The notes under the pieces: generated by a model
Told to the model about the DNA's origin: nothing
The model's database searches: none
Seen by the model: the letters and a program-made list of their open reading frames with translations, nothing else
From: an uncultured Bacteroidota bacterium
GTDB lineage: Bacteria; Bacteroidota; Bacteroidia; Chitinophagales; LD1
Assembly (NCBI GenBank): GCA_903919075.1
Contig: CAIXGR010000094.1
Location: forward strand, 32,213-96,212
Direction of reading: 5' to 3'
Length of the DNA stretch: 64,000 bases
Shown: positions 1 through 64,000 of the stretch, in pieces
How the letters are laid out: each line of letters begins with the position of its first letter
How positions within the stretch are numbered: position 1 is the stretch's first letter
Made by a program: the position numbers and the translations under genes

Positions 1-114
1 CTTTTAAACTACGGAACCATTACTATAATTGGAACCGGCGGAACAAAAGAATCGTTTACTAATATAGCCCATGCTGTTGAGTTCAGGAAGAAGTTTCAGG
101 AAGTATCGGGATAA
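1..114 (+). CDS. 3' end of an unidentified CDS that begins upstream of the window (partial)
   Basis: Frame 1 is open from base 1 to TAA at 112-114 (...ITIIGTGGTKESFTNIAHAVEFRKKFQEVSG*) by my own translation. No family recognised. Confidence 0.3.
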   Translation, partial: LLNYGTITIIGTGGTKESFTNIAHAVEFRKKFQEVSG

Positions 115-141
115 AAGGTAGGTTTACGAATCCTTGAAGGT

Positions 142-576
142 TTGGTAAAGCATCCAAAAAAAGTGAAAAAGAAAAAGCATCATATAAAGACTGACGATAC
201 AGGTGAAAAAAAATCTAACAAAGGAGATTTTGACCCTGAGTTGTTGCGCATGTATTTGATGAGGGCCACAAACCCCGGCACCAGCAATAAAATTGAAAGA
301 TTTGACGATACTGTTGACTTGCATATAGAAAAGAGCCAGCAAGGCAAAATACCACCTCAGGATGCCCTCTTTATTCAGCTCGAAAATTTTGAATATGCCT
401 TAGATAAAGCCATTGCCTCGGGTAAGCTTGAGTTTAGGGTTATACATGGTTTAGGAAAAGGAAAGTTGAAAGAGGAAATTTGTAAGATACTGAATAAGCA
501 CCCGCATGTTCGGAGTTATGAAAATGATTACCATAGCCGGTACGGGTATGGTAGTACTATTATTTATTTGCAGTAG
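142..576 (+). CDS. Smr (small MutS-related) domain protein
   Basis: C-terminal half (DTVDLHIEK...LEFRVIHGLGKGKLKEEICKIL...VRSYEN) fits the Smr domain pattern. Start is uncertain: TTG at 142, first ATG at 250. Confidence 0.6.
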   Translation: MVKHPKKVKKKKHHIKTDDTGEKKSNKGDFDPELLRMYLMRATNPGTSNKIERFDDTVDLHIEKSQQGKIPPQDALFIQLENFEYALDKAIASGKLEFRVIHGLGKGKLKEEICKILNKHPHVRSYENDYHSRYGYGSTIIYLQ

Positions 577-581
577 TTTTT

Positions 582-635
582 GCTCCCCGCACCCTCTAAC
601 TCCCTAAAGGGAGAACCGCTCTCCAACAAAAAAAA
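582..635. repeat. GC-rich hairpin repeat, family A, copy 1
   Basis: GCTCCCCGCACCCTCTAACTCCCTAAAGGGAGAACCGCTCTCCAACAAAAAAAA. Near-identical to 47236-47289. Contains hairpin CTCCC-TAAA-GGGAG. Confidence 0.7.
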
Positions 636-680
636 TCTGAATTATTTAAAAAGTTTAGCGCTGTTGTATTGGAAGAGCCG

Positions 681-730
681 CCACCTCCTGCTCCCCTGCA
701 AGCTTGCGCACTCCTCGCCGGCGGAGGACA
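681..730. repeat. GC-rich hairpin repeat, family B, copy 1
   Basis: CCACCTCCTGCTCCCCTGCAAGCTTGCGCACTCCTCGCCGGCGGAGGACA aligns with 45216-45267. Contains palindrome GCAAGCTTGC and hairpin CCTC..GGAGG. Lies directly 3' of sucC (minus strand). Confidence 0.6.
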
Positions 731-737
731 AATACAT

Positions 738-1949
738 TTATGCCAATGCTCTTTTTACTTCTTCGGCTGCATCTTTAAGAAGGATAGCGCCGCGTACTTT
801 TAAGCCGCTTTCGTCGATGATGCGTTTGCCTTCTTCGGCGTTGGTGCCTTGTAGGCGCACAATTATGGGCACCGGTATGTTGCCGATAGATTTGTAAGCA
901 TCAACTATACCCTGCGCTACGCGGTCGCAACGAACTATACCACCAAAAATATTTACGAGTATTGCTTTTACATGCGGGTCTTTCAAAATAATACGGAATG
1001 CTTTTTCAACCCGTTCAGCATTGGCGGTTCCGCCTACATCTAAAAAGTTAGCAGGGTCGCCACCGCTTAGTTTTATAATATCCATAGTAGCCATAGCAAG
1101 GCCTGCACCGTTTACCATGCAGCCTACGTTGCCATCTAGTTTCACATAATTTAAGTCGGAATTGCTAGCTTCTACTTCGGTAGGGTCTTCTTCGTTTAAA
1201 TCGCGCATGGCCGCAATATCTTTGTGGCGGTATAGTGCGTTGTCATCTAAACTCATTTTTCCATCAACTGCTATAATTTTGCCATCTGATGTTTTCAAAC
1301 AAGGGTTAATTTCAACCATGCTTGCATCGGCGCTTAAGTATGTGTTATAAACAGCTTTTACAAATTTCTGCATTTCTTTAAGCGCATTGCCACTTAAACC
1401 CAAGTTGAAAGCTATTTTACGACACTGAAAATCCTGCAAGCCTACTTTAGGGTCAATCCATTCTTTTTGAACTTTCTCAGGAGTTTTTTCTGCTACCTCT
1501 TCAATATCCATTCCACCTTCGGTTGAATAAATAATTACGTTTTCGCCTTTACCACGGTCGAGCAGAATAGAGAAATAAAGTTCTTTAGGTTGTTCGGCAC
1601 CAGGGTAGTAAACATCCTGCGCTACCAATACTTTGTTTACCAAGCGGCCATGGGGGCCAGTTTGCTTAGTTACTAATACCTTTCCTAATATGTTGGTTGA
1701 AATTTGTTTTACCTGATCTAAATTTTTTGCCAGTGCTACGCCACGTTGTTCAGCGCCTACTATTGTGCCTTTGCCACGGCCACCAGCATGTATTTGCGAT
1801 TTTACAATTACCCAATCGCTATTATACAGTTCCTTCAATTTCTTAGCTGCATCTACAGCCTGTTCGGGAGTTTCAGCTACAAATCCTTCCTGAATGGCGG
1901 CGCCATTCTTCTTCATTAAGTCTTTAGCCTGGTATTCGTGTAAGTTCAT
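738..1949 (-). CDS. sucC: succinate--CoA ligase (ADP-forming) beta subunit
   Basis: MNLHEYQAKDLM N-terminus, ATP-grasp region and GGIVRCD/RLQGTNAEEG C-terminal motifs. Start moved to the canonical MNLHEYQ Met at 1949; the ORF track extends to 2012. Confidence 0.95.
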   Translation of the reverse strand: MNLHEYQAKDLMKKNGAAIQEGFVAETPEQAVDAAKKLKELYNSDWVIVKSQIHAGGRGKGTIVGAEQRGVALAKNLDQVKQISTNILGKVLVTKQTGPHGRLVNKVLVAQDVYYPGAEQPKELYFSILLDRGKGENVIIYSTEGGMDIEEVAEKTPEKVQKEWIDPKVGLQDFQCRKIAFNLGLSGNALKEMQKFVKAVYNTYLSADASMVEINPCLKTSDGKIIAVDGKMSLDDNALYRHKDIAAMRDLNEEDPTEVEASNSDLNYVKLDGNVGCMVNGAGLAMATMDIIKLSGGDPANFLDVGGTANAERVEKAFRIILKDPHVKAILVNIFGGIVRCDRVAQGIVDAYKSIGNIPVPIIVRLQGTNAEEGKRIIDESGLKVRGAILLKDAAEEVKRALA

Positions 1950-2069
1950 TCTATATAATTGTTGATGAATAGTTAAGCGGGACGAAAATAACAGTTCGGG
2001 CTGAATAGTCAAATGTGCCTTTGAATATTATCACGTTCCAAGATTCCATGTTTATTTTACATTCGTGCT

Positions 2070-2723
2070 ATGATTTTGGAAGCTACTGATATTAGGAAAA
2101 AATACGGAACACTTGAGGTGTTGAAAGGAGTTTCTCTTTCGGTAAAAAAGGGGGAGATTGTTTCGTTGGTGGGGCCTTCGGGGGCGGGGAAATCAACGTT
2201 GCTTCATATTATTGGTACGCTCGACAAACCTGATGCAGGGAAAGTAAATATTGAATGCAGAGAGATTGTAATGAATAACGATAAATCGTTAGCTGCTTTC
2301 CGGAATAAAAGTATTGGTTTCATTTTTCAGTTTCATCATTTACTACCTGAGTTTACCGCGCTTGAAAATATTTGTATACCGGCGTTTATTGGTGGTGTAT
2401 CGAAAACCGTTGCCGAAAAGAAAGCTGCGGAGTTACTAGAGGTGATGAAGTTAGGACACCGGACCCATCATAAGCCTTCGGAATTATCGGGCGGCGAACA
2501 GCAACGTGTGGCGGTAGCACGTGCGCTTATTAATAGCCCTGCGCTGGTTATGGCCGATGAGCCTTCTGGCAACCTGGATACGAATAATGCACGCGATTTA
2601 CATAAGCTTTTTTTTGAATTGCGCACACAGCTTAATCAAACATTTATTATTGTTACCCATAACGAAGAATTGGCTGGTATGGCCGACCGGACTATACACA
2701 TGAAGGATGGGATGATGGTTTAA
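2070..2723 (+). CDS. ABC transporter ATP-binding protein (LolD/MacB-like)
   Basis: Walker [13 protein letters not shown] signature [15 protein letters not shown], Walker [13 protein letters not shown]. Confidence 0.85.
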
Positions 2724-2780
2724 AGGTGGTAACAGGTGCTAACACTTTTATTTTATTAATCATTGACAATCAACATATTA

Positions 2781-2842
2781 CTATTAAAGCATTGATAACC
2801 AACTTATATTTAAATATAAGTTGGTTATCAATGCTTTAATAG
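2781..2842. repeat. perfect 62-bp palindrome (31-bp arms, no spacer)
   Basis: CTATTAAAGCATTGATAACCAACTTATATTT / AAATATAAGTTGGTTATCAATGCTTTAATAG, read directly from the sequence. Sits between the ABC ATPase gene and the next + strand gene. Confidence 0.9.
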
Positions 2843-2942
2843 TTTGCAATTACCTACCTGTTTTGAATTTCGAAAGCAGCAGATTTGAATAAAAAGGGCT
2901 ACCTTACGCATTCAATAATTTACAATTCTTTAATGAACTATT

Positions 2943-4634
2943 ATGAAAAAAATATATTTATTATCAGGTGTATTTATTTTGCTTTTGCTTAACCAAGGAT
3001 TAAATTTAAAAGCACAAGGTGGTGTTGGGATAAACGGAGTGGGCGCACCACCGGATAACTCAGCGGGATTAGATGTAAACTACACGAACAAAGGCCTGCT
3101 GATGCCAAGGCTTACAACATTACAACGCGATGCAATAGTTAATCCTGCAGAAGGCCTTCAGATTTACAACACAGATTGTAAAGTGTATAATTTTAATGCC
3201 GGCACACCCTCTAATCCAAACTGGGCAACAATTAATTCTTCGAACGCATTAATAGCCGGGGTAAGCATTTACGCTGTACCTGCCGGTGCTATTTGTGCAG
3301 GTACTAATGTAACCTTTACTGCTACCCCCTCCAGCGGTATTGGTTCGTTAAGCTATCAATGGCAAGTGAATGGCGGAAACGTGGGTAATAATAGTGCCTC
3401 GTACAGTACTACCGGTTTGAATAATGGCGATGTAGTAACTTGTGTGCTAACATCTACAGCCCCATGTGTTTCAGGTTCGCCAGCAACGTCAAATGCTATA
3501 GTAATGGAAGTGAACCCCTACTTACCTGCCAGTGTAAATATTGATATAAGCCCTTCCAATTCAGTGTGTGCATTAACCAGTGTTACCTTTACGGCAACAC
3601 CTTCAAATGGTGGCCCCTCTCCTTCTTACCAATGGCAGATAAACGGAACTAATAACGGTGTAATTGGCCCTACTTATACAACCACAGGATTAAATAACAA
3701 TGACCAGGTAACCTGTGTAATTACGTCGAACGCTACTTGTGTAACCGGTTCGCCGGCCACTTCGAATAACATAAACATGACGATTTATTCAATTCCGGCA
3801 TCTACCTTTTATCCTCATTATGTTCCTGTAAATCTGGCAACCAGTTTTGCGCCAACAGTAACGGGTGCAACTTATGCTTGGACATTTACGGGTGGGTCGC
3901 TAGCAAGCAGCACCGATCAAAACCCATCTGTAACCTGGACATCGACAGGAATTGACACCGTGACTTTACAGGTAACTTTGAACGGCTGTTCTACCACAAC
4001 TAAAAGCTTGCTTACTGTGGCTAATCCGCAACCTTCGTGCCTTGCAATACTTAGTGTAGATCCTTCATCGCAAAATGGAATATATACTATTGTGCCTCCA
4101 GGAGGCGGAGGACAAATGTCGGTTTATTGTGACATGGTTACTGATGGCGGGGGCTGGACGCTTGTAGGTAAAAGTGATTACCAAAGCACTGCCAATTCGG
4201 ACCCAAGCACTGTGAACGGATGGCCACTTAATGTTTACGATGTAGGAGATAATGGAACCGGCACTGGAAAATTTGATGATGGCTTGACTGATAATATTGC
4301 TACCAATAAACAGGTATGGCTATCGGCACCGGGTAGCTTGGATTACATTAAGTTTTCGTATTCGGGTACATACAACTATACTTGGGATAACATGGGCGTT
4401 TCGGGACTTACATCGAGCTATTTTGCCAATTGGAGTGGCGTATTGGAACAAGATGGGGGTTTCGGGTGGTTTTTGAGAGGCGACCCTTATGATGGCAGAA
4501 TAGTTGCTATGGATGCGGGTGGCCAATATTGTGGCGGCTCATCTATAAGTGTTGGCCCGGGTACGCAAACAAATATTAATACCTGTGGCGGGCAGGATCA
4601 GGCATGGTATAGATATCTTTGGTTTGTACGATAA
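2943..4634 (+). CDS. secreted multidomain protein with two Ig-like repeat modules and a C-terminal fibrinogen-related-like domain
   Basis: N-terminal signal peptide. Duplicated module C.GTNVTFTATPS...YQWQ.NG...TTGLNN.D.VTCV.TS...C.GSPATSN. C-terminal SCLAIL...NGIYTIVP...VYCDMVTDGGGWTLV motif. Confidence 0.6.
   Translation: MKKIYLLSGVFILLLLNQGLNLKAQGGVGINGVGAPPDNSAGLDVNYTNKGLLMPRLTTLQRDAIVNPAEGLQIYNTDCKVYNFNAGTPSNPNWATINSSNALIAGVSIYAVPAGAICAGTNVTFTATPSSGIGSLSYQWQVNGGNVGNNSASYSTTGLNNGDVVTCVLTSTAPCVSGSPATSNAIVMEVNPYLPASVNIDISPSNSVCALTSVTFTATPSNGGPSPSYQWQINGTNNGVIGPTYTTTGLNNNDQVTCVITSNATCVTGSPATSNNINMTIYSIPASTFYPHYVPVNLATSFAPTVTGATYAWTFTGGSLASSTDQNPSVTWTSTGIDTVTLQVTLNGCSTTTKSLLTVANPQPSCLAILSVDPSSQNGIYTIVPPGGGGQMSVYCDMVTDGGGWTLVGKSDYQSTANSDPSTVNGWPLNVYDVGDNGTGTGKFDDGLTDNIATNKQVWLSAPGSLDYIKFSYSGTYNYTWDNMGVSGLTSSYFANWSGVLEQDGGFGWFLRGDPYDGRIVAMDAGGQYCGGSSISVGPGTQTNINTCGGQDQAWYRYLWFVR
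3294..3785 (+). repeat. two tandem coding repeats (~75-aa Ig-like modules) inside the 2943-4634 CDS
   Basis: CAGTNVTFTATPSSGIGSLSYQWQVNG...SPATSNAIVMEV versus CALTSVTFTATPSNGGPSPSYQWQING...SPATSNNINMTI. Confidence 0.8.
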
Positions 4635-4683
4635 TGTGCTTGGGTAAACAAGTCTTCCAACTTTCTAATTAGTAAACTCAACA

Positions 4684-4708
4684 TAATTTTGCGGGATTTG
4701 TATATTTG
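4684..4708 (+). promoter_or_regulatory. candidate Bacteroidota -7 promoter boxes upstream of ychF
   Basis: TAATTTTG (4684-4691) and TATATTTG (4701-4708) both fit TAnnTTTG. The ATG is at 4759. Confidence 0.35.
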
Positions 4709-4758
4709 CCGCCCGTTTTGCTATGCTTAATTAGCAAAACGCTAATAAAAAAACTGAT

Positions 4759-5856
4759 ATGGGTTTACAATGTGGTATTGTCGGTCTTCCGAATGTGGGC
4801 AAGTCAACTTTATTTAATGCCTTGTCGTCGGCTAAAGCGCAGGCGGCGAACTTTCCGTTTTGCACTATAGACCCAAACATAGGCGTGGTTACTGTGCCTG
4901 ATAAAAGATTGAATAAGCTTGAAGAGTTAGTAAAACCACAAAGGGTACTACCCACAACAATTGAGTTTGTAGATATTGCAGGGCTGGTAAAAGGAGCCAG
5001 CAAAGGAGAGGGATTGGGTAACCAATTTCTCGGCAACATCCGCACAGTAGATGCAGTGATACATGTATTGCGCTGCTTTGACGACCCCAATATCATTCAC
5101 GTAGATGGTTCGGTGAACCCGGTGCGCGATAAAGAGATTGTAGATACGGAACTACAGTTGAAAGACCTTGAAAGCGTAGACAAGAAGATTGAGCGCTATA
5201 AGAAAATGTCGAAGACCGGAGATAAAGAGATGTTAAAGGGGCTTGAGGTGATGGAGATTTACAAAAAACATCTTGAGAGCGGACAATCAGCTCGTTTTGC
5301 ACCTGTAACACCGGAAGACAAAAGGTTTATTGAAGACATACAGCTACTAACAGCCAAGCCGGTTATATATGCTTGTAATGTTGACGAAAGCAGTGTAGTA
5401 AACGGCAACCAATATGTTGAAGTTGTAAGAAAAGCTGTAGAAGGCGAAAATGCAGAAGTAGTTATTATTTCGGCAGCTATTGAATCGGAAATTGCAGTAT
5501 TGGAAAGTGCTGAAGACCGGGATGCATTTTTATCGGACTTGGGACTTGCAGAATCGGGTTTGAACCGATTGATACAGGCTGCATACCACTTATTAAGCCT
5601 ACAAACATACTTTACGGCAGGCGAGAAAGAAGTGCGTGCCTGGACCATACATATAGGTGACAAAGCACCTAAAGCAGCGGGTGTTATTCACTCAGATTTT
5701 GAAAAAGGATTTATACGTGCCGAGGTAATGGCTTACGCCGATTTTGTAAATTATAAATCTGAAGCGGCTTGCCGTGCGGTTGGTAAATTACGTTCGGAAG
5801 GGAAAGAATATATTGTGCATGATGGAGACATTATGCATTTCCTTTTCAACGTTTAG
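4759..5856 (+). CDS. ychF: redox-regulated ATPase YchF (Obg-family)
   Basis: GIVGLPNVGKSTLFNAL P-loop, DIAGLVKGASKGEGLGN, and the C-terminal TGS-like region HSDFEKGFIRAEV...DGDIMHFLFNV. Confidence 0.95.
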   Translation: MGLQCGIVGLPNVGKSTLFNALSSAKAQAANFPFCTIDPNIGVVTVPDKRLNKLEELVKPQRVLPTTIEFVDIAGLVKGASKGEGLGNQFLGNIRTVDAVIHVLRCFDDPNIIHVDGSVNPVRDKEIVDTELQLKDLESVDKKIERYKKMSKTGDKEMLKGLEVMEIYKKHLESGQSARFAPVTPEDKRFIEDIQLLTAKPVIYACNVDESSVVNGNQYVEVVRKAVEGENAEVVIISAAIESEIAVLESAEDRDAFLSDLGLAESGLNRLIQAAYHLLSLQTYFTAGEKEVRAWTIHIGDKAPKAAGVIHSDFEKGFIRAEVMAYADFVNYKSEAACRAVGKLRSEGKEYIVHDGDIMHFLFNV

Positions 5857-5876
5857 CATTACTTACTTTTCACTAT

Positions 5877-6233
5877 TTACTTTCCCTTTCCTTGTTCCCA
5901 CTCAGCAGTCATTTTAGCCAGATGATCGGCAAACTTTTGCGCTTCTTGCATAGCGTGCGGATTGCCGGTGGCTTTAGCATAAGATTCTGTCATAGCAAGT
6001 AGCGTTTGAAAATAATGCGAGTGCATTTCATCAATCGTCATATCATTAGTCCAAAGATCAATCTTTAGGGTTTGACTTTGAACCAAATCCCAAATTGAAA
6101 TCATAATACTTTTACAATCGCGTAATTCCTGGTTTTTTGAATCAGTTGCAGCCCACTTAATATCTACCGGCATGTTTTTATCATCTAAACCAATTTTAAA
6201 TCTAATCTCTGATGTTTTAGCTATCTGGGTCAT
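5877..6233 (-). CDS. gldC: gliding motility protein GldC
   Basis: About 118 aa with the pattern I..WD......L.IDLWT.DM.IDEM...F.QT..AM...Y..AT that I recall from Flavobacterium GldC. Confidence 0.7.
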   Translation of the reverse strand: MTQIAKTSEIRFKIGLDDKNMPVDIKWAATDSKNQELRDCKSIMISIWDLVQSQTLKIDLWTNDMTIDEMHSHYFQTLLAMTESYAKATGNPHAMQEAQKFADHLAKMTAEWEQGKGK

Positions 6234-6273
6234 ATCATTCTGTGTTTATATTTATTAAACTAAATTCATATTA

Positions 6274-6879
6274 CTACTTCCACTTCTTCACCAACTCTGT
6301 TATTTCATCCTGAATTGATTTTGTCATATCATTTTGATACCATTCATTAACCTGGCGTAATTTCTCTTTGTAATCAATTACAGAACTGTCTTTATATTCT
6401 TTAACCATCTTCTGCAATTCAGCAGGGCGAGGGCCCCATACGCCTAATTCTTTTAAATGTTCGGCCTGCAAACATATTAATTTAGGTATTGAATTTGACC
6501 CTTCGGTATGATAAGCCTTCATTATTTCAGGATTTTCATCGCGGAATAATATCCTGAAATCAATTTTATCAGAGGCAGTTGAAATGATATACAGCGCAGG
6601 CAGACCCCATGCGGCATCGCCGCACCAGGGCTCACTTATTACTAACCATACCCAGTTTTCTTTTAATTCGCTAACCAGATTATACAGCTTTTGCTGAAGT
6701 GTCATATGTTCAAGCACTTTTTGCATCTGTTCAAGGTTTAAACGGGTATAGCGAAGCGTGCTTTCCTTTGCATATTTGCCTACCGGTGAATCGCTTTGAA
6801 TAACTGCCCTTGTAAAGGCCAAATATTCATCAAAACTGATTGCCCGGTTTATATCTTCCTGTTTAATAACTTGCTGCAT
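6274..6879 (-). CDS. thioredoxin-fold family protein
   Basis: VISEPWCGDAAWGLP motif, with a single Cys in a Trx-like position. Size and layout are typical of Bacteroidota thioredoxin-family proteins. Confidence 0.55.
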   Translation of the reverse strand: MQQVIKQEDINRAISFDEYLAFTRAVIQSDSPVGKYAKESTLRYTRLNLEQMQKVLEHMTLQQKLYNLVSELKENWVWLVISEPWCGDAAWGLPALYIISTASDKIDFRILFRDENPEIMKAYHTEGSNSIPKLICLQAEHLKELGVWGPRPAELQKMVKEYKDSSVIDYKEKLRQVNEWYQNDMTKSIQDEITELVKKWK

Positions 6880-6997
6880 ATAACAGGTGCGAATATAAGG
6901 CAGTAGTTAGTATTTAGCATAAAGCCTATAATCATCAATTCGGCAGCTAATACTTAATCTAATAATTTATAACTTCGTATGGTCAACATTATAAATT

Positions 6998-7999
6998 ATG
7001 GAATATAGAAGACTTGGTAAATCGGGGCTACAGATAAGCGCACTTTCTTTAGGCAGTTGGGTAACTTTTGGGAGCCAGATTAGCGATGAAGTTGCAGAAG
7101 AACTAATGGTGAAAGCTTATAATGCCGGTGTGAATTTTTTCGATAATGCAGAAGTATACGCACTTGGTAAGAGCGAATTAGTAATGGGCAATATTTTAAA
7201 AAAGCAAAACTGGGAACGAGATACTTATATAGTGTCATCAAAGGTTTTCTGGGGAAGAATTAAAGACCCAAAACCCAACCAGCATGGGTTAATGCGGAAA
7301 CATATAGTTGAAGCCTGCCACGCTGCTTTAAAAAGATTACAGGTAGAGTATCTTGACCTATACTTATGCCATCGCCCTGATATTAATTCGCCCATTGAAG
7401 AAACCGTTTGGACGATGCACAACCTTATTCAACAAGGTAAAATATTTTATTGGGGCACTAGTGAGTGGACTGCGCAGCAAATTACTGAGGCACATTACTG
7501 GGCATCAAAAAATCACTTAATAGGGCCTGTGGTTGAGCAACCGCAATACAATATGTTTCACCGTACTTTTATGGAGCGCGATTATCTTCCGCTTTTTGAA
7601 AATTTCGGTATGGGAACTACCATATGGAGCCCGCTTGCTTCGGGTTTTTTAACCGGTAAGTATACATCTGGGAACCAAGCTGGGAACAACACCTCAGATA
7701 AACCCAGACTTGAAACCATGCAATGGCTAAAAGACCGAACATTGAATGATACAGCCAAAGTTGAGCAGATAAAAAAACTGGAACAATTAGCAAAAGACCT
7801 TGGTATTCCACTTACACACCTTGCTTTGTGCTGGTGTTTAAAAAACAAAAATGTTTCTACTGTAATACTAGGCGCATCAAAGGTTATTCAACTAGAAGAA
7901 AACCTGAAATGTCTTGATTCAATGCCGAAACTTACTGATGAGGTAATGATGAAGGTTGAAGAAATACTTCAGAATAAGCCGAAGGTTGTGGTGTACTAA
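6998..7999 (+). CDS. aldo/keto reductase (Kv-beta-subunit-like)
   Basis: MEYRRLGKSGLQISALSLGSW..., FDNAEVYA.GKSE, DLYLCHRPD and GASK...QLEENL are hallmark AKR motifs. Confidence 0.85.
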   Translation: MEYRRLGKSGLQISALSLGSWVTFGSQISDEVAEELMVKAYNAGVNFFDNAEVYALGKSELVMGNILKKQNWERDTYIVSSKVFWGRIKDPKPNQHGLMRKHIVEACHAALKRLQVEYLDLYLCHRPDINSPIEETVWTMHNLIQQGKIFYWGTSEWTAQQITEAHYWASKNHLIGPVVEQPQYNMFHRTFMERDYLPLFENFGMGTTIWSPLASGFLTGKYTSGNQAGNNTSDKPRLETMQWLKDRTLNDTAKVEQIKKLEQLAKDLGIPLTHLALCWCLKNKNVSTVILGASKVIQLEENLKCLDSMPKLTDEVMMKVEEILQNKPKVVVY

Positions 8000-8001
8000 T
8001 T

Positions 8002-9045
8002 CTAAATATCTAAATATTCAGCATCAGCACTTACAGGATAGCGCATTAAAAATTTAAGCGCACGCTCCATCGCAAGGTCTTCGAATAAAACTTTGGCTAT
8101 GGTTTGTAAAAGTGGTGCTGAAGCACCAAGATGATCAACTATTAATTTACCTATTTTTAAAGTGCGAACACCTTCTGCTACTTCACCAATATCACGTAGA
8201 ATATCGTCTAGCTTTTCGCCCTTAGCTATCCGGTAGCCAACACTGTAATTTCTTGATTTAGGGGATGTGCAAGTGGCAATTAAATCGCCGATACCGGCAA
8301 TGCCAAGAAAAGCTCTTTTATCGGCTCCTAATGCTTTGCCTATATAAATCATTTCGGCCATGCCGCGGGTAATAAGCAATGCCCTTGCATTTTCGCCGTA
8401 ACCCAATCCGTTAAGCGCACCGCATGCAATGGCAACATAATTTTTAAGCACGCCCGAGAGTTCGATACCAAGAATATCTTTACTGCCATATACCTGGAAA
8501 CGCTCAGTTCTTAAAGCAGCTTGCCCTTCGCTTATCACCTCGTTAAAACGGCTGGCAATAACTGTGGCGGCCGGTTGCTTTTCCATAATTTCTAAAGCCA
8601 AGTTAGGACCTGCCAGGCATCCCACACGTACAATTCCAGTCTCCTGCAAGATTAACTCGCTCATCGTTTTAATTTCCTTCAGACTAATTGTTTTGGCATC
8701 AGCTTTCTCAATATCAAATTCGCAATGCAGCCCCTTAGTAGCGTGAATCATAATATGATCGGGGCGCAGGTAGGGCGAAAAATCAATAATCATGTTTTTA
8801 AAATAGGCAGATGGAACCACCGGGAACAATAAAAAACAATTTGAAGCTACCTGCTCTAACGATTCTGCAATTTCTACGTTTTGGTGCAAGGCAAAATTCC
8901 TCACGGTCCTCTCCTTCCTCAAAAACGCAGCAGCATCTTTATTGTGCTCATAAAGCAATACCTTTTGGTTTTCGGCAAGCAGGTTTGCTATGGCCGAACC
9001 GAAACTTCCGGCACCAATAACTCCTACTCTTCTATTTTGCGACAT
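8002..9045 (-). CDS. gpsA: NAD(P)H-dependent glycerol-3-phosphate dehydrogenase
   Basis: N-terminal GAGSFGSAIA Rossmann motif, GIELSGVLKNYVAIACG and GDLIATCTSPKSRNY motifs. Confidence 0.9.
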   Translation of the reverse strand: MSQNRRVGVIGAGSFGSAIANLLAENQKVLLYEHNKDAAAFLRKERTVRNFALHQNVEIAESLEQVASNCFLLFPVVPSAYFKNMIIDFSPYLRPDHIMIHATKGLHCEFDIEKADAKTISLKEIKTMSELILQETGIVRVGCLAGPNLALEIMEKQPAATVIASRFNEVISEGQAALRTERFQVYGSKDILGIELSGVLKNYVAIACGALNGLGYGENARALLITRGMAEMIYIGKALGADKRAFLGIAGIGDLIATCTSPKSRNYSVGYRIAKGEKLDDILRDIGEVAEGVRTLKIGKLIVDHLGASAPLLQTIAKVLFEDLAMERALKFLMRYPVSADAEYLDI

Positions 9046-9084
9046 ACTTTTACTTCAATTTAAAAACCGAAAATTATAAATGCA

Positions 9085-10776
9085 TTAAATAAATCTCTCT
9101 AAACCATATCCATTTAACCGGTTGTGATAATAAAAAAGCAATTTCAAATCTTCGGAACCAATATTACCATTGCTTAATTTAATTAATGGCGATATAGGGT
9201 GATACAAATTGATATTGCGCATTCCGTGGTCAATAATCTTATCTACATTCCACCTCAACTCTGGCGACATTAGCACCTCACCTTTATCATACATTATTTT
9301 TAATCTTTCTTTCAATTTGTTTATTCCTTCTACTACATCATTATAAGGCACTGATACGTCATCGGGCAGGGTACGCAGTAAGGTAAATACATCAACATTA
9401 TTCTGCTGCTTTTTAAGTAATTCGAAAACAGTAAAGCATACCAAGTGACTGGTGAAAACTACATTGTAACGATAGTAATTATTTACTATACGTTCGCCCA
9501 ATATTTTTGTATATTCTTCATCGCGTTGATGGTCGTCTTTTAACTCGCCATTGGTTAAAAAGTAATTTTTTACATTAATTTTTTGTCCCAAATGATTATG
9601 GCTGTTGCCATCAAAATCAACTTTATTTCCTACCACATCCATTACTTCCCCAAATGAAACAGAAAGTGAAGACGAAGCGGATAAAAACTTCCATATAAAC
9701 CGCATTAGCTTAAATGAAGTTGAATACTCATCATTCTCTTTGTAAAAACGTTCCTTTCCGGTTTCTTTTAAGTAATCACTGATTAGCGCTTGTGCTTCCA
9801 ATACAAAATGGTAATTGATAACGCATGGAACAACGTATATCTTCGGCGCTGTTTCTTCAGGGAAATTTTTGAAGTGCATTTTTTGGGCCTCAATAGCGGT
9901 GCCCAGCAAACCCAATTTCAATTTTCCTTCCAATGAACCGGAACGCGAACGAGTGCCACCGGGAAAGAATATACTATGCGCACCTCTTTGAATAGCTATA
10001 GTTGAATAGTTTTTCAAGCACTCCAGATAAACGCCATTCTTTTTACGCCTGTCAACTTTGTATGCACCTAACCGGTTCATAAAATAAGCAAGCAAATCGA
10101 TGCTAAAAAGATTAAGGCCTGCCCCGTAAGTAAAAGCAGGAAGGCCCAGTTCACTCAATATCCATCCCACCAAAATGGAATCCATATTGCTAAAATGTGT
10201 GGGGACAATAATAACAGTACCCTTAGTAGATAAGTGCCTAATTTTTTCAATATCACCGATAATAGGAATCTTCTCGTGTATGGTTTTTACATTAGCGCCA
10301 ATATTTTTAAGCCACCGTCCCGGTGTTGCAGAAAGTATGCGGCCAAAAAACTGCGGCAAAATTGTTCTTGCAAACTTAAAAGTACCAATATTAAATTCGC
10401 CCGCTATTTCTTCAATATATCTGTTAACAATTTCTTCTAATATGACTGCTTCACTATCTTGCGACACATTATTAAGTTGATCGCTTTTTATCAGTTTACT
10501 TTTAATGCTATTCCAAAATTTTTTCTCATCGGGCGGGTCAGCTTTCCAAGCCTTTTCAGTTAATCTTATTTTTTCCTGATATAGAACCTTTGCCAGTTCT
10601 TCGCGTAAGTTTTTGCTGGTTTTATAGCGTTCTTTCAAACGTGCAAGTGAACGGCTTTTAACTTCTTCAACAAAATTCTGTTTATCGTCACTAAGCCTGC
10701 TTATGGGCCATTGCCGCATATCCTCAATTACATATGGCAAAGGGTAATCATTAGGATTATATTGTCTTCCAATCAT
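9085..10776 (-). CDS. PlsB-like glycerol-3-phosphate / lysophospholipid acyltransferase
   Basis: Acyltransferase HX4D motif (PTHFSNMDS) and FFPGGTRSRSG block. Adjacent to gpsA. Confidence 0.7.
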   Translation of the reverse strand: MIGRQYNPNDYPLPYVIEDMRQWPISRLSDDKQNFVEEVKSRSLARLKERYKTSKNLREELAKVLYQEKIRLTEKAWKADPPDEKKFWNSIKSKLIKSDQLNNVSQDSEAVILEEIVNRYIEEIAGEFNIGTFKFARTILPQFFGRILSATPGRWLKNIGANVKTIHEKIPIIGDIEKIRHLSTKGTVIIVPTHFSNMDSILVGWILSELGLPAFTYGAGLNLFSIDLLAYFMNRLGAYKVDRRKKNGVYLECLKNYSTIAIQRGAHSIFFPGGTRSRSGSLEGKLKLGLLGTAIEAQKMHFKNFPEETAPKIYVVPCVINYHFVLEAQALISDYLKETGKERFYKENDEYSTSFKLMRFIWKFLSASSSLSVSFGEVMDVVGNKVDFDGNSHNHLGQKINVKNYFLTNGELKDDHQRDEEYTKILGERIVNNYYRYNVVFTSHLVCFTVFELLKKQQNNVDVFTLLRTLPDDVSVPYNDVVEGINKLKERLKIMYDKGEVLMSPELRWNVDKIIDHGMRNINLYHPISPLIKLSNGNIGSEDLKLLFYYHNRLNGYGLERFI

Positions 10777-10826
10777 ACAAACTCAATTCATTTAAATATA
10801 AAAAGATTCTTTGCCTAACAAGTTAA

Positions 10827-11330
10827 TTATATACAAGGCGCTTTATGCAAGGCCGGCATAAAAACTACCCGGTCAGAATCTTTGGCACCGACGTGGCTGG
10901 AATCTCTTTTTACGGTTTCAATAATTTTTCTAAAAATACTATCACCCGAAATTTTCCATTCCTGGTCTTCTGTTTTGTTTTTGCCCTCAAAAGTATATTG
11001 ATAACTTACCAGCAACGTGCCATCGTAAATGGTTCCAATCAAAATGCCATTCGGTTCATTAGCCCTGGCCGGAAAATGATCTAACTTCCCTAAAACACTG
11101 TCAAGGGTAACCGTAAGTTCCAGCTTAGTAACACCCTGGGCATTTGAATGCAATTCATAACAATATTTTTCGGGAGGAATTGGTGCATGGGGAGGTGTTT
11201 CGTAAGCCACCTCACGGTCAACACTCTTACTACTTTGGGCGCCTTTCTTACTCTTGCTATTACCCGTTTTTAATTTATCTAAAGGGCAACCAGAAACCAG
11301 AAAAAATAATAATATAATTAAGGCTTTCAC
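10827..11330 (-). CDS. hypothetical lipoprotein
   Basis: Signal peptide with lipobox-like LVSGC. No family recognised. Confidence 0.45.
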   Translation of the reverse strand: MKALIILLFFLVSGCPLDKLKTGNSKSKKGAQSSKSVDREVAYETPPHAPIPPEKYCYELHSNAQGVTKLELTVTLDSVLGKLDHFPARANEPNGILIGTIYDGTLLVSYQYTFEGKNKTEDQEWKISGDSIFRKIIETVKRDSSHVGAKDSDRVVFMPALHKAPCI

Positions 11331-11404
11331 TCTATTTTTTTTGTAAAGGTAAATTTTCAGTTGGAAATGGGAAACATGAAAAGGAACAACCTCACTTTCT
11401 TGTT

Positions 11405-12568
11405 TTACACACTTGTTTCATCCCATTTTGTCACAAATTCAATAATACCACTTTTTACATGCTCCAAGGCTTGTGGTTCAATATTTGCCACCACATCATG
11501 CCTGGTATGATATGTAAAATCATATTCAGTAGTACTCATGCCAATGATAGATACTGCCGGAAGGCCTGCTCGTGCAAACGAAACACCATCTGTACCCCCT
11601 ATTGGTATAGTAATCATTTTGTAAGATAGATTGAGGCGCTGAAAGCTTTGTTGTAAGCCTGAAATAAGCTTAGGATTATATGAGGTACCATTCATCAACT
11701 CGCGCTTAACTATAGAAATTTCTTTAACTAAACGAACACCATCTATATTGATAAGAAAAGCATTTTCGCTTTTTAATTCCTCTTTTTTTTGCCGAACATA
11801 CATTCTTGAGCCACACAATCCGCGCTCTTCGCTGCCAAAACTTACAAATTTTATTCGGGTGGTTTCTAATATAGATTTCCCATTTTCATTTTTATCGGAA
11901 AAGTGCTTAAATGTTTCATAAGCAATAGCAATGCCTGAAAGATTATCCTGCGCGCCGGGAACTGTGTGCTTTTCTTCCATACTCCAAAAAACAATGGTAA
12001 CCGGTGTGAGTACTACAAAAAACAACCACAGATAAAAATGAAAGTGCGATGGCCAAAATATATGCCAAGCTAAAAAGAGAGGTAGCATAACCATTAATAC
12101 CCCTGCCAAAACCGTAAGCCTTACACCCAGGCCCCCCAATTTATACCACCACCGATATTCGTGGGCACTATCCATGTGTGCCGAAATAATAAGTGTGCTT
12201 TTCGCTATGATTCTTGGCTCAAGAACAGCTTCAACATTGCTGGATGTTTCTTTAGCGCCTGGAAATTGGGTTAATACATCGCGATACATCATTAAATCGG
12301 AAATGACAAAAAACGCATTAACCAGGGCAATGATTAAAGCAACTACCGGCAAGTAATTATAAAGTAGCAGGGCTGCTATATAAATTACAACATAATATTT
12401 AAGCTTGCCAAAACGTGCACGAAGGTGCTCTTGAAACGGCAAAAATTGAACTTTATTTGTAAACTCTTCGCATTTTGCTTTAATGAATAACTGCGCTTGC
12501 TTCTCCGCATCGCTGCCAGCTGGCCGGGGCCCGAATTTTTGAATGATTTCTGTAATTAGCGCTATCAT
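11405..12568 (-). CDS. membrane-embedded M28 family metallopeptidase
   Basis: SAHMDSAHE, QDNLSGIA, FGSEERGLCGS and YHTRHD metal-ligand blocks, with hydrophobic helices in the middle. Confidence 0.7.
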   Translation of the reverse strand: MIALITEIIQKFGPRPAGSDAEKQAQLFIKAKCEEFTNKVQFLPFQEHLRARFGKLKYYVVIYIAALLLYNYLPVVALIIALVNAFFVISDLMMYRDVLTQFPGAKETSSNVEAVLEPRIIAKSTLIISAHMDSAHEYRWWYKLGGLGVRLTVLAGVLMVMLPLFLAWHIFWPSHFHFYLWLFFVVLTPVTIVFWSMEEKHTVPGAQDNLSGIAIAYETFKHFSDKNENGKSILETTRIKFVSFGSEERGLCGSRMYVRQKKEELKSENAFLINIDGVRLVKEISIVKRELMNGTSYNPKLISGLQQSFQRLNLSYKMITIPIGGTDGVSFARAGLPAVSIIGMSTTEYDFTYHTRHDVVANIEPQALEHVKSGIIEFVTKWDETSV

Positions 12569-12589
12569 ATAATTTAAAGCATAAGCCGT

Positions 12590-14242
12590 TTACTTGATTT
12601 TACTTTCTACTAGTTTTAAAATTTCAGTTTCGAAATTTTTAGTGTTGCGCAGTATTTCATCGGCCTGCCTTAGAACATTGTCAGCGTAAGCTTTATCCTC
12701 GTAACCCGATGCGTTGATTTTTACATTTAAGTACGCCCCGTACACTGCTGAGCGCGCGCACAAGGCACCCACACCAGCATCGGATACTGAATTAGGATTG
12801 CCAATTTCTGCCATGGCCTTAATTACTTCTAATGTTTGAAACGAAAGCTGCATAACTTTAAAAGGTATTTCAATAGCATATTTTGTAGCCTCGGCAATAG
12901 CTTTTTTTCGTGCGATTTTTTCAGAATCGTTTGATTTCGGCAATGAAAATGCTTCCATTATTTTATTAAAGGCTCTTGTATCTTCATCAACCAGTTTTAA
13001 TAATTCGTCTTTTAAATGTTGTCCTTTTTCTGCCCAATCTGAAAATTCTTTCCACCGGTCATCCCATCCCTTTTTATGCGAAGAAAGATTGGCAACCATA
13101 GTACCGAGCGAAACACCCAATGCACCAATGTATGCGGCAATTGAACCTCCACCTGGTGCCGGTGATTCGCTTGCTGTTTCATTGGCAAACTCTATCAGGC
13201 TCATATTTACCAATGGGGAAGAATTATTATCAGCAAGCATATACTCTATGATTCGCTTTTCAGGTTCGAACTGGGTTAACTCATCAAGCCCCATGCTTTT
13301 TGCTGCTATTTTAATTAACTCGCCTTCGCTTACACCGGCAGAACGATTTTGTTTTAAAAGAAAATATTTCCCCGCATCTAACATTGCTTTAAGCGGAATA
13401 AGGCCAACAAGCTCGCTACCTGTTACGCGCATGCCACGGTTATACGCGCTCTTTACACATTCATCGAATGCTATGTGCACCGGTGTAGTATTAATATTGG
13501 TAAGGTTCATACTTACTTGTGCAATTCCATATTCGGGTAAATACCAACCTATGCCTTTTACTGCTTTGCATGCACCGGGCTGTAATACCTCCTCTCCTTT
13601 TTCATTCTTTACTTTTCTGCCTGCCTCACGCACATCGAAAGCCACAGAATTAGCCCTACGAACAGAAGTGGTATTTAGGTTTACATTATACGCCACTAAA
13701 AAATCGCGTGCACCAATAGCTATGTTTCCGCTCTTTTCGTTCCACTTAGATGGTCCAAAATCAGGCTTCCAATCAGGCAATACAATTTTTTGCTCAATGC
13801 CTTCGTACTCACCATGCCTTACGCTGGCAAGATTTTTTCGATGTTCAGCACTAGCTGCATACTCGTATAAGTAAACTGGTATTTTCAATTCCTTACCTAC
13901 CCGCTCTCCCAATTTTTGGGCGCATTTAATACAATCTTCCATTGTTGCATTGGCGATTGGAATAAACGGACAAACATCAGTAGCACCAAATCGTGGGTGC
14001 TCGCCTTTGTGCTTTGCCATATCAATCAACTCAGCAGCTTTATATATGCCTTTGAAGGCAGCTTCTACTACTTCCTTTTCATCACCCACAAAAGTTACAA
14101 CTGTACGGTTAGTACCTTTACCGGGGTCCACATTAAGTAAGCGCACGCCTTCTACACTTTCAATGGCATCTGTTATTTGCTTTATAATATGCATGTCCCT
14201 ACCTTCACTAAAGTTGGGTACGCATTCTATTATTTTCTTCAT
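12590..14242 (-). CDS. ftcD: fused glutamate formimidoyltransferase / formimidoyltetrahydrofolate cyclodeaminase
   Basis: N-terminus MKKIIECVPNFSEGRD (FT domain). C-terminal SPAPGGGSIAAYIGALGVSLGTMVANLS (cyclodeaminase domain). Start moved to 14242; the ORF track extends to 14305. Confidence 0.9.
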   Translation of the reverse strand: MKKIIECVPNFSEGRDMHIIKQITDAIESVEGVRLLNVDPGKGTNRTVVTFVGDEKEVVEAAFKGIYKAAELIDMAKHKGEHPRFGATDVCPFIPIANATMEDCIKCAQKLGERVGKELKIPVYLYEYAASAEHRKNLASVRHGEYEGIEQKIVLPDWKPDFGPSKWNEKSGNIAIGARDFLVAYNVNLNTTSVRRANSVAFDVREAGRKVKNEKGEEVLQPGACKAVKGIGWYLPEYGIAQVSMNLTNINTTPVHIAFDECVKSAYNRGMRVTGSELVGLIPLKAMLDAGKYFLLKQNRSAGVSEGELIKIAAKSMGLDELTQFEPEKRIIEYMLADNNSSPLVNMSLIEFANETASESPAPGGGSIAAYIGALGVSLGTMVANLSSHKKGWDDRWKEFSDWAEKGQHLKDELLKLVDEDTRAFNKIMEAFSLPKSNDSEKIARKKAIAEATKYAIEIPFKVMQLSFQTLEVIKAMAEIGNPNSVSDAGVGALCARSAVYGAYLNVKINASGYEDKAYADNVLRQADEILRNTKNFETEILKLVESKIK

Positions 14243-14404
14243 AACTAGAAATTTAGCAAACGAATATAAAAAAGGTGGAAGATGAAAGGATAAAGAAATG
14301 TGCATTAAAAAATCGCCTTTAGTTTTCAGCTTTCGCTTTTAACCTTTGACTTTTAAAATAATCTCATCTTCTTTGCGTTTATTAGCATTAAATTCAAAAA
14401 AAGG

Positions 14405-15469
14405 TTGAAAAGGCTTATATTATTAGTTCCATCGTTATTAATATTTGGATGCTTGTTTTCGCAGTTGGGCGGTTCAAGCACTTATAATTTTCTTTCCCTT
14501 TCCCCTTCGGCAAGGGTTACAGCTTTGGGTGGTACTAATATTACCCTTATTGACCATGATTTAAGTACACAATTGGCTAACCCCGCCTCTTTAAACCCTT
14601 TAATGAGCCGCTGCGCAGAATTTGGCACTAGTATTTACCCTGGGGGTATTAATTTTGGCAACGTAGGTTATGCGCAAAAATTCAAAATTCCGGGCACTTT
14701 CGGTTTTGGTTTGCAATATGTGGCTTATGGAGAGTTTAAGGAAACTGACGAGCAAGCAAACATTATAGGCAAATTTACAGCCAGCGAAATGAATATTTAT
14801 GCCGGTTATGGTTACCAGTTTGGCAAAATATTTTCGGCAGGCGTGAATATAAAATATATCTATTCGCATCTAGCCTGGTGGAGTTCGGACGGGCTTGCAA
14901 CTGATCTTGGCGCCATGATAAATGATACAGCGCACCTGATAACGGCTTCAATTGTTGCAAAGAATATAGGTGGGCAAATAAAGCCATATAACAAGGGCGT
15001 TTATGAACCTATACCTTTCGACCTTCAAGCAGGTTTCTCATTTGGCCTAAGGCACCTTCCGCTTAAATTTCATCTTACCTTCCATCATTTATATACTTGG
15101 GATATACGGTATGACAACCCGGCGGATAATGTGCAAAGCACTTTATTTGTCGATTCTTCGCAACTTAAACCCAAACAACACATTGTCGATAAATTATTCA
15201 GCCATATCATTATCGGCGCCGAAATAAATATTAAAAAAGTAGTTCGCCTTGATATTGCCTACAACCACTTACGGCAAGACCAAATGCGCCTTACTACTAA
15301 AGTAGGCCTACCGGGTATTTCATTGGGTTTTGGCTTGCATATCCGCCAGTTTGATTTTAGCTATGGCTTTCAGCCAATGGCCGAGGGGGCAACTTTGAAT
15401 TATTTTACTTTATCGGTAAATACCGGTGGCTTTGTAAAAAGAAAAACAGTTCCCAAAGACAAATCATAA
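14405..15469 (+). CDS. porQ: PorQ-like type IX secretion outer-membrane beta-barrel protein (PorV/PorQ family)
   Basis: Signal peptide followed by GGSSTYNFLSLSPSARVTALGG, which I recall as the PorV/PorQ N-terminal signature. About 350 aa, beta-strand-like alternation. TTG start. Confidence 0.55.
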   Translation: MKRLILLVPSLLIFGCLFSQLGGSSTYNFLSLSPSARVTALGGTNITLIDHDLSTQLANPASLNPLMSRCAEFGTSIYPGGINFGNVGYAQKFKIPGTFGFGLQYVAYGEFKETDEQANIIGKFTASEMNIYAGYGYQFGKIFSAGVNIKYIYSHLAWWSSDGLATDLGAMINDTAHLITASIVAKNIGGQIKPYNKGVYEPIPFDLQAGFSFGLRHLPLKFHLTFHHLYTWDIRYDNPADNVQSTLFVDSSQLKPKQHIVDKLFSHIIIGAEINIKKVVRLDIAYNHLRQDQMRLTTKVGLPGISLGFGLHIRQFDFSYGFQPMAEGATLNYFTLSVNTGGFVKRKTVPKDKS

Positions 15470-15481
15470 TTGAATGCCTGG

Positions 15482-16006
15482 ATGAACAAACTTATCCGTC
15501 TTATCCCTTTAATTATAGTATCAGTTATTCTGCTTGTGGCCTGTAAAAAACCGGCACCGGCACTTCTTGATTTTTCAAAGCTTACAGAAACAAATAGCAA
15601 ATGTGAACTAGCGGGAACAATTGATTCAAATGCATGGAAAAATGATGTACTGAATCTTAAAAATGACACCTTACTTCTTACCTTTTCAGATAATATTTAT
15701 CTCTCGGATTCAATACCCGGAACAATACAAATTTCAGCCCCATGCCCTAACCCCTCAAATGGCTTTTTTTTCTGGAGCGTAAATGCCAGCAGAGCATGCA
15801 AACTTAAGCTAGTGTGCATTAACGACAGTTCCGATATTCTGTATTACAATTCGTACCGGCTTCAAAACGGACCGGTTGATATAGGCTTCAACTTCAGGTC
15901 TAATACTTCTTTCCACAAAAACAATAACTTCAGAATGTATTATGCCTTCTACACCTCAAAGGATTCGATATTCTATGCGGGATATGGAAATTTTAGAATT
16001 GAGTAA
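15482..16006 (+). CDS. hypothetical lipoprotein
   Basis: MNKLIRLIPLIIVSVILLVAC lipoprotein signal. ATG at 15482 preferred over TTG at 15470. Confidence 0.45.
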   Translation: MNKLIRLIPLIIVSVILLVACKKPAPALLDFSKLTETNSKCELAGTIDSNAWKNDVLNLKNDTLLLTFSDNIYLSDSIPGTIQISAPCPNPSNGFFFWSVNASRACKLKLVCINDSSDILYYNSYRLQNGPVDIGFNFRSNTSFHKNNNFRMYYAFYTSKDSIFYAGYGNFRIE

Positions 16007-16019
16007 AGGGACGGCTTTC

Positions 16020-18350
16020 TTATTTATTCAAAACAAGCTGCTTAACAGCCCTTCTTCCATTTTGATTTAATTCAACCACATAAACACCGTTGGTAAATTG
16101 CGAAAGGTCAATTTGGGTTTGCACTTCGGTAAGTTCCTTAGTATAAATTTTTTGCCCCAAAATGTTTTCCAGATTAAGAATGGTGCCATTATCCAAATGC
16201 CCCAGCTCAATCATCACTTCACTTTTTGCAGGGTTAGGATATAGGTTAAAAGATATGGCATTATTAATATGGTTAACACCAGTAGCCAGATTAACAGCTA
16301 CCAAAGCAGTTTCGTAGCAACCGCTTTGATCGGTAACTGTAACTAAATAATTACCCGGGGCAAGATTAGAAACAGAGGCCGTTGTTGCGCTATTGCTCCA
16401 TTTGTACGTGTACGGAGATAAGCCTCCGGTAATGTCTTCAATTACAGCGCTGCCATTTGTGCCAGTACTTGGGCTAACTGCAGTATTAAAATTAATTTGG
16501 TAAGGTTCATTTACCATAATATTCGAAACAGTTGTGCAGCCATTATTAGTAACTGTAACAGTATATGGGCCCGCAGCCAAATTCGAAATAGAATTAGTAG
16601 TGGCGCCAGTATTCCACAAATATGAATATTCACTACCAGTCCCCCCTGTAACACTTACACTAGCGTCGCCGTTAGCCGATGTGCAAGCTGCATCAGTAAT
16701 TTGCGGAGTAATGATAATTTGCGCAGGCTGTGAAATGCTTTCGCTTAATGAAACAGAACATCCTCCGGCATCATGCACAACTACTTGATAATTACCGGCA
16801 GCAAGATTATTATTGTTAGAATTAGTATTTCCGTTGTTCCACAAATAACTATAGTTTGGGGTTCCACCAGATACCGAAATGCTTGCTGCCCCATTAGAAG
16901 CGCCAAAACAATTTGCACCCACAGCTGAATGGCCGCTAATAACCAATTTAGGATTTACAGTAACTGTAATGCTAGATGTGCCTGTAAACCCGCTGCTGTC
17001 AATTTTTACAGTGTATGTTGTGGTAGTAACAGGATAAGCATTGGTATATGCACATGTTGGGCAACTTAAACCCGTTGTAGGTGTCCAACTATAAATTTCA
17101 CTTGAAGCAGATGCAATAAGAATAGTAGTATCGCCCTTACAAAGTGATGTTTGAATAGCTGTAGCTTGCACACCGGCCCTAATAGGTTGAATACCAATTA
17201 AGGCTCCTTCGTTGGAGCTAAAGTTATAGCCACCGGCTGAAAGATTTGATACTAAAAAATATCCATTCGAAGAGCCGCCCCAACCCCAGTTCATATGCAA
17301 CATATCATTCTGATCATAGCCATCGCAAACCCAGGTATGCCCACCGGTAGGGTCAAAACCTTCGTATTGAACTGGCCGCCCTGCATCCAATTCACCTTTA
17401 ATCAGAGTAAGCCACTCATCGGCGGTATAATATGCTTCAATAATGCCTTGTATGGTATTAGGATCGTATGAAAAATAATCTACAAAAGCTTGCTGAGCAC
17501 TATGCCCGTGAAGTGATTGAGATGCAAGCACTGCAGCACCACTACCACCTTCTGTCTCATCACCATAATCCATCGCAACACTAACTCCGCATTGGTACAT
17601 AAGTGTGGAAACATAATTATTGGTGTTACTTACGTAAAGTGGCATACCCGTCCAATTGTAGGTTGTTGAACCAAAATCAGCAGATTGAAGGCCGTAATTA
17701 TGCGAGTAGCCTGGCCACCCATCGGTATACGAAAATGAGCCAAAGCCTTTTGCAGGGTAACTCCAGTATTTCATAATTTGTGCCATTGTGGTAGCAACGC
17801 ATCCGGTAACGCACCGCTGGCCGTCTGTGGCATTAAATGGGCAAAGATCATTGTAGATAGGGGATTGATTCCATGCTGTTTTTATAAGCGGAGCCACTGT
17901 GTTGCTTTTCGCAATACCAGGATTTTGCCCCTGACGGTATGCCGACCATAAACCAGCAATTCTCGAATCGGCAATTTCATTTTGCAGTATACCCTTGTAA
18001 ATGTTGGATGAAGCATGGCCCATCCAATCCTTTAGCCCGGTAAGGTTCATTTCAGGTTCAAAGGAAGATTCGGTTGAATAGCCTATAACCGGAACAATAT
18101 TATCATCGGCAGATACAATTACAAACCCAGTTACAGGGGTCATGTTAAACACATAAAAATCTATGGTATTGTCTGCTTCAATTTTGGTGTATTTTAGTGA
18201 AGCATTAATCTGCAACTTATTAGCAGCCTGAACATTAACTTTGAAGAAATTAAGGGCCACAATTTGGGCCTCTTGTGAGGTAATTTTATAGGCAAATGCA
18301 GTAAGAACAGTGGATATCAATATGCCCAGCAATACAACATATTTTCTCAT
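16020..18350 (-). CDS. C10 (streptopain-like) cysteine peptidase with SprB-type repeats and a T9SS C-terminal sorting domain
   Basis: N-terminal Spi-inhibitor-like propeptide, catalytic Cys block TGCVATTMAQIMKYWSYP, His block GGHTWVCDGYD. Three C.G..NG.A...V.GG...Y.Y.W repeats. C-terminal LYPNPAKSEV...GVYVVEL. Confidence 0.85.
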   Translation of the reverse strand: MRKYVVLLGILISTVLTAFAYKITSQEAQIVALNFFKVNVQAANKLQINASLKYTKIEADNTIDFYVFNMTPVTGFVIVSADDNIVPVIGYSTESSFEPEMNLTGLKDWMGHASSNIYKGILQNEIADSRIAGLWSAYRQGQNPGIAKSNTVAPLIKTAWNQSPIYNDLCPFNATDGQRCVTGCVATTMAQIMKYWSYPAKGFGSFSYTDGWPGYSHNYGLQSADFGSTTYNWTGMPLYVSNTNNYVSTLMYQCGVSVAMDYGDETEGGSGAAVLASQSLHGHSAQQAFVDYFSYDPNTIQGIIEAYYTADEWLTLIKGELDAGRPVQYEGFDPTGGHTWVCDGYDQNDMLHMNWGWGGSSNGYFLVSNLSAGGYNFSSNEGALIGIQPIRAGVQATAIQTSLCKGDTTILIASASSEIYSWTPTTGLSCPTCAYTNAYPVTTTTYTVKIDSSGFTGTSSITVTVNPKLVISGHSAVGANCFGASNGAASISVSGGTPNYSYLWNNGNTNSNNNNLAAGNYQVVVHDAGGCSVSLSESISQPAQIIITPQITDAACTSANGDASVSVTGGTGSEYSYLWNTGATTNSISNLAAGPYTVTVTNNGCTTVSNIMVNEPYQINFNTAVSPSTGTNGSAVIEDITGGLSPYTYKWSNSATTASVSNLAPGNYLVTVTDQSGCYETALVAVNLATGVNHINNAISFNLYPNPAKSEVMIELGHLDNGTILNLENILGQKIYTKELTEVQTQIDLSQFTNGVYVVELNQNGRRAVKQLVLNK
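16290..16920 (-). repeat. three tandem SprB-like coding repeats within the C10 peptidase
   Basis: CFGASNGAASISVSGGTPNYSYLWNNG..., CTSANGDASVSVTGGTGSEYSYLWNTG..., STGTNGSAVIEDITGGLSPYTYKWSNS... Confidence 0.7.
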
Positions 18351-18546
18351 GTAATTCAGATACCTCTTTATTGTTAGTCTACGAATTTACCACTTTTAGT
18401 TACGAAACTGTTAAGTTATTAACAAAATATCTCTGTTTCAAACCAGTTTTGCATTGATTTATGCGCTTTTCACAACATCTGGTTTGCTTTTCGTTCCTTT
18501 GCCTTTCGATACTTAAATTCTAACTTCCGTTTATAACTTTTACCGG

Positions 18547-19875
18547 GTGGCAATTATCCTAAAAATATTCTGGCAAAGCCTCATCCTTTCTTTCGAAGAA
18601 ATAAGGGCTGCAAAGCTGCGCTCGGCCCTTTCGTTAACAGGTATAGCGATCGGTATTTTATGCATCATATCGGTAAGAACTGCAGTTAACTCGCTTGAAA
18701 TAAATATTCAGAATAGCCTTGCTTCTTTTGGCAGCGATATTCTATACATTCAAAAATGGCCTTGGATATGGGCGAATGGCAATGATTATCCTTGGTGGAA
18801 ATACCTAGACCGCCCTAATGCCAATCGCCGTGAATTGGAAGAATTACAACAAAAAGTTAAAAGTGCTGAAGCAATTTGCATCATGTATTTTGCAGGTAAT
18901 ATCAATGTAATTTCGGGCAACCAGGTAGCGCAGGGTGTGCAGGTGCTTGGCTCTTCGTACGATTACAATAAAATAAAAGAACTGGATTTTAAGCAGGGCC
19001 GGTATTTTACACCTGCGGAATCGAATAACGCACAAGCGGATGCTTTAATTGGCGCCACGGTTGCCGAAACACTTTTTCCCGGTATAAGCCAAATTGAAGG
19101 GAGAGAAATTAAAATAAACGGGGTAAAACTTACTGTAATAGGCGTGCTGAAAAAAGAGGGCAGCGATATTTTCGGGTTTACACTTGATAACAATATGATA
19201 GTGCCTTTTAGCTTCATGAACATGTTTGTGAATACAAACAGCCAGGGCAACGACCCCCTTATTGCTGTTACCCCTAAAAAAGATGTGCCGATTGAAAAAT
19301 TAAAATATGAATTAGACGGAGCCATGCGCTCGGTAAGAAAACTATCGCCTTACCAGGACGATAACTTTGCTATTAATCAGGTAAGTGTATTTACTGAAGG
19401 CATTGCCTCCATTTTTTCGATTGTAAATTTTGCGGGTTTATTTATTGGTGGCTTTTCCATTCTTGTAGGCACCTTTGGCATTGCAAATATCATGTTCGTA
19501 TCGGTGCAAGAAAGAGTTTACCAGATAGGCATTAAAAAGGCATTGGGTGCCAGAAAAATTTATATCCTCTTTGAATTTCTTTTAGAGTCTATTATACTTT
19601 GCGTTATTGGCGGCATAATAGGACTTGTAGCTGTAATTATACTTTTCAAACTTTTAGGATGGGCAATAGCACACTCCGGTTCCGATTTTAAATTCTACAT
19701 CACTTTTAGCAATGTATTTATGGGCATATCTATTTCGGTGATAACAGGGGTTGTTGCCGGTTTTATTCCCGCATGGAGTGCAGCCAATATGCGACCGGTA
19801 GATGCTATTCGTGGTGATGTATCGGATTTACTAAAAGGTATCTTCAGATTCTATGGAAGAAAACATGTGCATTAA
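18547..19875 (+). CDS. ABC transporter permease (MacB/FtsX-like)
   Basis: N-terminal TM helix, large periplasmic domain, then a C-terminal FtsX-type module (ERVYQIGIKKALGARK...). GTG start. Confidence 0.8.
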   Translation: MAIILKIFWQSLILSFEEIRAAKLRSALSLTGIAIGILCIISVRTAVNSLEINIQNSLASFGSDILYIQKWPWIWANGNDYPWWKYLDRPNANRRELEELQQKVKSAEAICIMYFAGNINVISGNQVAQGVQVLGSSYDYNKIKELDFKQGRYFTPAESNNAQADALIGATVAETLFPGISQIEGREIKINGVKLTVIGVLKKEGSDIFGFTLDNNMIVPFSFMNMFVNTNSQGNDPLIAVTPKKDVPIEKLKYELDGAMRSVRKLSPYQDDNFAINQVSVFTEGIASIFSIVNFAGLFIGGFSILVGTFGIANIMFVSVQERVYQIGIKKALGARKIYILFEFLLESIILCVIGGIIGLVAVIILFKLLGWAIAHSGSDFKFYITFSNVFMGISISVITGVVAGFIPAWSAANMRPVDAIRGDVSDLLKGIFRFYGRKHVH

Positions 19876-19894
19876 TAAAACCCGGGAGAAGATA

Positions 19895-20851
19895 TTATTT
19901 CAATTCTTTCAAAGTAATAGGCGTTACACCCACCTTTTTACAAACTGCAGCAGCACCTTTATTGGCCAGTTGTGCGATTTCGCGCATTGAGAATTTTCTA
20001 ACAAATGCTAACGACGCAATACTTATTACCGTATCGCCAGCACCGGAGACATCCGCTGCTTTTATAGATTTAGCAGGAACGATAAACGAATTTCCATCGC
20101 GGGTAAAACAGAAAATACCATTGCTACCTAAGGTTATCATCAAATTTTTGAACCGGTTCTTTCTTCTCAACTCCTCCGCTCCGCTTCTTAAACTTTCGTA
20201 GCTTTTAGGATTAATCCGGTAGCCAATAGCTTCGGAAAATTCGCGCAAATTAGGTTTAAATAAATCTACATTCTGATACTCGAAAAAGTTTCTGTCCTTC
20301 GGGTCTACCGAAACCGGTATACCATTCTTAGTGGCAAGAAGCAATATTTGCTTTATAAAATGCTTGGTTAGTACACCTTTATTATAATCCTGTATAATAA
20401 TTATATCCACCTTTTCGTTAGCAAGAATTTTCCTGAATTCCTTGATTATGTTTTGCTCTAATCTTACATCAAGGTCTTCAATATCCTCTTCATCAAAACG
20501 TACTACCTGCTTATCTTCATCAAATACTCTTGTTTTTAAGGTTGTTACCCGTCCCTTGTGCTGCAACACATGCTTGGTGCGCACACCAGCATCTTTTAAA
20601 AGCTTTAAAAGAAGATTACCGGTAATATCGCGACCAACTACCGAAAGCAGAATAGGCGTGGCGCCCAGTTCTAAAATATTTAAGGCAACATTTGCTGCTC
20701 CACCGGGGCGTGATTCTCTGCCGCTAATCTCTACCACCGGCACCGGAGCCTCGGGTGAAATACGGTTTACTTCACCAAACAAATAAAAGTCGACCATTAC
20801 ATCGCCAATGATGAGAACATTAAGGTCGGAAAAAGTGGGTTTAACGGGCAT
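19895..20851 (-). CDS. PfkB-family sugar kinase, RfaE domain I-like (D-glycero-beta-D-manno-heptose-7-phosphate kinase)
   Basis: VLIIGDVMVDFYLFGEVNRISPEAPVPVV and DVSGAGDT motifs. Confidence 0.75.
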   Translation of the reverse strand: MPVKPTFSDLNVLIIGDVMVDFYLFGEVNRISPEAPVPVVEISGRESRPGGAANVALNILELGATPILLSVVGRDITGNLLLKLLKDAGVRTKHVLQHKGRVTTLKTRVFDEDKQVVRFDEEDIEDLDVRLEQNIIKEFRKILANEKVDIIIIQDYNKGVLTKHFIKQILLLATKNGIPVSVDPKDRNFFEYQNVDLFKPNLREFSEAIGYRINPKSYESLRSGAEELRRKNRFKNLMITLGSNGIFCFTRDGNSFIVPAKSIKAADVSGAGDTVISIASLAFVRKFSMREIAQLANKGAAAVCKKVGVTPITLKELK

Positions 20852-20887
20852 TTTAATGTAATATATTAATGTAATAAATAAATATTT

Positions 20888-22105
20888 TTATTTCAATTTT
20901 GCAAAACCCTCCTTCAGTCTTTTTCCTGCTTCTATCAATTTCTCCTCGGAAGTTGCATATGATAAACGGATACAATTTTTATCACCAAACGACTCACCAC
21001 CCACTGTAGCCACTTTTGCTTCTGAAAGCAGAAGCAAACAAAGCTCTTCTGGAGTGTTTATCACATTGCCATTAAAGCTTTTGCCTAAATAGGCACTTAC
21101 ATCGGGGAAAAAGTAAAATGCACCATCGGGTAAATTCACTTTCAATCCTGGAATATCTTTCAAAAATGCATATACAATATCTCTTCTCTTTTTAAACGCC
21201 TCTACCATTTTATGAGTAGGCGCAAGATCAGCCAGCAAGGCAGCTTCGCCAGCTTTTTGAGATATTGAACATGTGCCGGAAGTAATTTGCCCTTGCATTT
21301 TCTCGCATGCTTTCGAAATTAATAGCGGGGCACCGATATAGCCAAGCCGCCAACCAGTCATGGCAAAACCTTTGCTAAAGCCATTTACAGTAATGACCTG
21401 GTCTTTAATATCGGTAAATTCAGCAAGGCTATAATGACGTTCGCCGGTAAAATTTATGTATTCGTAAATCTCGTCACACATCACAAAAACATTCGGATGC
21501 TTTTTTATCACTTTAGCCATAGCCGCCAACTCAGCATAATTATATACCGAACCGGTAGGGTTACACGGGCTTGAAAAAATGATGAGCTTTGTTTTTGGTG
21601 TAATGTTTTGTTCTAGTTGTGCTGCAGTAATCTTAAAATTTGTTTCAATACCGGCTGGTACTTCAATGCATTTACCTTCAGCAAGGTCAGTAACTGCAGA
21701 GTAACTTACCCAATAAGGAACAGGCAATAACACTTCATCGCCGGGGTTAATTAAACTAAGTATAACGTTGGCAATTGATTGCTTAGCGCCAGTTGAAACC
21801 ACAATGTGATCGGGTGAATATTCAAGGTTGTTATCGCGCTTAAATTTGGCCGATATTGCTTTGCGCAATTCAGGAGTGCCGGCAACTGGTGTGTATTTGG
21901 TAAAGCCTTTATCAATGGCAACTTTTGCAGCATCTTTAATATGCTGTGGGGTATCAAAATCGGGTTCGCCAAGGCTTAAATCTACAATATCAATTCCCTG
22001 CGCTTTTAGGGCACGACTGGCCTTCGACATTTTAATAGTTGCCGATTCGTACATTTTATTCACTCTGTCTGAAAGCTGATTCATAGTAGCTGTTACTGTT
22101 GTCAT
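20888..22105 (-). CDS. class I pyridoxal-phosphate-dependent (aspartate) aminotransferase
   Basis: LSLGEPDFDTP, SNPCNPTG-like SSPCNPTGSVY, NGFSKGFAMTGWRLGY (PLP lysine). Alternative start at 22084. Confidence 0.85.
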   Translation of the reverse strand: MTTVTATMNQLSDRVNKMYESATIKMSKASRALKAQGIDIVDLSLGEPDFDTPQHIKDAAKVAIDKGFTKYTPVAGTPELRKAISAKFKRDNNLEYSPDHIVVSTGAKQSIANVILSLINPGDEVLLPVPYWVSYSAVTDLAEGKCIEVPAGIETNFKITAAQLEQNITPKTKLIIFSSPCNPTGSVYNYAELAAMAKVIKKHPNVFVMCDEIYEYINFTGERHYSLAEFTDIKDQVITVNGFSKGFAMTGWRLGYIGAPLLISKACEKMQGQITSGTCSISQKAGEAALLADLAPTHKMVEAFKKRRDIVYAFLKDIPGLKVNLPDGAFYFFPDVSAYLGKSFNGNVINTPEELCLLLLSEAKVATVGGESFGDKNCIRLSYATSEEKLIEAGKRLKEGFAKLK

Positions 22106-22186
22106 TTTTTAAAAACTGTGGTGCGAAAATAAGTTAGTATTGCTATTTGTGGCAAAAATTTTATTCGGCAGTTTATAGCCCCTTAT

Positions 22187-22831
22187 TTACGCCAGTTTTT
22201 TCAAATTTCCGTTCTCAAACAAATGCGGGTAATGAACTTTCAATTCTTGGGCAAAAAGTTCGTAAGGTAAGTCGTCAAACTGGCCGTATTCATGCAGGTA
22301 TTCCATGTATTGTTGCCCGTGCTCATGTTCCTGGAAAACTGAATCATGCTCGCCGTCAAACTCTAAAGGTGCTACATTAAATTTCTCGCAAAGCGATTTA
22401 TTAAATGCTGGCGTGCATTTAACCCATTTCCCTTCTATCCAAAATTCGTTATACCCATGAAACACAAATTTATCTGAATGCAACATTTCAATAAATTTAG
22501 GAGTAGCCAGATGGTTTTTTACAATTGAAAAGCCTAATCTTGAGGGAATATTATGAACTCTACCTACTGCGACAAGTAATAACGATTTTTCAATACAGTA
22601 ACCTCTACCTCTTTCAAGGGTAAGGCTTGCAGATATAAGTTTGGGATTGAGTATTAAATGATGTGGGTCGTAAAGAATATCATCTCTTACGGCATAGTAC
22701 AGGTCAACCGCCTTTTGTTTATCGCTTTTTCCTTCGGTAGTTTTGGCTTTGGCATATTCAATTACATCGGTCTTATCACAGTCTATAAACTGAGTCGGGC
22801 GTAAGTATATTTCAAAATCTTTTATTGTCAC
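22187..22831 (-). CDS. transglutaminase-like domain protein
   Basis: GRGYCIEKSLLLVAVGRVHNIPSR (Cys), FHGYNEFW (His): a transglutaminase-core-like arrangement. Confidence 0.65.
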   Translation of the reverse strand: MTIKDFEIYLRPTQFIDCDKTDVIEYAKAKTTEGKSDKQKAVDLYYAVRDDILYDPHHLILNPKLISASLTLERGRGYCIEKSLLLVAVGRVHNIPSRLGFSIVKNHLATPKFIEMLHSDKFVFHGYNEFWIEGKWVKCTPAFNKSLCEKFNVAPLEFDGEHDSVFQEHEHGQQYMEYLHEYGQFDDLPYELFAQELKVHYPHLFENGNLKKLA

Positions 22832-22835
22832 TTTA

Positions 22836-23333
22836 TTACATTTTCTTCTTGCAACACTCCTTTACATTGCCTTCGTGTTCATCTGCACCACAACATGAGC
22901 TTTTGCCATTGCACATTTTAGTGCATTCATCTTTGCTCATAATGCATTTACCCCGCTCATGGCACATTTTATCGCAAGCCTCTTTTCCCATCATTTTTTC
23001 GCACGTTCCTCTATCCATCATAACACTGTCACCTTGCATTTTGCAGCAGCTCATCCCCTCAGCATTATCCATTTCACAATGCCCTGTGCCCATTTCTTTA
23101 ATAACTATATGCTCCTCACGGCTACATCTTCCATCCATTTGTTCCATATGGTGGCGCATGTGCCTTAAATGCCAAACCCCGCGCCCTACAACAAATGCTA
23201 TTGATAGCAAGGAAATTACAATAATTAACCAAGCAAGAAACTTGAAAAGGTTACTGAGATATTCTCTTGTTACTTTTATAAGCAGATAGGTGCCTGCAGA
23301 CAGGGCCAATAACAATAATGATAGAGCTACCAT
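22836..23333 (-). CDS. membrane-anchored Cys/Met/His-rich protein (putative metal binding)
   Basis: Two N-terminal hydrophobic helices, then a ~115-aa tail with 14 Cys, about 15 Met and about 8 His by my count. Recurring C.KM motif (CCKM, CEKM, CDKM, CTKM). Only 4 nt upstream of the transglutaminase-like gene. Confidence 0.5.
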   Translation of the reverse strand: MVALSLLLLALSAGTYLLIKVTREYLSNLFKFLAWLIIVISLLSIAFVVGRGVWHLRHMRHHMEQMDGRCSREEHIVIKEMGTGHCEMDNAEGMSCCKMQGDSVMMDRGTCEKMMGKEACDKMCHERGKCIMSKDECTKMCNGKSSCCGADEHEGNVKECCKKKM

Positions 23334-23463
23334 ATGAATTGATTTTGAGGTAAAGATACAAAGCCTTTGCCAAATTAATTTTCCGATTATTTTCGCACCG
23401 CTATTAGGGCTATAAGCAGTTGGGCGGCTAATGCAACAATTCGATTAAAACGAAGTTATATAC

Positions 23464-23901
23464 ATGAACGTGGAAGAAGAAAAAGCTAAGTTCCATTTTA
23501 AAATGAAACTGGATATACGCTGGAGCGATATGGACGAAATGCGCCATGTAAATAACGCGGTATATCTTACCTACTTCGAGCAGGCCAGGGTTTATTATTT
23601 TCATGAAAGTTGCCGGTGGGATTGGAACGAAATAGGCGCGATATTGGCTAACGCGCATGTAGATTATATAAAGCCGGTTGTTTTTCCGAACCCTACTTAT
23701 GTATATGTGCGCACCAGTAAATTAGGGAATAAAAGCTTCGAAGTTCAATACATGATTACAAGCGAGGTTGAGGGAAACGAAGAGTTAACCACCACCGGTT
23801 ATACCGTTATGGTAATGTTCGATTACAAATTAAACGCATCGGTACCAATGCCCGATTATTTGAAAGAACGAATTAGAAATTACGAAATAATAAAACCTTA
23901 A
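23464..23901 (+). CDS. acyl-CoA thioesterase, 4HBT/YbgC-like hotdog fold
   Basis: IRWSDMDEMRHVNNAVYLTYFEQAR pattern typical of the 4HBT family. Confidence 0.75.
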   Translation: MNVEEEKAKFHFKMKLDIRWSDMDEMRHVNNAVYLTYFEQARVYYFHESCRWDWNEIGAILANAHVDYIKPVVFPNPTYVYVRTSKLGNKSFEVQYMITSEVEGNEELTTTGYTVMVMFDYKLNASVPMPDYLKERIRNYEIIKP

Positions 23902-23904
23902 CCT

Positions 23905-24519
23905 GTGCTGCTTAGAATTAATCCTGATAATATTGATGACCGCTTAATTTGGCAAGTTGTAAATTGTTTGAAACGTGGAGGGGTTATCATTTACCCCACC
24001 GACACAGTTTATACCCTGGGCTGCGACCTTACACACCATGCGGCCTACGAAAAAGTTTGCAAGTTGAAAGATATTAAACCCAACAAAGCAAATTTTTCAA
24101 TTGTTTGTTACGACCTGAAACATATTTCAGACTTTACTACTACCCTACCTACACCGGTTTATAAAATGATGCGAAAGGCCTTGCCGGGACCTTATACTTT
24201 TATACTCAATGGCAATAACCATCTTTCCAAAATTTTCGGATACAATAAAAAAACAATAGGTATACGAGTGCCCAACAATCCTATTGCACGCGCTATTGTT
24301 GATGGCATAGGAGCACCAATTCTTTCTGCCTCTATAAAAAATGAAGATACCGTTCTAGAATACATTACCGACCCCAATGAACTTTACGAGGTTTACGAAA
24401 ACCTTGTGGACATAGTAATTGATGGTGGCCCTGGTGGCAATGTAGCATCAACTGTTATTGACTATACAGAAAGTCAGCCATTATTAGTACGCGAAGGCGC
24501 AGGTAAAGAGTTATTTTAA
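23905..24519 (+). CDS. tsaC: L-threonylcarbamoyladenylate synthase (TsaC/YrdC/Sua5 family)
   Basis: GGVIIYPTDTVYTLGCD, GPYTFIL, IGIRVP and SASIK motifs of the YrdC domain. Confidence 0.85.
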   Translation: MLLRINPDNIDDRLIWQVVNCLKRGGVIIYPTDTVYTLGCDLTHHAAYEKVCKLKDIKPNKANFSIVCYDLKHISDFTTTLPTPVYKMMRKALPGPYTFILNGNNHLSKIFGYNKKTIGIRVPNNPIARAIVDGIGAPILSASIKNEDTVLEYITDPNELYEVYENLVDIVIDGGPGGNVASTVIDYTESQPLLVREGAGKELF

Positions 24520-24564
24520 CTACGAGTTTTCACACCAAATATTTTTTCTTCCAAACAACATTCC

Positions 24565-24572
24565 TACTTTTG
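24565..24572 (+). promoter_or_regulatory. candidate -7 promoter box for the mgtA leader
   Basis: TACTTTTG fits TAnnTTTG. It would give a leader of about 240 nt before the mgtA ATG at 24817. Confidence 0.35.
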
Positions 24573-24594
24573 CACCGCAAAAAAAATCGCATCA

Positions 24595-24738
24595 ATGGAC
24601 CCTGGTCCGAGTTATAGTAATTATTTAAACAGTTGGCATTATGTTGCTCTGCCTGCCTATACTTTATTTGGCAAGGGTCAGCCTGGTTTTGTTCGCATAC
24701 AAAATACCGGCCCTGTGTTGGCCTTTGCCGGTATTTAA
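24595..24738 (+). promoter_or_regulatory. candidate 47-codon upstream ORF in the mgtA leader
   Basis: My translation: MDPGPSYSNYLNSWHYVALPAYTLFGKGQPGFVRIQNTGPVLAFAGI*. Below the 60-aa cut-off of the ORF track. Its 3' end overlaps the alternative hairpin arms at 24703-24746. Confidence 0.3.
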
Positions 24739-24816
24739 TACCCGGTTAGTTAATCTATTTTTTTCTTTTCTATACTTACCGCTTTCGTTTAAAAACATTA
24801 AAGGAGGGCCCGTATT

Positions 24817-27531
24817 ATGACTACCCTTATTAAAGAAAAAATAATCAATAAGCTTCCGTCGGCTAATAACGGAAACGGGAATGCAACACAGGAATCTGCA
24901 TCTTCTACACTACTTAAAAAAATAGCGGCTAAAGAAAAACCGGAAATATTGATGCTTTTAGAAAGCCGCGATTCTGGTTTAAATGAGCTCGAAGTTGAAG
25001 CTAAGTTTGATACCGAGGGCCAAAATGAAGTAGTGCATGAAAAAGCACCACCATGGTATATGCAATTGCTTGGGGCTTTTGCCAATCCGTTTATTATTGT
25101 GTTGCTGGTGCTGGCGTTCATATCCCTTATTATGGATGTAATGCGGCAGGAACCTGAAAACCGCGATTACAAAACTGTAATTGTTATTTCGGTAATGGTG
25201 TTTCTAAGCACTTTCATTCGCTTTTTACAAGAGTACCGAAGCAATGTAGCAGCCGAAAAGCTGAAGTCGATGGTTACAACTACCGCTACAGTATTGCGTG
25301 AGGAAACCGGCAGAACAGAAATTGATATTAAGCAACTGGTGCCGGGCGATATCATTTTCCTTTCAGCCGGTGACATGATGCCTGCAGATATCCGCATCCT
25401 TCAATCAAAGGATCTTTTCGTAAGTCAGGCCATGCTTACCGGTGAAGCCTTACCGGTAGAAAAGAAAGAACATGCTATTCCCGATATTCAAAACAAATCG
25501 GTTCTTGATTTAGAGAATATTTGCTTTATGGGCACTAATGTAGTTAGTGGTACAGCAATAGCCATAGTGGTTAATACAGGCAATAAAACCTACTTCGGCT
25601 CTATGGCTAAATCGTTAGTAGGCAAACGGGCTGAAACAAGTTTTGATAGGGGTGTAAACAGTGTAAGCTGGCTGCTTATCCGGTTTATGCTGGTAATGGT
25701 ACCTCTTGTATTTTTGGTTAATGGCTTAACCAAACACGATTGGGTACAAGCTTTTATGTTCGGGCTATCTATAGCCGTTGGACTTACCCCCGAAATGTTA
25801 CCCATGATAGTTACCGCCAACCTTGCTAAAGGTGCTGTAAACATGAGCAAGCGTAAAGTGGTAGTAAAGCGCTTAAACGCAATTCAGAACATAGGGGCCA
25901 TGGATATTTTATGCACCGATAAAACCGGTACACTTACTCTTGATAAAATTGTTTTGGAACGCTATCTGAATGTATATGGCAACGACGACGATGAGGTTTT
26001 AAAATGGGCCTACCTAAACAGCTATCATCAAACCGGTTTAAAAAGTTTGCTTGATGTAGCCATATTGGAACACCTTGAATTGAGAAAAGAATTAAAGGTG
26101 GATGAAGATTATGTAAAGGTGGATGAAATTCCTTTCGATTTTCAACGCAGAAGAATGTCTGTAATTCTTGACCAAAAAAACGATAAACACCTACTTATAT
26201 GCAAGGGCGCTGTTGAAGAGATGCTTTCAATATGTTCTCATGCCATAGACCCCGGCGAGAATAATCAGATACAATTTGATACAGATGATATTATTCCATT
26301 AAATGATACTGTAAAAAATAAAATTACTGAAATAACTCGTAAGCTGAATGAAGACGGATTACGAGTATTACTGGTAGCAATAAAGGAATATGACGAACGA
26401 CCACTTACGTACACCGTTGCAGATGAAGGCAACATGATACTGACCGGTTTCGTTGGCTTTCTTGATCCCCCGAAACCTTCAGCTGCTACATCTATCATTG
26501 CATTGCAAAAACTCGGCGTATCTGTTAAAGTATTGACCGGCGACAATGAAATTGTAACTAAAAAAATATGTAAGCAGATTGGGATTCCTATAACTAATAT
26601 ATTATTAGGTAGCGACCTCGAAAATTTAAGTGACAAAGAACTGGAGGATAGAATTGAGGATGTTTCCATTTTGGCCAAGCTAAGCCCGGTGCAAAAATCG
26701 CGAGTGGTAAAAGTGTTGCAAGGTAAGGGCCATACAGTAGGATTTCTTGGAGATGGCATTAACGACGCTGCTGCTCTTCGTGATGCGGATGTAGGTATTT
26801 CAGTAAATACGGCTGTGGATATAGCCAAAGAAAGCGCTGATATAATTTTGCTTGAAAATGATTTAATGGTATTACGTAAAGGCGTAATATATGGTCGCCG
26901 AACTTTTGGCAATATTATCAAATACATAAAGATGACTGCCAGTAGCAACTTTGGCAACGTGTTCAGCGTTTTGGGGGCAAGTGCATTTCTTCCGTTTTTG
27001 CCTATGTTGCCAGTGCACATACTTGTACAAAACCTGCTTTATGATATTTCGCAAATATCCATTCCATGGGATAGTATGGATGCAGAGTATATTCAAACCC
27101 CGCGCAAATGGGATGCCGGTGGCATAGGGAAGTTTATGCTTTTTATTGGCCCCATCAGTTCCATTTTCGATTATGCTACGTTCCTTATCATGTATTTTAT
27201 TTTCGCAGCAAATACACCGGGAAAACAAACCCTCTTTCAATCGGGTTGGTTTATTGAGGGGCTACTTTCGCAAACGCTTATAGTGCATATGATACGGACC
27301 AAAAAAATTCCGTTTATACAAAGTTGGGCTACTGCACCGGTTGTAGCATTAACCTCCCTTATTATGCTTATTGGCATCTGGATTCCCTTTTCGCCTTTTG
27401 CGAGCGCTTTAAAACTACAACCACTACCGGCATCATATTTTTTATGGTTGGTGGGTATTTTGTTTGCCTACTGTGCCTTAACACAACTCATAAAAAATTG
27501 GTTTATTCGCAAGTATAACCAATGGTTATAA
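24817..27531 (+). CDS. mgtA: magnesium-translocating P-type ATPase
   Basis: DKTGTLT phosphorylation site, TGDN, GDGINDAAALRDADVGISV, ten-TM layout, about 900 aa as for MgtA/MgtB. An AGGAGG sits 9 nt upstream of the ATG. Confidence 0.92.
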   Translation: MTTLIKEKIINKLPSANNGNGNATQESASSTLLKKIAAKEKPEILMLLESRDSGLNELEVEAKFDTEGQNEVVHEKAPPWYMQLLGAFANPFIIVLLVLAFISLIMDVMRQEPENRDYKTVIVISVMVFLSTFIRFLQEYRSNVAAEKLKSMVTTTATVLREETGRTEIDIKQLVPGDIIFLSAGDMMPADIRILQSKDLFVSQAMLTGEALPVEKKEHAIPDIQNKSVLDLENICFMGTNVVSGTAIAIVVNTGNKTYFGSMAKSLVGKRAETSFDRGVNSVSWLLIRFMLVMVPLVFLVNGLTKHDWVQAFMFGLSIAVGLTPEMLPMIVTANLAKGAVNMSKRKVVVKRLNAIQNIGAMDILCTDKTGTLTLDKIVLERYLNVYGNDDDEVLKWAYLNSYHQTGLKSLLDVAILEHLELRKELKVDEDYVKVDEIPFDFQRRRMSVILDQKNDKHLLICKGAVEEMLSICSHAIDPGENNQIQFDTDDIIPLNDTVKNKITEITRKLNEDGLRVLLVAIKEYDERPLTYTVADEGNMILTGFVGFLDPPKPSAATSIIALQKLGVSVKVLTGDNEIVTKKICKQIGIPITNILLGSDLENLSDKELEDRIEDVSILAKLSPVQKSRVVKVLQGKGHTVGFLGDGINDAAALRDADVGISVNTAVDIAKESADIILLENDLMVLRKGVIYGRRTFGNIIKYIKMTASSNFGNVFSVLGASAFLPFLPMLPVHILVQNLLYDISQISIPWDSMDAEYIQTPRKWDAGGIGKFMLFIGPISSIFDYATFLIMYFIFAANTPGKQTLFQSGWFIEGLLSQTLIVHMIRTKKIPFIQSWATAPVVALTSLIMLIGIWIPFSPFASALKLQPLPASYFLWLVGILFAYCALTQLIKNWFIRKYNQWL

Positions 27532-27612
27532 GTCATAAGAGTTGCAAAACCAACCGAAGATATGCCCTGAAAAGTATTAAAATACAGGAAAATATTTCAA
27601 ATTAGCGTACAC

Positions 27613-28095
27613 ATGATTGAGAAAGAAATAAAATTTACGCTGAGGACGTATCAAAGTCCAAGCGAATTATCGAAACAGGATGCTGAGTTATTGAGCGCCG
27701 CTAAAGCTGCCCTTGATAATGCTTATGCCCCTTATTCAGAATTTAATGTGGCTGCTGCCGTATTACTTGAAAATGGAAAAATATTAACAGGCACCAACCA
27801 GGAGAACGCATCGTATCCGGTTACCCTTTGTGCAGAGGGAACGGTGTTAAGTGCAGTATCGGCTATATACCCGGGTGTGGCAGTAAAAAAAATGGCGATT
27901 ACTGTAAAAACCAATAAACGGACACTTACAAAACCTGCAGGCCCTTGTGGTGTTTGCCGTCAACGTATTTCGGAATATGAAAACAGGTTTAATACCAATA
28001 TTGAAATTATAATGATGGCCGAAGAAGGCGAAGTGTATTGGGTAAACAGTGTAAAAGATTTGCTACCGCTCAGCTTTTCGAAATCGGATATGTAG
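27613..28095 (+). CDS. cdd: cytidine deaminase
   Basis: Zinc motifs CAEG and PCGVCRQ, about 160 aa. Confidence 0.85.
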   Translation: MIEKEIKFTLRTYQSPSELSKQDAELLSAAKAALDNAYAPYSEFNVAAAVLLENGKILTGTNQENASYPVTLCAEGTVLSAVSAIYPGVAVKKMAITVKTNKRTLTKPAGPCGVCRQRISEYENRFNTNIEIIMMAEEGEVYWVNSVKDLLPLSFSKSDM

Positions 28096-28100
28096 GGTAT

Positions 28101-29060
28101 TTATCCTACGCTCCCTACTATCATTCCCACTGCAAAAAGAATGGAGAAGATGAATGTTGCTATGGCAAGTTGCTTTAGCAGCGGGTCGAATTCTTTTAGT
28201 TCTTCAATACTTCTTACTGCTACCAAATGCTTTCTGAATAAAGGTATAGTAAGAATAAAACAGAGTTGCATAGTGGAAGTAAAATTCAACACAACAAAAA
28301 TTAAACTGGCAACAAAGCCAGTAACAACAAGGCCCGTGTGATATTGTTTAGCCCTTTGTAACCCCAGCTTTACTACCATAGTTATTTTCCCAGCTTTTTC
28401 ATCGCTTTCGCAATCGCGCATGTTGTTTAGGTTTAATACACCGGTTGCAAATGCCCCGATAGTGCATGCCGGTAATAATACCGAATAATGAAGTTGATGC
28501 GCCAACAAATAATAACTACCACAAACACCAGTTAACCCAAAAAACAGAAAAACAAATATATCACCGAGCCCCCGGTAGCCGTAAGCACTTTTGCCTACTG
28601 TATATTTTATTGCGGCAGCAATGGCACCAATGCCCAATACAAAAAAGAACACGCCGTAGCCTATAAATAATTCTTTTGTTGCTTCTATAATTAATGCTAT
28701 GCCCGATAGTAGGCACAGAAAAACACAAACAGCTATGCCCTTTTTTATTTCGTATAATGAAAGTAACCCTGCCTGTACGGCTCGTTTGGGGCCAATACGT
28801 TGTTCGTTATCTGTTCCTTTTTCGCTATCGCCATAATCGTTGGCGAGGTTTGATAGTATTTGAAGTAGTAGTGTGGTAATAATTAAAAGCGCTAGCACCG
28901 GTAAGCTAAAATGGGCTCTGTTATCTACAAAGGCGATGGAGCTACCGGTAATTATTGAGGAGAATGCCAAAGGCAATGTTCTAAGACGAAAAGCATATAT
29001 CCACGCTTGCAATTTATTATTCATTACTTCTTTGGGGCTTATTGTGCTGCTATATTTCAT
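28101..29060 (-). CDS. menA: 1,4-dihydroxy-2-naphthoate octaprenyltransferase
   Basis: UbiA-type polytopic membrane protein with NDYGDSEKGTDN motif. Last gene of the men cluster. Alternative start at 29024 removes the overlap with the upstream ORF. Confidence 0.88.
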   Translation of the reverse strand: MKYSSTISPKEVMNNKLQAWIYAFRLRTLPLAFSSIITGSSIAFVDNRAHFSLPVLALLIITTLLLQILSNLANDYGDSEKGTDNEQRIGPKRAVQAGLLSLYEIKKGIAVCVFLCLLSGIALIIEATKELFIGYGVFFFVLGIGAIAAAIKYTVGKSAYGYRGLGDIFVFLFFGLTGVCGSYYLLAHQLHYSVLLPACTIGAFATGVLNLNNMRDCESDEKAGKITMVVKLGLQRAKQYHTGLVVTGFVASLIFVVLNFTSTMQLCFILTIPLFRKHLVAVRSIEELKEFDPLLKQLAIATFIFSILFAVGMIVGSVG

Positions 29061-29367
29061 GTTGGAAATAATGGCCGGTTTCGCGCAAGTAGGCTAATAT
29101 TAATTCGGTAACCCTGCGTATTTGCGGCTTAGGCAACAAAACCTGAAAATTGTCTCTCAGCCGTTCCACTACATAATTTATTATTTCCTCGTCCTTTATT
29201 AATTGCCCTGCTGATGCATCCCATTTTTCGATAAAAGCATTAAGAATGGTGTAAGCTTCATCTTCGGAAATATGAAACTCAATGTATTTATATACGAATT
29301 TAACCGTATCATAATACTCCGGTTTTTCGCCTTTGGGCGGGTTCCAATCGTCGAGCACGCTGGTCAT
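29050..29367 (-). CDS. hypothetical 105-aa protein embedded in the men operon
   Basis: An ORF only. No motif recognised. Same strand as menB and menA and tightly spaced with them. Confidence 0.4.
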   Translation of the reverse strand: MTSVLDDWNPPKGEKPEYYDTVKFVYKYIEFHISEDEAYTILNAFIEKWDASAGQLIKDEEIINYVVERLRDNFQVLLPKPQIRRVTELILAYLRETGHYFQHEI

Positions 29368-29419
29368 ATAATGCCGAAAATAATAGAAAGTTGGGATTTG
29401 GCAATTATCTAGTAGCTGT

Positions 29420-30022
29420 TTATGATTTTACACCCGGCAAATACTGCTTATACTGCGTTACCGCCTGGGCATATCTGCCAATATTAATGCCTGAAGTTGA
29501 GTAAAGTGTAGCGGTTTTAATTTCTCGGCCATTCAATACAAATTGACCCTCAATAGGCGGTGTTCCTGCATTAAAACTGTATTCAACTTTATTTTCAGCA
29601 AGGTGTTCGAAAAATATTTTGTGCGCACTTACCTGCCCTGAACTACCGGTAAGAATTACTGTATTGATGGAGTGATGTTGGTTGAGAATTTTAATAATAT
29701 TCATTTTCTCGATTACATGCAGGTCGCTATCTTTTGAGCTTGTTGCAACTTTCCTGCTGCATTTATAAATAGTATCGGAAATAGCGATGCCTTTTTCAGC
29801 ACACAAGGCTACTCTTTCTTTAGCCGCCTCCTCTCCTTTTATGTGGTGAAACGGGTGCCGGTATATTTCGCTTAACATGCACCAGAAAAAATTACTGCGG
29901 CCGGGGTAATACGAATCGAACCGCCAGTTTTTTTTATGCGTGGGAAAAGTGCCTAAAACAATACATTGTGCCTTAGGAGGAAGAAAAGTTTTGAAAGGAT
30001 GAACTTCAATTAGCATTTTCAT
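29420..30022 (-). CDS. uracil-DNA glycosylase superfamily protein (family 6 / hypoxanthine-DNA glycosylase-like)
   Basis: LGTFPT, YYPGRSNFFW, SDTIYKCSRKVATSSKDSDL and LYSTSG blocks resemble the UDG-superfamily motif order as I recall it. Confidence 0.45.
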   Translation of the reverse strand: MKMLIEVHPFKTFLPPKAQCIVLGTFPTHKKNWRFDSYYPGRSNFFWCMLSEIYRHPFHHIKGEEAAKERVALCAEKGIAISDTIYKCSRKVATSSKDSDLHVIEKMNIIKILNQHHSINTVILTGSSGQVSAHKIFFEHLAENKVEYSFNAGTPPIEGQFVLNGREIKTATLYSTSGINIGRYAQAVTQYKQYLPGVKS

Positions 30023-30024
30023 CC

Positions 30025-30843
30025 TTATGGGAATTTCGGGAACTTACTCCAGTCAGGTTTTCTTTTTTCTATAAAAGCGTTCTTGCCCTCTTTAGCTTCA
30101 TCACTTAAATAATATAGCAATGTTGCATTGCCTGCCAACTCTTGTATACCGGCTTGGCCATCTAACTCAGCGTTGAAGGAAGCCTTCAACATTCTAATAG
30201 CAAGAGGTGATTTTTCCTGTATTTTTTGGCACCATTTAACCGTGGTATCTTCTAATTTAGATAGCGGAACAACTTTATTTACCAAGCCCATATCTAAAGC
30301 CTCTTGAGCGCTATATTGTTCGCATAAAAACCATATTTCGCGTGCTTTTTTCTGTCCTACAACTCGAGCTAAATAACTAGCACCAAAACCGCCATCAAAG
30401 CTACCCACGCGTGGGCCGGTTTGTCCAAAAATTGCATTCTTACTGGCTATACTTAAATCGCAAACTACATGCAGCACATGGCCACCGCCAATAGCGTAAC
30501 CGTTTACCATGGCTACTACTGCTTTGGGTATAGAGCGTATTTGCTTTTGTAGGTCAAGCACATTTAAACGGGGCACTGTATCCTTGCCCACATAGCCTCC
30601 GTGACCGCGAACATTTTGATCGCCACCGCTACAAAACGCTTTATCGCCTTCACCGGTTAATATTATGCTTTGTATATCCATGTTATCACGACAGATATTC
30701 ATGGCATCTATCATTTCCTTTACCGTAAGCGGTGTAAAAGCATTCCGGTAGCGGGGCCGGTTGATAGTAATTTTGGCTACACCTTCGAAAAATTCGAACT
30801 TTATTTCATCATACTTTTTAATCTGTTTCCACTTTCTTTTCAT
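30025..30843 (-). CDS. menB: 1,4-dihydroxy-2-naphthoyl-CoA synthase
   Basis: Crotonase fold with [38 protein letters not shown]. Lies in the men cluster. Confidence 0.95.
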
Positions 30844-30874
30844 ATTGCATTTTTAGTGTGTTAACGAGCGAATA

Positions 30875-32572
30875 TTATAAAATTTTATTCTTCAAAAAAC
30901 TAAAATACTCTTTATAAATTTTAGCGCTTAACTCTCCGTTGGTTTTTATTTCAAGTATAGCAGGCTTACCGTTATGTGGTTTATAAAAATCCGGTAAAAT
31001 CTCATTTAAACTACCTTCAGTTTCGCAAAAATAATAGGGGATATCATACATTGCTGCCAGATACTTAGCCGTTAAATTATGACGCATTTCAAAAAATTTC
31101 TCGAAGGCATTTACTTTCGCCGGCACATCAATTAATCTAAAAATATTTCCACCGGAATTATTGATAACAATAATGCGAAAATTAGGCGAAAGATAGTTAT
31201 TGAACAAAGCGTTCGAGTCGTAAAAAAAACTGATATCTCCTACGATGCAAATAGTGAGTTTTTCGTTAACATATGCAGCGCCTGCAGCAGTGCTTACACA
31301 GCCATCAATACCGCTTGTTCCACGATTAGAGTTTGTGATAATATCGTTAGAATGTTCGAAAAAATTAGAATAACGAACCGGTGTAGAATTACCGTATTGA
31401 ATATTCGCACCTTTGGGAAACGAATCAACCAGCGTTTCAAAAACTTTAATATCGCTATACTCTGTTTGGGCTAAATATTTACCGGTTAGCTCTATTGCTT
31501 TTTTATGGAGACCCTTCCATTGCGAGTTATAAAAGGAGTCATCCATTGGATTACTATTCAATAAACAATCCAATGCCTCGCTTTCAGTAATATTTTCCTT
31601 CTGCACACCAATATCAAAAACATCATAATGCCTTGCTACATTATGCGGCGAAATATCCCAGTGGGATACCGGTTTATCCTTTTTCAAAAATCGCCTGATA
31701 CGTTTTGATATAATTTGATTGCCTAGTGTAATTACTATATCGGGGGTAAATTCGTTGGCTTCCTTTTCATTAATTAATTCCAAACAAGCATCGTAATTAC
31801 TAATGCTTCCATTAAAAACAGTATTCGATAAAGTTTCAGCAAGTACAACAGTATCTTTTCTTTCGGAAAGCAATCGTAATTTTTTAGAAAATTCAACATC
31901 TGGCGCCCTCATACCTACAATAATCAGTTTCTTTTTTGTACTGGTTAACTGCTCGTTTAATCTTTTAATGCCTGCATCATTTGGTACAGCCTGTTGTTTT
32001 TCATTCTTTATATTAAACTCGATAGCTAATTCATCGGATTGATTATACAGAGGTTCGCTTAATCTGATATTTACGTGCACTGGACCTACACCATTATTTT
32101 GTGTATTATGAATAGCACCTGTAATTATTTCAGCTATTTTGTTCAAACCATCTCTACTTGTTTCATCGCCGTTAATATCAAAACTGTTCTTAGTCAATTT
32201 CTCAAAAACAAAAGCCTGATTGATGGATTGGTTCTCTCCTTTTTCAGCATCGCCCAAAGGTCTGTCTGCCGTAAGTATTAAAAGTGGTATTTGCTGGTAA
32301 AAGGCCTCGGTAATGGCAGGGCCTAAATTAAGCACTGCAGTTCCTGATGTGCATACTATAGCAATGGTTTGTTTCAGCTGCTGAGCCATGCCGAGGGCAA
32401 AATAACCTGCCACGCGCTCATCAGGAATTACAATACATTCTATATCCGGTAAACTGGAAAAAGCAATTACAAGAGGTGCCGAACGCGAACCGGGAGAAAA
32501 AACAACTTTGTTAATCCCTTTGCGCTTACATATATCTGCTAATAATTTTACCGCTTTTTTATCGGTGCTCAT
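30875..32572 (-). CDS. menD: 2-succinyl-5-enolpyruvyl-6-hydroxy-3-cyclohexene-1-carboxylate synthase
   Basis: ThDP enzyme (SPGSRSAPL, TSGTAVLNL, GTSGIDG, GDISFFYDSNAL). Lies in the men cluster. Confidence 0.92.
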   Translation of the reverse strand: MSTDKKAVKLLADICKRKGINKVVFSPGSRSAPLVIAFSSLPDIECIVIPDERVAGYFALGMAQQLKQTIAIVCTSGTAVLNLGPAITEAFYQQIPLLILTADRPLGDAEKGENQSINQAFVFEKLTKNSFDINGDETSRDGLNKIAEIITGAIHNTQNNGVGPVHVNIRLSEPLYNQSDELAIEFNIKNEKQQAVPNDAGIKRLNEQLTSTKKKLIIVGMRAPDVEFSKKLRLLSERKDTVVLAETLSNTVFNGSISNYDACLELINEKEANEFTPDIVITLGNQIISKRIRRFLKKDKPVSHWDISPHNVARHYDVFDIGVQKENITESEALDCLLNSNPMDDSFYNSQWKGLHKKAIELTGKYLAQTEYSDIKVFETLVDSFPKGANIQYGNSTPVRYSNFFEHSNDIITNSNRGTSGIDGCVSTAAGAAYVNEKLTICIVGDISFFYDSNALFNNYLSPNFRIIVINNSGGNIFRLIDVPAKVNAFEKFFEMRHNLTAKYLAAMYDIPYYFCETEGSLNEILPDFYKPHNGKPAILEIKTNGELSAKIYKEYFSFLKNKIL

Positions 32573-32602
32573 TGGGCAGCAAAGGTGAAAATATTTTGAT
32601 GA

Positions 32603-33697
32603 TTACAGTACACTGGCAAGTGTATCTACTTTCATCTTTGATTCTTTCCATTCATCAGCCGGATTAGAATCGGCAGTTATACCGCAGCCAGCGTATATGG
32701 CCAGTTTGTTTTTTAACACCTGCATACATCGCAGGTTTACAAACAAATTAATTTGCCCATCTAGATTTACAGGCCCTAAATAGCCTGAGTAAAACTGCCT
32801 AGCTGATTTTTCATTCTTACTTATAAAACTAATAGCCTTTTGCTTGGGCAAACCCGCTACAGCAGGCGTTGGATGAAGTTCCTCTACAAGATTTAGCCAA
32901 TCGACCGGTTTAACCGATTTATAAGTAAATGTGCTGCGCAAGTGAAGTAAATTACCGGCTACTACTGTTTCAGGGCCTTTAATTTTCGGAGCCTGGGTTG
33001 TAATGGTTTGAAAAGCTTTAAAGATATAATCGCTTACAATTTTTTGCTCTTGCTTTTCCTTCTCGCCCCAAGTGGCTTTAGCATTTACTGCGCTATTGGC
33101 TTTTGTTCCGGCCAAAGAGTATGTTTTAAACTCTTTGCCGTTAGCCTCAAGTAAAATTTCGGGTGAGGCTCCAATCCACAGCCCGTAAGGCTGAGTATAA
33201 ACCAGCGAAATGAAAGCAGATGGATATTTTTTGCAAAGCTTTTTGAAAAAATCAACCGGTGAAAAAGAAGAAGGTTTTTTCTTTAATGCCACCCGTGCAG
33301 CTACAATTTTTCTAAAATCACCTTTTTTTATTCTTTTCTGAATAGCCCTTATATATTCTTGATAATCACCCCTATTTGATTCAATAATATCAACTTTAAT
33401 ACTTTTTAGAGGCTTTAAATGCAACTTAACCGGTGCGAAATTCAACTTTGGCAGGTGCTTTTCTGTTGTATATACATCTGGTGCTATTAGAATTTTATCA
33501 GTCTTAATATCCTTTTTAAAAGGGGCGAATAGAAAGCCTGTAGCCGAAGAATTATAAGTTTTTTTAAGTGCCGAATTAGTTTGGGATACAACCCTTACTA
33601 TTTTGCTATTTGGGAGTTTATAAAAAGCAAACGGAATTTGTTTTTCAACACAATAATGGAAAAATTGAGAGAGGGAAGGTTTAGATATGGATAACAC
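32603..33697 (-). CDS. menF: isochorismate synthase
   Basis: Chorismate-binding C-terminal motifs LHPTPAVAGLP, SGYLGPV, AGCGITADSNPADEW. Confidence 0.88.
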   Translation of the reverse strand: MLSISKPSLSQFFHYCVEKQIPFAFYKLPNSKIVRVVSQTNSALKKTYNSSATGFLFAPFKKDIKTDKILIAPDVYTTEKHLPKLNFAPVKLHLKPLKSIKVDIIESNRGDYQEYIRAIQKRIKKGDFRKIVAARVALKKKPSSFSPVDFFKKLCKKYPSAFISLVYTQPYGLWIGASPEILLEANGKEFKTYSLAGTKANSAVNAKATWGEKEKQEQKIVSDYIFKAFQTITTQAPKIKGPETVVAGNLLHLRSTFTYKSVKPVDWLNLVEELHPTPAVAGLPKQKAISFISKNEKSARQFYSGYLGPVNLDGQINLFVNLRCMQVLKNKLAIYAGCGITADSNPADEWKESKMKVDTLASVL

Positions 33698-33703
33698 GAA
33701 TTT

Positions 33704-33711
33704 TAAGTTTG
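33704..33711 (+). promoter_or_regulatory. candidate -7 box for the histidine phosphatase gene
   Basis: TAAGTTTG fits TAnnTTTG, 38 nt upstream of the start at 33749. Confidence 0.35.
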
Positions 33712-33714
33712 CGA

Positions 33715-33722
33715 CAAAACTA
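33715..33722 (-). promoter_or_regulatory. candidate -7 box for the men operon
   Basis: The minus strand reads TAGTTTTG (plus strand CAAAACTA), 17 nt upstream of the menF ATG at 33697. Confidence 0.35.
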
Positions 33723-33748
33723 TATTTTTACTGCAAAACAGTTTTACT

Positions 33749-34372
33749 GTGGTTCAAAAAGAAATATATATTATTCGTCACGGTCAAACCGACCATAACG
33801 CCCAGGGCATTGTACAGGGCAGAGGCATTGACTTGTCGTTAAACGAAAAGGGCCGTCAGCAGGCACAGGCATTCTTCAAGGCTTATAAAAACGTTCCCTT
33901 CGATATTATTTATACTTCAACCCTTAAAAGGGCCCAGGAAACGATTGAACCCTTCAAAGAACTTGGCATACCACATGAGATATACCCGGAATTGGACGAG
34001 ATAAGCTGGGGAGATTTGGAAGGTACCAGAGCCACTACTGAATCGGACCTTGCTTTTCAGGAATTAGTGAAAAAATGGCGCGCGGGAGATATACATGCCA
34101 AATCATCGGTAACGGGCGAAAGCCCTTTTGAATTACAGCAACGGCAAAAGATATTTATTGAGCAAATGCTTAATTCTGATACTAAGAAGATATTAATAGC
34201 TACCCACGGCAGGTTTATAAGAATATTTATGTGCACGCTTACCGGTAAACCGCTGGCCCAAATGGAGCATTTCGCACATTCAAATCTTTGCCTGTATAAA
34301 GTTAACTTGCTAAATGATGGGAAATTTGAGATAGAACAACACTGTGATATTGAACATTTAAGCGAGGCTTAA
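33749..34372 (+). CDS. histidine phosphatase family protein (phosphoglycerate mutase-like)
   Basis: IIRHGQTDHN catalytic motif and a downstream ATHG His. GTG start. Confidence 0.8.
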   Translation: MVQKEIYIIRHGQTDHNAQGIVQGRGIDLSLNEKGRQQAQAFFKAYKNVPFDIIYTSTLKRAQETIEPFKELGIPHEIYPELDEISWGDLEGTRATTESDLAFQELVKKWRAGDIHAKSSVTGESPFELQQRQKIFIEQMLNSDTKKILIATHGRFIRIFMCTLTGKPLAQMEHFAHSNLCLYKVNLLNDGKFEIEQHCDIEHLSEA

Positions 34373-34792
34373 TTACTTACAGTTTTTCCACTTTTCTTTA
34401 ACCCATTCCGGGTTTACTTCGCGGTCATACTTAAAAAATTCTCTGTTCATAAAGTTTATTACATTGGCTGTTTGCACTTCATCTATCTCTGATGGGTACA
34501 TGGGTTGGTCATAAACTGTATCGTGAACAATAACCGGATGATTAATACCAAATTTGAGCCAACATGGGATTGAATCTAAGTTGCGTAAAGCATAATCTGA
34601 ATTTTGCAACGGGGGGACTAAAGCTTTTATGCCTTCACCATCCTCTCCATGGCATTGAGAACACTGGGCTTTAAACAAAGCTTTACCGGGATGGATAATT
34701 GTGCCGTGACTATAAATGTTATATATAAATAATATAATAATTATAGGTATAGCAAACCGGGCAATGAATTGAAGTATTTTTTTAGAACTCAC
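34373..34792 (-). CDS. membrane-anchored c-type cytochrome
   Basis: N-terminal TM helix and haem-binding CSQCHG. Confidence 0.8.
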   Translation of the reverse strand: MSSKKILQFIARFAIPIIIILFIYNIYSHGTIIHPGKALFKAQCSQCHGEDGEGIKALVPPLQNSDYALRNLDSIPCWLKFGINHPVIVHDTVYDQPMYPSEIDEVQTANVINFMNREFFKYDREVNPEWVKEKWKNCK

Positions 34793-34800
34793 AATTAAAA

Positions 34801-35439
34801 TTATTCGTTATTCTTTTCTTTTAAAAGAATATCCATTTCGGAAAGTAATTTTTGCACGCTTTGCTCATTGGTTCCATCATAGTAGCCACGTAGCCTTCCT
34901 TTTCTGTCTACCAAAATAAAATTCCCATCATGTATGTGCCCTCCCGGTGCGCTTGGATCTTCAGAGGCACTAACCAAATATTTATTTGCCAGATAGTAAA
35001 TAGAATCCTTATTACCAGTGAGAAAATGCCACTGGGCTGAGGTAATGCCTAATTTGGTTTCATATATTTTTAACCTGGCAACACTATCACGCACAGGGTC
35101 GATGGAGTATGAAAGTATAACTACATCTTTATTGTCTTTGTATTTATCTCTCACCAGTAACATCTCCTTCATCATTTTGGGGCAAATGCTTGGGCATGAA
35201 GTGAAGAAAAAATCAGCTACGTAAATTTTGCCTTTAACTGTTGAGGTGTTCACTACATTACTATCCTGATCAACAAATTGAAAAGGTGGCAATACATAAT
35301 CAAGGCTATCTATTACTTGTTTTCCGTTCTCGGTTTTTGTAACTGCTGTTTTAGGACCATAAACCGGTAAATTACTTTGCCAGTTACATGCCTGTAACGC
35401 AATACAAAAAAGAACAGTTATTAAAACTGTTTTGCGCAT
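34801..35439 (-). CDS. SCO1/SenC family copper chaperone
   Basis: FFFTSCPSICP CxxxC motif, thioredoxin-like fold, downstream His (GGHIHD). Lipoprotein-like signal (LQAC). Confidence 0.85.
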   Translation of the reverse strand: MRKTVLITVLFCIALQACNWQSNLPVYGPKTAVTKTENGKQVIDSLDYVLPPFQFVDQDSNVVNTSTVKGKIYVADFFFTSCPSICPKMMKEMLLVRDKYKDNKDVVILSYSIDPVRDSVARLKIYETKLGITSAQWHFLTGNKDSIYYLANKYLVSASEDPSAPGGHIHDGNFILVDRKGRLRGYYDGTNEQSVQKLLSEMDILLKEKNNE

Positions 35440-35482
35440 ATAAAGGTTTGTTCCCCAAAGGAAACTTTAAAATGTTAAAAAA

Positions 35483-35899
35483 TTATCCAACCGAGGGGCT
35501 AAAGTATTTTTCTTTTATCCACTTTGCAACCTCATCTGTAAGGGGCTTGTCTAAAAAGCCCACTACTTCGGGGAATTGTTTGGCTTTTTCGTAATCGCCC
35601 TGGTAATCGGAAGAAGTAAGAAGGTATACTTTGATGTTGGAAATAAACTCAGCAGACAGCTTTCTAAATTCAAGCAAAAAACTCCATCCATCCATAGCGG
35701 GCATATTAATATCCAACAGTATTAAAAGAGGATACTCATCCACTATTTTCTCGTCCCACACTCTTTTCAACTCCGTTAATGCATCCTGAGCCATTCTGTA
35801 TTGCCTGAAATTAGACATACATCCATCCTCAAGCATTAGCTTGGTAAGGTAATTATTTGCCTTATCATCATCAATAATATAAATCACCGGTTCAGCCAT
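35483..35899 (-). CDS. stand-alone response regulator receiver domain
   Basis: DDD acidic pocket, LLILLDINMPAMDG phospho-acceptor Asp, LTSS. No output domain. Confidence 0.8.
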   Translation of the reverse strand: MAEPVIYIIDDDKANNYLTKLMLEDGCMSNFRQYRMAQDALTELKRVWDEKIVDEYPLLILLDINMPAMDGWSFLLEFRKLSAEFISNIKVYLLTSSDYQGDYEKAKQFPEVVGFLDKPLTDEVAKWIKEKYFSPSVG

Positions 35900-36045
35900 A
35901 CTACATTAAATTTACACTAACTATTTTTCAATAAATAACCAACCAATATCCATATTAATAACGCTTGATATTGATTTTTTTGCCCGCTTACTTTCCACTA
36001 AAGTAATTATTTAGTCGATTTTTTAATAAAATAAACAATTCAGTT

Positions 36046-36064
36046 CCCCTTTAAGTTAAAGGGG
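36046..36064. repeat. 19-bp palindrome CCCCTTTAAGTTAAAGGGG in a divergent promoter region
   Basis: Perfect 9-bp arms around a single G. Sits between the response regulator (minus) and lipA (plus). Confidence 0.85.
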
Positions 36065-36090
36065 CAATTTCATGCTTAATCTTATTGTAT

Positions 36091-36098
36091 TAAATTTG
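36091..36098 (+). promoter_or_regulatory. candidate -7 box abutting the lipA start codon
   Basis: TAAATTTG fits TAnnTTTG. Only 4 nt separate it from the ATG at 36103. Confidence 0.35.
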
Positions 36099-36102
36099 CG
36101 CC

Positions 36103-36972
36103 ATGAGCGAATCTGGTTTAGTTAAAACCCGCATTAATAAGCCCGACTGGCTTAAAATAAAACTACCCTCAGGTAAAGAATTTAGCGAGGTAAAACAAAA
36201 TATTGAGCAGCACAGGCTGCATACTATTTGCGAAAGCGGCAAATGCCCCAACCAAACCGAATGTTGGGGGGCGGGCACCGCAACCTTAATGATACTTGGC
36301 AACGTTTGTACTCGCTCGTGCATGTTTTGTAGCGTGGCAACCGGCAACCCCGAAGTTGTAGATATTACCGAGCCTATACGTGTAGCTGAATCAATTAAGC
36401 TAATGGGGTTAAAACACGTTGTTATAACCTCTGTAGACAGAGATGACCTGGTTGACGGTGGCTCGAAAATATGGGCGGCTACAATACGGGCTATTCGCAG
36501 GCATTGCCCCGGTGTTACTATGGAAACTCTTATACCCGATTTTAAAGGTAGTGCCGAAAACATACAACGTGTTATTGATGTAAAGCCGGAGGTGGTTTCG
36601 CATAATCTGGAAACGGTAAAAAGGCTTACCCGAGAAGTAAGAATACAGGCGAAATATGAACGCAGCCTTGAAGTGCTGCTAATGCTAAAGGAAGGCGGCA
36701 TTACCCGAACGAAATCAGGTATTATGTTAGGCCTGGGCGAAACTGAAGAAGAGTTATTTGAGGCAATGGACGACCTTATAAACTCGAAAGTTGATATTCT
36801 TACTTTGGGACAATATCTTCAACCTTCGAGAAAGCATTTAGGCGTTGCCAAATATATTACACCGGATGAGTTTAAGCATTACAAAGAAGTAGCCCTTAGT
36901 AAAGGTTTCCGGTATGTAGAAAGTGGGCCTATGGTAAGATCAAGCTATCATGCTGAAAAGCATTTGATATAA
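36103..36972 (+). CDS. lipA: lipoyl synthase
   Basis: N-terminal [12 protein letters not shown] cluster and radical-SAM CTRSCMFC motif, about 289 aa. Confidence 0.95.
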
Positions 36973-36996
36973 GAACTGCGGAGCAACTAAATCTAA

Positions 36997-37653
36997 TTAC
37001 TGCAAATCGAATAGCTCTGCAAACGCGTTGACGAATACTTTCTTGTATTCTTCAAAATTAACTTCGCGCTTTAATTCCTTTTGTAGCGAGGTGACACCCT
37101 TATCAGCAATTCCGCAGGGTATTATTTTATCAAAATAACTAAGGTCGGTATTTACATTCATGGCAAGCCCGTGCATAGTAATATTGCGACTTGCTTTAAC
37201 ACCTATAGCGCATATTTTCCGCTCTCCCATTTCATCATGCAGCCATACACCGGCGGCATCTTTAATTCTTTCGCCTTTTAAACCATATTGCAACAACGTT
37301 TGAATAATCGTTTCTTCGAGATTTGAAATATACTTGGCAAGACCTATGCGTAAAGTATCAAGATCTAAAATTGGATAGGCCACTAACTGGCCAGGACCGT
37401 GAAAAGTAACATCTCCTCCCCTGTTGGTTTGATAAAACTCAGCATTCAGATTATCCGTACCGGTTATTATATTTTCTTTTTTACCGCTTTTGCCTATTGT
37501 GAAAACCGGTAAGTGCTGGCAAAGTATAAGATGATTTTGAGTGGGCTGATGCACCAACTTTGCAGCGATATTTTTGTTAAAGAGCTCTTCCTGTAATTGC
37601 AAGGCCCCACGGTATGGCTTTAAACCAGCATCAATCAACTTAAACTTCAACAT
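36997..37653 (-). CDS. lipB: lipoyl(octanoyl) transferase
   Basis: RGGDVTFHGPGQLV and KICAIGV...HG motifs. Start moved to 37653 to avoid overlap with the upstream ORF; the track extends to 37719. Confidence 0.88.
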   Translation of the reverse strand: MLKFKLIDAGLKPYRGALQLQEELFNKNIAAKLVHQPTQNHLILCQHLPVFTIGKSGKKENIITGTDNLNAEFYQTNRGGDVTFHGPGQLVAYPILDLDTLRIGLAKYISNLEETIIQTLLQYGLKGERIKDAAGVWLHDEMGERKICAIGVKASRNITMHGLAMNVNTDLSYFDKIIPCGIADKGVTSLQKELKREVNFEEYKKVFVNAFAELFDLQ

Positions 37654-37663
37654 TGGCAACTTA

Positions 37664-38440
37664 TCATTTTTTCTTCTTTTGCTTATCGTCGACATCATGA
37701 AGTTCTTTTTTAAACACAAGCCTAGCGTAGGCGCCCTCTAAAGCGTTATTTAAACGTATTACGGCACCATCATAGTTATTCAAATAAACTGCTTCACAAA
37801 AGGGAAAAGGCCGGTTTAACTGCTCCAAATTTCTGTTGCTTAAAACCAAGGCCGAGTTGGATATTGTATTAGCTTCAGAACTTATATATGAGCCTCTTTT
37901 TCCGCCACCCTTCCAATAACGATTTTCTTGTATTGAAGCGCCAATAGCGGCTCCGTACTCAGCTATAATAAAAAAAGTATCTTTCATCACTATTGATGGA
38001 TCATATGTCAGCGCATCGTTTAAGAATACACCCTTTTCTCCTTTTAAAAACCTCTTGGTGTCTCGGGCATAAATAAACAGTACTTTACTAAACGTGTAAT
38101 AACTTTTAAACGCACGTATTATAGCTGTATTCTGTATCTTTCTATCTTCAATTATTCTATCAGCAATATTTTGTTTACCTGCCTCAGCATAGCCTTTTAC
38201 TGATTTATCATTGGTTTTTAATCTAACCACCAAGGTACCTGTTTTCAAACTTTTTAGTTCTTGAGCAGCTCTCTCCTTAGAAACTAATGAATCATACCTA
38301 GATGAAGAGACCGTAAAGTCTATTGCCGTTGTGTCGTACTTGCTATCAATTTCTGTGGTATCATTTTTTGACAGACTATTTTCTTGTCCGAAAATAGAGT
38401 TAGATAATATAACAGCCAAAATTATAACCACGTAACGCAT
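37664..38440 (-). CDS. hypothetical secreted protein
   Basis: Signal peptide MRYVVIILAVILSNSIFGQ. Lys-rich C-terminus. No family recognised. Confidence 0.45.
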   Translation of the reverse strand: MRYVVIILAVILSNSIFGQENSLSKNDTTEIDSKYDTTAIDFTVSSSRYDSLVSKERAAQELKSLKTGTLVVRLKTNDKSVKGYAEAGKQNIADRIIEDRKIQNTAIIRAFKSYYTFSKVLFIYARDTKRFLKGEKGVFLNDALTYDPSIVMKDTFFIIAEYGAAIGASIQENRYWKGGGKRGSYISSEANTISNSALVLSNRNLEQLNRPFPFCEAVYLNNYDGAVIRLNNALEGAYARLVFKKELHDVDDKQKKKK

Positions 38441-38444
38441 ATAA

Positions 38445-38909
38445 CTATTTAAAATCTTTCGCAATCTCTTTAGGAACAAATTTTTTCACCTTACCCTTAC
38501 CCATTATTATTTCGCGCACTATGGTTGATGAAATAGAGGATAGTTCGGGCCGAGAAAGAATAAGAATAGTTTCAAGTTGTGGTAACATATCATGATTAAG
38601 ATGCGCAATTGTTTTTTCGTACTCAAAATCGCCTGCAGAACGGATGCCTCTTAAAAGGTAATTCGCTTTCTTCTCTTCACAAAAATTTACCGTTAACCCT
38701 TCATAGCTATCTACTTTTACTTTAGGCTCGCCTTTAAAAACGGCCTCTATCCATTTTATTCTTTGTTCTAACGAAAACAAAGATTTCTTCTGAGAGTTCA
38801 CCCCTATAGCAATAATAATTTCATCAAATAATGGCAGTGCCCTTTCTACCACATCAGCATGACCGGTAGTAATGGGGTCGAACGAGCCGGGGAAAACTGC
38901 TATTTTCAT
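38445..38909 (-). CDS. coaD: phosphopantetheine adenylyltransferase
   Basis: MKIAVFPGSFDPITTGH nucleotidyltransferase motif. An alternative start at 38924 gives an ATGA overlap with the rsmD stop. Confidence 0.92.
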   Translation of the reverse strand: MKIAVFPGSFDPITTGHADVVERALPLFDEIIIAIGVNSQKKSLFSLEQRIKWIEAVFKGEPKVKVDSYEGLTVNFCEEKKANYLLRGIRSAGDFEYEKTIAHLNHDMLPQLETILILSRPELSSISSTIVREIIMGKGKVKKFVPKEIAKDFK

Positions 38910-38920
38910 GTGTTCAGATT

Positions 38921-39475
38921 TCATGGTTCAACGTTTTGGGTTGCGTTAACAAAAATAGAGAAAATAGTAGTGCCGTAGTTCTTACCCTTAAAATAGTGCG
39001 GGTGCTTCTCGAAATTATGATTGGGGTTATGCTCAAGTATAAACCAACCTTCACCTTCTACCAGTCCCGCTTCAAAAACAAGGTCTGGTAAACTGGCTAG
39101 ATTTTCGAGCGGGTAAGGTGGCCCTGCAAAAATTACATCGAACTTTTGATTGCAGTTATTAATAAAACTGAATACATCCATTTGCAAAGCATGAATGCCA
39201 CTTAATTTCAATTCCGCAGCGGTTTTTTTTATAAAAGCTGCGCATTTAGGAAAAATCTCAACGGTGGTAATATCTGTGCATCCGCGCGAAGCGAATTCAT
39301 ATGAAATGCTACCTGTTCCACCAAAAAGGTCGAGTACTTTTATATTATCAAAATTGAAACTGTTATTGATTACATTAAACAACCCCTCCTTAGCAAAATC
39401 GGTGGTAGGGCGTGTGGGTATATTTTGCGGTGGTTGAAAGCGTATGCCTTTCAACCTTCCTCCTATAATTCTCAT
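38921..39475 (-). CDS. rsmD: 16S rRNA (guanine966-N2)-methyltransferase
   Basis: RIIGG..KG, DLFGGTGS SAM motif, FAGPPY catalytic motif. Confidence 0.88.
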   Translation of the reverse strand: MRIIGGRLKGIRFQPPQNIPTRPTTDFAKEGLFNVINNSFNFDNIKVLDLFGGTGSISYEFASRGCTDITTVEIFPKCAAFIKKTAAELKLSGIHALQMDVFSFINNCNQKFDVIFAGPPYPLENLASLPDLVFEAGLVEGEGWFILEHNPNHNFEKHPHYFKGKNYGTTIFSIFVNATQNVEP

Positions 39476-40299
39476 GCAATAAGATTGTACAAGTTAAAAT
39501 GAAGATGCCTAGGGAATCTATCAAAAGCCTTTGAAAAACGTATTTCCTCGGGTTTATGTATAAAGCTAATCTTCGGAAAATAATGATAGCAATTGCTATA
39601 AATTTTTGATTGAATATCAACTCCGCCAATTAACATCAACTCAATTTCTTCGCGATTAATTTTTAGTTCTTCGCAGCAAAGCAATAAGAAATAAATAAAA
39701 TCGGTAGGTGCTTTATATTCATACCGGTTCATTAACCGTAGTTCATTTTGATTAATAAAGTAAATAACATCAAAATGATCAGTGTCGACATTGACAAAAA
39801 GTTTATCAGCTGATTCGCTTATATACTCAGGCAAGGCGTTGATAAACGAAGAACTGAGATGTACAATATTGCAAATGGGTAAAAGATTTCGTATTTTATC
39901 ATTCAGCCTTGCATTAAGAGCAAAAACAAGGTCCATACCTACATTGCCGAGTTTTTGGCTAATAGAAATATTGCCGTTGGTTTCGACCGGAAATAAAATA
40001 TCTGCGGGGACAAGATTGTAATTTGAATCAATACCAATAATTACTTTTCCGAATGAGAGCTGCAAACTTTGGTCGTCATGAAATATTTTGTCAATTCTGA
40101 GCAAAAGGTCGTCCTCGTTTTCTACATGATGAAGTGTGTATTCGCCATAAAAAATAATTTGGCCATGGGTAAGCGATTGAATAAAATACTTAACCGAATG
40201 ATATGAAACAGCCAACTTAAGAAGCAGCGAGGATGGAGGAATTGTTACATCCGGCTCGCCTATGCTTGTATAAGTATTTTTGATTTGCACTGCTGACAC
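39472..40299 (-). CDS. hypothetical protein (possibly DUF3822-type, commonly upstream of rsmD in Bacteroidota)
   Basis: 4-nt overlap with rsmD. Family assignment is from memory of synteny only. Confidence 0.35.
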   Translation of the reverse strand: MSAVQIKNTYTSIGEPDVTIPPSSLLLKLAVSYHSVKYFIQSLTHGQIIFYGEYTLHHVENEDDLLLRIDKIFHDDQSLQLSFGKVIIGIDSNYNLVPADILFPVETNGNISISQKLGNVGMDLVFALNARLNDKIRNLLPICNIVHLSSSFINALPEYISESADKLFVNVDTDHFDVIYFINQNELRLMNRYEYKAPTDFIYFLLLCCEELKINREEIELMLIGGVDIQSKIYSNCYHYFPKISFIHKPEEIRFSKAFDRFPRHLHFNLYNLIA

Positions 40300-40380
40300 G
40301 TTGCGAAATTAATTTTTTTGCCGATGCAATTGCTATCTTACAGGTGAAAACGCGAAATTTTAAAGGCTGCAAAAATGTTT

Positions 40381-40388
40381 TATGTTTG
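40381..40388 (+). promoter_or_regulatory. candidate -7 box abutting the thioesterase start codon
   Basis: TATGTTTG fits TAnnTTTG, 6 nt before the ATG at 40395. Confidence 0.3.
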
Positions 40389-40394
40389 ACAAGT

Positions 40395-40829
40395 ATGAAA
40401 AAATATGAGGCACTAAACCCAAAATTTAAAGAATATACGGAATTCAAGATTTCGAAGAATAAATTCATGCATAATTTAGGGTTTGAAATAACCAAAATTG
40501 AACCGGGTTATATTGAGGGAGATTTGAAATTTAAAGAAATGCATGAGCAGCAAAACGGTTGGCTGCATGGTGGTGTTACCTCCACCATTTTAGATATGGC
40601 GCAGGGCTTTGCAGCCTACAGCATGGTTGAAGATGGCAAGCAGGTATTTACAGTTGAGGCCAAGGTTTCGTACTTTAATCCCGGTATCGCTTCTCAATTT
40701 TTTACCCGGGGATACGTTATTAAACCTGGCAAGAGGTTTCATTTTTGCGAAGCTGAGGTGTATTATTTAAAAGAAGATGGCAGTGAGGTTACAGTGGCGA
40801 AAGGTTCATCAACTATGGCGGTTGTTTAA
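40395..40829 (+). CDS. PaaI-family hotdog-fold thioesterase
   Basis: N..G.LHGGVTSTILDMAQG pattern of PaaI/YdiI-type thioesterases. ATG at 40395 preferred over GTG at 40344. Confidence 0.75.
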   Translation: MKKYEALNPKFKEYTEFKISKNKFMHNLGFEITKIEPGYIEGDLKFKEMHEQQNGWLHGGVTSTILDMAQGFAAYSMVEDGKQVFTVEAKVSYFNPGIASQFFTRGYVIKPGKRFHFCEAEVYYLKEDGSEVTVAKGSSTMAVV

Positions 40830-40837
40830 TACAAAAG

Positions 40838-42175
40838 GTGGCACATTTAAAAGCAACATATAAAGAAATACTAGGCATATCATTGCCTTTGATACTAGGC
40901 AATGCCGCCTGGACTTGCAATGGTGTGTTTGATACAATTTTTGTAGGTAATCTAGGTAAAGTTCAGCTTGATGCCATTGGGTTTGCTAGTATATTTTACT
41001 CGGTACTTTTTATGATGGGCTTTAATTTTACCCGGGGTATGCAAATGTTAGTAGCCCGAAAAATGGGCGAGCTAAATCACCACGAAGTAGGCAATATTGT
41101 TGATACTACGATTATATCTATGCTTACGGTTGCCATACTATTTTTTATTGTAATTAAAGTTTTCTCGCATCAGATATTGGGCTTTATGCTGACTAATGAG
41201 GATATTATAAAGGACTGCGAGATATTTTTAAGTTACCGCATATGGGGTTTAATACCCGGCTTTTTAAGTTTTGTTTTTATAGCATTTTATTCGGGCATTG
41301 GCAGAACTAATGTGCTGGCTTTATCGGTAGCAGTTATGACTTTTTTTAATGTTGTATTAAACTATGGCTTAGTATATGGCAAATTTGGATTGCCTGAACT
41401 TGGTATTGCCGGCTCTGGGCTTGCCAGCAGCATTTCCGAAGGGCTTGGTGTGCTTGTATTACTGGCTGGTACATTTTATAAAAAGCGTATTCACGAGTTT
41501 TCGCTTTTCCGCTTTAAAAAATTCGACCTTGGGCTGCTGGGACAAATGAACAATATTGCTATCCCTTTAATGATACAATCTTTTGTAGCTGTGGGCGCCT
41601 GGCTGATACTTTTTGCAAGAATAGAAACTAATCTTGGAAAAGATTCGCTTGCTATTTCATCAATTTTCAGGCAACTGGTATTGTTTTTTACTATCCCTAC
41701 CTGGTCACTTGGTTCAACTGCAAATACCATTATCAGCAATATGGTGGGACAGAAAGATTATGGCGGTGTAAAAACAGCTTTACGTAAAATTAGCATCATA
41801 AGCCTTGGTTTTGCAATATTATCGTGTGTTATTATTCTTGTGTTTCCCAATTTTTGCACCGGCATTTTTACCAGCAAGCAGGATTTTGCTTTAATACCCC
41901 TAGCCGTGCACGTTGTTCCGGTAATATTTGTTGTGTTTATTTTGGCGTCGTTCTCCAACATTATTTTTAATGGGGTAATAAGTTTGGGAAATATATATAC
42001 TGCCCTGGCCATACAAGTTGCTGCCGCAGTTATTTATATCATTTACTTTCAAATAATGTTTAAAATGTCTTTTGTAAATACCTTTTGGATTTGGACTGCT
42101 GAATGGGTATACTGGATATTTATATTGGCGGCAAGCCTGGTATTTTTTAAATACAAAAAATTTGAGGTTGTATAA
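40838..42175 (+). CDS. MATE family efflux transporter
   Basis: About 445 aa, 12 predicted TM segments, N-terminal YKEILGISLPLILGN pattern typical of MATE. GTG start. Confidence 0.8.
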   Translation: MAHLKATYKEILGISLPLILGNAAWTCNGVFDTIFVGNLGKVQLDAIGFASIFYSVLFMMGFNFTRGMQMLVARKMGELNHHEVGNIVDTTIISMLTVAILFFIVIKVFSHQILGFMLTNEDIIKDCEIFLSYRIWGLIPGFLSFVFIAFYSGIGRTNVLALSVAVMTFFNVVLNYGLVYGKFGLPELGIAGSGLASSISEGLGVLVLLAGTFYKKRIHEFSLFRFKKFDLGLLGQMNNIAIPLMIQSFVAVGAWLILFARIETNLGKDSLAISSIFRQLVLFFTIPTWSLGSTANTIISNMVGQKDYGGVKTALRKISIISLGFAILSCVIILVFPNFCTGIFTSKQDFALIPLAVHVVPVIFVVFILASFSNIIFNGVISLGNIYTALAIQVAAAVIYIIYFQIMFKMSFVNTFWIWTAEWVYWIFILAASLVFFKYKKFEVV

Positions 42176-42217
42176 AAGATGACGTTGGTTTATTGAATAG
42201 GATACTTCATTTATAAT

Positions 42218-42225
42218 TACTTTTG
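42218..42225 (+). promoter_or_regulatory. candidate -7 box abutting the ftsE start codon
   Basis: TACTTTTG fits TAnnTTTG, 5 nt before the ATG at 42231. Confidence 0.35.
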
Positions 42226-42230
42226 ATATT

Positions 42231-42923
42231 ATGGAAGAAAACGTACTGAGCTATAAGCACGTTAATATATACCAAGGCAAAAACCTGATATTAACCGATG
42301 TGAATATTGAAATGAAGCAGGGCGAATTTATTTACCTGATTGGCAAAACCGGAACAGGTAAAAGCAGCCTGCTGAAAACTTTATATGGCGAAGTGCCGGT
42401 TAAAGAGGGTGAGGCTATGGTATGTGGTTATAACTTGAAAAAGTTAAAGAAAAGTGAAATCCCTCAACTGCGCCGTAAACTTGGTATAGTATTTCAGGAT
42501 TTTCAGTTGTTGAATGACCGGACTGTAAATGCTAACCTTGAGTTTGTGCTTAAAGCCACCGGATGGGAACATAAAAATGAACGCAACGAAAGAATTGCAG
42601 AGGTATTAACTGAATTAGGATTGGCTCACCTGGGCTTTAAAATGCCTTTTCAGCTTTCAGGCGGTGAGCAGCAGCGTTTGGTAATAGCGAGGGCTATGTT
42701 AAACAATCCTCCTTTGTTTCTTGCTGATGAGCCTACCGGTAACCTTGACCCTGAAACATCGGACGATATTTTAAAACTTTTGATACGTATTAACCGCGAA
42801 CATAATACTTCGATACTAATGGCTACGCATAACTATCAGCTTATTGACAAGTATCCTTCGAAAATATATAGTTTTAATAATAGCGCCGTTACGCTTGAAA
42901 AAGGCATTTACGTGAAGTCGTAA
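42231..42923 (+). CDS. ftsE: cell division ATP-binding protein FtsE-like ABC ATPase
   Basis: Walker [37 protein letters not shown], about 230 aa. Confidence 0.75.
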   Translation: MEENVLSYKHVNIYQGKNLILTDVNIEMKQGEFIYLIGKTGTGKSSLLKTLYGEVPVKEGEAMVCGYNLKKLKKSEIPQLRRKLGIVFQDFQLLNDRTVNANLEFVLKATGWEHKNERNERIAEVLTELGLAHLGFKMPFQLSGGEQQRLVIARAMLNNPPLFLADEPTGNLDPETSDDILKLLIRINREHNTSILMATHNYQLIDKYPSKIYSFNNSAVTLEKGIYVKS

Positions 42924-42928
42924 ATTAT

Positions 42929-44059
42929 CTAGAAGAACATTTCTTTCGCAATCTTTAAGGCATTGGCTTCATTGCCAAAACCTGCATCAAGCACCCGTTT
43001 ACGTTTCTCAATGTCTTCCATAGTAAATTCAGCATCCATAAGACTGGTAATATCACGCTTTGCGGCGTTTGGGTTGTCTTCAACAACGCATAACCTCTCA
43101 AGGCCGGTGTAATTAACCATTTTGCTATTCACCAAACAAAACCTGCCGCGATACAGCGAATTGAGTAGCTTAAGTTTGATTCCAGTGTTCTGAAAAGTAA
43201 ATAACAGATTAATATGTGCGTTAGACATTAACTCCGACATTTTTTCAAACGAGGGGCTTTCAACCAGTTCGATATTGGGTATATTTTTTATTTCCTTTTT
43301 AAGCGCTGAAGTGGGCTCTTTGCCTGCAATTACAAAATTATAGGGCATACCCTCGGCAATTTTTTTAGCAATAAACATTGCGGCCTGATTATTTTCGGCC
43401 ACACTTAAATTGCCCTGGTATAAAATATAATTTCCTTTGCCGGGTTTGCTGGTTATATCATCATTATTATGGAAGGCTGAGACGTAAAAGATATTCTCAT
43501 AACTGAGCCGCAAATATTCGTAGTCGCTTTTTGAAATGGCAAAAATTTTATCGGCATATTTTAAATCATCTTCGAATCGCTTTAGTTTTTTTGATTCGTA
43601 ATAAAAATAAAACTTGATGAGATAATTGCGCTCAGCTTCTTTAAGGCTGCGGTAATAATCCCACTCAACATTGTGCATGCGCACTGCTTTTACTTTATTT
43701 TTTAAAAGCGGATGATTTAAATAAAAGCATGTGTGCAGTCCTTCAAATAAAACCGGATAATCATCTGCTATTAAATTTTCCAGTAACTCATCGTTTTTAC
43801 GCGAACCAACTATATAAGGCACTTTGCTGTATATGGCCTGATAAAATTTACGCCGAGGATAGTAATGTACTTTTTCGCAAATCTCATTCAACTCTTTACT
43901 TTGTTCACGGCCGTAATGAAAACAATGGAGATGAATTTTAATTCCTAAACGATAAAGGGCGCGTATTTTATAAAATACATCTATAACACCACCGTAATCG
44001 GGAGGGTAAGGAACATTAAAAGAAACTATGTGCAGGCTTTTACCTGAATAAATGTCCAT
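42929..44059 (-). CDS. glycosyltransferase (GT-B, family 1/4-like)
   Basis: Size and C-terminal layout are consistent with GT1. Weak motif support. Confidence 0.55.
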   Translation of the reverse strand: MDIYSGKSLHIVSFNVPYPPDYGGVIDVFYKIRALYRLGIKIHLHCFHYGREQSKELNEICEKVHYYPRRKFYQAIYSKVPYIVGSRKNDELLENLIADDYPVLFEGLHTCFYLNHPLLKNKVKAVRMHNVEWDYYRSLKEAERNYLIKFYFYYESKKLKRFEDDLKYADKIFAISKSDYEYLRLSYENIFYVSAFHNNDDITSKPGKGNYILYQGNLSVAENNQAAMFIAKKIAEGMPYNFVIAGKEPTSALKKEIKNIPNIELVESPSFEKMSELMSNAHINLLFTFQNTGIKLKLLNSLYRGRFCLVNSKMVNYTGLERLCVVEDNPNAAKRDITSLMDAEFTMEDIEKRKRVLDAGFGNEANALKIAKEMFF

Positions 44060-45149
44060 AAAGGCCGAGCAGCTTTTTTTCTTCGTTTTGCCAATTTAGC
44101 TGGCCACTGCAAACATCACAATTTATTTTCAATCTGGTGTATAAGTCTTTATCGTTTGCAAGACGCAATATTGCGCCTTTTATTTCGGCGGGAGAGCAAT
44201 CTTTTATTAATACAGCAACCTGGTAATGGTTATTAATCTTTCTGTACTCTGGGAAATCATTACATACCTGTGGAACCCCAGCGTGTATATAATCGAAAAA
44301 TTTATTGGAGAGAGAGTGGTAATAGCTTAATCCTGTTTCTTCAAGCGCGTTAATACCGACCAATGCTCCATCTGTTATTGTCCGTAACTCATTAGGTTCA
44401 ATATATCCGAGAAACTCAATTTTACCTTGAAGATTGGCTTGCTTTACCAATTGATGCAATTGCTGTGACAAATCGCCCTCGCCAGCTATTTTCAGTTTTA
44501 AATCTATTTCTTTCATCGCCTCAATCAATTGTTCTAAGCCCCTCCCCTCGTTCAAAGCACCCTGATATAAAACATATGAGCTCTTCTTATCGGTGACTGG
44601 TTTATTAAACTGATTTGTGCTTTTGTTCTCAAGCAGCGGTGCATTCATAATTACTTCAATGTTCTTAGCATACTCCTTTCGGAACAATTCGGCAAGGCCC
44701 TCTGAAACCGTATATATCAAATCGAATTTAGGAACAAATGTTTTTTCTACCCATTTCCATATTTTTTTTACCATTGGCCTTCTTATAACTTCAGGAACTT
44801 CGGTAAAATATTCGTGTGCATCGTAAATAAGTTTAGCTCCCTTTAATTTACCAATAATATAAACGGGAACGATGGTGTCCAGGTCAATAGCACAGGCAGC
44901 ATCAAACTGGGAAAAGGTTAGATAGAACAAAAGGCGAAGGTTATATTCAAGATAAAACAGCTTGCCTTTATTGAAGAAACAGTTTAATCGGGTTTGCAGA
45001 TAAGGTTCAGTTTTTATTGCTAGTGAAAAATTCCTAAGCCTGCCTACCAACTCTACCTCATAGCCTGCGTTTGCCAGGCTGCGGCAAATTTTTTGCATCC
45101 GCTGGTCGTAGGTAATATCATTGGTAACTGTAAAAACAATTCTTTTCAT
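44040..45149 (-). CDS. glycosyltransferase family 4/1
   Basis: C-terminal LYQGALNEGRGLEQLI...GEGD...E..G...LEA motif pattern of GT-B retaining transferases. 20-nt overlap with the downstream GT. Confidence 0.65.
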   Translation of the reverse strand: MKRIVFTVTNDITYDQRMQKICRSLANAGYEVELVGRLRNFSLAIKTEPYLQTRLNCFFNKGKLFYLEYNLRLLFYLTFSQFDAACAIDLDTIVPVYIIGKLKGAKLIYDAHEYFTEVPEVIRRPMVKKIWKWVEKTFVPKFDLIYTVSEGLAELFRKEYAKNIEVIMNAPLLENKSTNQFNKPVTDKKSSYVLYQGALNEGRGLEQLIEAMKEIDLKLKIAGEGDLSQQLHQLVKQANLQGKIEFLGYIEPNELRTITDGALVGINALEETGLSYYHSLSNKFFDYIHAGVPQVCNDFPEYRKINNHYQVAVLIKDCSPAEIKGAILRLANDKDLYTRLKINCDVCSGQLNWQNEEKKLLGLYGHLFR

Positions 45150-45215
45150 TACGGCTTTTTCAATTCATTGTTCTATTCTTAAAATACATACTGCTACTAA
45201 ATTAAGCGATAATAG

Positions 45216-45267
45216 CCATCTCCTCCTGCGCCCCCGGGCTCTCGCACTCCTCCTCCAAAGGAGGACA
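45216..45267. repeat. GC-rich hairpin repeat, family B, copy 2
   Basis: CCATCTCCTCCTGCGCCCCCGGGCTCTCGCACTCCTCCTCCAAAGGAGGACA aligns with 681-730. Hairpin TCCTCC-AAA-GGAGGA. Lies directly 3' of recQ (minus strand). Confidence 0.6.
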
Positions 45268-45268
45268 T

Positions 45269-47194
45269 TTATTCTATCCATTTCAAAGTGGCTTCGGGAG
45301 TACGCTTTATTTTTCCTGAGTCAAATAAAAATTCTAATACTTTATTCAAATCGGGAGAGTTAATGTGCAATTTTTCTTTAAGCTGCTCTATCGCCAATGG
45401 CTGATGTTTTAACTCCGCCTCTAATTCAGCTACAATTTTAGAAAAATCTTTGCCGGTAAAAGATGCTTTTTTATTGGCATCACATACATCGCAAATACCA
45501 CAATCCTCATCAACATTCTCTCCAAAATATTTTACCAATAGCCTTGTTCTGCAAACATTGTTTTCAGTAACATAATAGCGAATGGCTTTAAGCTTTTCTT
45601 TGAAGTTAGTTTTACGTTTTTTTATAAACTCGATATCTAAATGCAGTCCTTCTTTCTTAACCCTGTCTTTCAAAAAAACAATTTTAGGTTTTTCGCTGCG
45701 AGGTTGATAATTGAATATACCGAATTTATGAAGTGCTTTAAGACGTGTAATTGTTTCAGCAACAGAAATTTTCATTCTCGAAGCCATTGCATCCTCTTCT
45801 ACCGGTACAAAATCTTCGAACACGCCTTCGGAAGTACGGAGAATAAATTTTATTAGTGGCTCGTATAGTGCATTCTCGCTTTGAAATTTATACATCACAT
45901 CTTTACCTGCAATTGCTTTTACCTGCGAAAGGCCATATATACTTTCAGTAAGATAAATCAACTCTTGCTGTTCCAGCAATTTTAAAGCGGTGTATACTTT
46001 AACCGGGTTTAGCTTAAATGCATCGGAGAATGTTCTGATATCGAAATCGAAATTTTGATTGGCGCCGCTGTTGTAGGCAATGCGGTAATGCTGGCAGAGT
46101 GCTTCGTACACGCTTTTTATAAAATCGAGCGAAGGAAAACTTTCATTGATTTTTTTATCGACTTCAATAATATCGCTGTTATCTACCAGTTGAACTGCAT
46201 AGGCTTTATTTTCATCGCGGCCTGCTCGGCCTGCTTCCTGAAAATATGCTTCTACACTTTCGGTTAAGCCAAGATGCAACACCGTTCTAACATCGGGCTT
46301 ATCAATTCCCATTCCAAAAGCGTTGGTACAGCAAATTACCCTTGTCTTATTTTTCACCCAACTATCTTGTTTTTCAGAACGTTCATCTGATGTTAAACCG
46401 GCGTGATAGTAATCTGCTTTTATTTTATTCCGATTTAAATAGTCGGAATATTCTTTTGTTTTTTTACGGGTGTGGGCATATACAATGGCACTGCCTTGCA
46501 CCTTATTTAAAATATCGGTCATTGCCTGGTTTTTATTGGGCGTTTGGCGCACTACATAGCTTAAATTTTTTCTCACAAAACTTTGCTTGAAAACATTCTT
46601 CGCTCTAAATTTTAATTTTTCCTGAATGTCTTCTACTACTTCGGGTGTAGCGGTTGCAGTAAGCGCAATAACCGGAGTGTTCCGAAATTTTTCATGTACT
46701 GATGCTATCTTCTGATATGACGGGCGAAAATCGTAACCCCATTGCGAAATACAATGTGCTTCATCAACGGCCAAAATGGATATTTTCATTTTTTCTAATC
46801 GCACTTGAAAATCCTCGGTGTTCAAACGCTCGGGCGAGATGTACAGAAATTTATAGTCGCCATAAATGCAGTTATCTAACAGGGCATCTATTTGCCGGTA
46901 AGGCATGCCGGTGTATATGGCGGCAGCCTTAATGCCTTTTTGTTGAAGGTGGCGCACCTGGTCGCGCATTAAAGCTATTAAAGGGGATACTACTAAACAT
47001 AAACCCTCAGTGGCAAGCGCGGGCACCTGAAAGCAAACCGACTTACCGCCACCAGTAGGCAGCAAAGCCAGAGTATCTTTTTTTTCAAGAACAGACCGGA
47101 TAATATCTTCCTGCAAAGGCCGAAAGCTATTAAAGCCCCAATATTGTTTTAGTATTTGATGAATGTCAGACAAATTCCAAGTTTCAGATTTCAA
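45269..47194 (-). CDS. recQ: RecQ family ATP-dependent DNA helicase
   Basis: FRPLQ, PTGGGKS, DEAHCISQWGYDFRPSY, TATAT, and the C-terminal Zn-binding/winged-helix region (CRTRLLVKYFGE...CGICDVC). Confidence 0.92.
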   Translation of the reverse strand: MKSETWNLSDIHQILKQYWGFNSFRPLQEDIIRSVLEKKDTLALLPTGGGKSVCFQVPALATEGLCLVVSPLIALMRDQVRHLQQKGIKAAAIYTGMPYRQIDALLDNCIYGDYKFLYISPERLNTEDFQVRLEKMKISILAVDEAHCISQWGYDFRPSYQKIASVHEKFRNTPVIALTATATPEVVEDIQEKLKFRAKNVFKQSFVRKNLSYVVRQTPNKNQAMTDILNKVQGSAIVYAHTRKKTKEYSDYLNRNKIKADYYHAGLTSDERSEKQDSWVKNKTRVICCTNAFGMGIDKPDVRTVLHLGLTESVEAYFQEAGRAGRDENKAYAVQLVDNSDIIEVDKKINESFPSLDFIKSVYEALCQHYRIAYNSGANQNFDFDIRTFSDAFKLNPVKVYTALKLLEQQELIYLTESIYGLSQVKAIAGKDVMYKFQSENALYEPLIKFILRTSEGVFEDFVPVEEDAMASRMKISVAETITRLKALHKFGIFNYQPRSEKPKIVFLKDRVKKEGLHLDIEFIKKRKTNFKEKLKAIRYYVTENNVCRTRLLVKYFGENVDEDCGICDVCDANKKASFTGKDFSKIVAELEAELKHQPLAIEQLKEKLHINSPDLNKVLEFLFDSGKIKRTPEATLKWIE

Positions 47195-47235
47195 ATTTCA
47201 ATAAAAACATTCATAATCAGAGCGCATACTTCCCG

Positions 47236-47289
47236 GCTCCCCGCACCCCCTAACTCCCTAAGGGGAGAACCGCCTCCCCCACAAAAAAA
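47236..47289. repeat. GC-rich hairpin repeat, family A, copy 2
   Basis: GCTCCCCGCACCCCCTAACTCCCTAAGGGGAGAACCGCCTCCCCCACAAAAAAA is near-identical to 582-635 in the same orientation. Confidence 0.7.
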
Positions 47290-47327
47290 GAAATTTTCTG
47301 AGCTATCGAAGAAGCCTTTGAATAAAC

Positions 47328-47948
47328 CTACTGCTGTAATCTTAAATAAATAGAGCCCATTAAACCTTTACGCATTTCCAACTCTACCATTTTGCCATTT
47401 TTGTAATGATAGTAATAAGTAATACCATCGCTCATCTCAGCCTCGTAAACGCTATTGCCATTTTTTTTAACCCTCCTGAACTCTCCTAACCTTTCGGAAA
47501 GCATATGGTCGAGGCTGCAGGGCTCGTTGTAAAATAGCTTTACGGTTGAGCAGTCAATTAAACCATCTATATAAAAAGCTTCCTTATCGCGCTTCACTAA
47601 ATACTTTCCTCCTTCGCGCATAATGCTTGTATAGTGTACCTCATCATTACGTGTGTGCTTGCAATAGGATGAAAAATATTTTTCGTTGATAAACATGATG
47701 TCGTAATGCAAGGTTACGGTGCGCTTAGTAAAAAATAAATGTGCCTCTGATTCGCTATTCAGCATATATTGGGTTGTGCTATCATTCTTTGCAGTTTTTT
47801 CAATAACGGTTTTCCCTATCCTGCTTCCGAATAAAAAAATATCGTAGGTAAGTTTCTGCGCATATGTAGCAGATGAGAAAAGAAAAAAAATGGGGGCAAC
47901 AATATATTTCAAGGGTGAATACAAATTTTTACACGTCAATATTAACAC
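47328..47948 (-). CDS. hypothetical secreted protein
   Basis: Signal-peptide-like N-terminus ending SATYAQ. No family recognised. Confidence 0.45.
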   Translation of the reverse strand: MLILTCKNLYSPLKYIVAPIFFLFSSATYAQKLTYDIFLFGSRIGKTVIEKTAKNDSTTQYMLNSESEAHLFFTKRTVTLHYDIMFINEKYFSSYCKHTRNDEVHYTSIMREGGKYLVKRDKEAFYIDGLIDCSTVKLFYNEPCSLDHMLSERLGEFRRVKKNGNSVYEAEMSDGITYYYHYKNGKMVELEMRKGLMGSIYLRLQQ

Positions 47949-48093
47949 AACTATTTGTGTTGAAAATAATTAAAAACCGCAATGATAATTCCGCAAGTGC
48001 AAAAGTCCATGTTATTTACTTCATCAAAAAATTAATATTTTGTTTTCATTTTCACTGAATATAGTGAATTAATTTTCACCTATACAAAAAAAT

Positions 48094-49479
48094 ATGAAAA
48101 AAGCGATTTTCATTTTAATGGTTTCACTTCTTGTTTGCGTTCAAATTAAGGCGCAGTTGTATGGCTGGAGCAAATTGGGAGACGTAAATGAATGGGGAGC
48201 TAATGGAGAAATAAATAGCATATGCAGCGATGCAGCAGGAAATATTTATGCCGCCGGTCAATTTAAAAACGATTCGGGTAATTATTACGTAGCAAAATAT
48301 AATGGAACCATGTGGAGCGAATTGGGTGGATTAAATAGCCTTGCGGCTAATAATTTAATAAGCAGTATATATTGCGATGCTTCAGGCAATATTTATGCAG
48401 CCGGAGGTTTCTCCAATGTTTGGGGCAATTATTACGTTGCCAAATACAATGGAAGCACCTGGAGCGAGTTAGGCGGCCCAGATAGTTTGGCCGCAAACAG
48501 TTATATTTTCAGTATATGTGGTGATGCTTTCGGAAATATTTATGCCGCCGGCGGGTTTACTGATGGGCTTGGATATACTTTTGTAGCTAAATTTAACGGA
48601 ATAACCTGGGGGGAATTAACAGGCTTACACACATATTTCGCTAATGCCGACATTATAAGTATTTGTACCGATTCATTGGGGCATGTATATGCCGCAGGCA
48701 ATCTTTACAACTCTCATTCTCACACTTACGTAGCCAGATATAATGGAACAACTTGGGACGAATTAGGTGGCATAGATGCTTTGGCTGCAAATAATACCAT
48801 ACTATGTATATACAGTGATGCATCGGGAAATATTTATGCTGGTGGTTATTTTAATACCTCCCAGACCAGCGATGGTAATTACTACGTAGCCAAATACAAC
48901 GGAACCATCTGGAACGAATTGGGTGGGGCCGATAGCCTATCTGCAGCAGATGTAATCATTAACATCTGTAGCGATGCCTATGGCAATATCTTTGCAGCCG
49001 GCGCATTTAAAAATGGTTCGAATAATAATTATGTGGCCCAATACAATGGAACAACATGGAGCGAATTGGGCGGCTTGAACGGCTTGGCAGCTAATGGTTT
49101 AATTAATTCTATGTGTGTTGACCCATCGGGAAATATATATGCTGCCGGTTATTTCTCAGACGGGGCTAACATGTGGACAGGAAATTATTATGTTGCTAAA
49201 TATGGCACTTTAACCGGTATTAATAAAATGGGTGCAGCCGGGGCGCTGAATTTATTTCCCAACCCCACCAACAATGCGCTTACAATTTCAACAGGTAATA
49301 CAATAACTGATGCCAGTATTAAAGTGTTCAATATTACGGGGCAGGTTGTTATTGAAAAAAATAATCAAACGGGCGATAAATTTGTTTTGGACTTATCTAA
49401 TCAACCGGCAGGAATTTATTTTGTGGAAGTGCGCAATGGGGAAAATGTTTGGGTTGAGAAGGTGGTGAAAGAGGATTAG
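48094..49479 (+). CDS. secreted seven-repeat beta-propeller-like protein (SBBP-type repeats) with a T9SS C-terminal sorting domain
   Basis: Signal peptide. Seven units of G(N/H)(I/V)(Y/F)A(A/G)G....N..GNYYVAKYNG..W.ELGG...LAAN by my count. C-terminal LNLFPNPTNNALTI...GIYFVEV. Confidence 0.7.
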   Translation: MKKAIFILMVSLLVCVQIKAQLYGWSKLGDVNEWGANGEINSICSDAAGNIYAAGQFKNDSGNYYVAKYNGTMWSELGGLNSLAANNLISSIYCDASGNIYAAGGFSNVWGNYYVAKYNGSTWSELGGPDSLAANSYIFSICGDAFGNIYAAGGFTDGLGYTFVAKFNGITWGELTGLHTYFANADIISICTDSLGHVYAAGNLYNSHSHTYVARYNGTTWDELGGIDALAANNTILCIYSDASGNIYAGGYFNTSQTSDGNYYVAKYNGTIWNELGGADSLSAADVIINICSDAYGNIFAAGAFKNGSNNNYVAQYNGTTWSELGGLNGLAANGLINSMCVDPSGNIYAAGYFSDGANMWTGNYYVAKYGTLTGINKMGAAGALNLFPNPTNNALTISTGNTITDASIKVFNITGQVVIEKNNQTGDKFVLDLSNQPAGIYFVEVRNGENVWVEKVVKED

Positions 49480-49511
49480 AGAAGCTACATTTCTGTCTCA
49501 AGTGCAGGACA

Positions 49512-50657
49512 TTAAACTTTAAATACCTCAAACAATTTTTCTTCCCCTTTCAAAACCTCGCGTATATGTCCGTCATCGGTATCGGTAATAAAAACTTGCC
49601 CGAAATCATTACCGGCTAATAACTCTACTAATTTTTGACTTCTGTCATTGTCTAATTTATCAAAAATATCATCAATCAATACAAGTGGTTTTCTTTCGGG
49701 GTTTTTAATAAAACTGTATTGAGCAAACTTAATGGCAATTATAAAACTCTTCTGTTGCCCTTGTGAGCCGAATTTTTTGAGTTTAACGCCCACCGCTAAA
49801 TCCCCTAAAGGGGACTTTAATACAGATGATGAATCTTCGGCCTGGGGTTTGAGAGCAGGGGTAATGAAAAACTCTATATCGTCTTTATGTATACCTACAT
49901 CTGTTCGTTGAAGCATTAGGTCTCTATCGAAACTCTTTTTTAATAACTCATCGAATGGGGTTTCATTTAATTGCGATTGATAGGTAAAGCCTACTGCTTC
50001 TCTTTCGAAACTTAGTTGGCGGTAAAATGATTGAAAGGCCGGGTATAATTTTTGGATGGCGATTTTTCTTGCTTCGTAAATTTTTATACCGGCATTAATT
50101 ATCTGCTGGTCGTAAGATTCAATTAGGACACGGTCAACACTACGGGTTTCGGCAAAGCGCTTTAAGGCTGCATTGCGCTGGGCCAATACTTTATTATATA
50201 GTATAAGCTGGTTCAAATATTCATGATTAACCTGCGAGATGGTGTTATCAATAAACCTTCTCCTCTCCTCGCTGCTTCCGGTTATTAGTTGGCCATCATC
50301 GGGCGAAATGATGATTGCGGGGAAATTACCAATATGGTCGCTTAGCTTGGTAAGGGGTGTTTCATTAATTATTAGTTCCTTTCTTTTATTGGCGGGTAGT
50401 TTATAAACCAGTTCAAAAGATTCACCTTGTTTTTTAAAGCTTCCTTCGAGCCTGAAAAAATCTTTTTTGAACAAAATATTCTGTTGGTCGACCTGGTTAA
50501 AATAGCTTTTTGTGAGGCACAAATAATAAATGGCATCGAGCAAATTTGTTTTGCCAACGCCGTTATTACCAATAATGCAATTGATCTTCTTGTTGAAGTT
50601 CAACGCAAGATTTTCGTGATTTTTGAAATTAAGAAGTGATATTTTGCCGAGAAACAC
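49512..50657 (-). CDS. recF: DNA replication and repair protein RecF
   Basis: N-terminal NFKNHE...GNNGVGKTNLLDAIYYL Walker A, GSQGQQKSF signature, LVLIDDIFDKLD Walker B. Confidence 0.9.
   Translation of the reverse strand: MFLGKISLLNFKNHENLALNFNKKINCIIGNNGVGKTNLLDAIYYLCLTKSYFNQVDQQNILFKKDFFRLEGSFKKQGESFELVYKLPANKRKELIINETPLTKLSDHIGNFPAIIISPDDGQLITGSSEERRRFIDNTISQVNHEYLNQLILYNKVLAQRNAALKRFAETRSVDRVLIESYDQQIINAGIKIYEARKIAIQKLYPAFQSFYRQLSFEREAVGFTYQSQLNETPFDELLKKSFDRDLMLQRTDVGIHKDDIEFFITPALKPQAEDSSSVLKSPLGDLAVGVKLKKFGSQGQQKSFIIAIKFAQYSFIKNPERKPLVLIDDIFDKLDNDRSQKLVELLAGNDFGQVFITDTDDGHIREVLKGEEKLFEVFKV
49787..49865. repeat. family-A-like hairpin repeat lying in frame inside recF (copy 3)
   Basis: CGCCCACCGCTAAATCCCCTAAAGGGGAC aligns with CGCACCCTCTAACTCCCTAAAGGGAGAAC at 588-616. 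It encodes the extra segment ...KSPLGDLAVG... of RecF. Confidence 0.5.
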
Positions 50658-50665
50658 TATTTTTG
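50658..50665 (+). promoter_or_regulatory. candidate -7 box for pdhA
   Basis: TATTTTTG fits TAnnTTTG, 35 nt upstream of the ATG at 50700. Confidence 0.35.
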
Positions 50666-50699
50666 ACCTCCTTTTAAGGCATAAACATTCAAAATAAAA

Positions 50700-51719
50700 A
50701 TGGAAACTGCTTTGTCAACTGAAAAAGCTACGGCGAAAATAACCAAAGACACCTATTTGTACTGGTACGAATTAATGGTGCGGCTGCGCAAGTTTGAAGA
50801 ACGTGCGGGAATGCTATACGGACAACAAAAAATACGTGGCTTTTGCCACTTATATATTGGGCAGGAAGCTATTGCCGGCGGAACTATGAGCGCATTGCGT
50901 GCTGATGACCGCTTAATAACAGCTTACCGTGACCACGGCTTGGCTATTGCAAAAGGTATTAGCTGCAACGAGGCTATGGCCGAGCTTTTTGGCAAAGCTA
51001 CAGGCTCGACTAAAGGTAAAGGTGGCTCTATGCACTTTTTCTCGAAAAAACACAGCTTTTTTGGCGGCCATGGTATTGTGGGAGCGCAAATTCCATTGGG
51101 GGCTGGTATTGCTTTTGCCGACCAGTATAATGGCAATGATAATGTTACTATCTGCTTTTTTGGCGATGGCGCTGCACGCCAAGGTGCTTTGCACGAAACG
51201 TTTAATATGGCCATGATGTGGAAATTGCCGGTAATATTTGTTGTTGAAAACAACGGGTATGCCATGGGAACTTCAGTAGAAAGGTCATCGAATGTTACCA
51301 AAATTGCAACTTTAGGCGAGGCTTATAATATGCCTACTGAATCGATTGACGCTATGAAATGCGAAACAGTGCATGAAGCTGTTGAAAGAGCCGCTAAACG
51401 CGCCCGTAACAATGAAGGGCCTACTTTTCTTGAAATGCGTACGTACCGCTACAAAGGCCACTCTATGAGTGATCCGGCAAAATACCGTACTAAGGAAGAG
51501 GTTGAGGAATACAAAAAACAAGACCCTATTGAAACTACTTTAGCTACTATTTTAAAGAAGAAATATGCTACACAGGCGCAGATAGATGAAATAAACACCA
51601 GATTAGATAAGGAAATTGAGGATTGTGTGACTTTTGCTGAAAACTCTCCTTTTCCTGATGATAATGAACTATTTAATGACATATACACACAGCCGGATTA
51701 TCCTTTCTTGACAGAATAA
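50700..51719 (+). CDS. pdhA: pyruvate dehydrogenase (acetyl-transferring) E1 component alpha subunit
   Basis: ThDP-binding GDGA...NN motif (FFGDGAARQGALHE...VVENNGYAMGT), YR..GHSMSDP phosphorylation-loop-type motif. Confidence 0.9.
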   Translation: METALSTEKATAKITKDTYLYWYELMVRLRKFEERAGMLYGQQKIRGFCHLYIGQEAIAGGTMSALRADDRLITAYRDHGLAIAKGISCNEAMAELFGKATGSTKGKGGSMHFFSKKHSFFGGHGIVGAQIPLGAGIAFADQYNGNDNVTICFFGDGAARQGALHETFNMAMMWKLPVIFVVENNGYAMGTSVERSSNVTKIATLGEAYNMPTESIDAMKCETVHEAVERAAKRARNNEGPTFLEMRTYRYKGHSMSDPAKYRTKEEVEEYKKQDPIETTLATILKKKYATQAQIDEINTRLDKEIEDCVTFAENSPFPDDNELFNDIYTQPDYPFLTE

Positions 51720-51758
51720 ACAATCTGACTATATTCGCACTTCAATTTTTTATAAACC

Positions 51759-52427
51759 ATGGCAGAAGAAAAAGAAACATTAGGTGAAAATTTACAGGAC
51801 GGCTTAACAAAAGCTGAACAGTTTTTTGAAGATAACCAGAAAGGCGTATTAATAGGCGGCGGAATCATTGGGTTGATTGTGGTTGCTGTAGTTTATGCGC
51901 TTGTTTATTGGTTACCACAAGAGAATTTGAAAGCGCAAAAAGCCGTTTATATGGCTGAATTTGCCTTCGCAAAAGATTCGTTTAACCTGGCTTTGAATGG
52001 CAATGCAGCGTATAAGGGTTTTAGTGATGTGGCCAATAAATACAGCTGGACTAAAACCGGCAACCTGGCTAACTATTATGCCGGCATTTGCTGCCTTAAC
52101 TTAAAAAAGTATGATGATGCTATTAAGTATCTCGACAAATTTAGCACCAGTGATGCTATTATTGGCGCATTAAAATTAAGCACCACAGGCGATGCATACT
52201 CGGAGCAAGGTAAAATGGATGAAGCCATTAAGTATTATGTAAAGGCTGCTGATTTTTCGGAAAACGACAACTACACTCCATATTTCCTATTCAAAACGGG
52301 GATGGCTTATGAGAAGCAAAAGAAAAATGCCGATGCCAAGAAATTGTATGAAAGAATACGTGACCAATACCCTATGAGCGATGAAGGACGTGATATTGAG
52401 AAGTATATTGCGCGGGTATCTCAATAG
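51759..52427 (+). CDS. membrane-anchored tetratricopeptide repeat protein
   Basis: A single TM helix after about 30 aa, then TPR-like helical repeats (YYAGICCLNLKKYDDAIKYL, GDAYSEQGKMDEAIKYY). Confidence 0.6.
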   Translation: MAEEKETLGENLQDGLTKAEQFFEDNQKGVLIGGGIIGLIVVAVVYALVYWLPQENLKAQKAVYMAEFAFAKDSFNLALNGNAAYKGFSDVANKYSWTKTGNLANYYAGICCLNLKKYDDAIKYLDKFSTSDAIIGALKLSTTGDAYSEQGKMDEAIKYYVKAADFSENDNYTPYFLFKTGMAYEKQKKNADAKKLYERIRDQYPMSDEGRDIEKYIARVSQ

Positions 52428-52454
52428 TGAATAGTAAATATTGAATAGCTAAAC

Positions 52455-52490
52455 AAAAAGGCTCTGAGTTTCACTCAGAGCCTTTTTGTT
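52455..52490 (+). terminator. rho-independent terminator (bidirectional shape)
   Basis: AAAAA-GGCTCTGAG-TTTCA-CTCAGAGCC-TTTTTGTTT: a 9-bp perfect stem, 5-nt loop and T run, 30 nt after the TPR gene stop. Confidence 0.85.
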
Positions 52491-52569
52491 TATTACACCG
52501 AGACAGAAATTTTGCGCGTCAATTCTATCATTAACAAAAAAATAATTTTTATCTCAAATGAATAAATAT

Positions 52570-52577
52570 TATTTTTG
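52570..52577 (+). promoter_or_regulatory. candidate -7 box giving a long ribH leader
   Basis: TATTTTTG fits TAnnTTTG. About 265 nt upstream of the ribH ATG at 52842. Confidence 0.25.
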
Positions 52578-52654
52578 TTGCATGACATTTATTTAATAAC
52601 CAGTAGGGTGGAATTACCGTACAAATATGAAATACATATAAATCAGCCAATTAC

Positions 52655-52732
52655 GGTTGACAACGGTTGACACTTCTTGTATTTAAAACCTTAATAATCA
52701 ATACTTTCATTTTAAAGTGTCAACTGTCAACC
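52655..52732. repeat. inverted repeat built from four GTTGACA units
   Basis: Arm 1 is GGTTGACA-ACG-GTTGACACTT (52655-52675). Arm 2 is AAGTGTCAAC-TGTCAACC (52715-52732). There are 18 matching nt with a 3-nt bulge and a 39-nt AT-rich spacer. Confidence 0.85.
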
Positions 52733-52841
52733 ATGTTTTTACAGTATTAAATTACTTTTTGGTGCAGTTTCAACTTTCTTTTACAACCAGAAATACAAGT
52801 TTGGCATTTCAGCCGTATTATTGTTAAAGAAAAAAGAAAGC

Positions 52842-53339
52842 ATGTCATCTAAACAAAAAAACCTGTCGGAACATAAAACACAAAAATTTCCCGGTGCTTC
52901 GGGGTATAGGATTGCTATTGCAGTTTCGGAATACCATGAGAAAATAACTTTTGCACTACGGGATGGATGTATAGATGCCTTGAAAAAATACGGGGTTAAC
53001 GAGAAAAATATTTTTGTAAGTGTAATACCCGGTGCATTTGAATTACCCCTTGCTGCCAAATGGCTATATGAAAAAAAGAAGGCCGATGCAGTAATTTGTT
53101 TGGGCTGTGTTATTAAGGGCGAAACTGATCATGATAAGTACATTAATCAAGCGGTAGCGCAAGGTGTTATGAATTTATGCCTGAAAACAGGAGCACCATT
53201 TATATTCGGGTTGCTTACCCCTAATACGCTACAGCAAGCTAAAGACAGGGCAGGTGGAAAGCATGGCAATAAAGGGGTTGAATGCGCCGTTGCAGCCTTA
53301 CAGATGCTACAATTAAAAGATAGTTTGAAAAAGAAATAA
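52842..53339 (+). CDS. ribH: 6,7-dimethyl-8-ribityllumazine synthase
   Basis: IAIAVSEYHEKIT, VPGAFELP, ITLGCVIKGETDH-like LGCVIKGETDHDKYI, GGKHGNKG. ATG at 52842 preferred over TTG at 52821. Confidence 0.92.
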   Translation: MSSKQKNLSEHKTQKFPGASGYRIAIAVSEYHEKITFALRDGCIDALKKYGVNEKNIFVSVIPGAFELPLAAKWLYEKKKADAVICLGCVIKGETDHDKYINQAVAQGVMNLCLKTGAPFIFGLLTPNTLQQAKDRAGGKHGNKGVECAVAALQMLQLKDSLKKK

Positions 53340-53340
53340 T

Positions 53341-54180
53341 ATGAAGCTGCATACTATTGAAACCGGCTTTTTTAAATTGGACGGCGGTGCCATGTTTGGC
53401 GTAGTACCTAAAACTATGTGGCAAAAGCTGAACCCACCTGATGCCAATAACCTTTGTACCTGGGCCATGCGTTGCCTTTTAATTGAAGATGGCAAACAAC
53501 TTATTTTAATTGATTGCGGCATAGGTGACAAACAGGACGCGAAATTTTTTGGCCACTATGATTTGCATGGCGAGGCCACACTTGAAAAATCGATAAATCA
53601 AATTGGTTTTAGCTTTAATGATATTACCGATGTTATTCTAACACACTTGCATTTTGATCATTGTGGTGGTGCAATAAAAAAAAATGCTGAGGGCACTTTT
53701 TATCCCACGTTTAAAAACGCAACATACTGGAGCAATGAAAGACACTGGCAATGGGCAACACAGCCGAATGCACGAGAGAAAGCTTCGTTTTTGAAAGAGA
53801 ATATTTTACCTATACAGGAAAGCGGGCAATTAAAATTTGTTGACTCCGGTAGTACTGCGGTTCATTCTGATATTACGCTTAAAACAGTTTCGGGGCATAC
53901 TGAATCTATGTTTATTCCACACATAAAAACTGGTGATAAAACAATCGTTTATTGTGCCGACCTATTGCCCAGCATGGCGCACATTCCGGTGCCCTATGTA
54001 ATGGCTTATGATACGCGGCCACTTATAACGCTTGAAGAAAAGAAAAACTTTTTGGACGGAGCTGCAAGCAATAATCACTTTTTATTTTTTGAACATGACC
54101 GGAGTATTGAATGCTGTAGTTTAAAACAAACTGAAAAGGGCGTAAGAGAAAACGAAATGTTTAAATTGAGTGAGTTGTAG
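53341..54180 (+). CDS. MBL-fold metallo-hydrolase
   Basis: THLHFDHCGG metal-binding motif and a downstream GHTE. Confidence 0.8.
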   Translation: MKLHTIETGFFKLDGGAMFGVVPKTMWQKLNPPDANNLCTWAMRCLLIEDGKQLILIDCGIGDKQDAKFFGHYDLHGEATLEKSINQIGFSFNDITDVILTHLHFDHCGGAIKKNAEGTFYPTFKNATYWSNERHWQWATQPNAREKASFLKENILPIQESGQLKFVDSGSTAVHSDITLKTVSGHTESMFIPHIKTGDKTIVYCADLLPSMAHIPVPYVMAYDTRPLITLEEKKNFLDGAASNNHFLFFEHDRSIECCSLKQTEKGVRENEMFKLSEL

Positions 54181-54241
54181 AATAGCAATGATAATAAAAG
54201 CGTGCAGCTAATATTGAATGATGGTATTTGAAGGAACTAAA

Positions 54242-55360
54242 ATGCTGACCAATATTCCGTTTCCATTTCGTTTGGTTAAACCAGGCTTTTTGTTCTACGC
54301 ATTGTTTTTGCTTGTTTTCTATGTTACTCCCGCGTCTGCGCAAAAGAAAACAGACACCTCTCCACCCTCGGTTAATCTTGACTCATTAAGTGAGAATGAC
54401 AAAATTTTGTTCGAAATGTACAAGGATACATTCGATATTGAATTGCAGAATTTTTTGGCAGCGTTTAGAGTGGCAGATTTAAAGATTGATACCACTATCA
54501 GCGAAATGGATAAAAAATCGCACGTGGAAATTGGAGTTGATTTTGTAAGCAGGGTACTTATTAATGGCCGCGAGCAAGGATTGAATGGAGTGGTTTTTCT
54601 TCCTTGCGTCGGTTACTATCATAAAACCGGTTTATATGCGTTACTAACAAGTAACTTTTATACTGATAAAGCTATTACTCAATATGCAACAGTACCTGTT
54701 AATATTCTTTCGGCCGGATATCAGCACGATTTTTTTAAAATATGGTCAGTCGATGCTTCTTATTCCAGAATATTTATTAGTTACGGAAGTGTTGTTTCGC
54801 GCTCGCTACTTAACAATACATTTACTGTTAATACCGGTGTAAATATTTGGAGACGGCTTATTTTTGAAGCATCATTTTATATTGATTGGAGTAGTTTGCG
54901 AAATAGAGATGCGTTTGAAGAACGTGCTATTGGATTTGCTACCTCAATACACAAGGAGTTTATACTGCGTAAATTTATTGGCGCTAAAATATTTACCATA
55001 AGCCCGGGGGTAACAGCCTATTTTGCCACTGATAACCTTGCATTTGTTAGGCAAAGAGCGGTGGCTGAACAGGTGCATAATCCGCTTTCACTATATACCA
55101 CCGGTATTGCTCACTTTTTTGGCTTTGTAGATATTGAGCCTTATATATCATTTGACTGGCGAATCAGGAACCTTGATATTTTCACTTCTGCCACAGTAGC
55201 TATACCATTTAATACTTTTAATTATAATACTAATATTAGAATTGATAACCCTAAAGAGTACAGGCCCTATGTAAGCGCAGGCTTAAAATATTTATTTGCT
55301 GTTAAGCGTTTTAAGAAACATAGCGCAACGAATAATCAGGCCGGAAATATTAATCGATAA
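54242..55360 (+). CDS. hypothetical outer-membrane (beta-barrel-like) protein
   Basis: Signal peptide ...VTPASAQ. Alternating aromatic/hydrophilic strands. No family recognised. Confidence 0.4.
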   Translation: MLTNIPFPFRLVKPGFLFYALFLLVFYVTPASAQKKTDTSPPSVNLDSLSENDKILFEMYKDTFDIELQNFLAAFRVADLKIDTTISEMDKKSHVEIGVDFVSRVLINGREQGLNGVVFLPCVGYYHKTGLYALLTSNFYTDKAITQYATVPVNILSAGYQHDFFKIWSVDASYSRIFISYGSVVSRSLLNNTFTVNTGVNIWRRLIFEASFYIDWSSLRNRDAFEERAIGFATSIHKEFILRKFIGAKIFTISPGVTAYFATDNLAFVRQRAVAEQVHNPLSLYTTGIAHFFGFVDIEPYISFDWRIRNLDIFTSATVAIPFNTFNYNTNIRIDNPKEYRPYVSAGLKYLFAVKRFKKHSATNNQAGNINR

Positions 55361-55637
55361 CTCTAACGCTCCAAGCTAAAGGCTTATCGCCAAAAAATTT
55401 CTTTACCTCATCCCATGTTGAAATGAACAGTTCGGAATTACGGTATTTTTCCAAGGTATTTTCATCTATCCATTCGCTATAAGTGAAAAAGGTATTAGTA
55501 TCTGAGATATCACGTAGCAGCTTTACACTTTTACATCCTTCGAAAGAGGCAATCATTGTTTTTTTCCGCTCGAAGGCAGCGAGAAAGTCGTTTACATTTT
55601 CGGGCTTGAAAGTCATTTTTACTATCCTGGTAAGCAT
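55350..55637 (-). CDS. antibiotic biosynthesis monooxygenase (ABM) domain protein
   Basis: About 95 aa ferredoxin-like pattern: VKMTFKPENV..F...F......I..F.GC..V.LL.D......FFTYS.W. Confidence 0.6.
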   Translation of the reverse strand: MLTRIVKMTFKPENVNDFLAAFERKKTMIASFEGCKSVKLLRDISDTNTFFTYSEWIDENTLEKYRNSELFISTWDEVKKFFGDKPLAWSVRVID

Positions 55638-55654
55638 TCTTTAAAAGTTTAAAA

Positions 55655-56422
55655 TCAATCGATCATTACTAGTACGGGTGAGTCTATCTTCAAGCCCAAT
55701 AAATTTTCGGCCCTGCCTTTGTTGATGGCAATTTCGAGAAAACCAGAGGCATTAAAAAGACAAACCATATCACCTTCTTCAACATCGGAATACTTTTTGC
55801 TGATAACCCTTGTTGAGCCTACGTTTGCCATAACTGTGAACTGTTTGCCATCGGTAAACTGCTTAAACATAGCGTGGGGAATATTTACAATGGCATTGCC
55901 AAAACTATCAATATGAAGCACCGTACCCCTAACCGAACCTTGTGATATAATAGGTTGCAGCAACCGGTAGTTAACTGTTTCAATTACCGGATGTGCAAAA
56001 TCTGTTGGGTTAAATTCTTTAAGCAATAGGTTTACTGTTTTGCCTATGGCATCTTCAAAAAGCAGCGAGCTGTTTTCAAGCAATTCATCATTTACCTGAT
56101 AGGTATGCGTTGGCGGTTGTTCGAAAGCAAGAGAAAGAAACCCATTATCGAAAGTGAGGAAATAATGGCCTTCAACAACAGCAAGCAGCAATTTATTATT
56201 ACCATCGGTAGCATTTACATGAACAATGTGGATACTACCTTTGGGGAAATAACGAAACGCCCTGCCCGCAGTAAAGGCAGCCTCTTTAATATCGAACGGT
56301 TTGATGGAATGGGTAATATCAATAATAGGGGCGTTTGAGCCATTACTGATAATGGCGCCTTTAAGAGCGGCTACGTAAAAGTCCTTTACACCAAGGTCGG
56401 AAGTAATGGTAACGGGCCCCAT
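55655..56422 (-). CDS. SAM hydrolase / SAM hydroxide adenosyltransferase family protein (DUF62)
   Basis: N-terminal ITSDLGVKDFYVAALKGAI, IDITH, HIDSFGN motifs. Confidence 0.75.
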   Translation of the reverse strand: MGPVTITSDLGVKDFYVAALKGAIISNGSNAPIIDITHSIKPFDIKEAAFTAGRAFRYFPKGSIHIVHVNATDGNNKLLLAVVEGHYFLTFDNGFLSLAFEQPPTHTYQVNDELLENSSLLFEDAIGKTVNLLLKEFNPTDFAHPVIETVNYRLLQPIISQGSVRGTVLHIDSFGNAIVNIPHAMFKQFTDGKQFTVMANVGSTRVISKKYSDVEEGDMVCLFNASGFLEIAINKGRAENLLGLKIDSPVLVMID

Positions 56423-56615
56423 GATGAGTTTTTACTGCATTAAATTTTAAAATTCCTTATTTCTTTTAATACCGCGCACTATTAGCAATCAAATGCCGTT
56501 TGAATACCAATGGTGAACAAATCTGAACCAAATGACGTTATAAACAAACAAGGATAGGCAGCAAAAAATGTGGATAGATATATTTTGCTATACAGTATGA
56601 CTGGTTTAAAAATTT

Positions 56616-56623
56616 TAAATTTG
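56616..56623 (+). promoter_or_regulatory. candidate -7 box for phoH
   Basis: TAAATTTG fits TAnnTTTG, 22 nt upstream of the start at 56646. Confidence 0.35.
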
Positions 56624-56645
56624 TAGTAACAAAATCTTCAACGAA

Positions 56646-57626
56646 TTGACAGAACTTACGCTAAACATAGAGGGCATAGACCCGATAGACTTCTTCGGAG
56701 TCAACAATACAAGATTCAATTTTATTAAAAAGAGTTTCCCTACGCTGCGGATGGTTTCGCGTGGCAATTCTATAAAAGCCGAAGGCAGCGAAAGCGATAT
56801 TGCTGTGTTTAAGCAGAAAGTAGAGCGTATGGTTGACCATATTGAACGCTACAGCAAGCTGAACGAAGACGATATTGAAACTATTATGGGTTCGGACGAT
56901 GCTAAAGCCAAAGAAACAAAAGACAAGGAACCTAATAATGTTATTGTACACGGTAACAATGGTTTACTGGTTCGTGCCCGAACCGATAACCAATTGCAAT
57001 TGGTAAAGGAAAGCGAAAAGAATGATATAGTTTTTGCCATAGGCCCTGCCGGAACCGGTAAAACATACACGGCTGTTGCGCTTGCTGTAAGGGCTTTAAA
57101 AGATAAGAACGTTAAGAAGATAATACTTACCCGCCCGGCTGTTGAAGCAGGCGAAAGTTTAGGCTTTTTACCAGGTGATTTGAAAGAAAAAATTGACCCT
57201 TATCTCCGTCCGCTTTATGATGCTTTGGATGATATGATACCGGCTGATAAGCTGACTTATTACATGGAGAACCGGATTATTGAGGTGGCACCACTTGCTT
57301 TTATGCGTGGTAGAACCCTTGATTATTCGTTTATACTATTGGATGAAGCACAGAATTGTACCGATATGCAGTTGAAAATGTTTTTAACCCGTATTGGTGC
57401 TAACTCGAAATGTATTATTACCGGCGACCCTACGCAAATAGATTTGCCACCCAAAGTTAATTCGGGTTTGCATACAGCTATTAAATTACTTGAACCTATA
57501 GAAGGCATATCAACCATTAAGCTTAACGAAAGCGATGTGGTAAGGCACCGTTTGGTTAAAGAAATCATCAAAGCATACGCTACTTTGAATGAAACTAGAA
57601 GAGATGACTTTTCCAACCATCGCTGA
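56646..57626 (+). CDS. phoH: PhoH family ATPase
   Basis: GPAGTGKTYTAVALAV Walker A, LTRPAVEAGESLGFLPGDL, LDEAQN, ITGDPTQIDLP. TTG start. Confidence 0.9.
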   Translation: MTELTLNIEGIDPIDFFGVNNTRFNFIKKSFPTLRMVSRGNSIKAEGSESDIAVFKQKVERMVDHIERYSKLNEDDIETIMGSDDAKAKETKDKEPNNVIVHGNNGLLVRARTDNQLQLVKESEKNDIVFAIGPAGTGKTYTAVALAVRALKDKNVKKIILTRPAVEAGESLGFLPGDLKEKIDPYLRPLYDALDDMIPADKLTYYMENRIIEVAPLAFMRGRTLDYSFILLDEAQNCTDMQLKMFLTRIGANSKCIITGDPTQIDLPPKVNSGLHTAIKLLEPIEGISTIKLNESDVVRHRLVKEIIKAYATLNETRRDDFSNHR

Positions 57627-58548
57627 AACTGATTACAAATTTCCATATCAAACCCATGTTTACCATGGCAAAGTACGAGACGTATATACCATAGGCCAAC
57701 AGCTTGTAGTTATAGCCACCGACCGCATTTCGGCATTCGACCATATACTTCCCAAACCAGTTCCACATAAAGGGGCTGTGTTGAACCAACTTGCGGCATA
57801 TTTTTTAACTGCCACAAAAGATATTGTACCTAACTGGTTATTAGCCGTGCCACATCCCAATGTTTCTATTGGTATAAAATGCGAACCGGTGAGGATTGAA
57901 ATGGTAATAAGGGGTTATTTAGCCGGACATGCAGCGCGAGAATATAAAGCCGGTAAAAGATTACTATGCGGCGTAACGTTACCGGGAGGCTTAAAAGAAA
58001 ATGACCAACTCCCCTCTCCTATTATTACTCCATCAACTAAAGCAGTAGACGGGCACGATGAAGATATTACCAGAGTTGAATTATTGAAGAGAAAAATTGT
58101 GACAGAAGATGTGTATTTGCAAATGGAAAAATACACCTATGCTGTTTTTGAACGCGGACAAAAAATGGCTAATGAAAGAGGCCTGATATTAGCCGACACC
58201 AAATATGAGTTTGGAATACATGAAGGCAAGGTAATGTTGATTGATGAAATACACACACCGGATTCATCTCGGTATTTTTATTTGGATGGTTATGATGAAC
58301 AGCAAAAGAAAAACGAACCACAAAAACAGCTAAGCAAAGAGTTTGTACGTGAATGGTTAATGAAAAACGGTTTTCAGGGTAAAGCAGGACAGCAAATGCC
58401 GGTGATGCCTGATGATTTTGTGCAGACTATTAGCGCCAGGTATATTGAGCTTTATGAATTACTGACCGGGATTAATTTTAAAGATGATACTTCACCCGGC
58501 CTTAAAGAAAACATTTATACAAGTGTTTTGAAGCATTTAGGAAAATGA
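57589..58548 (+). CDS. purC: phosphoribosylaminoimidazolesuccinocarboxamide (SAICAR) synthase
   Basis: YHGKVRDVY, ATDRISAFD, LADTKYEFG, DEIHTPDSSRY motifs. Alternative start at 57604. Overlaps the phoH 3' end. Confidence 0.9.
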   Translation: MKLEEMTFPTIAETDYKFPYQTHVYHGKVRDVYTIGQQLVVIATDRISAFDHILPKPVPHKGAVLNQLAAYFLTATKDIVPNWLLAVPHPNVSIGIKCEPVRIEMVIRGYLAGHAAREYKAGKRLLCGVTLPGGLKENDQLPSPIITPSTKAVDGHDEDITRVELLKRKIVTEDVYLQMEKYTYAVFERGQKMANERGLILADTKYEFGIHEGKVMLIDEIHTPDSSRYFYLDGYDEQQKKNEPQKQLSKEFVREWLMKNGFQGKAGQQMPVMPDDFVQTISARYIELYELLTGINFKDDTSPGLKENIYTSVLKHLGK

Positions 58549-58731
58549 GTTGGCAGATATGCAAATGATACAACTCTCTCATCGCGCCATGTAACGCTTA
58601 AGCATACAAAGCTCCTGATCTTTGTGCTGTTGTGAAAATTCATTCACAACATAAAATAAAATGAGAAAAGATATTTCCTACAATCCTTATCAGAAAGTAG
58701 GTAGTATTTCAACTTCATCATTTTACACAAA

Positions 58732-59034
58732 ATGAAAAAACAATTATTCATATCTATATTTCTATGCGGCCTTCAAATTGTTATTTGCCAGGCCACCCAA
58801 TCATTTCCGCCACAGCAATATCCACTATATGCAGGATTTACCAATGGCAATCATGGTGAAAGCACCTGTTCCACCCATTCTAGTTGCTCAGTTAATATGA
58901 TGAATGAGCAGTACACCGTTCAACCCAGCAACAATTTAGGTGATACGGCAAAACAGGCTACCCTAAAAATAAACCTATCAGATTCTTTTGTTCAACAGGA
59001 ATGTGACGACCTGTGCACTTCCGGCCCTGAGTAG
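58732..59034 (+). CDS. hypothetical small secreted protein
   Basis: Signal peptide MKKQLFISIFLCGLQIVICQA. Mature part contains 5 Cys. No family recognised. Confidence 0.4.
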   Translation: MKKQLFISIFLCGLQIVICQATQSFPPQQYPLYAGFTNGNHGESTCSTHSSCSVNMMNEQYTVQPSNNLGDTAKQATLKINLSDSFVQQECDDLCTSGPE

Positions 59035-59132
59035 TATATCTGTGAATCATGTAACTCTATTCAGGAATTGTGTAAGCCCTTAAAGTATGACACTGCCTAC
59101 CTTTGCAATAAAATTTACAAAAAATAAATATT

Positions 59133-59504
59133 ATGGATACCACCGAACTAGAAAAGACGCCTAACAAAGATGGTGAAATTGCAAAAGGAACCGCACATAT
59201 TGTTGTAGAGCTTATTGAATACGAACATAATGCTGTGGTAAGTAAATCAATTATGAAAAAGGCAACTGGAAGTATCAATGCCATGTCGTTTGCCAGCGGC
59301 GAGGGGTTGAATGAAAAAGTGTCTCCTTTCGATACCTATGCTCAAGTAATTGATGGCTCGGCAATAATAGTGATTGATGGCAAAGCCACTAAACTTGAAA
59401 CGGGCGAGGGTATTATTGTTCCCGCACACAGCCCAAACCATGTAAAGCCTAACGGCAGATTTAAAATGCTTTTAACGGTTATAAAGAGTGGTTATGAGGA
59501 CTAA
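59133..59504 (+). CDS. cupin domain protein
   Basis: About 120 aa beta-barrel pattern with G.GIIVPAH.PH. Confidence 0.6.
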   Translation: MDTTELEKTPNKDGEIAKGTAHIVVELIEYEHNAVVSKSIMKKATGSINAMSFASGEGLNEKVSPFDTYAQVIDGSAIIVIDGKATKLETGEGIIVPAHSPNHVKPNGRFKMLLTVIKSGYED

Positions 59505-59535
59505 CTAATCACAATATCTAAAATTTAATACCAAC

Positions 59536-59892
59536 ATGAAAAAAAAACAAGATACTACCAAATCACTTGCTGAGCAGGCCACGCAAAACGAGAAATCGGA
59601 TATTCAAAAAAAACTGACCTATCCCCCAAGTGAGGATATTTACAACAAAGACCAAGAGGAAGAAAATATTGATCCTGAAGATACTGCTAAAATAAAAGCC
59701 CCAAATGAAGATTGGGAAACAGAAAATAACGAAAAAATTTTTGATGAGGACGTTTCGGGTAGCGATTTGGATGTACCCGGCTCGGAATTAGATGATGATC
59801 GGGAAAAAGACGGGGAAGAAGATAAAGAGAATAATTATTACAGTTTAGGTGGAGATAGCCACAACGATTTGGAAGAAGACAAGGGAGATTAA
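59536..59892 (+). CDS. hypothetical highly acidic protein
   Basis: D/E-rich low-complexity sequence with DVSGSDLDVPGSELDD and YYSLGGDSHNDLEED. Confidence 0.45.
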   Translation: MKKKQDTTKSLAEQATQNEKSDIQKKLTYPPSEDIYNKDQEEENIDPEDTAKIKAPNEDWETENNEKIFDEDVSGSDLDVPGSELDDDREKDGEEDKENNYYSLGGDSHNDLEEDKGD

Positions 59893-59939
59893 CATGCATG
59901 TAATAAGTAAGAACTTTATTAAAAATGAATTGAAATATT

Positions 59940-61052
59940 ATGAAAGAGTATATGTTATTAACACCCATAAAAACCGGAGATATAGTAGTAGAGAATCGTA
60001 TTGTTATGGCACCCATGACCAGATGCAGAGCAATAGGAAATATACCTAATGAATTAATGGCAGCTTATTATGAACAACGTGCGTGTGCGGGATTAATTAT
60101 AACTGAGGGAACATCGCCATCGACCAATGGGTTGGGTTACGCCCGCATACCCGGAATTTTTAGCAGGCAACAGATTGAAGGCTGGGGAAAAATAACTTCG
60201 GCAGTAGCTAAAAAGAAAGGCAAAATATTTGTTCAGTTAATGCATACCGGCAGAATAAGCCATCCGCTAAATATGCCTGAAGGGGCACAAATACTTGCCC
60301 CATCGGCCATAAAAGCTAAGGGGCAGATGTGGACCGATTCGAAAAAAATGCAGGATTTTCCGGTGCCTAAAGAAATGACTACAGAAGATATATTGCAGGC
60401 CAAAGAAGAATATGTTACAGCGGCGAAAAACGCCCGTGAAGCGGGATTTGACGGTGTAGAGTTACACGCAGCTAACGGCTACCTGTTGGAACAGTTCCTT
60501 TCGCCGGTAAGTAATATCCGAAAAGATAATTATGGTGGGAGTATTGAAAACCGGTGCCGGTTTGCGCTTGAAGTAGCTGCCGCTGTGGCTGTGGCCATTG
60601 GAACCGGAAGGACAGGAATACACCTATCCCCCTATGGAGTGGCCAGTGATATGCCCCACTACCCCGAAATAGATGCCACTTATAATTATCTGTCGGAGCA
60701 ACTGAACCGCCTTGGAATAACATATATCCATCTTGTGGATCAGTCATCAATGGGAGCTCCCATTGTGCCCTTGGAGATTAAAAAAATGATACGAAACAAT
60801 TTTAAGGGCACAATCATCCTATGTGGGGGGTACGATAAAGAAAGAGCAGAAATAGATATACAAAACGGATTATGCAACCTGATAGCTTTTGGGCGCCCGT
60901 TTATTAATAATCCTGATCTTGTTGAAAGATTTAAAAAGAATTGGCCTCTATCGCAGGTTCTGAATAAAGACTTATTTTATTCATCTGACGAAAAAGGATA
61001 TACAGATTATCCGGAATATGTAGAAGGACCAATACCTATAGTTGCTAATTAA
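59940..61052 (+). CDS. Old Yellow Enzyme family NADH:flavin oxidoreductase / alkene reductase
   Basis: NRIVMAPMTR, QLMHTGR, GFDGVELHAANGYLLEQFL, FGRPFINNPDL motifs. Confidence 0.9.
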   Translation: MKEYMLLTPIKTGDIVVENRIVMAPMTRCRAIGNIPNELMAAYYEQRACAGLIITEGTSPSTNGLGYARIPGIFSRQQIEGWGKITSAVAKKKGKIFVQLMHTGRISHPLNMPEGAQILAPSAIKAKGQMWTDSKKMQDFPVPKEMTTEDILQAKEEYVTAAKNAREAGFDGVELHAANGYLLEQFLSPVSNIRKDNYGGSIENRCRFALEVAAAVAVAIGTGRTGIHLSPYGVASDMPHYPEIDATYNYLSEQLNRLGITYIHLVDQSSMGAPIVPLEIKKMIRNNFKGTIILCGGYDKERAEIDIQNGLCNLIAFGRPFINNPDLVERFKKNWPLSQVLNKDLFYSSDEKGYTDYPEYVEGPIPIVAN

Positions 61053-61163
61053 TAGCCGGTGTTTTCTTTAGTTAATCTTAAAGCGAATGTTATTAAGAGA
61101 GCGCTAAAGTATTTAAGGAATTGCTCTATTTCGTGCAATAGGCATTAATGTATGTTTGTGCGG

Positions 61164-61259
61164 ATGGCTCCGCTAATTCCTTGGCCTTGTGAAATCGACC
61201 TTTATACTGTAAACCCTAACTAAAAAAAAGCCGCCTCATTGCTGAGTGCGGCCCTTTTC
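61164..61259 (+). ncRNA. candidate ~95-nt small RNA defined only by an orphan -7 box and a terminator
   Basis: TATGTTTG (61151-61158) fits TAnnTTTG and is followed about 65 nt later by the hairpin and T run at 61230-61258. No ORF in between. Purely structural inference. Confidence 0.2.
61222..61259. terminator. bidirectional rho-independent terminator between convergent genes
   Basis: A8-GCCGCCTCA-TTGC-TGAG(T)GCGGC-CCTTTT: a 9-bp stem with one bulge, flanked by an A run and a T run. Confidence 0.7.
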
Positions 61260-61275
61260 ATGGTGCAAAATAATA

Positions 61276-62322
61276 TTATTGTATTGCTATCTGCCCGGTT
61301 GACGCAATAGTATTACCGTCTGTTACAATGTAAATGTAGTTTCCGGTTGTTAAACCTTCCTTGCCCAGTTCGAAATTACCGTTGCTAAGATTAGTTCGGG
61401 TCATTACCACCCTTCCGCTGGTTTCATAAAGTTTAAAAGTAACATTGCCTGTAGTGTTTTGAATTTGCAACACAGCGCTTGAAACCATAGGGTTAGGATA
61501 TATAAGCACTTTAGCTTTTGCATTACCGTTGCTTATCATTAACATCTCATGGTGTTGATTGTGGTTGTTGCCCCCAAGTGTGTCACTACCACCATTGCCA
61601 TTACTATCTCCAGTGGTATCAATTCCACCTGCACCGTTATTATCACCACCAGTATTAATAGTATCGTTACCACCGCTGCCGTTGTCTCCATCTCCGCTAT
61701 GTATGGTGTCATTACCACCTGTTCCATGGTCGCCATTAATATCTATGGTATCATTTCCTCCACTTCCACCATTGTGAATGGTATCGTTGCCTCCACTACC
61801 GTGATTACCATCTCCATTGGGTATAGTGTCGTTACCGCTAGCCCCATGGTCCCCATCGTTATCGATTATAGTATCATTTCCACCGCTGCCGTGATCGCCG
61901 TCGCCGTGGTTAATAGTATCGTTGCCGCCGGTTCCATGGTTGCCACCGTTGTCGCTGGTGGTATCATTTCCACCACTGCCATGGTTAATGGAGTCGTTGC
62001 CGCCACTACCATGGTCACCATTTCCATTGTGTATAGTATCATTTCCTCCACCGTCTCCATGATGTGTAGTATCACCCCAATGAATACCGCCATGACTTTC
62101 AATAGAATCATGCATAAACTGATGAAAGTGGTTATCCATATGAGAAATAGTATCATGGTTAGCATGCCCATGTGTGTGAATGGTATCATTTCCCTCATGG
62201 TGTCCATGATGATCAAATGCGCTTACCTTTGAAGTTAAGAGCAGTAAAAAAAACATTACAGAAAGTACGGGTGAAAGCAATTTAATGCTTTCTGATTTTT
62301 GGAAAAAGGCTAGTGTTTTCAT
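61276..62322 (-). CDS. secreted His/Asp/Gly-rich GGNDTI tandem-repeat protein with a T9SS C-terminal sorting domain
   Basis: Signal peptide. His-rich head (HHGHHEGNDTIHTHGHANHDTISH...). About a dozen units of G.GDHGSGGNDTI.N. C-terminal IYPNPMVSSAVLQI...GNYIYIV CTD. Confidence 0.7.
   Translation of the reverse strand: MKTLAFFQKSESIKLLSPVLSVMFFLLLLTSKVSAFDHHGHHEGNDTIHTHGHANHDTISHMDNHFHQFMHDSIESHGGIHWGDTTHHGDGGGNDTIHNGNGDHGSGGNDSINHGSGGNDTTSDNGGNHGTGGNDTINHGDGDHGSGGNDTIIDNDGDHGASGNDTIPNGDGNHGSGGNDTIHNGGSGGNDTIDINGDHGTGGNDTIHSGDGDNGSGGNDTINTGGDNNGAGGIDTTGDSNGNGGSDTLGGNNHNQHHEMLMISNGNAKAKVLIYPNPMVSSAVLQIQNTTGNVTFKLYETSGRVVMTRTNLSNGNFELGKEGLTTGNYIYIVTDGNTIASTGQIAIQ
61550..62215 (-). repeat. tandem coding repeats (~42-45 bp unit) of the GGNDTI protein
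   Basis: Periodic GGTAATGATACnATT-type units are visible on the minus strand. They also create long spurious ORFs in other frames (61549-62232+, 61866-62216-). Confidence 0.75.
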
Positions 62323-62356
62323 AGGTCATTTTTATTTTGTGAGTAAATATTTATGG

Positions 62357-63040
62357 TTATTGAATATTAATTTTCAGTGCTATTTTCTCGCCGCTTTTCA
62401 AGCGGATATCTGCTATATATATTCCCACTGTCCAGACAGATGTTGGAATTTCGAAAGGCCATGATTTTTGAGTGTTGTAAATTTCTCTTCCCATTAAATC
62501 AAATATCCTCAGCTCACTCACTTGTTCGGTACCGCCCTGACTAATGATATAAAGTGTTTTATTACTTGCCCATGCCAAGGCTTTGGTTTTGATTTGCTCT
62601 TCAATACCTGTTAGCCTCACATTGATTTGTGCGCTGATAATATCGTGCGCCTGGGTAGTATCTACCGAACCCAGAGCCGGCCAAATAACCAAACCATTGG
62701 GGCCCGCAATGAAATTGCTCGGCTTTGCAACAATTACAAAAAGCAAAGGAATGCTATCTCCACCCGGTATATTAACTAACTGATTTTGCAAAGGATTAGT
62801 AAATACCGTAGGATCGGTAACCAATATGTTGTTTACAGCCAGATTAAAACTAAGCGAATCAATAAAAGGGTGGTCATCGTAATTAACCAGCTTTGTATTA
62901 ATAAAAATGGTATCGCCCAAAGCCACATTAGTATTAACTACCGAGGTGCTTATAAACCCAATGGTGCCATGGGCATTACCTAAATAACTAACCCATAGCA
63001 GGCAAACCGTAAAAGCAATTTTTGTAAAGGCACGTGTCAT
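62357..63040 (-). CDS. hypothetical secreted protein with a T9SS C-terminal sorting domain
   Basis: Signal peptide ...LGNAHG. C-terminal LRIFDLMGREIY...GIYIADIRL...KINIQ. Lies 34 nt upstream of the GGNDTI-repeat gene on the same strand. Confidence 0.55.
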   Translation of the reverse strand: MTRAFTKIAFTVCLLWVSYLGNAHGTIGFISTSVVNTNVALGDTIFINTKLVNYDDHPFIDSLSFNLAVNNILVTDPTVFTNPLQNQLVNIPGGDSIPLLFVIVAKPSNFIAGPNGLVIWPALGSVDTTQAHDIISAQINVRLTGIEEQIKTKALAWASNKTLYIISQGGTEQVSELRIFDLMGREIYNTQKSWPFEIPTSVWTVGIYIADIRLKSGEKIALKINIQ

Positions 63041-63185
63041 AATTCTTTATTTAACGTAAAGATAGCCTCAAGTTCTGCATAAAACAACTTTGTTTTAGAT
63101 ATTTATTACGCGCTTAAGGCATTAATTTTTGTACATATTTATTATATTCGTTAAAGAAATAACAAAGTTAAACGGAAGAAAAGAT

Positions 63186-64000
63186 ATGGAAATTTTGAAC
63201 AAAATAGTTTCTCAAATGAGTAAAGAAGAAATTCGCTTCTTCAAAATATACTCGACCAGAATGGCTGATACCCCAGGAAGGAAAGACCTGCTGCTATTCG
63301 ATAAAATACGAGCGAAAAAGGAGCAGTTTGATGAGGCCGCTGTTGCAAAGAAACTGTACGGTTCAAAAACGGGTTCTTATTACCGCCTTAAGCATCGTTT
63401 AATGAGCAATTTAAATGAGTATGTAGTGTTGCATTACTACGGAAAAGATAAAATACATGACCTAAACCGCGATTGGGCTTTATACAACGTTTACATAAGC
63501 AAAAATAATTTTGAGCTGGCAGTTCACTTTTTAAAGAAGGCCGAGAAGAAAGCTGCGGAGTTTGAAAATTTTGAAATGCTGGATTTGATATACAATGGAT
63601 TTATACGAATGAGTGCAGAGCTGGTAGACATAAACCCCGAATACTATATAGCAAAAAGAAAGGATAACGCTTCGCGGCTTAACCTTATTCGTGAAATGGA
63701 CCAAGCGCTCTCGGTTATTAGTTACAGACTACGCAGCACCCAGAATTTTTTACCGGAAAACAGAACCCTTACTTCTTTACTTAATACCGCTTTGCAGGAT
63801 TTTGTTACTGATACCACTACCAAAAACAGCCGCAGCTTTCAAAGCAGAATTTATCGGGCCATCAGCCAAATTTTGTTGCAAAGGCACCAATACGCCGAGT
63901 TGGCAAAGTACCTATTAAAAACATTTAAAAAATTTGAACGCGAAAAATGGTTTGATAAAGACAGCCATGATATTAAACTGCAAATGCTTACCTACCTTGC
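63186..64000 (+). CDS. hypothetical protein, 5' part (runs off the window end; absent from the ORF track)
   Basis: My translation from the ATG at 63186 stays open to base 64000: MEILNKIVSQMSKEEIRFFKIYSTRMADTPGRKDLLLFDKIRAKKEQFDE...HDIKLQMLTYL. Helical, Lys/Glu-rich. No family recognised. Confidence 0.5.
   Translation, partial: MEILNKIVSQMSKEEIRFFKIYSTRMADTPGRKDLLLFDKIRAKKEQFDEAAVAKKLYGSKTGSYYRLKHRLMSNLNEYVVLHYYGKDKIHDLNRDWALYNVYISKNNFELAVHFLKKAEKKAAEFENFEMLDLIYNGFIRMSAELVDINPEYYIAKRKDNASRLNLIREMDQALSVISYRLRSTQNFLPENRTLTSLLNTALQDFVTDTTTKNSRSFQSRIYRAISQILLQRHQYAELAKYLLKTFKKFEREKWFDKDSHDIKLQMLTYL

Follow-up and report, generated by a model that had tools for sequence, protein, structure and literature searches.

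Introduction

The question raised by this locus is whether a gene of an uncultured Bacteroidota bacterium encodes a fibrinogen-related domain (FReD) of the kind found in ficolins, angiopoietins and tenascins and, if it does, how much of the domain is of that kind and where it came from. The gene lies in a stretch of 64,000 nucleotides that was analysed as a whole and is here called the window. A preliminary description of the window had reported the hallmark motif of such domains at the C-terminus of a secreted protein with Ig-like repeats, and had regarded it as an unusual, animal-like feature. A search of the literature yielded no paper dealing with GGGWT/FReD domains of bacteria; one phage paper lists "fibrinogen-like" proteins among host-recognition genes and says nothing further about them (PMC3909814).

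Our results favor a bacterial answer. The gene probably encodes a Sec-exported stalk protein that carries, as a swapped cassette and putative ligand-binding tip, a head from the prokaryotic GGGWT_bact branch of the fibrinogen-related/intelectin superfamily.

Results

The gene is an intact open reading frame (ORF) on the forward strand (2943..4634, +) and encodes a secreted protein of 563 aa followed by a stop codon. A gene for a lolD-like ABC ATPase (2070..2723, +) lies upstream, sucC (738..2012, -) is found farther upstream, and ychF (4759..5856, +) is located downstream. Scanning for promoters and terminators yielded counts at or below the shuffle expectation, with a sigma-70 consensus that is ill-suited to Bacteroidota. 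No full-length relatives of the protein appeared in the cluster search, its own cluster being a singleton (n=1 sequence).

The protein opens with a Sec-type signal peptide (residues 1-25, MKKIYLLSGVFILLLLNQGLNLKAQ, ending LKAQ before GG; 2943..3017, +). It had been claimed before and is legible in the sequence; it is without a lipobox Cys, and the paralogs described below have the same leader pattern. The N-terminal module that follows (residues ~26-101; 3018..3245, +) reads ...PDNSAGLDV..KGLLMPRLTTLQRDAI.NPAEGLQIYNTD... in this protein. Its general pattern over ~75 aa is PD.SA.LDV....KG.L.PR.T..QR.AI..P..GL.I[FY]NTD, and it is the common handle of the paralog family. The Pfam and NCBIfam copies used hold no model for this module, which has a weak match to a phage tail-fibre family (phrog_30742, E = 0.0018). 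Next come two tandem Ig-like repeats of the CHU_C-associated/SprB-like type (residues ~105-190 and ~195-285; 3255..3797, +), recognized by a visible internal repeat and by Pfam matches to Ig_7 (114-186) and Ig_3 (200-241), both sub-threshold; giant proteins of genus relatives carry repeats 40-60% identical to them. The last element before the head is a PKD domain (residues 292-355; 3816..4007, +; Pfam PKD_4, 30.2 bits, cut-off 27). The earlier account of a domain fused to two Ig-like modules was thus correct as to the repeats but incomplete, as the N-terminal family module and the PKD domain are also present. It had further stated that there was no obvious T9SS C-terminal sorting domain (CTD), and this was sustained: an NCBIfam scan at E <= 10 gave NF040941 alone and no match to a CTD model of type A or B. 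The C-terminus of the protein is taken up by the FReD-like terminal strand. Neither a lipobox nor a T9SS CTD was found in the 563-aa protein as a surface-anchoring signal, and for that reason surface display of the head is something that we infer.

The head itself occupies residues 361-563 (4023..4631, +), as delimited by the ends of the paralog alignments, by a family unit of ~196 positions and by AF2 prediction. Its first part is the FReD A subdomain with the GGGWT motif and a Cys366-Cys396 pair (residues 365-408; 4035..4166, +), identified by NF040941, PF00147, AF2 and Foldseek. Residue 365 (nt 4035) opens the motif string SCLAILSVDPSSQNGIYTIVPPGGGGQMSVYCDMVTDGGGWTLVGKSD and 4634 closes the ORF, in agreement with the first description apart from a start given there as 4030. 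That position is slightly too far upstream and not in frame, a trivial discrepancy.

The strongest sequence evidence comes from the NCBIfam model NF040941 (GGGWT_bact, "fibrinogen-like YCDxxxxGGGW domain-containing protein"), which matched residues 365-408 at 63.6 bits (E = 1.2e-17, curated cut-off 30 bits) over all 46 of its positions (1-46). A six-frame search of the bacterium's own genome recovered the same place at 67.7 bits. The Pfam model PF00147 (Fibrinogen_C) scored 23.2 bits on the whole protein and 25.3 bits on the domain alone (E = 7e-5). The comparison with PF00147 that had been suggested therefore passed the gathering threshold of 22, but aligned residues 376-410 alone, that is profile positions 14-48 or 35 of 221. 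Against the PDB, phmmer matched exclusively fibrinogen-superfamily entries, among them XEEL, FIBCD1, tachylectin-5A and angiopoietin-2 (E = 1e-5 to 1e-4) as well as MFAP4, tenascins and intelectin-1. These searches bear out the FReD hallmark motif at the C-terminus, and also the divergence that had been noticed past GGGWT, as every PDB and Pfam alignment of the head stops at about residue 410-416.

Beyond that point the canonical landmarks are missing. The B-subdomain motifs FQRR.DGS.DF, GFG and EFWLG are absent from the head, and no HMM alignment continues past ~416; the animal Ca2+ site DxDxD and the GGWWY motif are absent as well. A regular expression for the P-subdomain motif matched 7 of 429 family units, the head of the 563-aa protein not among them. 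The head does contain a second Cys pair, QYC..18 residues..C (QYC...NTC), the surroundings of which differ from those of the animal P-subdomain pair. Judged by these B and P motifs, the head is not a canonical Pfam-type FReD. What follows the A subdomain is an orphan middle region (residues 413-557; 4179..4613, +), a candidate for the ligand-binding part. It is rich in Gly, Ser, Asp, Thr, Tyr, Asn and Trp with few Lys or Glu, a composition that would suit a beta-rich binding domain. Comparing the tail as a whole (residues 413-563) with 524 further tails of the family gave no match at E <= 10, and in an index of 5.8 billion clusters the tail matched itself alone. The chain ends in the strand YLWFVR (4614..4631, +), identified by family comparison and AF2 as being of the h-x-h-R type that corresponds to MKIRP of canonical FReDs.

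When the 203-aa head was searched against 1.84 billion cluster representatives, 2311 proteins were found at E <= 0.001, nearly all of them matching the first ~50 residues of the query alone. In family proteins the GGGW motif repeats every ~200-260 aa, and between its final occurrence and the C-terminus there are 144-230 aa (median 178); from this period and this distance, the family unit is judged to be a domain of ~200 aa. Many members are tandem arrays of 2-15 units. With 162 aa from GGGW to its C-terminus, the unit of the 563-aa protein falls at the short end of the family range. An iterated profile on 429 cut-out units, which takes in the query (aligned over positions 1-189 of 196), aligns more than half of the units over more than 80% of ~196 positions. 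In a hand-picked alignment, the conserved features are C7 and C37, a Gly and a Tyr of the first hairpin, CDM..GGGWT and the terminal strand ending in Arg. C7, C37 (corresponding to C366 and C396 of the protein) and GGGW are invariant or nearly so, R204 is nearly invariant, and the stretch between is hypervariable.

A terminal h-x-h-[RK] ending was present in 89 of 118 terminal units (75%) versus 7% of background ORFs. The ~200-aa unit with such a terminal strand is a definition derived here, outside the curated NF040941 model, and the 563-aa protein conforms to it by ending in WFVR. The few bacterial units that retain the animal P-subdomain motif F[ST]T.D.DND....NCA.....GGFWY..C end in ELYLR or EIYVR, and a canonical eukaryote-type unit in the family set ends in EMKIRP. 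Units with canonical motifs thus share the terminal strand, and they form a bridge between the bacterial family and the last strand of animal FReDs. The protein's own likeness to FReDs, by HMM and by structure, is limited to the motif of ~50 residues and the last strand; our sole support for treating all ~200 aa as a remodelled FReD is this family-level bridging to canonical units.

The predicted structure shows the same division. AF2 gave a pLDDT of 31.7 for the head as a single sequence, and a mean pLDDT of 63.3 with a pTM of 0.59 when supplied with an alignment of 109 family units. In the latter model pLDDT is ~90 or higher over head residues 1-55 and in the last strand (head positions 198-203, pLDDT ~90), the A subdomain lies at 89-97, and the middle region is mostly below 60 and partly below 50. 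All 50 of the 50 best Foldseek matches listed from the PDB were FReD/intelectin entries, with an rmsd of ~2 Å over 50-57 columns to FIBCD1, angiopoietin, intelectin and fibrinogen. The top matches, 4wmq and 5zc0, had E = 6e-4 to 9e-4, TMq 0.31-0.33 and an rmsd of ~10 Å over ~120 columns. The Foldseek comparison that had been proposed earlier therefore returned FReD likeness over ~55 columns but not over the entire domain, the whole-domain TM being ~0.3 on a low-confidence AF2 model. In this model the A subdomain is confirmed structurally. Several of the top Foldseek matches in BFVD were proteins of cyanophages and Pseudomonas phages annotated with a fibrinogen C-terminal domain.

Over 20 further ORFs in this genome share residues 1 to ~360 at 40-63% identity, and the paralog alignments end at residues 354-362, exactly where the head starts. 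Because the homology to the paralogs ends at ~355-362, the C-terminal head is a swapped module. With the first 100 residues as BLAST query 48 ORFs were found in the genome, and a six-frame search with residues 25-101 found 49 places. The N-terminal module occurs in 2-18 copies each in the 24 genus relatives sampled, and in few copies in most other families of the order. Given 49 places versus 2-18 in the genus relatives, the scaffold family is expanded in the source genome.

In the paralog scaffold a PKD or PKD-like domain follows the two Ig-like repeats, and what comes after it varies. Most paralogs end in a glycine-rich domain of ~250 aa (...GGGGSYN.GTNQTN.AGVQ.GNGQVIITW) that matched nothing in Pfam, NCBIfam or, by phmmer, the PDB. 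The glycine-rich domain of ALK/LTK, considered as a lead to a solved structure resembling this paralog head, was dropped, as phmmer against the PDB gave no match. Other paralogs carry a DUF5122/delta-60 beta-propeller, or collagen-like repeats with a C-terminal domain (Pfam/NCBIfam), and two have in common a Cys-rich head of ~110 aa. The FReD-like head is one among several alternative tips on a stalk family of 49 copies. The combination of N-terminal module, two Ig-like repeats, PKD domain and GGGWT head was found only in the source genome.

The 3.53-Mb genome itself contains 1 GGGWT unit. The domain was found in none of 39 other species genomes of the genus; of 400 further genomes drawn from the phylum, 2 had a match, 1 of them above the cut-off. 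A pattern scan of GTDB species genomes returned at least 596 stretches, of which at least 510 were confirmed. The best 80 of these at least 510 confirmed stretches belong mostly to Myxococcota or "Deltaproteobacteria" MAGs, with Bacteroidota, Bdellovibrionota, Actinomycetota, Gammaproteobacteria, CPR/Patescibacteria, Auribacterota and Woesearchaeota also represented. That bacterial examples are rare, as the preliminary description had it, is accordingly true per genome (0 of 39 in the genus, 2 of 400 in the phylum) but not of the family, which is large and catalogued (2311 representatives, at least 510 stretches). Among the matches listed, the closest A subdomains are from delta-proteobacterial/Myxococcota MAGs, with 64-69% identity over 43-47 residues, and a PHROG family matches residues 349-429. 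The compositional test for a recent transfer of the head was negative, its GC (0.458) and GC3 (0.374) being compared with 0.447 and 0.358 in the rest of the gene.

Animal versus bacterial affinity was judged by HMM scores and nearest-neighbour identities, with ~50 residues alignable. On these measures the curated bacterial model NF040941 fits far better than the animal-derived Pfam model, and the view of the domain as an unusual animal-like one has to be abandoned. The head is of bacterial type and probably a remodelled FReD-superfamily domain, and no sign of a recent animal donor was seen. Either a donor among other prokaryotes or phages, or an ancient presence followed by loss elsewhere, is its most likely origin.

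Discussion

Domain membership, architecture, swap boundary and distribution are established by the results above, and the functional part of our reading builds on them. Four features of the superfamily would persist in the head, namely the A subdomain with its disulfide, GGGWT as the central strand, another Cys pair and, at the end, the h-x-h-R strand. Lineage-specific sequence would stand in for the ~150 residues from which animal FReDs build their B/P ligand-binding lobes. The head appears to have been recruited once, onto a scaffold that expanded to ~49 paralogs, the majority with heads of other kinds (glycine-rich, beta-propeller, collagen-like or Cys-rich). The beta-sandwich stalk would present the head outside the cell, and the shared N-terminal module may act as a handle for export, anchoring or assembly. 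Binding would fall to the variable middle region of the head. Most plausibly the ligand would be a carbohydrate or a cell-surface polymer, on the grounds of the analogy with FReDs and intelectins, of phage receptor-binding proteins that have the same domain, and of the composition of the middle region.

Three other accounts of the C-terminus were weighed against this one. It could be a composite, in which an A subdomain of ~50 residues is alone fibrinogen-related and is fused to an unrelated, novel domain of ~150 residues. Such a fusion agrees with a tail (413-563) that is unmatched among 524 family tails (E <= 10) and 5.8 billion clusters, with Pfam and PDB alignments that end at ~410-416, and with a Foldseek superposition that is good over ~55 columns and no more. 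However, the chain does end in the h-x-h-R strand, a family hallmark shared by canonical-type units as well; the distance of 162 aa from GGGW to the C-terminus is inside the family range of 144-230 (median 178); and AF2 places the last strand at a pLDDT of ~90 despite the uncertain middle, which suggests that it packs on the conserved N-terminal part. We therefore regard the composite as unlikely, although it deserves to be kept in mind.

Recent horizontal transfer of an animal FReD of the ficolin/angiopoietin/tenascin type, followed by decay, is very improbable. The bacterial model scores 63.6 bits versus 23.2 for Fibrinogen_C, and the closest A subdomains listed are bacterial (64-69% identity), XEEL as the best PDB match being ~48% identical (counted on the alignment). 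Two further traits, the TL that follows GGGW and the h-x-h-R ending, are of bacterial type, the head resembles the rest of the gene in GC and GC3, and the donor would more likely be another prokaryote or a phage. These points outweigh a hallmark motif that is identical in style to that of animal FReDs, and the failure to find the domain in 39 other genomes of the genus. A chance motif, or an artefact of annotating non-coding sequence or the wrong frame, has the short length of the conserved stretch as its sole support, and is practically out of the question given an intact ORF of 563 codons, upstream domains conserved in dozens of paralogs and an E-value of 1.2e-17 for NF040941.

Having preferred a head of the GGGWT_bact branch on a paralogous stalk, we can compare it with what is known. 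By its sequence the 563-aa protein is a clear member of NF040941, the closest known entity. It matches the model from its first to its 46th position, scoring twice the cut-off, and has the ~200-aa unit, the Cys pair, GGGWT, the hypervariable middle and the terminal h-x-h-R strand. It differs from the family in a scaffold architecture found only in the source genome, in a middle that is a sequence orphan, and in having a single head where arrays occur. With animal FReDs (PF00147: ficolins, FIBCD1, angiopoietins, tenascins, tachylectin-5A) the head has in common the A subdomain disulfide, CDM..GGGWT and the central strand; toward the C-terminus it likewise has a second Cys pair and a last strand closed by Arg, and the overall length is the same. 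In contrast to them it is without FQRR.DGS.DF/GFG/EFWLG, the DxDxD Ca2+ site and NCA...GGWWY..C, it aligns to 35 of 221 Pfam positions, and its fold similarity is shown for ~55 residues alone. Intelectins and X-type lectins (ITLN1, 4WMQ; XEEL, 4WMO) provide the best PDB sequence match (XEEL, E = 1.3e-5) and the top Foldseek matches. In them, too, similarity to FReDs is confined to an N-terminal segment (GGGWTLV...), and a hydrophobic strand with Arg ends the chain. The head is, however, ~80 residues shorter than intelectin lectin domains; the sequence match (residues 365-416) does not align to the Ca2+/diol-binding region, and the TM of 0.33 was obtained on a low-confidence model.

These results have consequences for how such motifs are read. 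What looks like an animal motif is a prokaryotic domain that has already been catalogued, and a story of transfer from eukaryote to bacterium is therefore needless. The main addition to the first reading is the scaffold, with its genome-specific expansion and its swappable heads. The practical value is modest, as the gene is locally rare and ordinary within a known kind. To our knowledge, and in the literature searched, neither a solved structure nor a known ligand exists for any bacterial GGGWT domain, and for that reason a compact head of 200 aa, present in single copy on a simple scaffold, is convenient for expression and glycan-array screening.

A more far-reaching interpretation, which we hold to be rather doubtful, is that the 49-copy family represents an undescribed surface-display or fibre system of Bacteroidota. 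In such a system the N-terminal module would be a sorting or anchoring handle that replaces the T9SS CTD, and the FReD-like head would amount to a lobe for ligand binding that evolved anew and whose specificity differs from that of every characterised FReD or intelectin. As a separate observation, heads alternate in a similar way in another Bacteroidota genome, which encodes adjacent paralogous lipoproteins that have either a GGGWT head or a different C-terminal module, and the GGGWT head in that genome carries a canonical-like Ca-site motif.

Genome-specific expansion of the secreted family

The secreted family built as N-terminal module, Ig-like stalk and head has undergone an expansion specific to the source genome, with several tandem clusters. 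Residues 25-101 of the query, which constitute the N-terminal module, have 49 matches in this 3.5-Mb genome, and the same module returned 2-18 matches per genome in 24 relatives from the genus. Four consecutive copies occupy C9:45239-51235, another copy lies at C15:12064-12294, further examples are found on contigs C72, C97, C51 and C25, and an additional one is encoded on the minus strand of the query's own contig, upstream of the window (C94:5-169). A perfect AT-rich palindrome (ATTAAAGCATTGATAACCAACTTATATTTAAATATAAGTTGGTTATCAATGCTTTAAT...) was observed at window positions 2781-2842, within the 219-bp gap immediately upstream of the query gene, and may serve the upstream ABC gene as operator or terminator.

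Alternative heads among the paralogs

Most paralogs in the source genome terminate in a glycine-rich domain of ∼250 aa with the conserved ending ...GGGGSYN.GTNQTN.AGVQ.GNGQVIITW, as exemplified by a 628-aa protein (C15:∼11985, plus strand), and this domain had no sequence match in Pfam, NCBIfam or PDB. It is reminiscent of the polyglycine-rich type of extracellular domain found in ALK/LTK, but this likeness was not supported in the single test applied (phmmer against PDB, no match). Two further paralogs, both on the plus strand (C29:∼48015 and C38:∼27537), share the PKD module of the query but carry another head, Cys-rich and ∼110 aa long, with the pattern CA.A[ST]DNTVWCVASDN...YPVVRCT.YE; this head is not assigned to any family.

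Intermediate GGGWT units and tandem arrays

The metagenomic proteins P0006, P0114 and P0147 contain GGGWT units of prokaryote type (GGGWTL.., with ELYLR or EIYVR at the end) that retain the animal P-subdomain motif DxDND....NCA....GGFWY..C. Such units represent naturally occurring intermediate forms that link canonical FReDs with the remodelled units of bacteria. Giant metagenomic proteins (P0019-P0036) display up to 15 GGGWT units in tandem, with a regular period of 200-260 aa. At locus L095 of another Bacteroidota genome (G268 C1:1731421-1734558), two tandem paralogous lipoprotein-like genes (ORFs 709..2136 and 2094..3137) have their N-terminal region in common. One paralog ends in a GGGWT unit with FYYIR as its terminal strand, in which a Ca-site/disulfide motif resembling the canonical one is retained (FSSFDRDNDPYSMNCS...FWFSNCW), and the adjoining paralog carries a different C-terminal module (...GNEYSIVQIGDQVWMAENL...).

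Follow-up and report, generated by a model that had tools for sequence, protein, structure and literature searches.

We found that the RecF protein encoded in the window, by which we mean the whole 64-kb stretch of DNA analyzed, carries a segment that derives from a dispersed repeat and lies in frame within the gene. This segment is probably the relic of a small, nonautonomous palindromic repeat (REP- or MITE-like) that landed in frame in recF. The DNA is placed in the Chitinophagales on the basis of named neighbors. The features of the gene are as follows:

49512..50657, minus strand: recF coding sequence, 381 amino acids, intact, with every invariant residue of the family kept
49788..49862, minus strand: inserted segment, codons T266-G290 (TPALKPQAEDSSSVLKSPLGDLAVG), a net gain of 23 residues over the 14-residue baseline
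49792..49817, plus strand: repeat unit ACCGCTAAATCCCCTAAAGGGGACTT, well preserved and identical to the dispersed consensus at 25 of 26 positions
49801..49814, no strand assigned: core hairpin TCCCC-TAAA-GGGGA, from sequence scan and folding
49839..49862, minus strand: decayed left arm, ACCCCTGCTCTCAAACCCCAGGCC on the coding strand, what is left of a sense-oriented unit whose counterpart in the relative P0002 is perfect

The product of the gene matches Pfam SMC_N (E 1.3e-21), and its top PDB matches are the RecF structures 5z67-69 (E 1.5e-32). It has the SMC_N/ABC ATPase fold, with the Walker A, signature (SQGQQK), and Walker B motifs all found, and Foldseek gave TM scores of 0.80 to 0.87 against RecF structures. 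The dN/dS ratio is 0.05 relative to P0002, the closest relative. However long the spacer between HKDD and SQGQQK may be in individual proteins (19 to 41 residues in 39 of 117 parsable homologues), it is 14 residues in the other 78, and it is also 14 residues in 61 of the 63 parsable GTDB Bacteroidota RecFs. In the window RecF it is 37 residues. Therefore, this protein has 23 extra residues, encoded by 69 nt at about 49788-49862. The initial annotation, made from the DNA alone, had counted 36 residues between VGIHKDD and GSQGQQKS, and the sequence it quoted is matched exactly. It had expected a spacer of about a dozen residues with 23 to 25 extra (the baseline is 14 and the net gain 23), and the coordinates it gave, 49788-49862, correspond to codons T266-G290. 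It had also proposed a comparison with orthologues, and the segment is missing from distant Bacteroidota RecFs, which have the 14-residue spacer in the 61 of 63 cases above. The scan of GTDB genomes recovered no close relatives of the window RecF; the best match was 68% identical.

The source family of the insert is a 26-nt unit, RCCCCTAAATCCCCTAAAGGGGACTT, made up of a C-rich tag, RCCCCT, followed by the hairpin AAATCCCC-TAAA-GGGGACTT. The copy at 49792-49817 lies on the plus strand, antisense to recF, and is translated as KSPLGDLAV. It is the single match in the 64-kb window, in which no second 26-nt unit was found, and 100 shuffles gave 0 matches. The hairpin TCCCC-TAAA-GGGGA that had been described within it is located at 49801-49814. 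Perfect 5-bp C-rich hairpins are limited to three in the window, which has 39% GC: this one and those at 600-613 and 47254-47267.

Further copies, on which the initial annotation had made its proposal depend, were found in quantity. We scanned metagenome contigs with an 18-mer, which matched at least 120 contigs, and observed at least 144 copies of the unit with unique flanks (144 of 147 copies had flanks long enough to score, and all 144 flanks were unique); 16 copies are in viral contigs. The borders of the unit are sharp, with the 5 bases 5' and the 2 bases 3' of the 18-mer conserved at 94 to 99% though the search did not demand them. Nearly all copies are intergenic, and a handful are spanned by long open reading frames (ORFs). 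Copies in frame with a gene were found twice in a UvrA-like gene, in the genes of two histidine kinases, and in those of a GH2 enzyme and a Wzy-type protein. Inverted pairs are common, with spacers of 13 to 130 nt; such dimers occur at loci L090, L097, L099, L116, L136, L143, L178, and L179 and in recF of P0002. An element of about 95 nt with inverted 26-nt units at its ends is present twice in L143, in opposite orientations and 2 kb apart, and it recurs in L136, L162, and L116. We found no clean case of target-site duplication in the flanks of the units; direct matches of at least 6 nt numbered 26 versus about 10.5 expected, an excess to which tandem arrays and longer conserved elements contribute. 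No Rfam family matched the unit at gathering score; below it, the long hairpins produced only spurious matches to microRNA precursors. No earlier description turned up when the literature was searched for the sequence, DUF559 mobility, and in-frame repeats in Bacteroidetes.

The history of the window insert can be read from P0002, whose RecF shares 85% amino acid identity with that of the window. P0002 carries two perfect units at the insert site, which form a 28-bp palindrome stem (-33.6 kcal/mol, z -8.4). The right arm and the flanking GTGGG are common to P0002 and the window copy. The left arm of the window insert, at 49839-49862, has 57 to 63% nucleotide identity to P0002 versus about 81% across all of recF. 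Folding of the long palindrome is lost in the window (z -0.9 versus -8.4 in P0002), and the 5-bp core hairpin remains. At the level of sequence, the window insert is a half-decayed version of the two-unit palindrome of P0002. It consists of two units placed tail to tail, a palindrome of about 70 to 80 nt, in which the antisense unit has stayed almost intact and the sense unit has decayed.

The initial annotation had also suggested mapping the segment onto an AlphaFold model, which places it in a disordered surface loop ahead of the signature helix. In the AlphaFold2 model of the window RecF (mean pLDDT 89.7), the insert sits between the strand 260-266 and the signature helix 299-317. Residues 276-292 have pLDDT values of <50 and are predicted to be disordered, while the rest of the model is at about 90 or more. 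The landing site is the tip of a beta-hairpin on the protein surface, immediately ahead of the ABC signature motif. Four of the six reading frames of the unit are free of stops, and they encode turn peptides rich in Pro, Gly, Ser, and Lys (PKSPKGD, KSPLGDL, PLNPLKGT). With a surface beta-hairpin tip as the site and stop-free turn peptides as the product, the insert is thus tolerated, and RecF stays under strong purifying selection.

The same site is occupied in several lineages. Hairpin peptides are still visible in 11 of the 39 homologues with longer spacers (117 examined), and all 13 hairpin-peptide motifs are at the spacer site, with none elsewhere in RecF. At least two subfamilies of the unit, ACCCCTAAATCCCCTAAAGGGGACTT and GCCCCCAAACCCCC[GA]AAGGGGGCTT, occupy it. 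Outside P0002 and the window, lineages carry single units in the same orientation and frame, and their sister alleles are empty. We computed the recF tree with the insert masked and found filled alleles paired with empty sisters (P0031/P0042, P0029/P0039, P0053/P0056, P0049/P0057, and P0048/P0035), the two alleles sharing 95 to 100% amino acid identity. Between lineages that carry inserts, synonymous sites have reached saturation (pS 0.64 to 0.92). Despite this, the units of P0002 (both), P0029, and P0031 match the consensus at 26 of 26 positions. Many members of the clade have clearly decayed, hairpin-free inserts, such as TPVSNDSAGAD. In the P0031/P0042 pair, nucleotide identity is about 99.5% at both ends of the gene and about 87% over the central 600 nt that hold the insert. 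Such a mosaic recF was seen in this pair only. The insert of P0097 was compared with tandem hairpin repeats downstream on its contig, and the local alignment score of 11 was unconvincing.

All single-unit inserts in recF share one orientation and one frame, although four frames are open. This is unlikely for random independent insertions and points either to a single origin with later spread or loss or to a targeted process. In addition, inserts of types 1 and 2 are collinear, without gaps, for 30 nt, and the inserts of P0029, P0049, and P0038 have the 3' flank CTTAAATGCA in common. Judged from these alignments, common descent would fit at least as well as independent insertions. A single ancient insertion, inherited vertically, would account for the identical site, orientation, and reading frame and for the ungapped alignment of the two types. 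If the hairpin were kept for a job specific to recF, such as tuning expression through mRNA or DNA structure, this would also account for stem changes from T-A to C-G that preserve pairing and for nucleotide conservation beyond the needs of the protein. We consider this explanation unlikely. The exact 26-nt unit is also present at the 144 or more unrelated sites, and its conservation is thus no peculiarity of recF. The decayed inserts of the clade, together with the decayed left arm in the window, indicate that recF does not, as a rule, keep the hairpin. Furthermore, presence and absence differ between nearly identical sister alleles, and vertical inheritance would require repeated exact losses, with at least eight exact restorations of the 14-residue spacer.

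Less probable still is the possibility that the unit signals recombination or DNA uptake, in the manner of the Neisseria DUS or Haemophilus USS, or that it spreads without transposition through homologous exchange of short recF patches. Uptake sequences are short and highly conserved, often form inverted pairs, and also occur within genome-maintenance genes, towards which those of Neisseria are biased. The 26-nt unit resembles them in its extreme conservation between contigs, its frequent inverted pairs, and its presence in repair genes (recF, UvrA-like), and the P0031/P0042 mosaic would fit an exchanged patch. However, DUS and USS are 10 to 12 nt long and arise by substitution within genes, whereas the 26-nt unit is added sequence and makes up the inverted ends of a cassette (see below), which, like the 95-nt elements in two orientations, is transposon-like. 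Nor are these bacteria known to be competent. The mosaic itself could be a chimeric metagenome assembly, both contigs being <2 kb. We rejected the spread of filled alleles as large recombination tracts: whichever third of recF is compared, the nearest relative of a filled allele is its own empty sister and not another filled allele.

An ordinary, lineage-specific expansion of the loop, with a chance hairpin and no repeat family behind it, would fit the single copy of the unit in the window and the ordinary folding energy of the window insert. We regard this as highly improbable in view of the 25/26 match to a unit with so many outside copies, the perfect palindrome in the closest relative, and third codon positions within the units that are identical despite a dS of about 1.4. 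Finally, metagenome assemblies such as these can contain fold-back artifacts that yield palindromes, but we give an assembly or gene-calling artifact practically no credence: the window recF gene recurs with 0 to 1 nt differences in three independent assemblies, so the insert is not an assembly artifact, and the frame that had been claimed to be preserved does run on into conserved RecF sequence on either side.

If the insert is the relic of a palindromic repeat, its recurrence in the recF loop may reflect a permissive protein site combined with some target or orientation preference, or with the exchange of short DNA patches. A candidate partner for the repeat came from the neighbors of the units. 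Among 148 ORFs adjoining units, the Pfam family that recurs most often is DUF559 (8 members, best E 3e-35), and by tblastn DUF559 ORFs were found at 10 of 120 unit-bearing loci and at none of 80 other loci from Bacteroidota (Fisher p 0.006). In L165, a 411-nt DUF559 ORF lies between perfect 27-nt inverted units that are 470 nt apart, and L183, L192, L214, and L216 have similar brackets of inverted units around DUF559. Here the unit supplies both ends, as 27-nt terminal inverted repeats, of a cassette about 525 bp long that encodes a DUF559 (PF04480; Vsr-like) nuclease, with a match to PDB 3hrl (E 1e-13). Close homologues of this DUF559 family number at least 3375, most of them on contigs of <2 kb; those with names are Chitinophagaceae, where the nuclease is abundant. 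There is no DUF559 gene in the 64-kb window, and the 21 kb around recF of P0029 contain neither a second 26-nt unit nor a DUF559 gene. Within the short contig flanks available, no HUH-type motif (in the size range of 110 to 260 residues) was present in the 176 ORFs at ≤400 nt from units, and Y1_Tnp was not among the recurrent families beside them. To our knowledge, DUF559 is not a known transposase and has no demonstrated transposase or homing activity.

The units may thus be mobilized, or refreshed by ectopic conversion, through the nuclease of the cassette. As a tentative extension, the 26-nt unit could be both the terminal repeat and the recognition site of an undescribed selfish element of Chitinophagales, about 525 bp long with hairpin ends and a DUF559 nuclease gene, whose cuts, followed by unit-templated repair, would scatter solo units and unit pairs and keep them perfect. 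This would explain units that match at 26 of 26 positions in recF across lineages with saturated synonymous sites. It would also explain the repeated occupation, in the same orientation, of the recF loop and that of loops in other repair and signaling proteins.

The behavior of the insert had been likened to that of Rickettsia palindromic elements (RPEs), and the comparison holds in that a GC-rich palindromic repeat lies in frame in recF and has dispersed copies elsewhere. RPEs are palindromic repeats found between genes and in frame in unrelated protein genes, whose products stay intact, with the insert at a compatible surface position (PMC10969869; PMC3733652). The repeat described here likewise lies between genes and in frame in several genes, and RecF is intact with its insert in a surface loop. 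The first RPE reported was about 150 bp and came from Rickettsia (PMC10969869). The repeat described here is set apart by size and host, being a 26-nt unit (69 to 81 nt as a pair) in free-living Chitinophagales, and differs in its occupation of one and the same recF loop in many lineages.

The unit also resembles REPs, BIMEs, and REPINs, which are tagged hairpins of 20 to 40 nt with many dispersed, mostly extragenic copies; two units often form an inverted dimer, which folds into a longer hairpin. REPs occasionally lie in frame, adding 20 to 30 residues, notably in the replication and repair genes uvrA, uvrB, recBCD, and dnaE2 (PMC3733652); the hosts recF and UvrA-like are likewise repair genes. 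However, REP units end in a GTAG or CGTC tetranucleotide tag (PMC3733652), whereas GTAG/CTAC and CGTC/GACG are both absent from RCCCCTAAATCCCCTAAAGGGGACTT and its complement. Unlike in REP/RAYT systems, the recurrent neighbor of the units is the DUF559 nuclease, with no HUH/Y1 transposase found beside them in the short contig flanks. In the supplement of Di Nocera et al. 2013, the genomes of the Bacteroidetes/Chlorobi group are two Chlorobi only, and recF is unmentioned (PMC3733652).

Bacterial MITEs are known to form in-frame fusions with host ORFs (PMC10969869). Like Correia, ERIC, BOX, and Nezha elements, the elements built from the unit are short and noncoding and have terminal inverted repeats, and the ends may likewise be those of a longer coding partner. 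They differ from MITEs in their candidate partner, a cassette of about 525 bp whose PD-(D/E)XK, Vsr-like nuclease is no known transposase, and no clear target-site duplication was found beside them. DUF559 has been placed in one group with Vsr and with a homing endonuclease from a group I intron (PMC3424549). I-Bth0305I (PDB 3r3p), a homing endonuclease of the Vsr/DUF559 clade, is similar to the cassette protein in its enzyme family, and the patchy occupation of one site in a conserved gene resembles homing; in contrast, the recF insert has no nuclease gene, and the units occupy hundreds of different sites rather than a single homing site.

Thus, in-frame palindromic repeats are known from RPEs and intragenic REPs, and what is new here is the family, the phylum, the single hot spot, and the possible nuclease partner. 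Such insertion, best known so far from Rickettsia, a few Proteobacteria, and Verrucomicrobia, is extended to free-living Bacteroidota and to recF. One exact loop that is filled or empty across many lineages is a natural experiment on how mobile DNA makes protein loops and how identical copies are kept up, and DUF559 is a testable candidate enzyme for a repeat family without a RAYT-type transposase. Repeat insertion explains the variation in RecF length in Chitinophagales, peptides of the PKSPKGD and KSPLGDL types can be flagged as repeat derived, and the unit-flanked cassette explains why DUF559 genes recur on very short metagenome contigs.

The window also contains two intergenic elements, called family A, with which the recF hairpin had been aligned:

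582..635, plus strand: intergenic element 1, between convergent genes; core 590-618, with the tag-plus-hairpin layout of the recF unit
47236..47289, plus strand: intergenic element 2, 83% identical to element 1; core 47244-47272

The alignment is real and modest, with about 19 to 20 of 26 positions aligned, gaps included, and the proposal that family A is the source did not hold, since the source is the 26-nt unit. Scores against a covariance model built from sequences outside the window were 29.5 bits (E 4e-5) for the recF copy, 17.2 bits (E 0.03) for element 1, and 13.3 bits (E 0.28) for element 2, with noise at ≤8.2 bits. By its tag-plus-hairpin layout, family A may at best be a sister subfamily of the unit. 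A terminator scan did not flag the element at 47236-47289. The difference between TCCCC/GGGGA and CTCCC/GGGAG, which had been taken for compensatory change, separates subfamilies and is no demonstrated change within one lineage. Among 34 variants of the unit, covariation in the stem was confined to the outermost pair, which is C-G in 16, T-A in 9, and unpaired in 9.

The window encodes a RecF whose closest solved structures are those of RecF itself (5z67-69; E 1.5e-32). An initial annotation had proposed that a GC-rich hairpin repeat was apparently inserted in frame in this gene. We found that the spacer between HKDD and SQGQQK is indeed far longer than usual: it has 37 residues in the window RecF, against 14 in 78 of 117 parsable homologues from a search of 5.8 billion proteins (19-41 in the remaining 39) and 14 in 61 of the 63 parsable RecFs of GTDB Bacteroidota species. 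Thus, the window RecF carries 23 extra residues, and a homologous segment is mostly absent from distant Bacteroidota orthologues. The same recF was recovered from three independent assemblies with 0-1 nt differences; therefore, the insert is not an artefact. Its hairpin is one of three C-rich perfect hairpins in the whole 64-kb window (39% GC).

49512-50657, minus strand: recF, 381 aa; Pfam SMC_N, E 1.3e-21
49788-49862, minus strand: inserted segment, codons T266-G290 of recF
49792-49817: right-arm repeat unit, retained in the window; plus-strand reading ACCGCTAAATCCCCTAAAGGGGACTT
49801-49814: hairpin TCCCC-TAAA-GGGGA

We mapped the insert on an AlphaFold2 model (74 sequences in the alignment; mean pLDDT 89.7, pTM 0.88), which matches RecF structures in Foldseek at TM 0.80-0.87. 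The insert lies between the strand at 260-266 and the signature helix at 299-317, and the pLDDT of residues 276-292 is below 50. From these two observations we read it as a loop, predicted to be disordered, that caps a beta-hairpin.

A metagenome scan with the 18-mer AAATCCCCTAAAGGGGAC matched at least 120 contigs and at least 147 copies. Among the matches listed, 144 copies had flanks long enough to compare, all of them different, and the bases beyond the searched 18-mer were 94-99% conserved up to sharp borders, which defined a 26-nt unit, RCCCCTAAATCCCCTAAAGGGGACTT. The window copy matches this unit at 25 of 26 positions, a match that shuffles never gave; no second copy was found within the 64-kb window. 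Inverted pairs of units are frequent, and ~95-nt elements with an inverted unit at either end occur in both orientations (metagenomic loci L143, L136, and L162). The same contigs hold other subfamilies built from a C-run tag, a short A/T spacer, a C-stem, a TAAA/TGAA loop, and a G-stem. Stem covariation is confined to the outermost pair (C-G 16, T-A 9, unpaired 9), and no matching family was found in Rfam. Predicted viral contigs (IMG/VR, L217-L230) hold sixteen further copies with the core CCCCT…GGGGAC, spread over 14 stretches; no two share flanks, and none has a DUF559 gene nearby. Such contigs are a possible route for horizontal spread. Copies are nearly all intergenic, with in-frame copies in several genes besides recF:

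L173:6416-11635: UvrA-like ORF, two in-frame units read EPLNPLKGTY
Two histidine kinases: in-frame copies, ~38 extra residues relative to ZraS
GH2 enzyme: in-frame copy in an interdomain linker
Wzy-type protein: in-frame copy

The UvrA-like ORF also has further odd low-complexity in-frame inserts (IRDTRYEIRDTGYAVRDTRYAIRESHIS), which may derive from a different family of small repeats.

This distribution bears out the likeness to Rickettsia palindromic elements that had been proposed. Rickettsia is known to carry palindromic repeats in frame within genes (PMC3733652; PMC10969869), and in Opitutus, Thioalkalivibrio, and others REPs occur inside uvrA, uvrB, recBCD, and dnaE2 genes (PMC3733652). 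Unlike REPs, the unit lacks a GTAG or CGTC tag, and neither a RAYT transposase nor an HUH/Y1 transposase was found near the units. The present case also differs from known in-frame repeats in its host, a member of the Chitinophagales, and in its gene, recF, where inserts recur at a single loop and a DUF559 cassette is linked. We found no earlier description of the recF or Chitinophagales case in the searchable literature.

Relatives of the window recF carry inserts in several states. The nearest, P0002 (85% aa and 81% nt identity), has TCCACCCCTAAATCCCCTAAAGGGGACTT + 13 nt + AAGTCCCCTTTAGGGGATTTAGGGGTGGGA at the insert position, a palindrome whose arms pair perfectly over 28 bp (-33.6 kcal/mol, z -8.4). 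In the window recF only a decayed trace of the left arm persists, and folding of the long hairpin is lost (z -0.9); the window copy would be an old pair of units, half eroded. The more distant P0029 and P0031 have one unit, ACCCCTAAATCCCCTAAAGGGGACTT, in sense orientation, with the peptide TPKSPKGDL. A second unit subfamily, GCCCCCAAACCCCC[GA/AT]AAGGGGGCTT (peptide PQTPKGGF), is present in P0048, P0049, and P0038, and P0097 has a hairpin of a third type. Three ~245-nt tandem repeats lie 3' of another recF gene (L213:5816-6612); each contains the hairpins CCCTCCCCTAAAATTAGGGGAGGG and CCGATCCGCCAAAGGCGGACGGGG, and the array may represent either repeated structured RNAs or a repeat element.

Most likely, a non-autonomous palindromic repeat landed in a surface loop of RecF that is permissive to inserts, with the reading frame kept. 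Four of the six reading frames of the unit are open, and they encode turn-forming peptides. Among 120 RecFs, all 13 hairpin-type peptide motifs were at this single site, and all single-unit inserts had one orientation and one frame. An alternative is a single origin of the insert followed by losses. With the insert masked, a neighbor-joining tree of 108 RecFs interleaved filled with empty alleles as sister pairs (P0031/P0042, P0029/P0039, P0053/P0056, P0049/P0057, and P0048/P0035-P0054). Another alternative is that short patches were exchanged between recF alleles. In every third of the gene, the allele nearest to a filled one was its own empty sister, at up to 95-100% aa identity. The P0031 (L208) and P0042 (L209) genes are ~99.5% identical at both ends and ~87% over the middle ~600 nt (recF nt 370-985), a stretch that contains the insert site; either recombination or a chimeric assembly has produced this mosaic. 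Most recF relatives come from short metagenome contigs.

Simple vertical neutral descent is ruled out, because synonymous sites are saturated (P0001/P0002, pS 0.64, dS 1.4; P0029/P0031, pS 0.92) and yet the units are nearly identical: both units of P0002 and those of P0029 and P0031 match the consensus at 26 of 26 positions. Purifying selection on recF is strong (omega 0.02-0.07). The unit identity requires that the units arrived recently, were overwritten by ectopic conversion from copies elsewhere, or are under nucleotide-level selection. Selection for the hairpin inside recF is unlikely as a general cause, since inserts are decayed in many clade members and the left arm is decayed in the window.

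The initial annotation had also related the insert to two intergenic repeats of the window:

582-635: element 1, at a gene 3' end
47236-47289: element 2, at a gene 3' end

In a covariance model trained on outside unit variants only, the recF copy ranked first (29.5 bits, E 4e-5) and the intergenic elements ranked second (17.2 bits, E 0.03) and third (13.3 bits, E 0.28), with noise at 8.2 bits or below. They are 83% identical to one another, but their resemblance to the 26-nt unit is loose. The elements are plausibly a sister subfamily of the unit, and the recF insert did not derive from them. No copies of their type were found in the loci retrieved. In both, a single G-run can pair with either of two C-runs (CTCCC-TAAA-GGGAG or GGGAG-AACCGC-CTCCC), and an A-run rather than a T-run follows 3'. 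A terminator scan, covering element 2, did not flag it.

The Pfam family that recurred most among the 148 ORFs lying no more than 400 nt from a unit was DUF559 (8 members, best E 3e-35); MTES_1575, a related nuclease family, came next. By tblastn, 10 of 120 unit-bearing loci contained a DUF559 ORF, against 0 of 80 other Bacteroidota loci (p 0.006); none was found in the 64-kb window. Five loci have a cassette with one ORF for a DUF559 (Vsr-like) nuclease between inverted 26-27-nt hairpin units as ends:

L165:2835-3358
L183
L192
L214:9127-9651
L216:9897-10427

In L165 the ORF is flanked by perfect inverted 27-nt units 470 nt apart, giving an element of ~525 bp that looks like a very small selfish element. 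The cassette protein matches PDB 3hrl (E 1e-13). At least 3375 close homologues belong to this DUF559 family, most of them on contigs shorter than 2 kb, and those with a name come from Chitinophagaceae. DUF559 has been classed alongside Vsr and a homing endonuclease of a group I intron (PMC3424549). Our leading idea, a tentative one, is that this candidate nuclease cassette might mobilise or refresh the units. L165 is orthologous to L183 and L216 of related genomes, and its cassette has the opposite orientation relative to the shared flanks; this could reflect inversion between the inverted ends or re-insertion.

Two other repeats were seen in the window. The gene adjacent to recF (48094-49479, plus strand) encodes a 461-aa protein of 147-nt (49-aa) tandem repeats, GNIYAAG...YVAKYNG...W.ELG, with a C-terminal tail that resembles a type IX secretion sorting signal. 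A minus-strand coding region at 61640-62210 has a 45/75-nt periodic repeat (repeat families D2-D5).

Follow-up and report, generated by a model that had tools for sequence, protein, structure and literature searches.

General features of the locus

The window under study, a stretch of 64,000 nucleotides from an uncultured Bacteroidota bacterium, contains an open reading frame (ORF) whose product has, in this order, a signal peptide, a His-dense head, approximately 12 units rich in Gly, Asn, Asp and His, and a type-A C-terminal domain (CTD) of the T9SS. The positions of these features are given in table 1. The intact signal peptide, the above-threshold CTD and the terminator-like hairpin at the 3' end indicate that the ORF is a real, selected gene. 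RNA folding assigned the hairpin a stability of -21.4 kcal/mol (z -4.98), and none of 200 shuffled sequences was equally stable. Contigs from several samples carry the sequence with 100% identity. The contig is present in the samples ERZ27313614, ERZ18668442 and ERR4194719, and assemblies break within the gene. Comparison of repeat number among strains, proposed in the preliminary description of the locus, revealed no variation, the partial copies in other assemblies being identical except for mismatches at contig tips. These C-to-A mismatches look like sequencing errors.

Table 1. Features of the repeat-protein gene and its surroundings (positions within the window)
Feature	Position	Strand	Description
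Whole ORF	61276..62322	(-)	348 aa; stop codon 61276-61278
Sec signal peptide, aa 1-35	62218..62322	(-)	MKTLAFFQKSESIK / LLSPVLSVMFFLLLLT / SKVSA, followed by FDH; read from sequence
His-dense head, aa 36-90	62053..62217	(-)	16 His in 55 residues; four degenerate units
Super-repeat copy 1, aa 91-160	61843..62052	(-)	Five units; D-to-D spacings 15, 10, 15, 15, 15
Super-repeat copy 2, aa 161-230	61633..61842	(-)	Five units; D-to-D spacings 15, 11, 14, 15, 15
Two degenerate terminal units, aa 231-250	61573..61632	(-)	AGGIDTTGDSN and GNGGSDTLG; no His
Linker, aa 251-271	61510..61572	(-)	GNNHNQHHEMLMISNGNAKAK
T9SS type-A C-terminal sorting domain, aa 272-348	61279..61509	(-)	PF18962, TIGR04183, PDB 8glj_D, AF2 beta-strands
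Terminator-like hairpin, then U8	61222..61259	(-)	Begins 17 nt past stop codon; RNA fold
Spacer to upstream gene	62323..62356	(-)	34 nt, without terminator
Upstream co-oriented gene	62357..63040	(-)	227 aa; signal peptide, one beta-sandwich domain, probable T9SS CTD

The orientation of the upstream gene and its distance of 34 nt are as first reported and, as the spacer has no terminator, the two genes are likely to be co-transcribed. The upstream product had also been described as a CTD protein. Its own score of 19.9 bits is below the cut-off of 23, but all three members of its family match TIGR04183 (best E 6.8e-7), which leaves the CTD probable. Its structure, two generic beta-sandwiches, was uninformative. 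That the two genes form a conserved pair was rejected, since the gene that follows the upstream gene's relatives in that slot encodes a 968-aa SBBP beta-propeller cargo.

The assignment of the repeat protein to the T9SS cargo was borne out. Its CTD scores above the curated cut-offs of both PF18962 (28.8 bits, cut-off 27) and TIGR04183 (34.7 bits, cut-off 23), it matches the CTD in PDB entry 8glj_D (E 8e-5) and AF2 predicts beta-strands in it. The N-terminal Sec signal peptide also expected of type-A cargo can be read from the sequence; it is of the n/h/c type, with a basic n-region, a hydrophobic h-region and the end VSA35-F36, where the -3/-1 rule predicts cleavage after A35. AF2 places a helix at residues 11-30, within this signal peptide. 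Three further CTD proteins are encoded in the window (16020-18350, 48094-49479 and 62357-63040), and no T9SS machinery genes were identified among the window ORFs scanned.

Architecture of the repeat

The head agrees exactly with the sequence quoted before, and its four units are degenerate, with x-D-(S/T)-(I/T) alone kept. The array is a 70-aa super-repeat of five units present twice, self-identity being 0.57-0.61 at an offset of 70 residues versus 0.45 at an offset of 15. The second copy shares 61% protein identity with the first, and 72% DNA identity over 179 nt. The consensus of the unit is the nearly canonical RTX nonapeptide G-(S/T/A)-G-G-N-D-T-I-x, to which most units add a second one in truncated form, x-G-D-G-(D/N)-H; units range from 10 to 17 residues in length and have one hydrophobic residue each. 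A period of 14-15 aa had been proposed, which holds for only part of the array: seven of the 11 D-to-D spacings are of 15 residues, but the others are of 10, 11, 12 and 14. Nor is there a His in nearly every unit, as first thought; it is found in only seven of the 12 array units, its density drops from the N-terminal to the C-terminal side and the last five units have none.

Protein identity between units is 65% and DNA identity 60-72%, while identical residues share the same codon in 38% of cases, as expected at random. Tandem Repeats Finder found no tandem repeat in the DNA. As synonymous sites are randomised between units, the sequence indicates that the array is old and under selection.

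Searches for homologues

A phmmer search of 5.8e9 protein clusters with the full protein retrieved one match, restricted to the CTD, and with the array alone nothing at E<=10. Among 1.84e9 representative proteins, residues 36-267 retrieved five RTX proteins and three low-complexity eukaryotic proteins; the bacterial matches were true HemolysinCabind (PF00353) proteins only, and no homologue or orthologue of the repeat protein was found among these 1.84 billion. To control for HMMER bias, unit-permuted and mutated copies of the protein were used as targets in a local phmmer search at equal database size. They were still detected with up to approximately 50% of residues replaced, so the negative result is meaningful. 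Sequence searches of the PDB with the array and with the head gave nothing at E<=10, a scan of genome contigs returned only giant RTX (PF00353) proteins from Vampirovibrio and Pirellulales MAGs, and a protein-based scan of metagenome contigs found nothing. At the DNA level, a pair of G-N-D-T-(I/L/V/M/F) motifs at a distance of exactly 15 codons occurs in at least 120 loci; the matches listed were either RTX ORFs of the ordinary kind or a pentapeptide repeat, GNDTM, and not one of them was His-rich or had a T9SS CTD. A literature search on RTX or His-rich T9SS cargo found nothing relevant. The view that the repeat is not a described family was thus upheld across Pfam/TIGR profiles, the PDB (E<=10) and protein clusters, where it has no match.

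A fast-evolving, low-complexity orphan ORF that serves no specific function or is not expressed would account both for the lack of homologues in every search and for the different gene that relatives hold in this slot. We nevertheless consider this explanation very unlikely, because the protein motif has been kept while synonymous sites were randomised, both the signal peptide and the CTD are intact and exceed the threshold, a terminator is present, and the same sequence recurs without change in several samples.

Relationship to RTX repeats

The RTX-like order of residues, noted from inspection of the sequence, was recovered by colinear HMM and hhalign alignments. A home-made HMM of the RTX 18-mer gave the protein a raw score of 76 bits, far above shuffled sequences (9.6 +/- 4.0, maximum 29), and hhalign aligned the unit profile with an RTX profile at 93.8% probability (E 1.7e-7), colinearly over 13 columns; only these first 13 columns of the pair align. 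The composition correction of HMMER removes the entire score of the RTX HMM (-30.5 bits, bias 99), and the suggested comparison with HemolysinCabind (PF00353) gave no match at E<=1. This correction hides such proteins from Pfam, so that their annotation stays "hypothetical".

In the alignment, the first nonapeptide corresponds to a Ca-binding turn plus one short beta-strand. The second keeps the Gly turn but lacks the strand, with His or Asn at the position of the Ca-ligand Asp. As each roll turn lacks its second strand, unit length is variable and hydrophobicity is low, a regular two-sheet beta-roll cannot simply be assumed. The solenoid of beta-roll type suggested at first was not reproduced by structure prediction: a single-sequence AF2 run on the whole protein, without ions, gave no confident model of the repeat, with pLDDT of 32-40 across it.

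The RTX family is defined by tandem GGxGxDxUx nonapeptides recognised by PF00353, by T1SS export with an uncleaved C-terminal signal, and by the binding of Ca2+, which induces folding into a beta-roll (PMC3034196, PMC6891781). In the repeat protein the D-to-D spacing is never 9, a Sec signal and a T9SS CTD are found instead, and no T1SS ABC or MFP genes adjoin the gene. The sequence thus indicates units that are RTX-derived in pattern, but the protein is not a member of the RTX family, as it has no PF00353 match, its period is not 9 and it carries signals for Sec and T9SS rather than T1SS export.

Sequons and putative O-glycosylation

The general O-glycosylation motif of Bacteroidota is D(S/T)(A/I/L/V/M/T) (PMC8729774). 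The repeat protein has 16 D[ST][AILMTV] triplets, all of the form D-(S/T)-(I/T/L) and close to the preliminary count of about 15, and 13 G-x-D-[ST]-[ILT] motifs. The triplets are strongly enriched: composition-preserving shuffles contain 1.06 +/- 0.97 (maximum 5), and the density of 4.6 per 100 aa is 18-fold higher than the mean of 54 other window ORFs (0.26). Within the mature protein the density rises to 6.8 per 100 aa, or one triplet per 13 residues. The three triplet positions are the sole class-invariant columns among the units (16 of 16). With an export signal and 16 motifs, the protein has at the sequence level what a substrate of the general Bacteroidota O-glycosylation system should have. 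The 12 N-D-(T/S) triplets (11 NDT and one NDS) were set aside as N-glycosylation sites, the residue at -2 being Gly and not Asp or Glu; to our knowledge, Bacteroidota have no N-glycosylation system of such kind.

These data bear on a plausible although unlikely explanation, namely that the protein is a permanently disordered, mucin-like glycoprotein brush in which the repeat presents sequons on a flexible acidic chain, RTX likeness reflects ancestry or convergence, and any metal binding would be incidental. The triplet is kept even in the four head units that have no Gly turn, which argues for selection on Thr itself. Furthermore, the RTX x7 position is S or T in 16 of 16 units versus 50-60% in canonical RTX, and the Thr at the "hydrophobic" position of three units suits a sequon, not an RTX core. 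Disorder would be consistent with the low AF2 confidence and with the charge-hydropathy plot, which places the mature part well inside its disordered region. Of the four sequons in the neighbouring cargo protein, three are also conserved in both of its homologues. The T9SS cargo of T. forsythia is heavily O-glycosylated: TfsB has 19 sites, TfsA has 11, and a further 90 are spread over 16 cargo proteins (PMC8729774). In P. gingivalis, by contrast, the abundant T9SS cargo avoids O-glycosylation (PMC8729774). However, the RTX consensus GNDT[LI] contains the triplet, so the sequon is partly an automatic by-product, and a glycan carrier has no need of the conserved G-x-G-G-N context, the 30 His residues or the complete lack of Lys and Arg. 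Apo-RTX domains look equally disordered by the same measures, and glycosylation is compatible with a metal-dependent fold, as the Thr of the strand would face outward.

Composition and putative metal binding

The mature part of the protein, excluding the CTD, has approximately 236 aa (23.6 kDa), a pI of 4.8 and a net charge of about -32; it contains 30 His and 33 Asp, and neither Lys nor Arg. Canonical RTX blocks are Lys/Arg-poor and acidic to an equal degree, but their His content is 0-1%, versus 13% here and a background of 2.1%, and their hydrophobic residues amount to 21-24%, versus 8%. The alignment places His at the Ca-ligand Asp of RTX in eight units.

High His content, together with these substitutions, would also be expected of a dedicated Zn/Ni/Cu capture or detoxification protein acting through His/Asp clusters and an ATCUN-type N-terminus, without an RTX-like Ca-dependent fold and comparable in principle to His-rich metal-storage or scavenging proteins. 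The 16 His among the 55 residues of the head form clusters of the HHGHH, HTHGH and HxxMH type. The predicted mature N-terminus, F36-D37-H38, has His at position 3, which we take to be the pattern of an ATCUN-type Cu/Ni site; this X-X-His pattern arises only if cleavage follows A35, a site predicted by rule, and to that extent weakens the argument. We judge this explanation quite unlikely, considering that the last five units are devoid of His, that no metal-homeostasis genes (metal transporters, TonB receptors or regulators) adjoin the gene, and that neither profile libraries nor the PDB sequence search with the head revealed similarity to a known metal-binding family.

Proposed function

The explanation that we tentatively favour, with a probability of roughly 0.45, is that the repeat protein is a lineage-restricted surface or secreted T9SS cargo, probably O-glycosylated, whose mature part would in its entirety be a divalent-cation-binding module of modified RTX-type units. 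Its composition and charge fit cation-binding chemistry and were counted in favour. The sequence has the features for Sec export, with the signal peptide presumably cut at VSA-FDH. The acidic chain would be mostly unfolded in the periplasm, where the general O-glycosylation system of Bacteroidota could act on the 16 triplets. The type-A CTD would direct export by the T9SS, and its removal might be followed by surface anchoring or release. Outside the cell, the GxGGND turns may bind Ca2+ as in RTX, the chain condensing into a beta-roll-like or otherwise compact form, and the His-rich head and His/Asp spacers may take up Zn, Ni, Cu or other transition metals. The outcome would be a glycan-decorated, metal-loaded surface coat or metal buffer. 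Against this stand the lack of a PF00353 match, the AF2 pLDDT of 32-40, the variable units, the absence of orthologues to show conservation and of adjoining metal-homeostasis genes, the non-conserved gene pair and the precedent of P. gingivalis cargo.

A more radical version, which we regard as decidedly improbable, is an undescribed metal-dependent repeat fold, in which an RTX-derived unit has lost its second strand and exchanged the second Ca-ligand Asp for His. It would form a mixed Ca2+/transition-metal rod or coil with an O-glycan on the outward Thr of every unit, exported by the T9SS as a metal-stiffened surface fibre or protein metallophore.

Comparison with known systems

His-rich metal-binding segments include Hpn, the ZinT N-terminus and ATCUN X-X-His peptides. 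They resemble the repeat protein in their HHGHH/HTHGH-like clusters and, in the case of ATCUN, in the His at position 3 of the predicted N-terminus, but they have no sequence relationship to it, and the repeat protein differs in being T9SS-exported and fused to an RTX-like array.

Compared with the T. forsythia S-layer proteins TfsA and TfsB, the sequon density is roughly five times higher (6.8 per 100 aa versus about 1-1.4, on the protein lengths that we assume for TfsA and TfsB), and the sequons lie within a repeat. All three proteins have a signal peptide and a T9SS CTD and contain several D(S/T)(A/I/L/V/M/T) sites (PMC8729774).

Modified or one-sided beta-rolls are known: region IV of Marinomonas primoryensis MpIBP is built of 19-mers, and in block 2 of LipA the Asp is replaced in every other repeat (PMC6891781). 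Ca-bound MpIBP region IV (XGTGND-XUXU-GGXUXG-XUX) shares with the present array one canonical Ca turn per repeat, with a non-canonical second turn, approximately 12 uninterrupted repeats and, within the G-(S/T)-G turn, a residue with a hydroxyl group (PMC6891781). The repeat is of 15 residues here instead of 19, with one hydrophobic residue instead of four; rather than 19-residue repeats with two strands per coil, we found units of 10-17 residues with a single hydrophobic position. MpIBP is part of a T1SS adhesin, whereas the repeat protein is a His-rich T9SS cargo.

This likeness raises the possibility of a Ca-bound solenoid that binds ice or a mineral/crystal surface, like MpIBP region IV. 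Binding would be through an outward T-I-H/N ladder, made up of Thr with His or Asn, or through the S/T residues in the turn G-(S/T)-G-G-N-D. The Thr does not vary, and two positions further on the residue is often His, Asn or Asp. Coils of 15 residues occur in ice-binding beta-rolls, and P0009, a protein with a 15-residue NGDADHG repeat, weakly matches the grass antifreeze beta-roll family. MpIBP region IV, with one Ca turn in each of 12 uninterrupted coils, is moreover the closest described non-canonical RTX variant (PMC6891781). Even so, this is the least probable explanation considered here: with units of irregular length a binding face would not stay flat, AF2 gave no folded model of the repeat, a His-rich sequence is atypical of ice-binding proteins, and the Pfam search matched no ice-binding family.

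The parallel beta-roll of RTX proteins (PF00353; AprA, HlyA, CyaA) is similar in that G-x-G-G-N-D-T-I-x aligns column for column with GGxGNDxUx, in its acidic, Gly/Asn/Asp-rich and Lys/Arg-free composition, and in that the best sequence neighbours of the repeat protein are all PF00353 proteins. The differences are a period of about 15 (range 10-17) rather than 9, the lack of an xUx strand in every second "nonapeptide", where His or Asn stands for the Ca-ligand Asp, 13% His in the repeat protein region with no match to the Pfam model, Sec and T9SS export with a cleaved CTD instead of T1SS export with an uncleaved C-terminal signal, and the absence of any other functional domain. If the favoured explanation is correct, Ca-binding units of the RTX type are not bound to type I secretion; shortening, Asp-to-His exchange and glycosylation would have turned them into a free-standing surface module delivered by Sec and T9SS. 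It would also follow that all RTX-like arrays of Bacteroidota are candidates for hyper-glycosylation, as the O-glycosylation sequon of the phylum is part of the RTX consensus G-N-D-T-(L/I); the repeat protein would offer a compact case for testing this. The Ca-switchable beta-roll scaffolds already used in protein engineering could, moreover, be extended to other metals with an RTX variant that contains His.

Organization of the cargo gene

The cargo protein opens with a typical Sec signal peptide, comprising a basic n-region, the h-region LLSPVLSVMFFLLLLT and the c-region SKVSA/FDH. As the preliminary description had proposed, it ends in a T9SS C-terminal domain (CTD), which scores above the curated thresholds of both PF18962 (28.8 bits, cut-off 27) and TIGR04183 (34.7 bits, cut-off 23) and matches the solved CTD 8glj_D with an E value of 8e-5. 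Beginning 17 nt past the stop codon is a strong hairpin (-21.4 kcal/mol, z -4.98) with a U8 tract behind it. The co-oriented upstream gene ends 34 nt from the cargo start codon, the distance originally given, and no terminator was found in this gap. The GGN/AAY/GAY/ACN codon bias of the repeat gives rise, as a mirror artefact, to an antisense ORF of 227 aa with a high content of V, I, T, S and A; this is not a gene.

Features of the cargo locus and of its surroundings in the window
Feature	Position	Strand	Remarks
Repeat cargo ORF	61276-62322	-	encodes 348 aa
Hierarchical array, two 70-aa super-repeats of five units	61633-62052	-	copies 61% identical in protein, 72% in DNA
T9SS type-A CTD	residues 272-348 of cargo protein	-	PF18962, TIGR04183 and 8glj_D matches
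Upstream gene	62357-63040	-	227 aa
T9SS type-A cargo	16020-18350	-	776 aa
T9SS type-A cargo	48094-49479	+	461 aa, SBBP-like repeats
Fibrinogen-like GGGWT-domain protein	2943-4634	+	
MgtA-type Mg2+ P-type ATPase	24817-27531	+	
Family-less ORF	58732-59034	+	
Family-less ORF	59536-59892	+	
Family-less ORF	63186-64000	+	
TAnnTTTG match	63163-63170	-	TAACTTTG
Rejected antisense ORF	61549-62232	+	not a gene

Repeat anatomy and selection

The mature part (residues 36-271; 23.6 kDa, pI 4.8, net charge about -32 at pH 7) holds 33 Asp, 30 His and neither Lys nor Arg, and 83% of it is Gly, Asn, Asp, Ser, Thr and His. The protein contains 13 G-x-D-[ST]-[ILT] motifs and 16 D-[ST]-[ILT] triplets, in agreement with the earlier count of about 15. 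D-to-D spacings along the array are 15, 10, 15, 15, 15, 15, 11, 14, 15, 15 and 12, so that the proposed period of 14-15 residues holds for most spacings but not for those of 10, 11 and 12. Self-comparison of the array gives the highest identity, 0.57-0.61, with a shift of 70 residues (0.45 with a shift of 15), and a 179-nt block of the array DNA recurs 210 nt away with 72% identity; the array is therefore built of two five-unit super-repeats of 70 aa plus degenerate end units, the one short unit of each super-repeat occupying the same position. The dozen units first described were found (12), but His occurs in 7 of them rather than in nearly each.

The head (residues 36-90), with 16 His in 55 residues, consists of four decayed units that keep only x-D-(S/T)-(I/T). 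Such a composition could suit a His-driven scavenger of transition metals lacking an RTX-like fold, a distinctly improbable reading; the His content of the array units fades towards the C-terminus, and no metal-uptake genes occur among the cargo-gene neighbours, which apart from the upstream gene are housekeeping (OYE-family reductase, cupin, purC, phoH, ribH and others).

Protein identity among the compared ten-residue unit cores is 65%, yet identical residues share a codon in only 38% of pairs, as expected from random codon choice, and TRF detects no DNA tandem repeat in the array. The array is therefore old, its peptide motif is under selection and it did not arise by recent slippage; the cargo repeat is selected coding sequence.

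Relation to RTX repeats

Pfam HemolysinCabind gives no match to the cargo protein at E<=1. An HMM built from 82 canonical 18-mers of true RTX proteins reached a raw score of 76 bits (composition-matched shuffles 9.6 +/- 4.0, maximum 29), aligning G-S-G-G-N-D-T-I-H-N-G-D-G-D to GGaGNDtLyGGaGN in every unit; the HMMER composition correction (bias 99 bits) cancels this raw score, which accounts for the lack of a Pfam match. Comparison of the unit and RTX profiles with hhalign gave 93.8% probability (E 1.7e-7, 13 colinear columns). From these alignments, each long unit combines a complete nonapeptide (turn GSGGND and strand TIx) with a truncated one, xGDG[DN]H, without the xUx strand and with His (8 units) or Asn (3 units) at its Ca-ligand position. 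The short units, 10-11 residues in length, each consist of one nonapeptide. When 1.84e9 representative proteins were searched exhaustively with phmmer, five genuine PF00353 proteins were the only bacterial matches, and the three matches in a genome-contig search were all giant RTX proteins. The RTX resemblance is thus real in residue order.

Glycosylation sequons and fold

Sequon triplets reach 4.6 per 100 aa in the cargo protein, against a mean of 0.26 in the 54 other ORFs of the window and 1.06 +/- 0.97 triplets (maximum 5) in cargo shuffles. The sequon density previously described is thus a true enrichment, although partly an automatic by-product, the sequon being part of the RTX consensus GNDT[LI]. 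The only class-invariant unit columns are D, S/T and I/T/L (16/16; Gly columns 11-13/16). Ser or Thr occupies RTX position x7 in 16/16 cases (50-60% in RTX sets already biased to Thr), the triplet is kept in head units without the Gly turn, and in three units the 'hydrophobic' position is occupied by Thr, a residue that the sequon permits there and the RTX core does not. Together these features suggest that the triplet itself is under selection. In the x-U-x strand of a beta-roll the x7 side chain faces outward, so an RTX-like fold would leave room for a glycan on every Thr, and one reading does not exclude the other. The sequon is confirmed in the literature, where T9SS cargo of T. forsythia is heavily O-glycosylated (TfsB 19 sites, TfsA 11, with a further 90 across 16 cargo proteins); abundant T9SS cargo of P. 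gingivalis avoids glycosylation (PMC8729774).

AF2 gave a pLDDT of 32-40 over the repeat, and a charge-hydropathy plot places the mature part far on the disordered side (<H> 0.357; boundary 0.465). Both values would suit a purely disordered glyco-brush, which we consider unlikely; apo-RTX domains are expected to behave likewise. We favour, with a probability of roughly 0.45, an exported, probably O-glycosylated, divalent-cation-binding surface protein made of modified RTX-type units. Its units may each contribute a single strand to a roll whose turns are enlarged to 12 residues; this would tolerate the variable unit length and, as RTX does, keep one core Ile in each strand. Alternatively, each unit may form one thin 15-residue coil. 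Non-canonical rolls with Ca on one edge only are documented: MpIBP RIV has a 19-mer, XGTGND-XUXU-GGXUXG-XUX, in 12 continuous coils, and every second repeat of LipA block 2 has its Asp replaced (PMC6891781).

Homologues and genomic context

No homologue of the repeat was found in 5.8e9 protein clusters, in the 1.84e9 representative proteins (phmmer), among PDB sequences or in two metagenome scans, for the pattern scan among the matches listed; relatives >50% identical would fall inside the query's own, masked cluster. This is informative, since a local phmmer control at equal database size still picked up unit-permuted copies in which as much as about 50% of the residues had been replaced. Such isolation would also suit an orphan gene that is functionless or unexpressed, a very improbable reading for a selected coding sequence. 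The pattern scan returned an unrelated metagenome ORF of about 60 tandem G-N-D-T-M pentapeptides (contig L030, 4988-5993). Among the phmmer matches in the representative proteins, a eukaryote-looking protein of 351 aa (P0009) has a 15-residue repeat, NGDADHGVxGDLxLI, sharing N-G-D-x-D-H-G with the cargo spacer, probably by convergence; its match to PF21300, the beta-roll family of grass antifreeze proteins, is weak (E 8.6e-4). That match might suggest a solenoid that binds ice or crystals, a very improbable reading of the cargo protein.

The cargo sequence is 100% identical in contigs of several other samples. In other assemblies of the locus (L126-L133), from at least three independent samples, upstream and downstream contigs both end inside the 1-kb gene; no exact DNA repeats long enough to account for this were found. 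Their sequences differ from the window solely in C-to-A mismatches at the tips of contigs, apparently errors of low coverage.

The four CTD proteins encoded in the window and its GC content of about 40% suggest a Bacteroidota origin. The upstream 227-aa protein has two homologues (40-43% identity), all three match TIGR04183, and its AF2 model is a beta-sandwich plus CTD (pLDDT 68.6). Three of its sequons are conserved in both homologues (regions L004 8001-11611 and L005 1036-2285), one of which weakly matches the NCBIfam 'Ca_tandemer', a Ca-stabilised adhesin repeat (E 1.2e-4). The downstream slot of both homologues holds instead an SBBP beta-propeller T9SS cargo (968 aa in L004, cut at the contig end in L005), so the pairing with the cargo gene is not conserved. 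Three nearby ORFs have no family match: one encodes a protein of 100 aa that contains Cys and has a signal peptide, one a very acidic protein of 118 aa, and the third, divergently transcribed, runs off the window, measures 485 aa in other contigs and is kept beside the homologue in L004. The divergent intergenic region has an exact Bacteroidetes -7 motif 123 nt upstream of the 227-aa gene, which is not evidence of a promoter, about 30 chance matches being expected in a window of this size.

Overall, the preliminary observation is confirmed with corrections and its interpretation supported in part. The repeat design, in which RTX consensus and sequon overlap, is neat and testable, though it concerns a single orphan gene. 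The likeness to the RTX core stands for residue order (HMM and hhalign) but not for period, Pfam model or secretion route; the RTX family is defined by a nonapeptide period, a PF00353 match and a secretion route of its own, and the cargo protein departs from it in all three.
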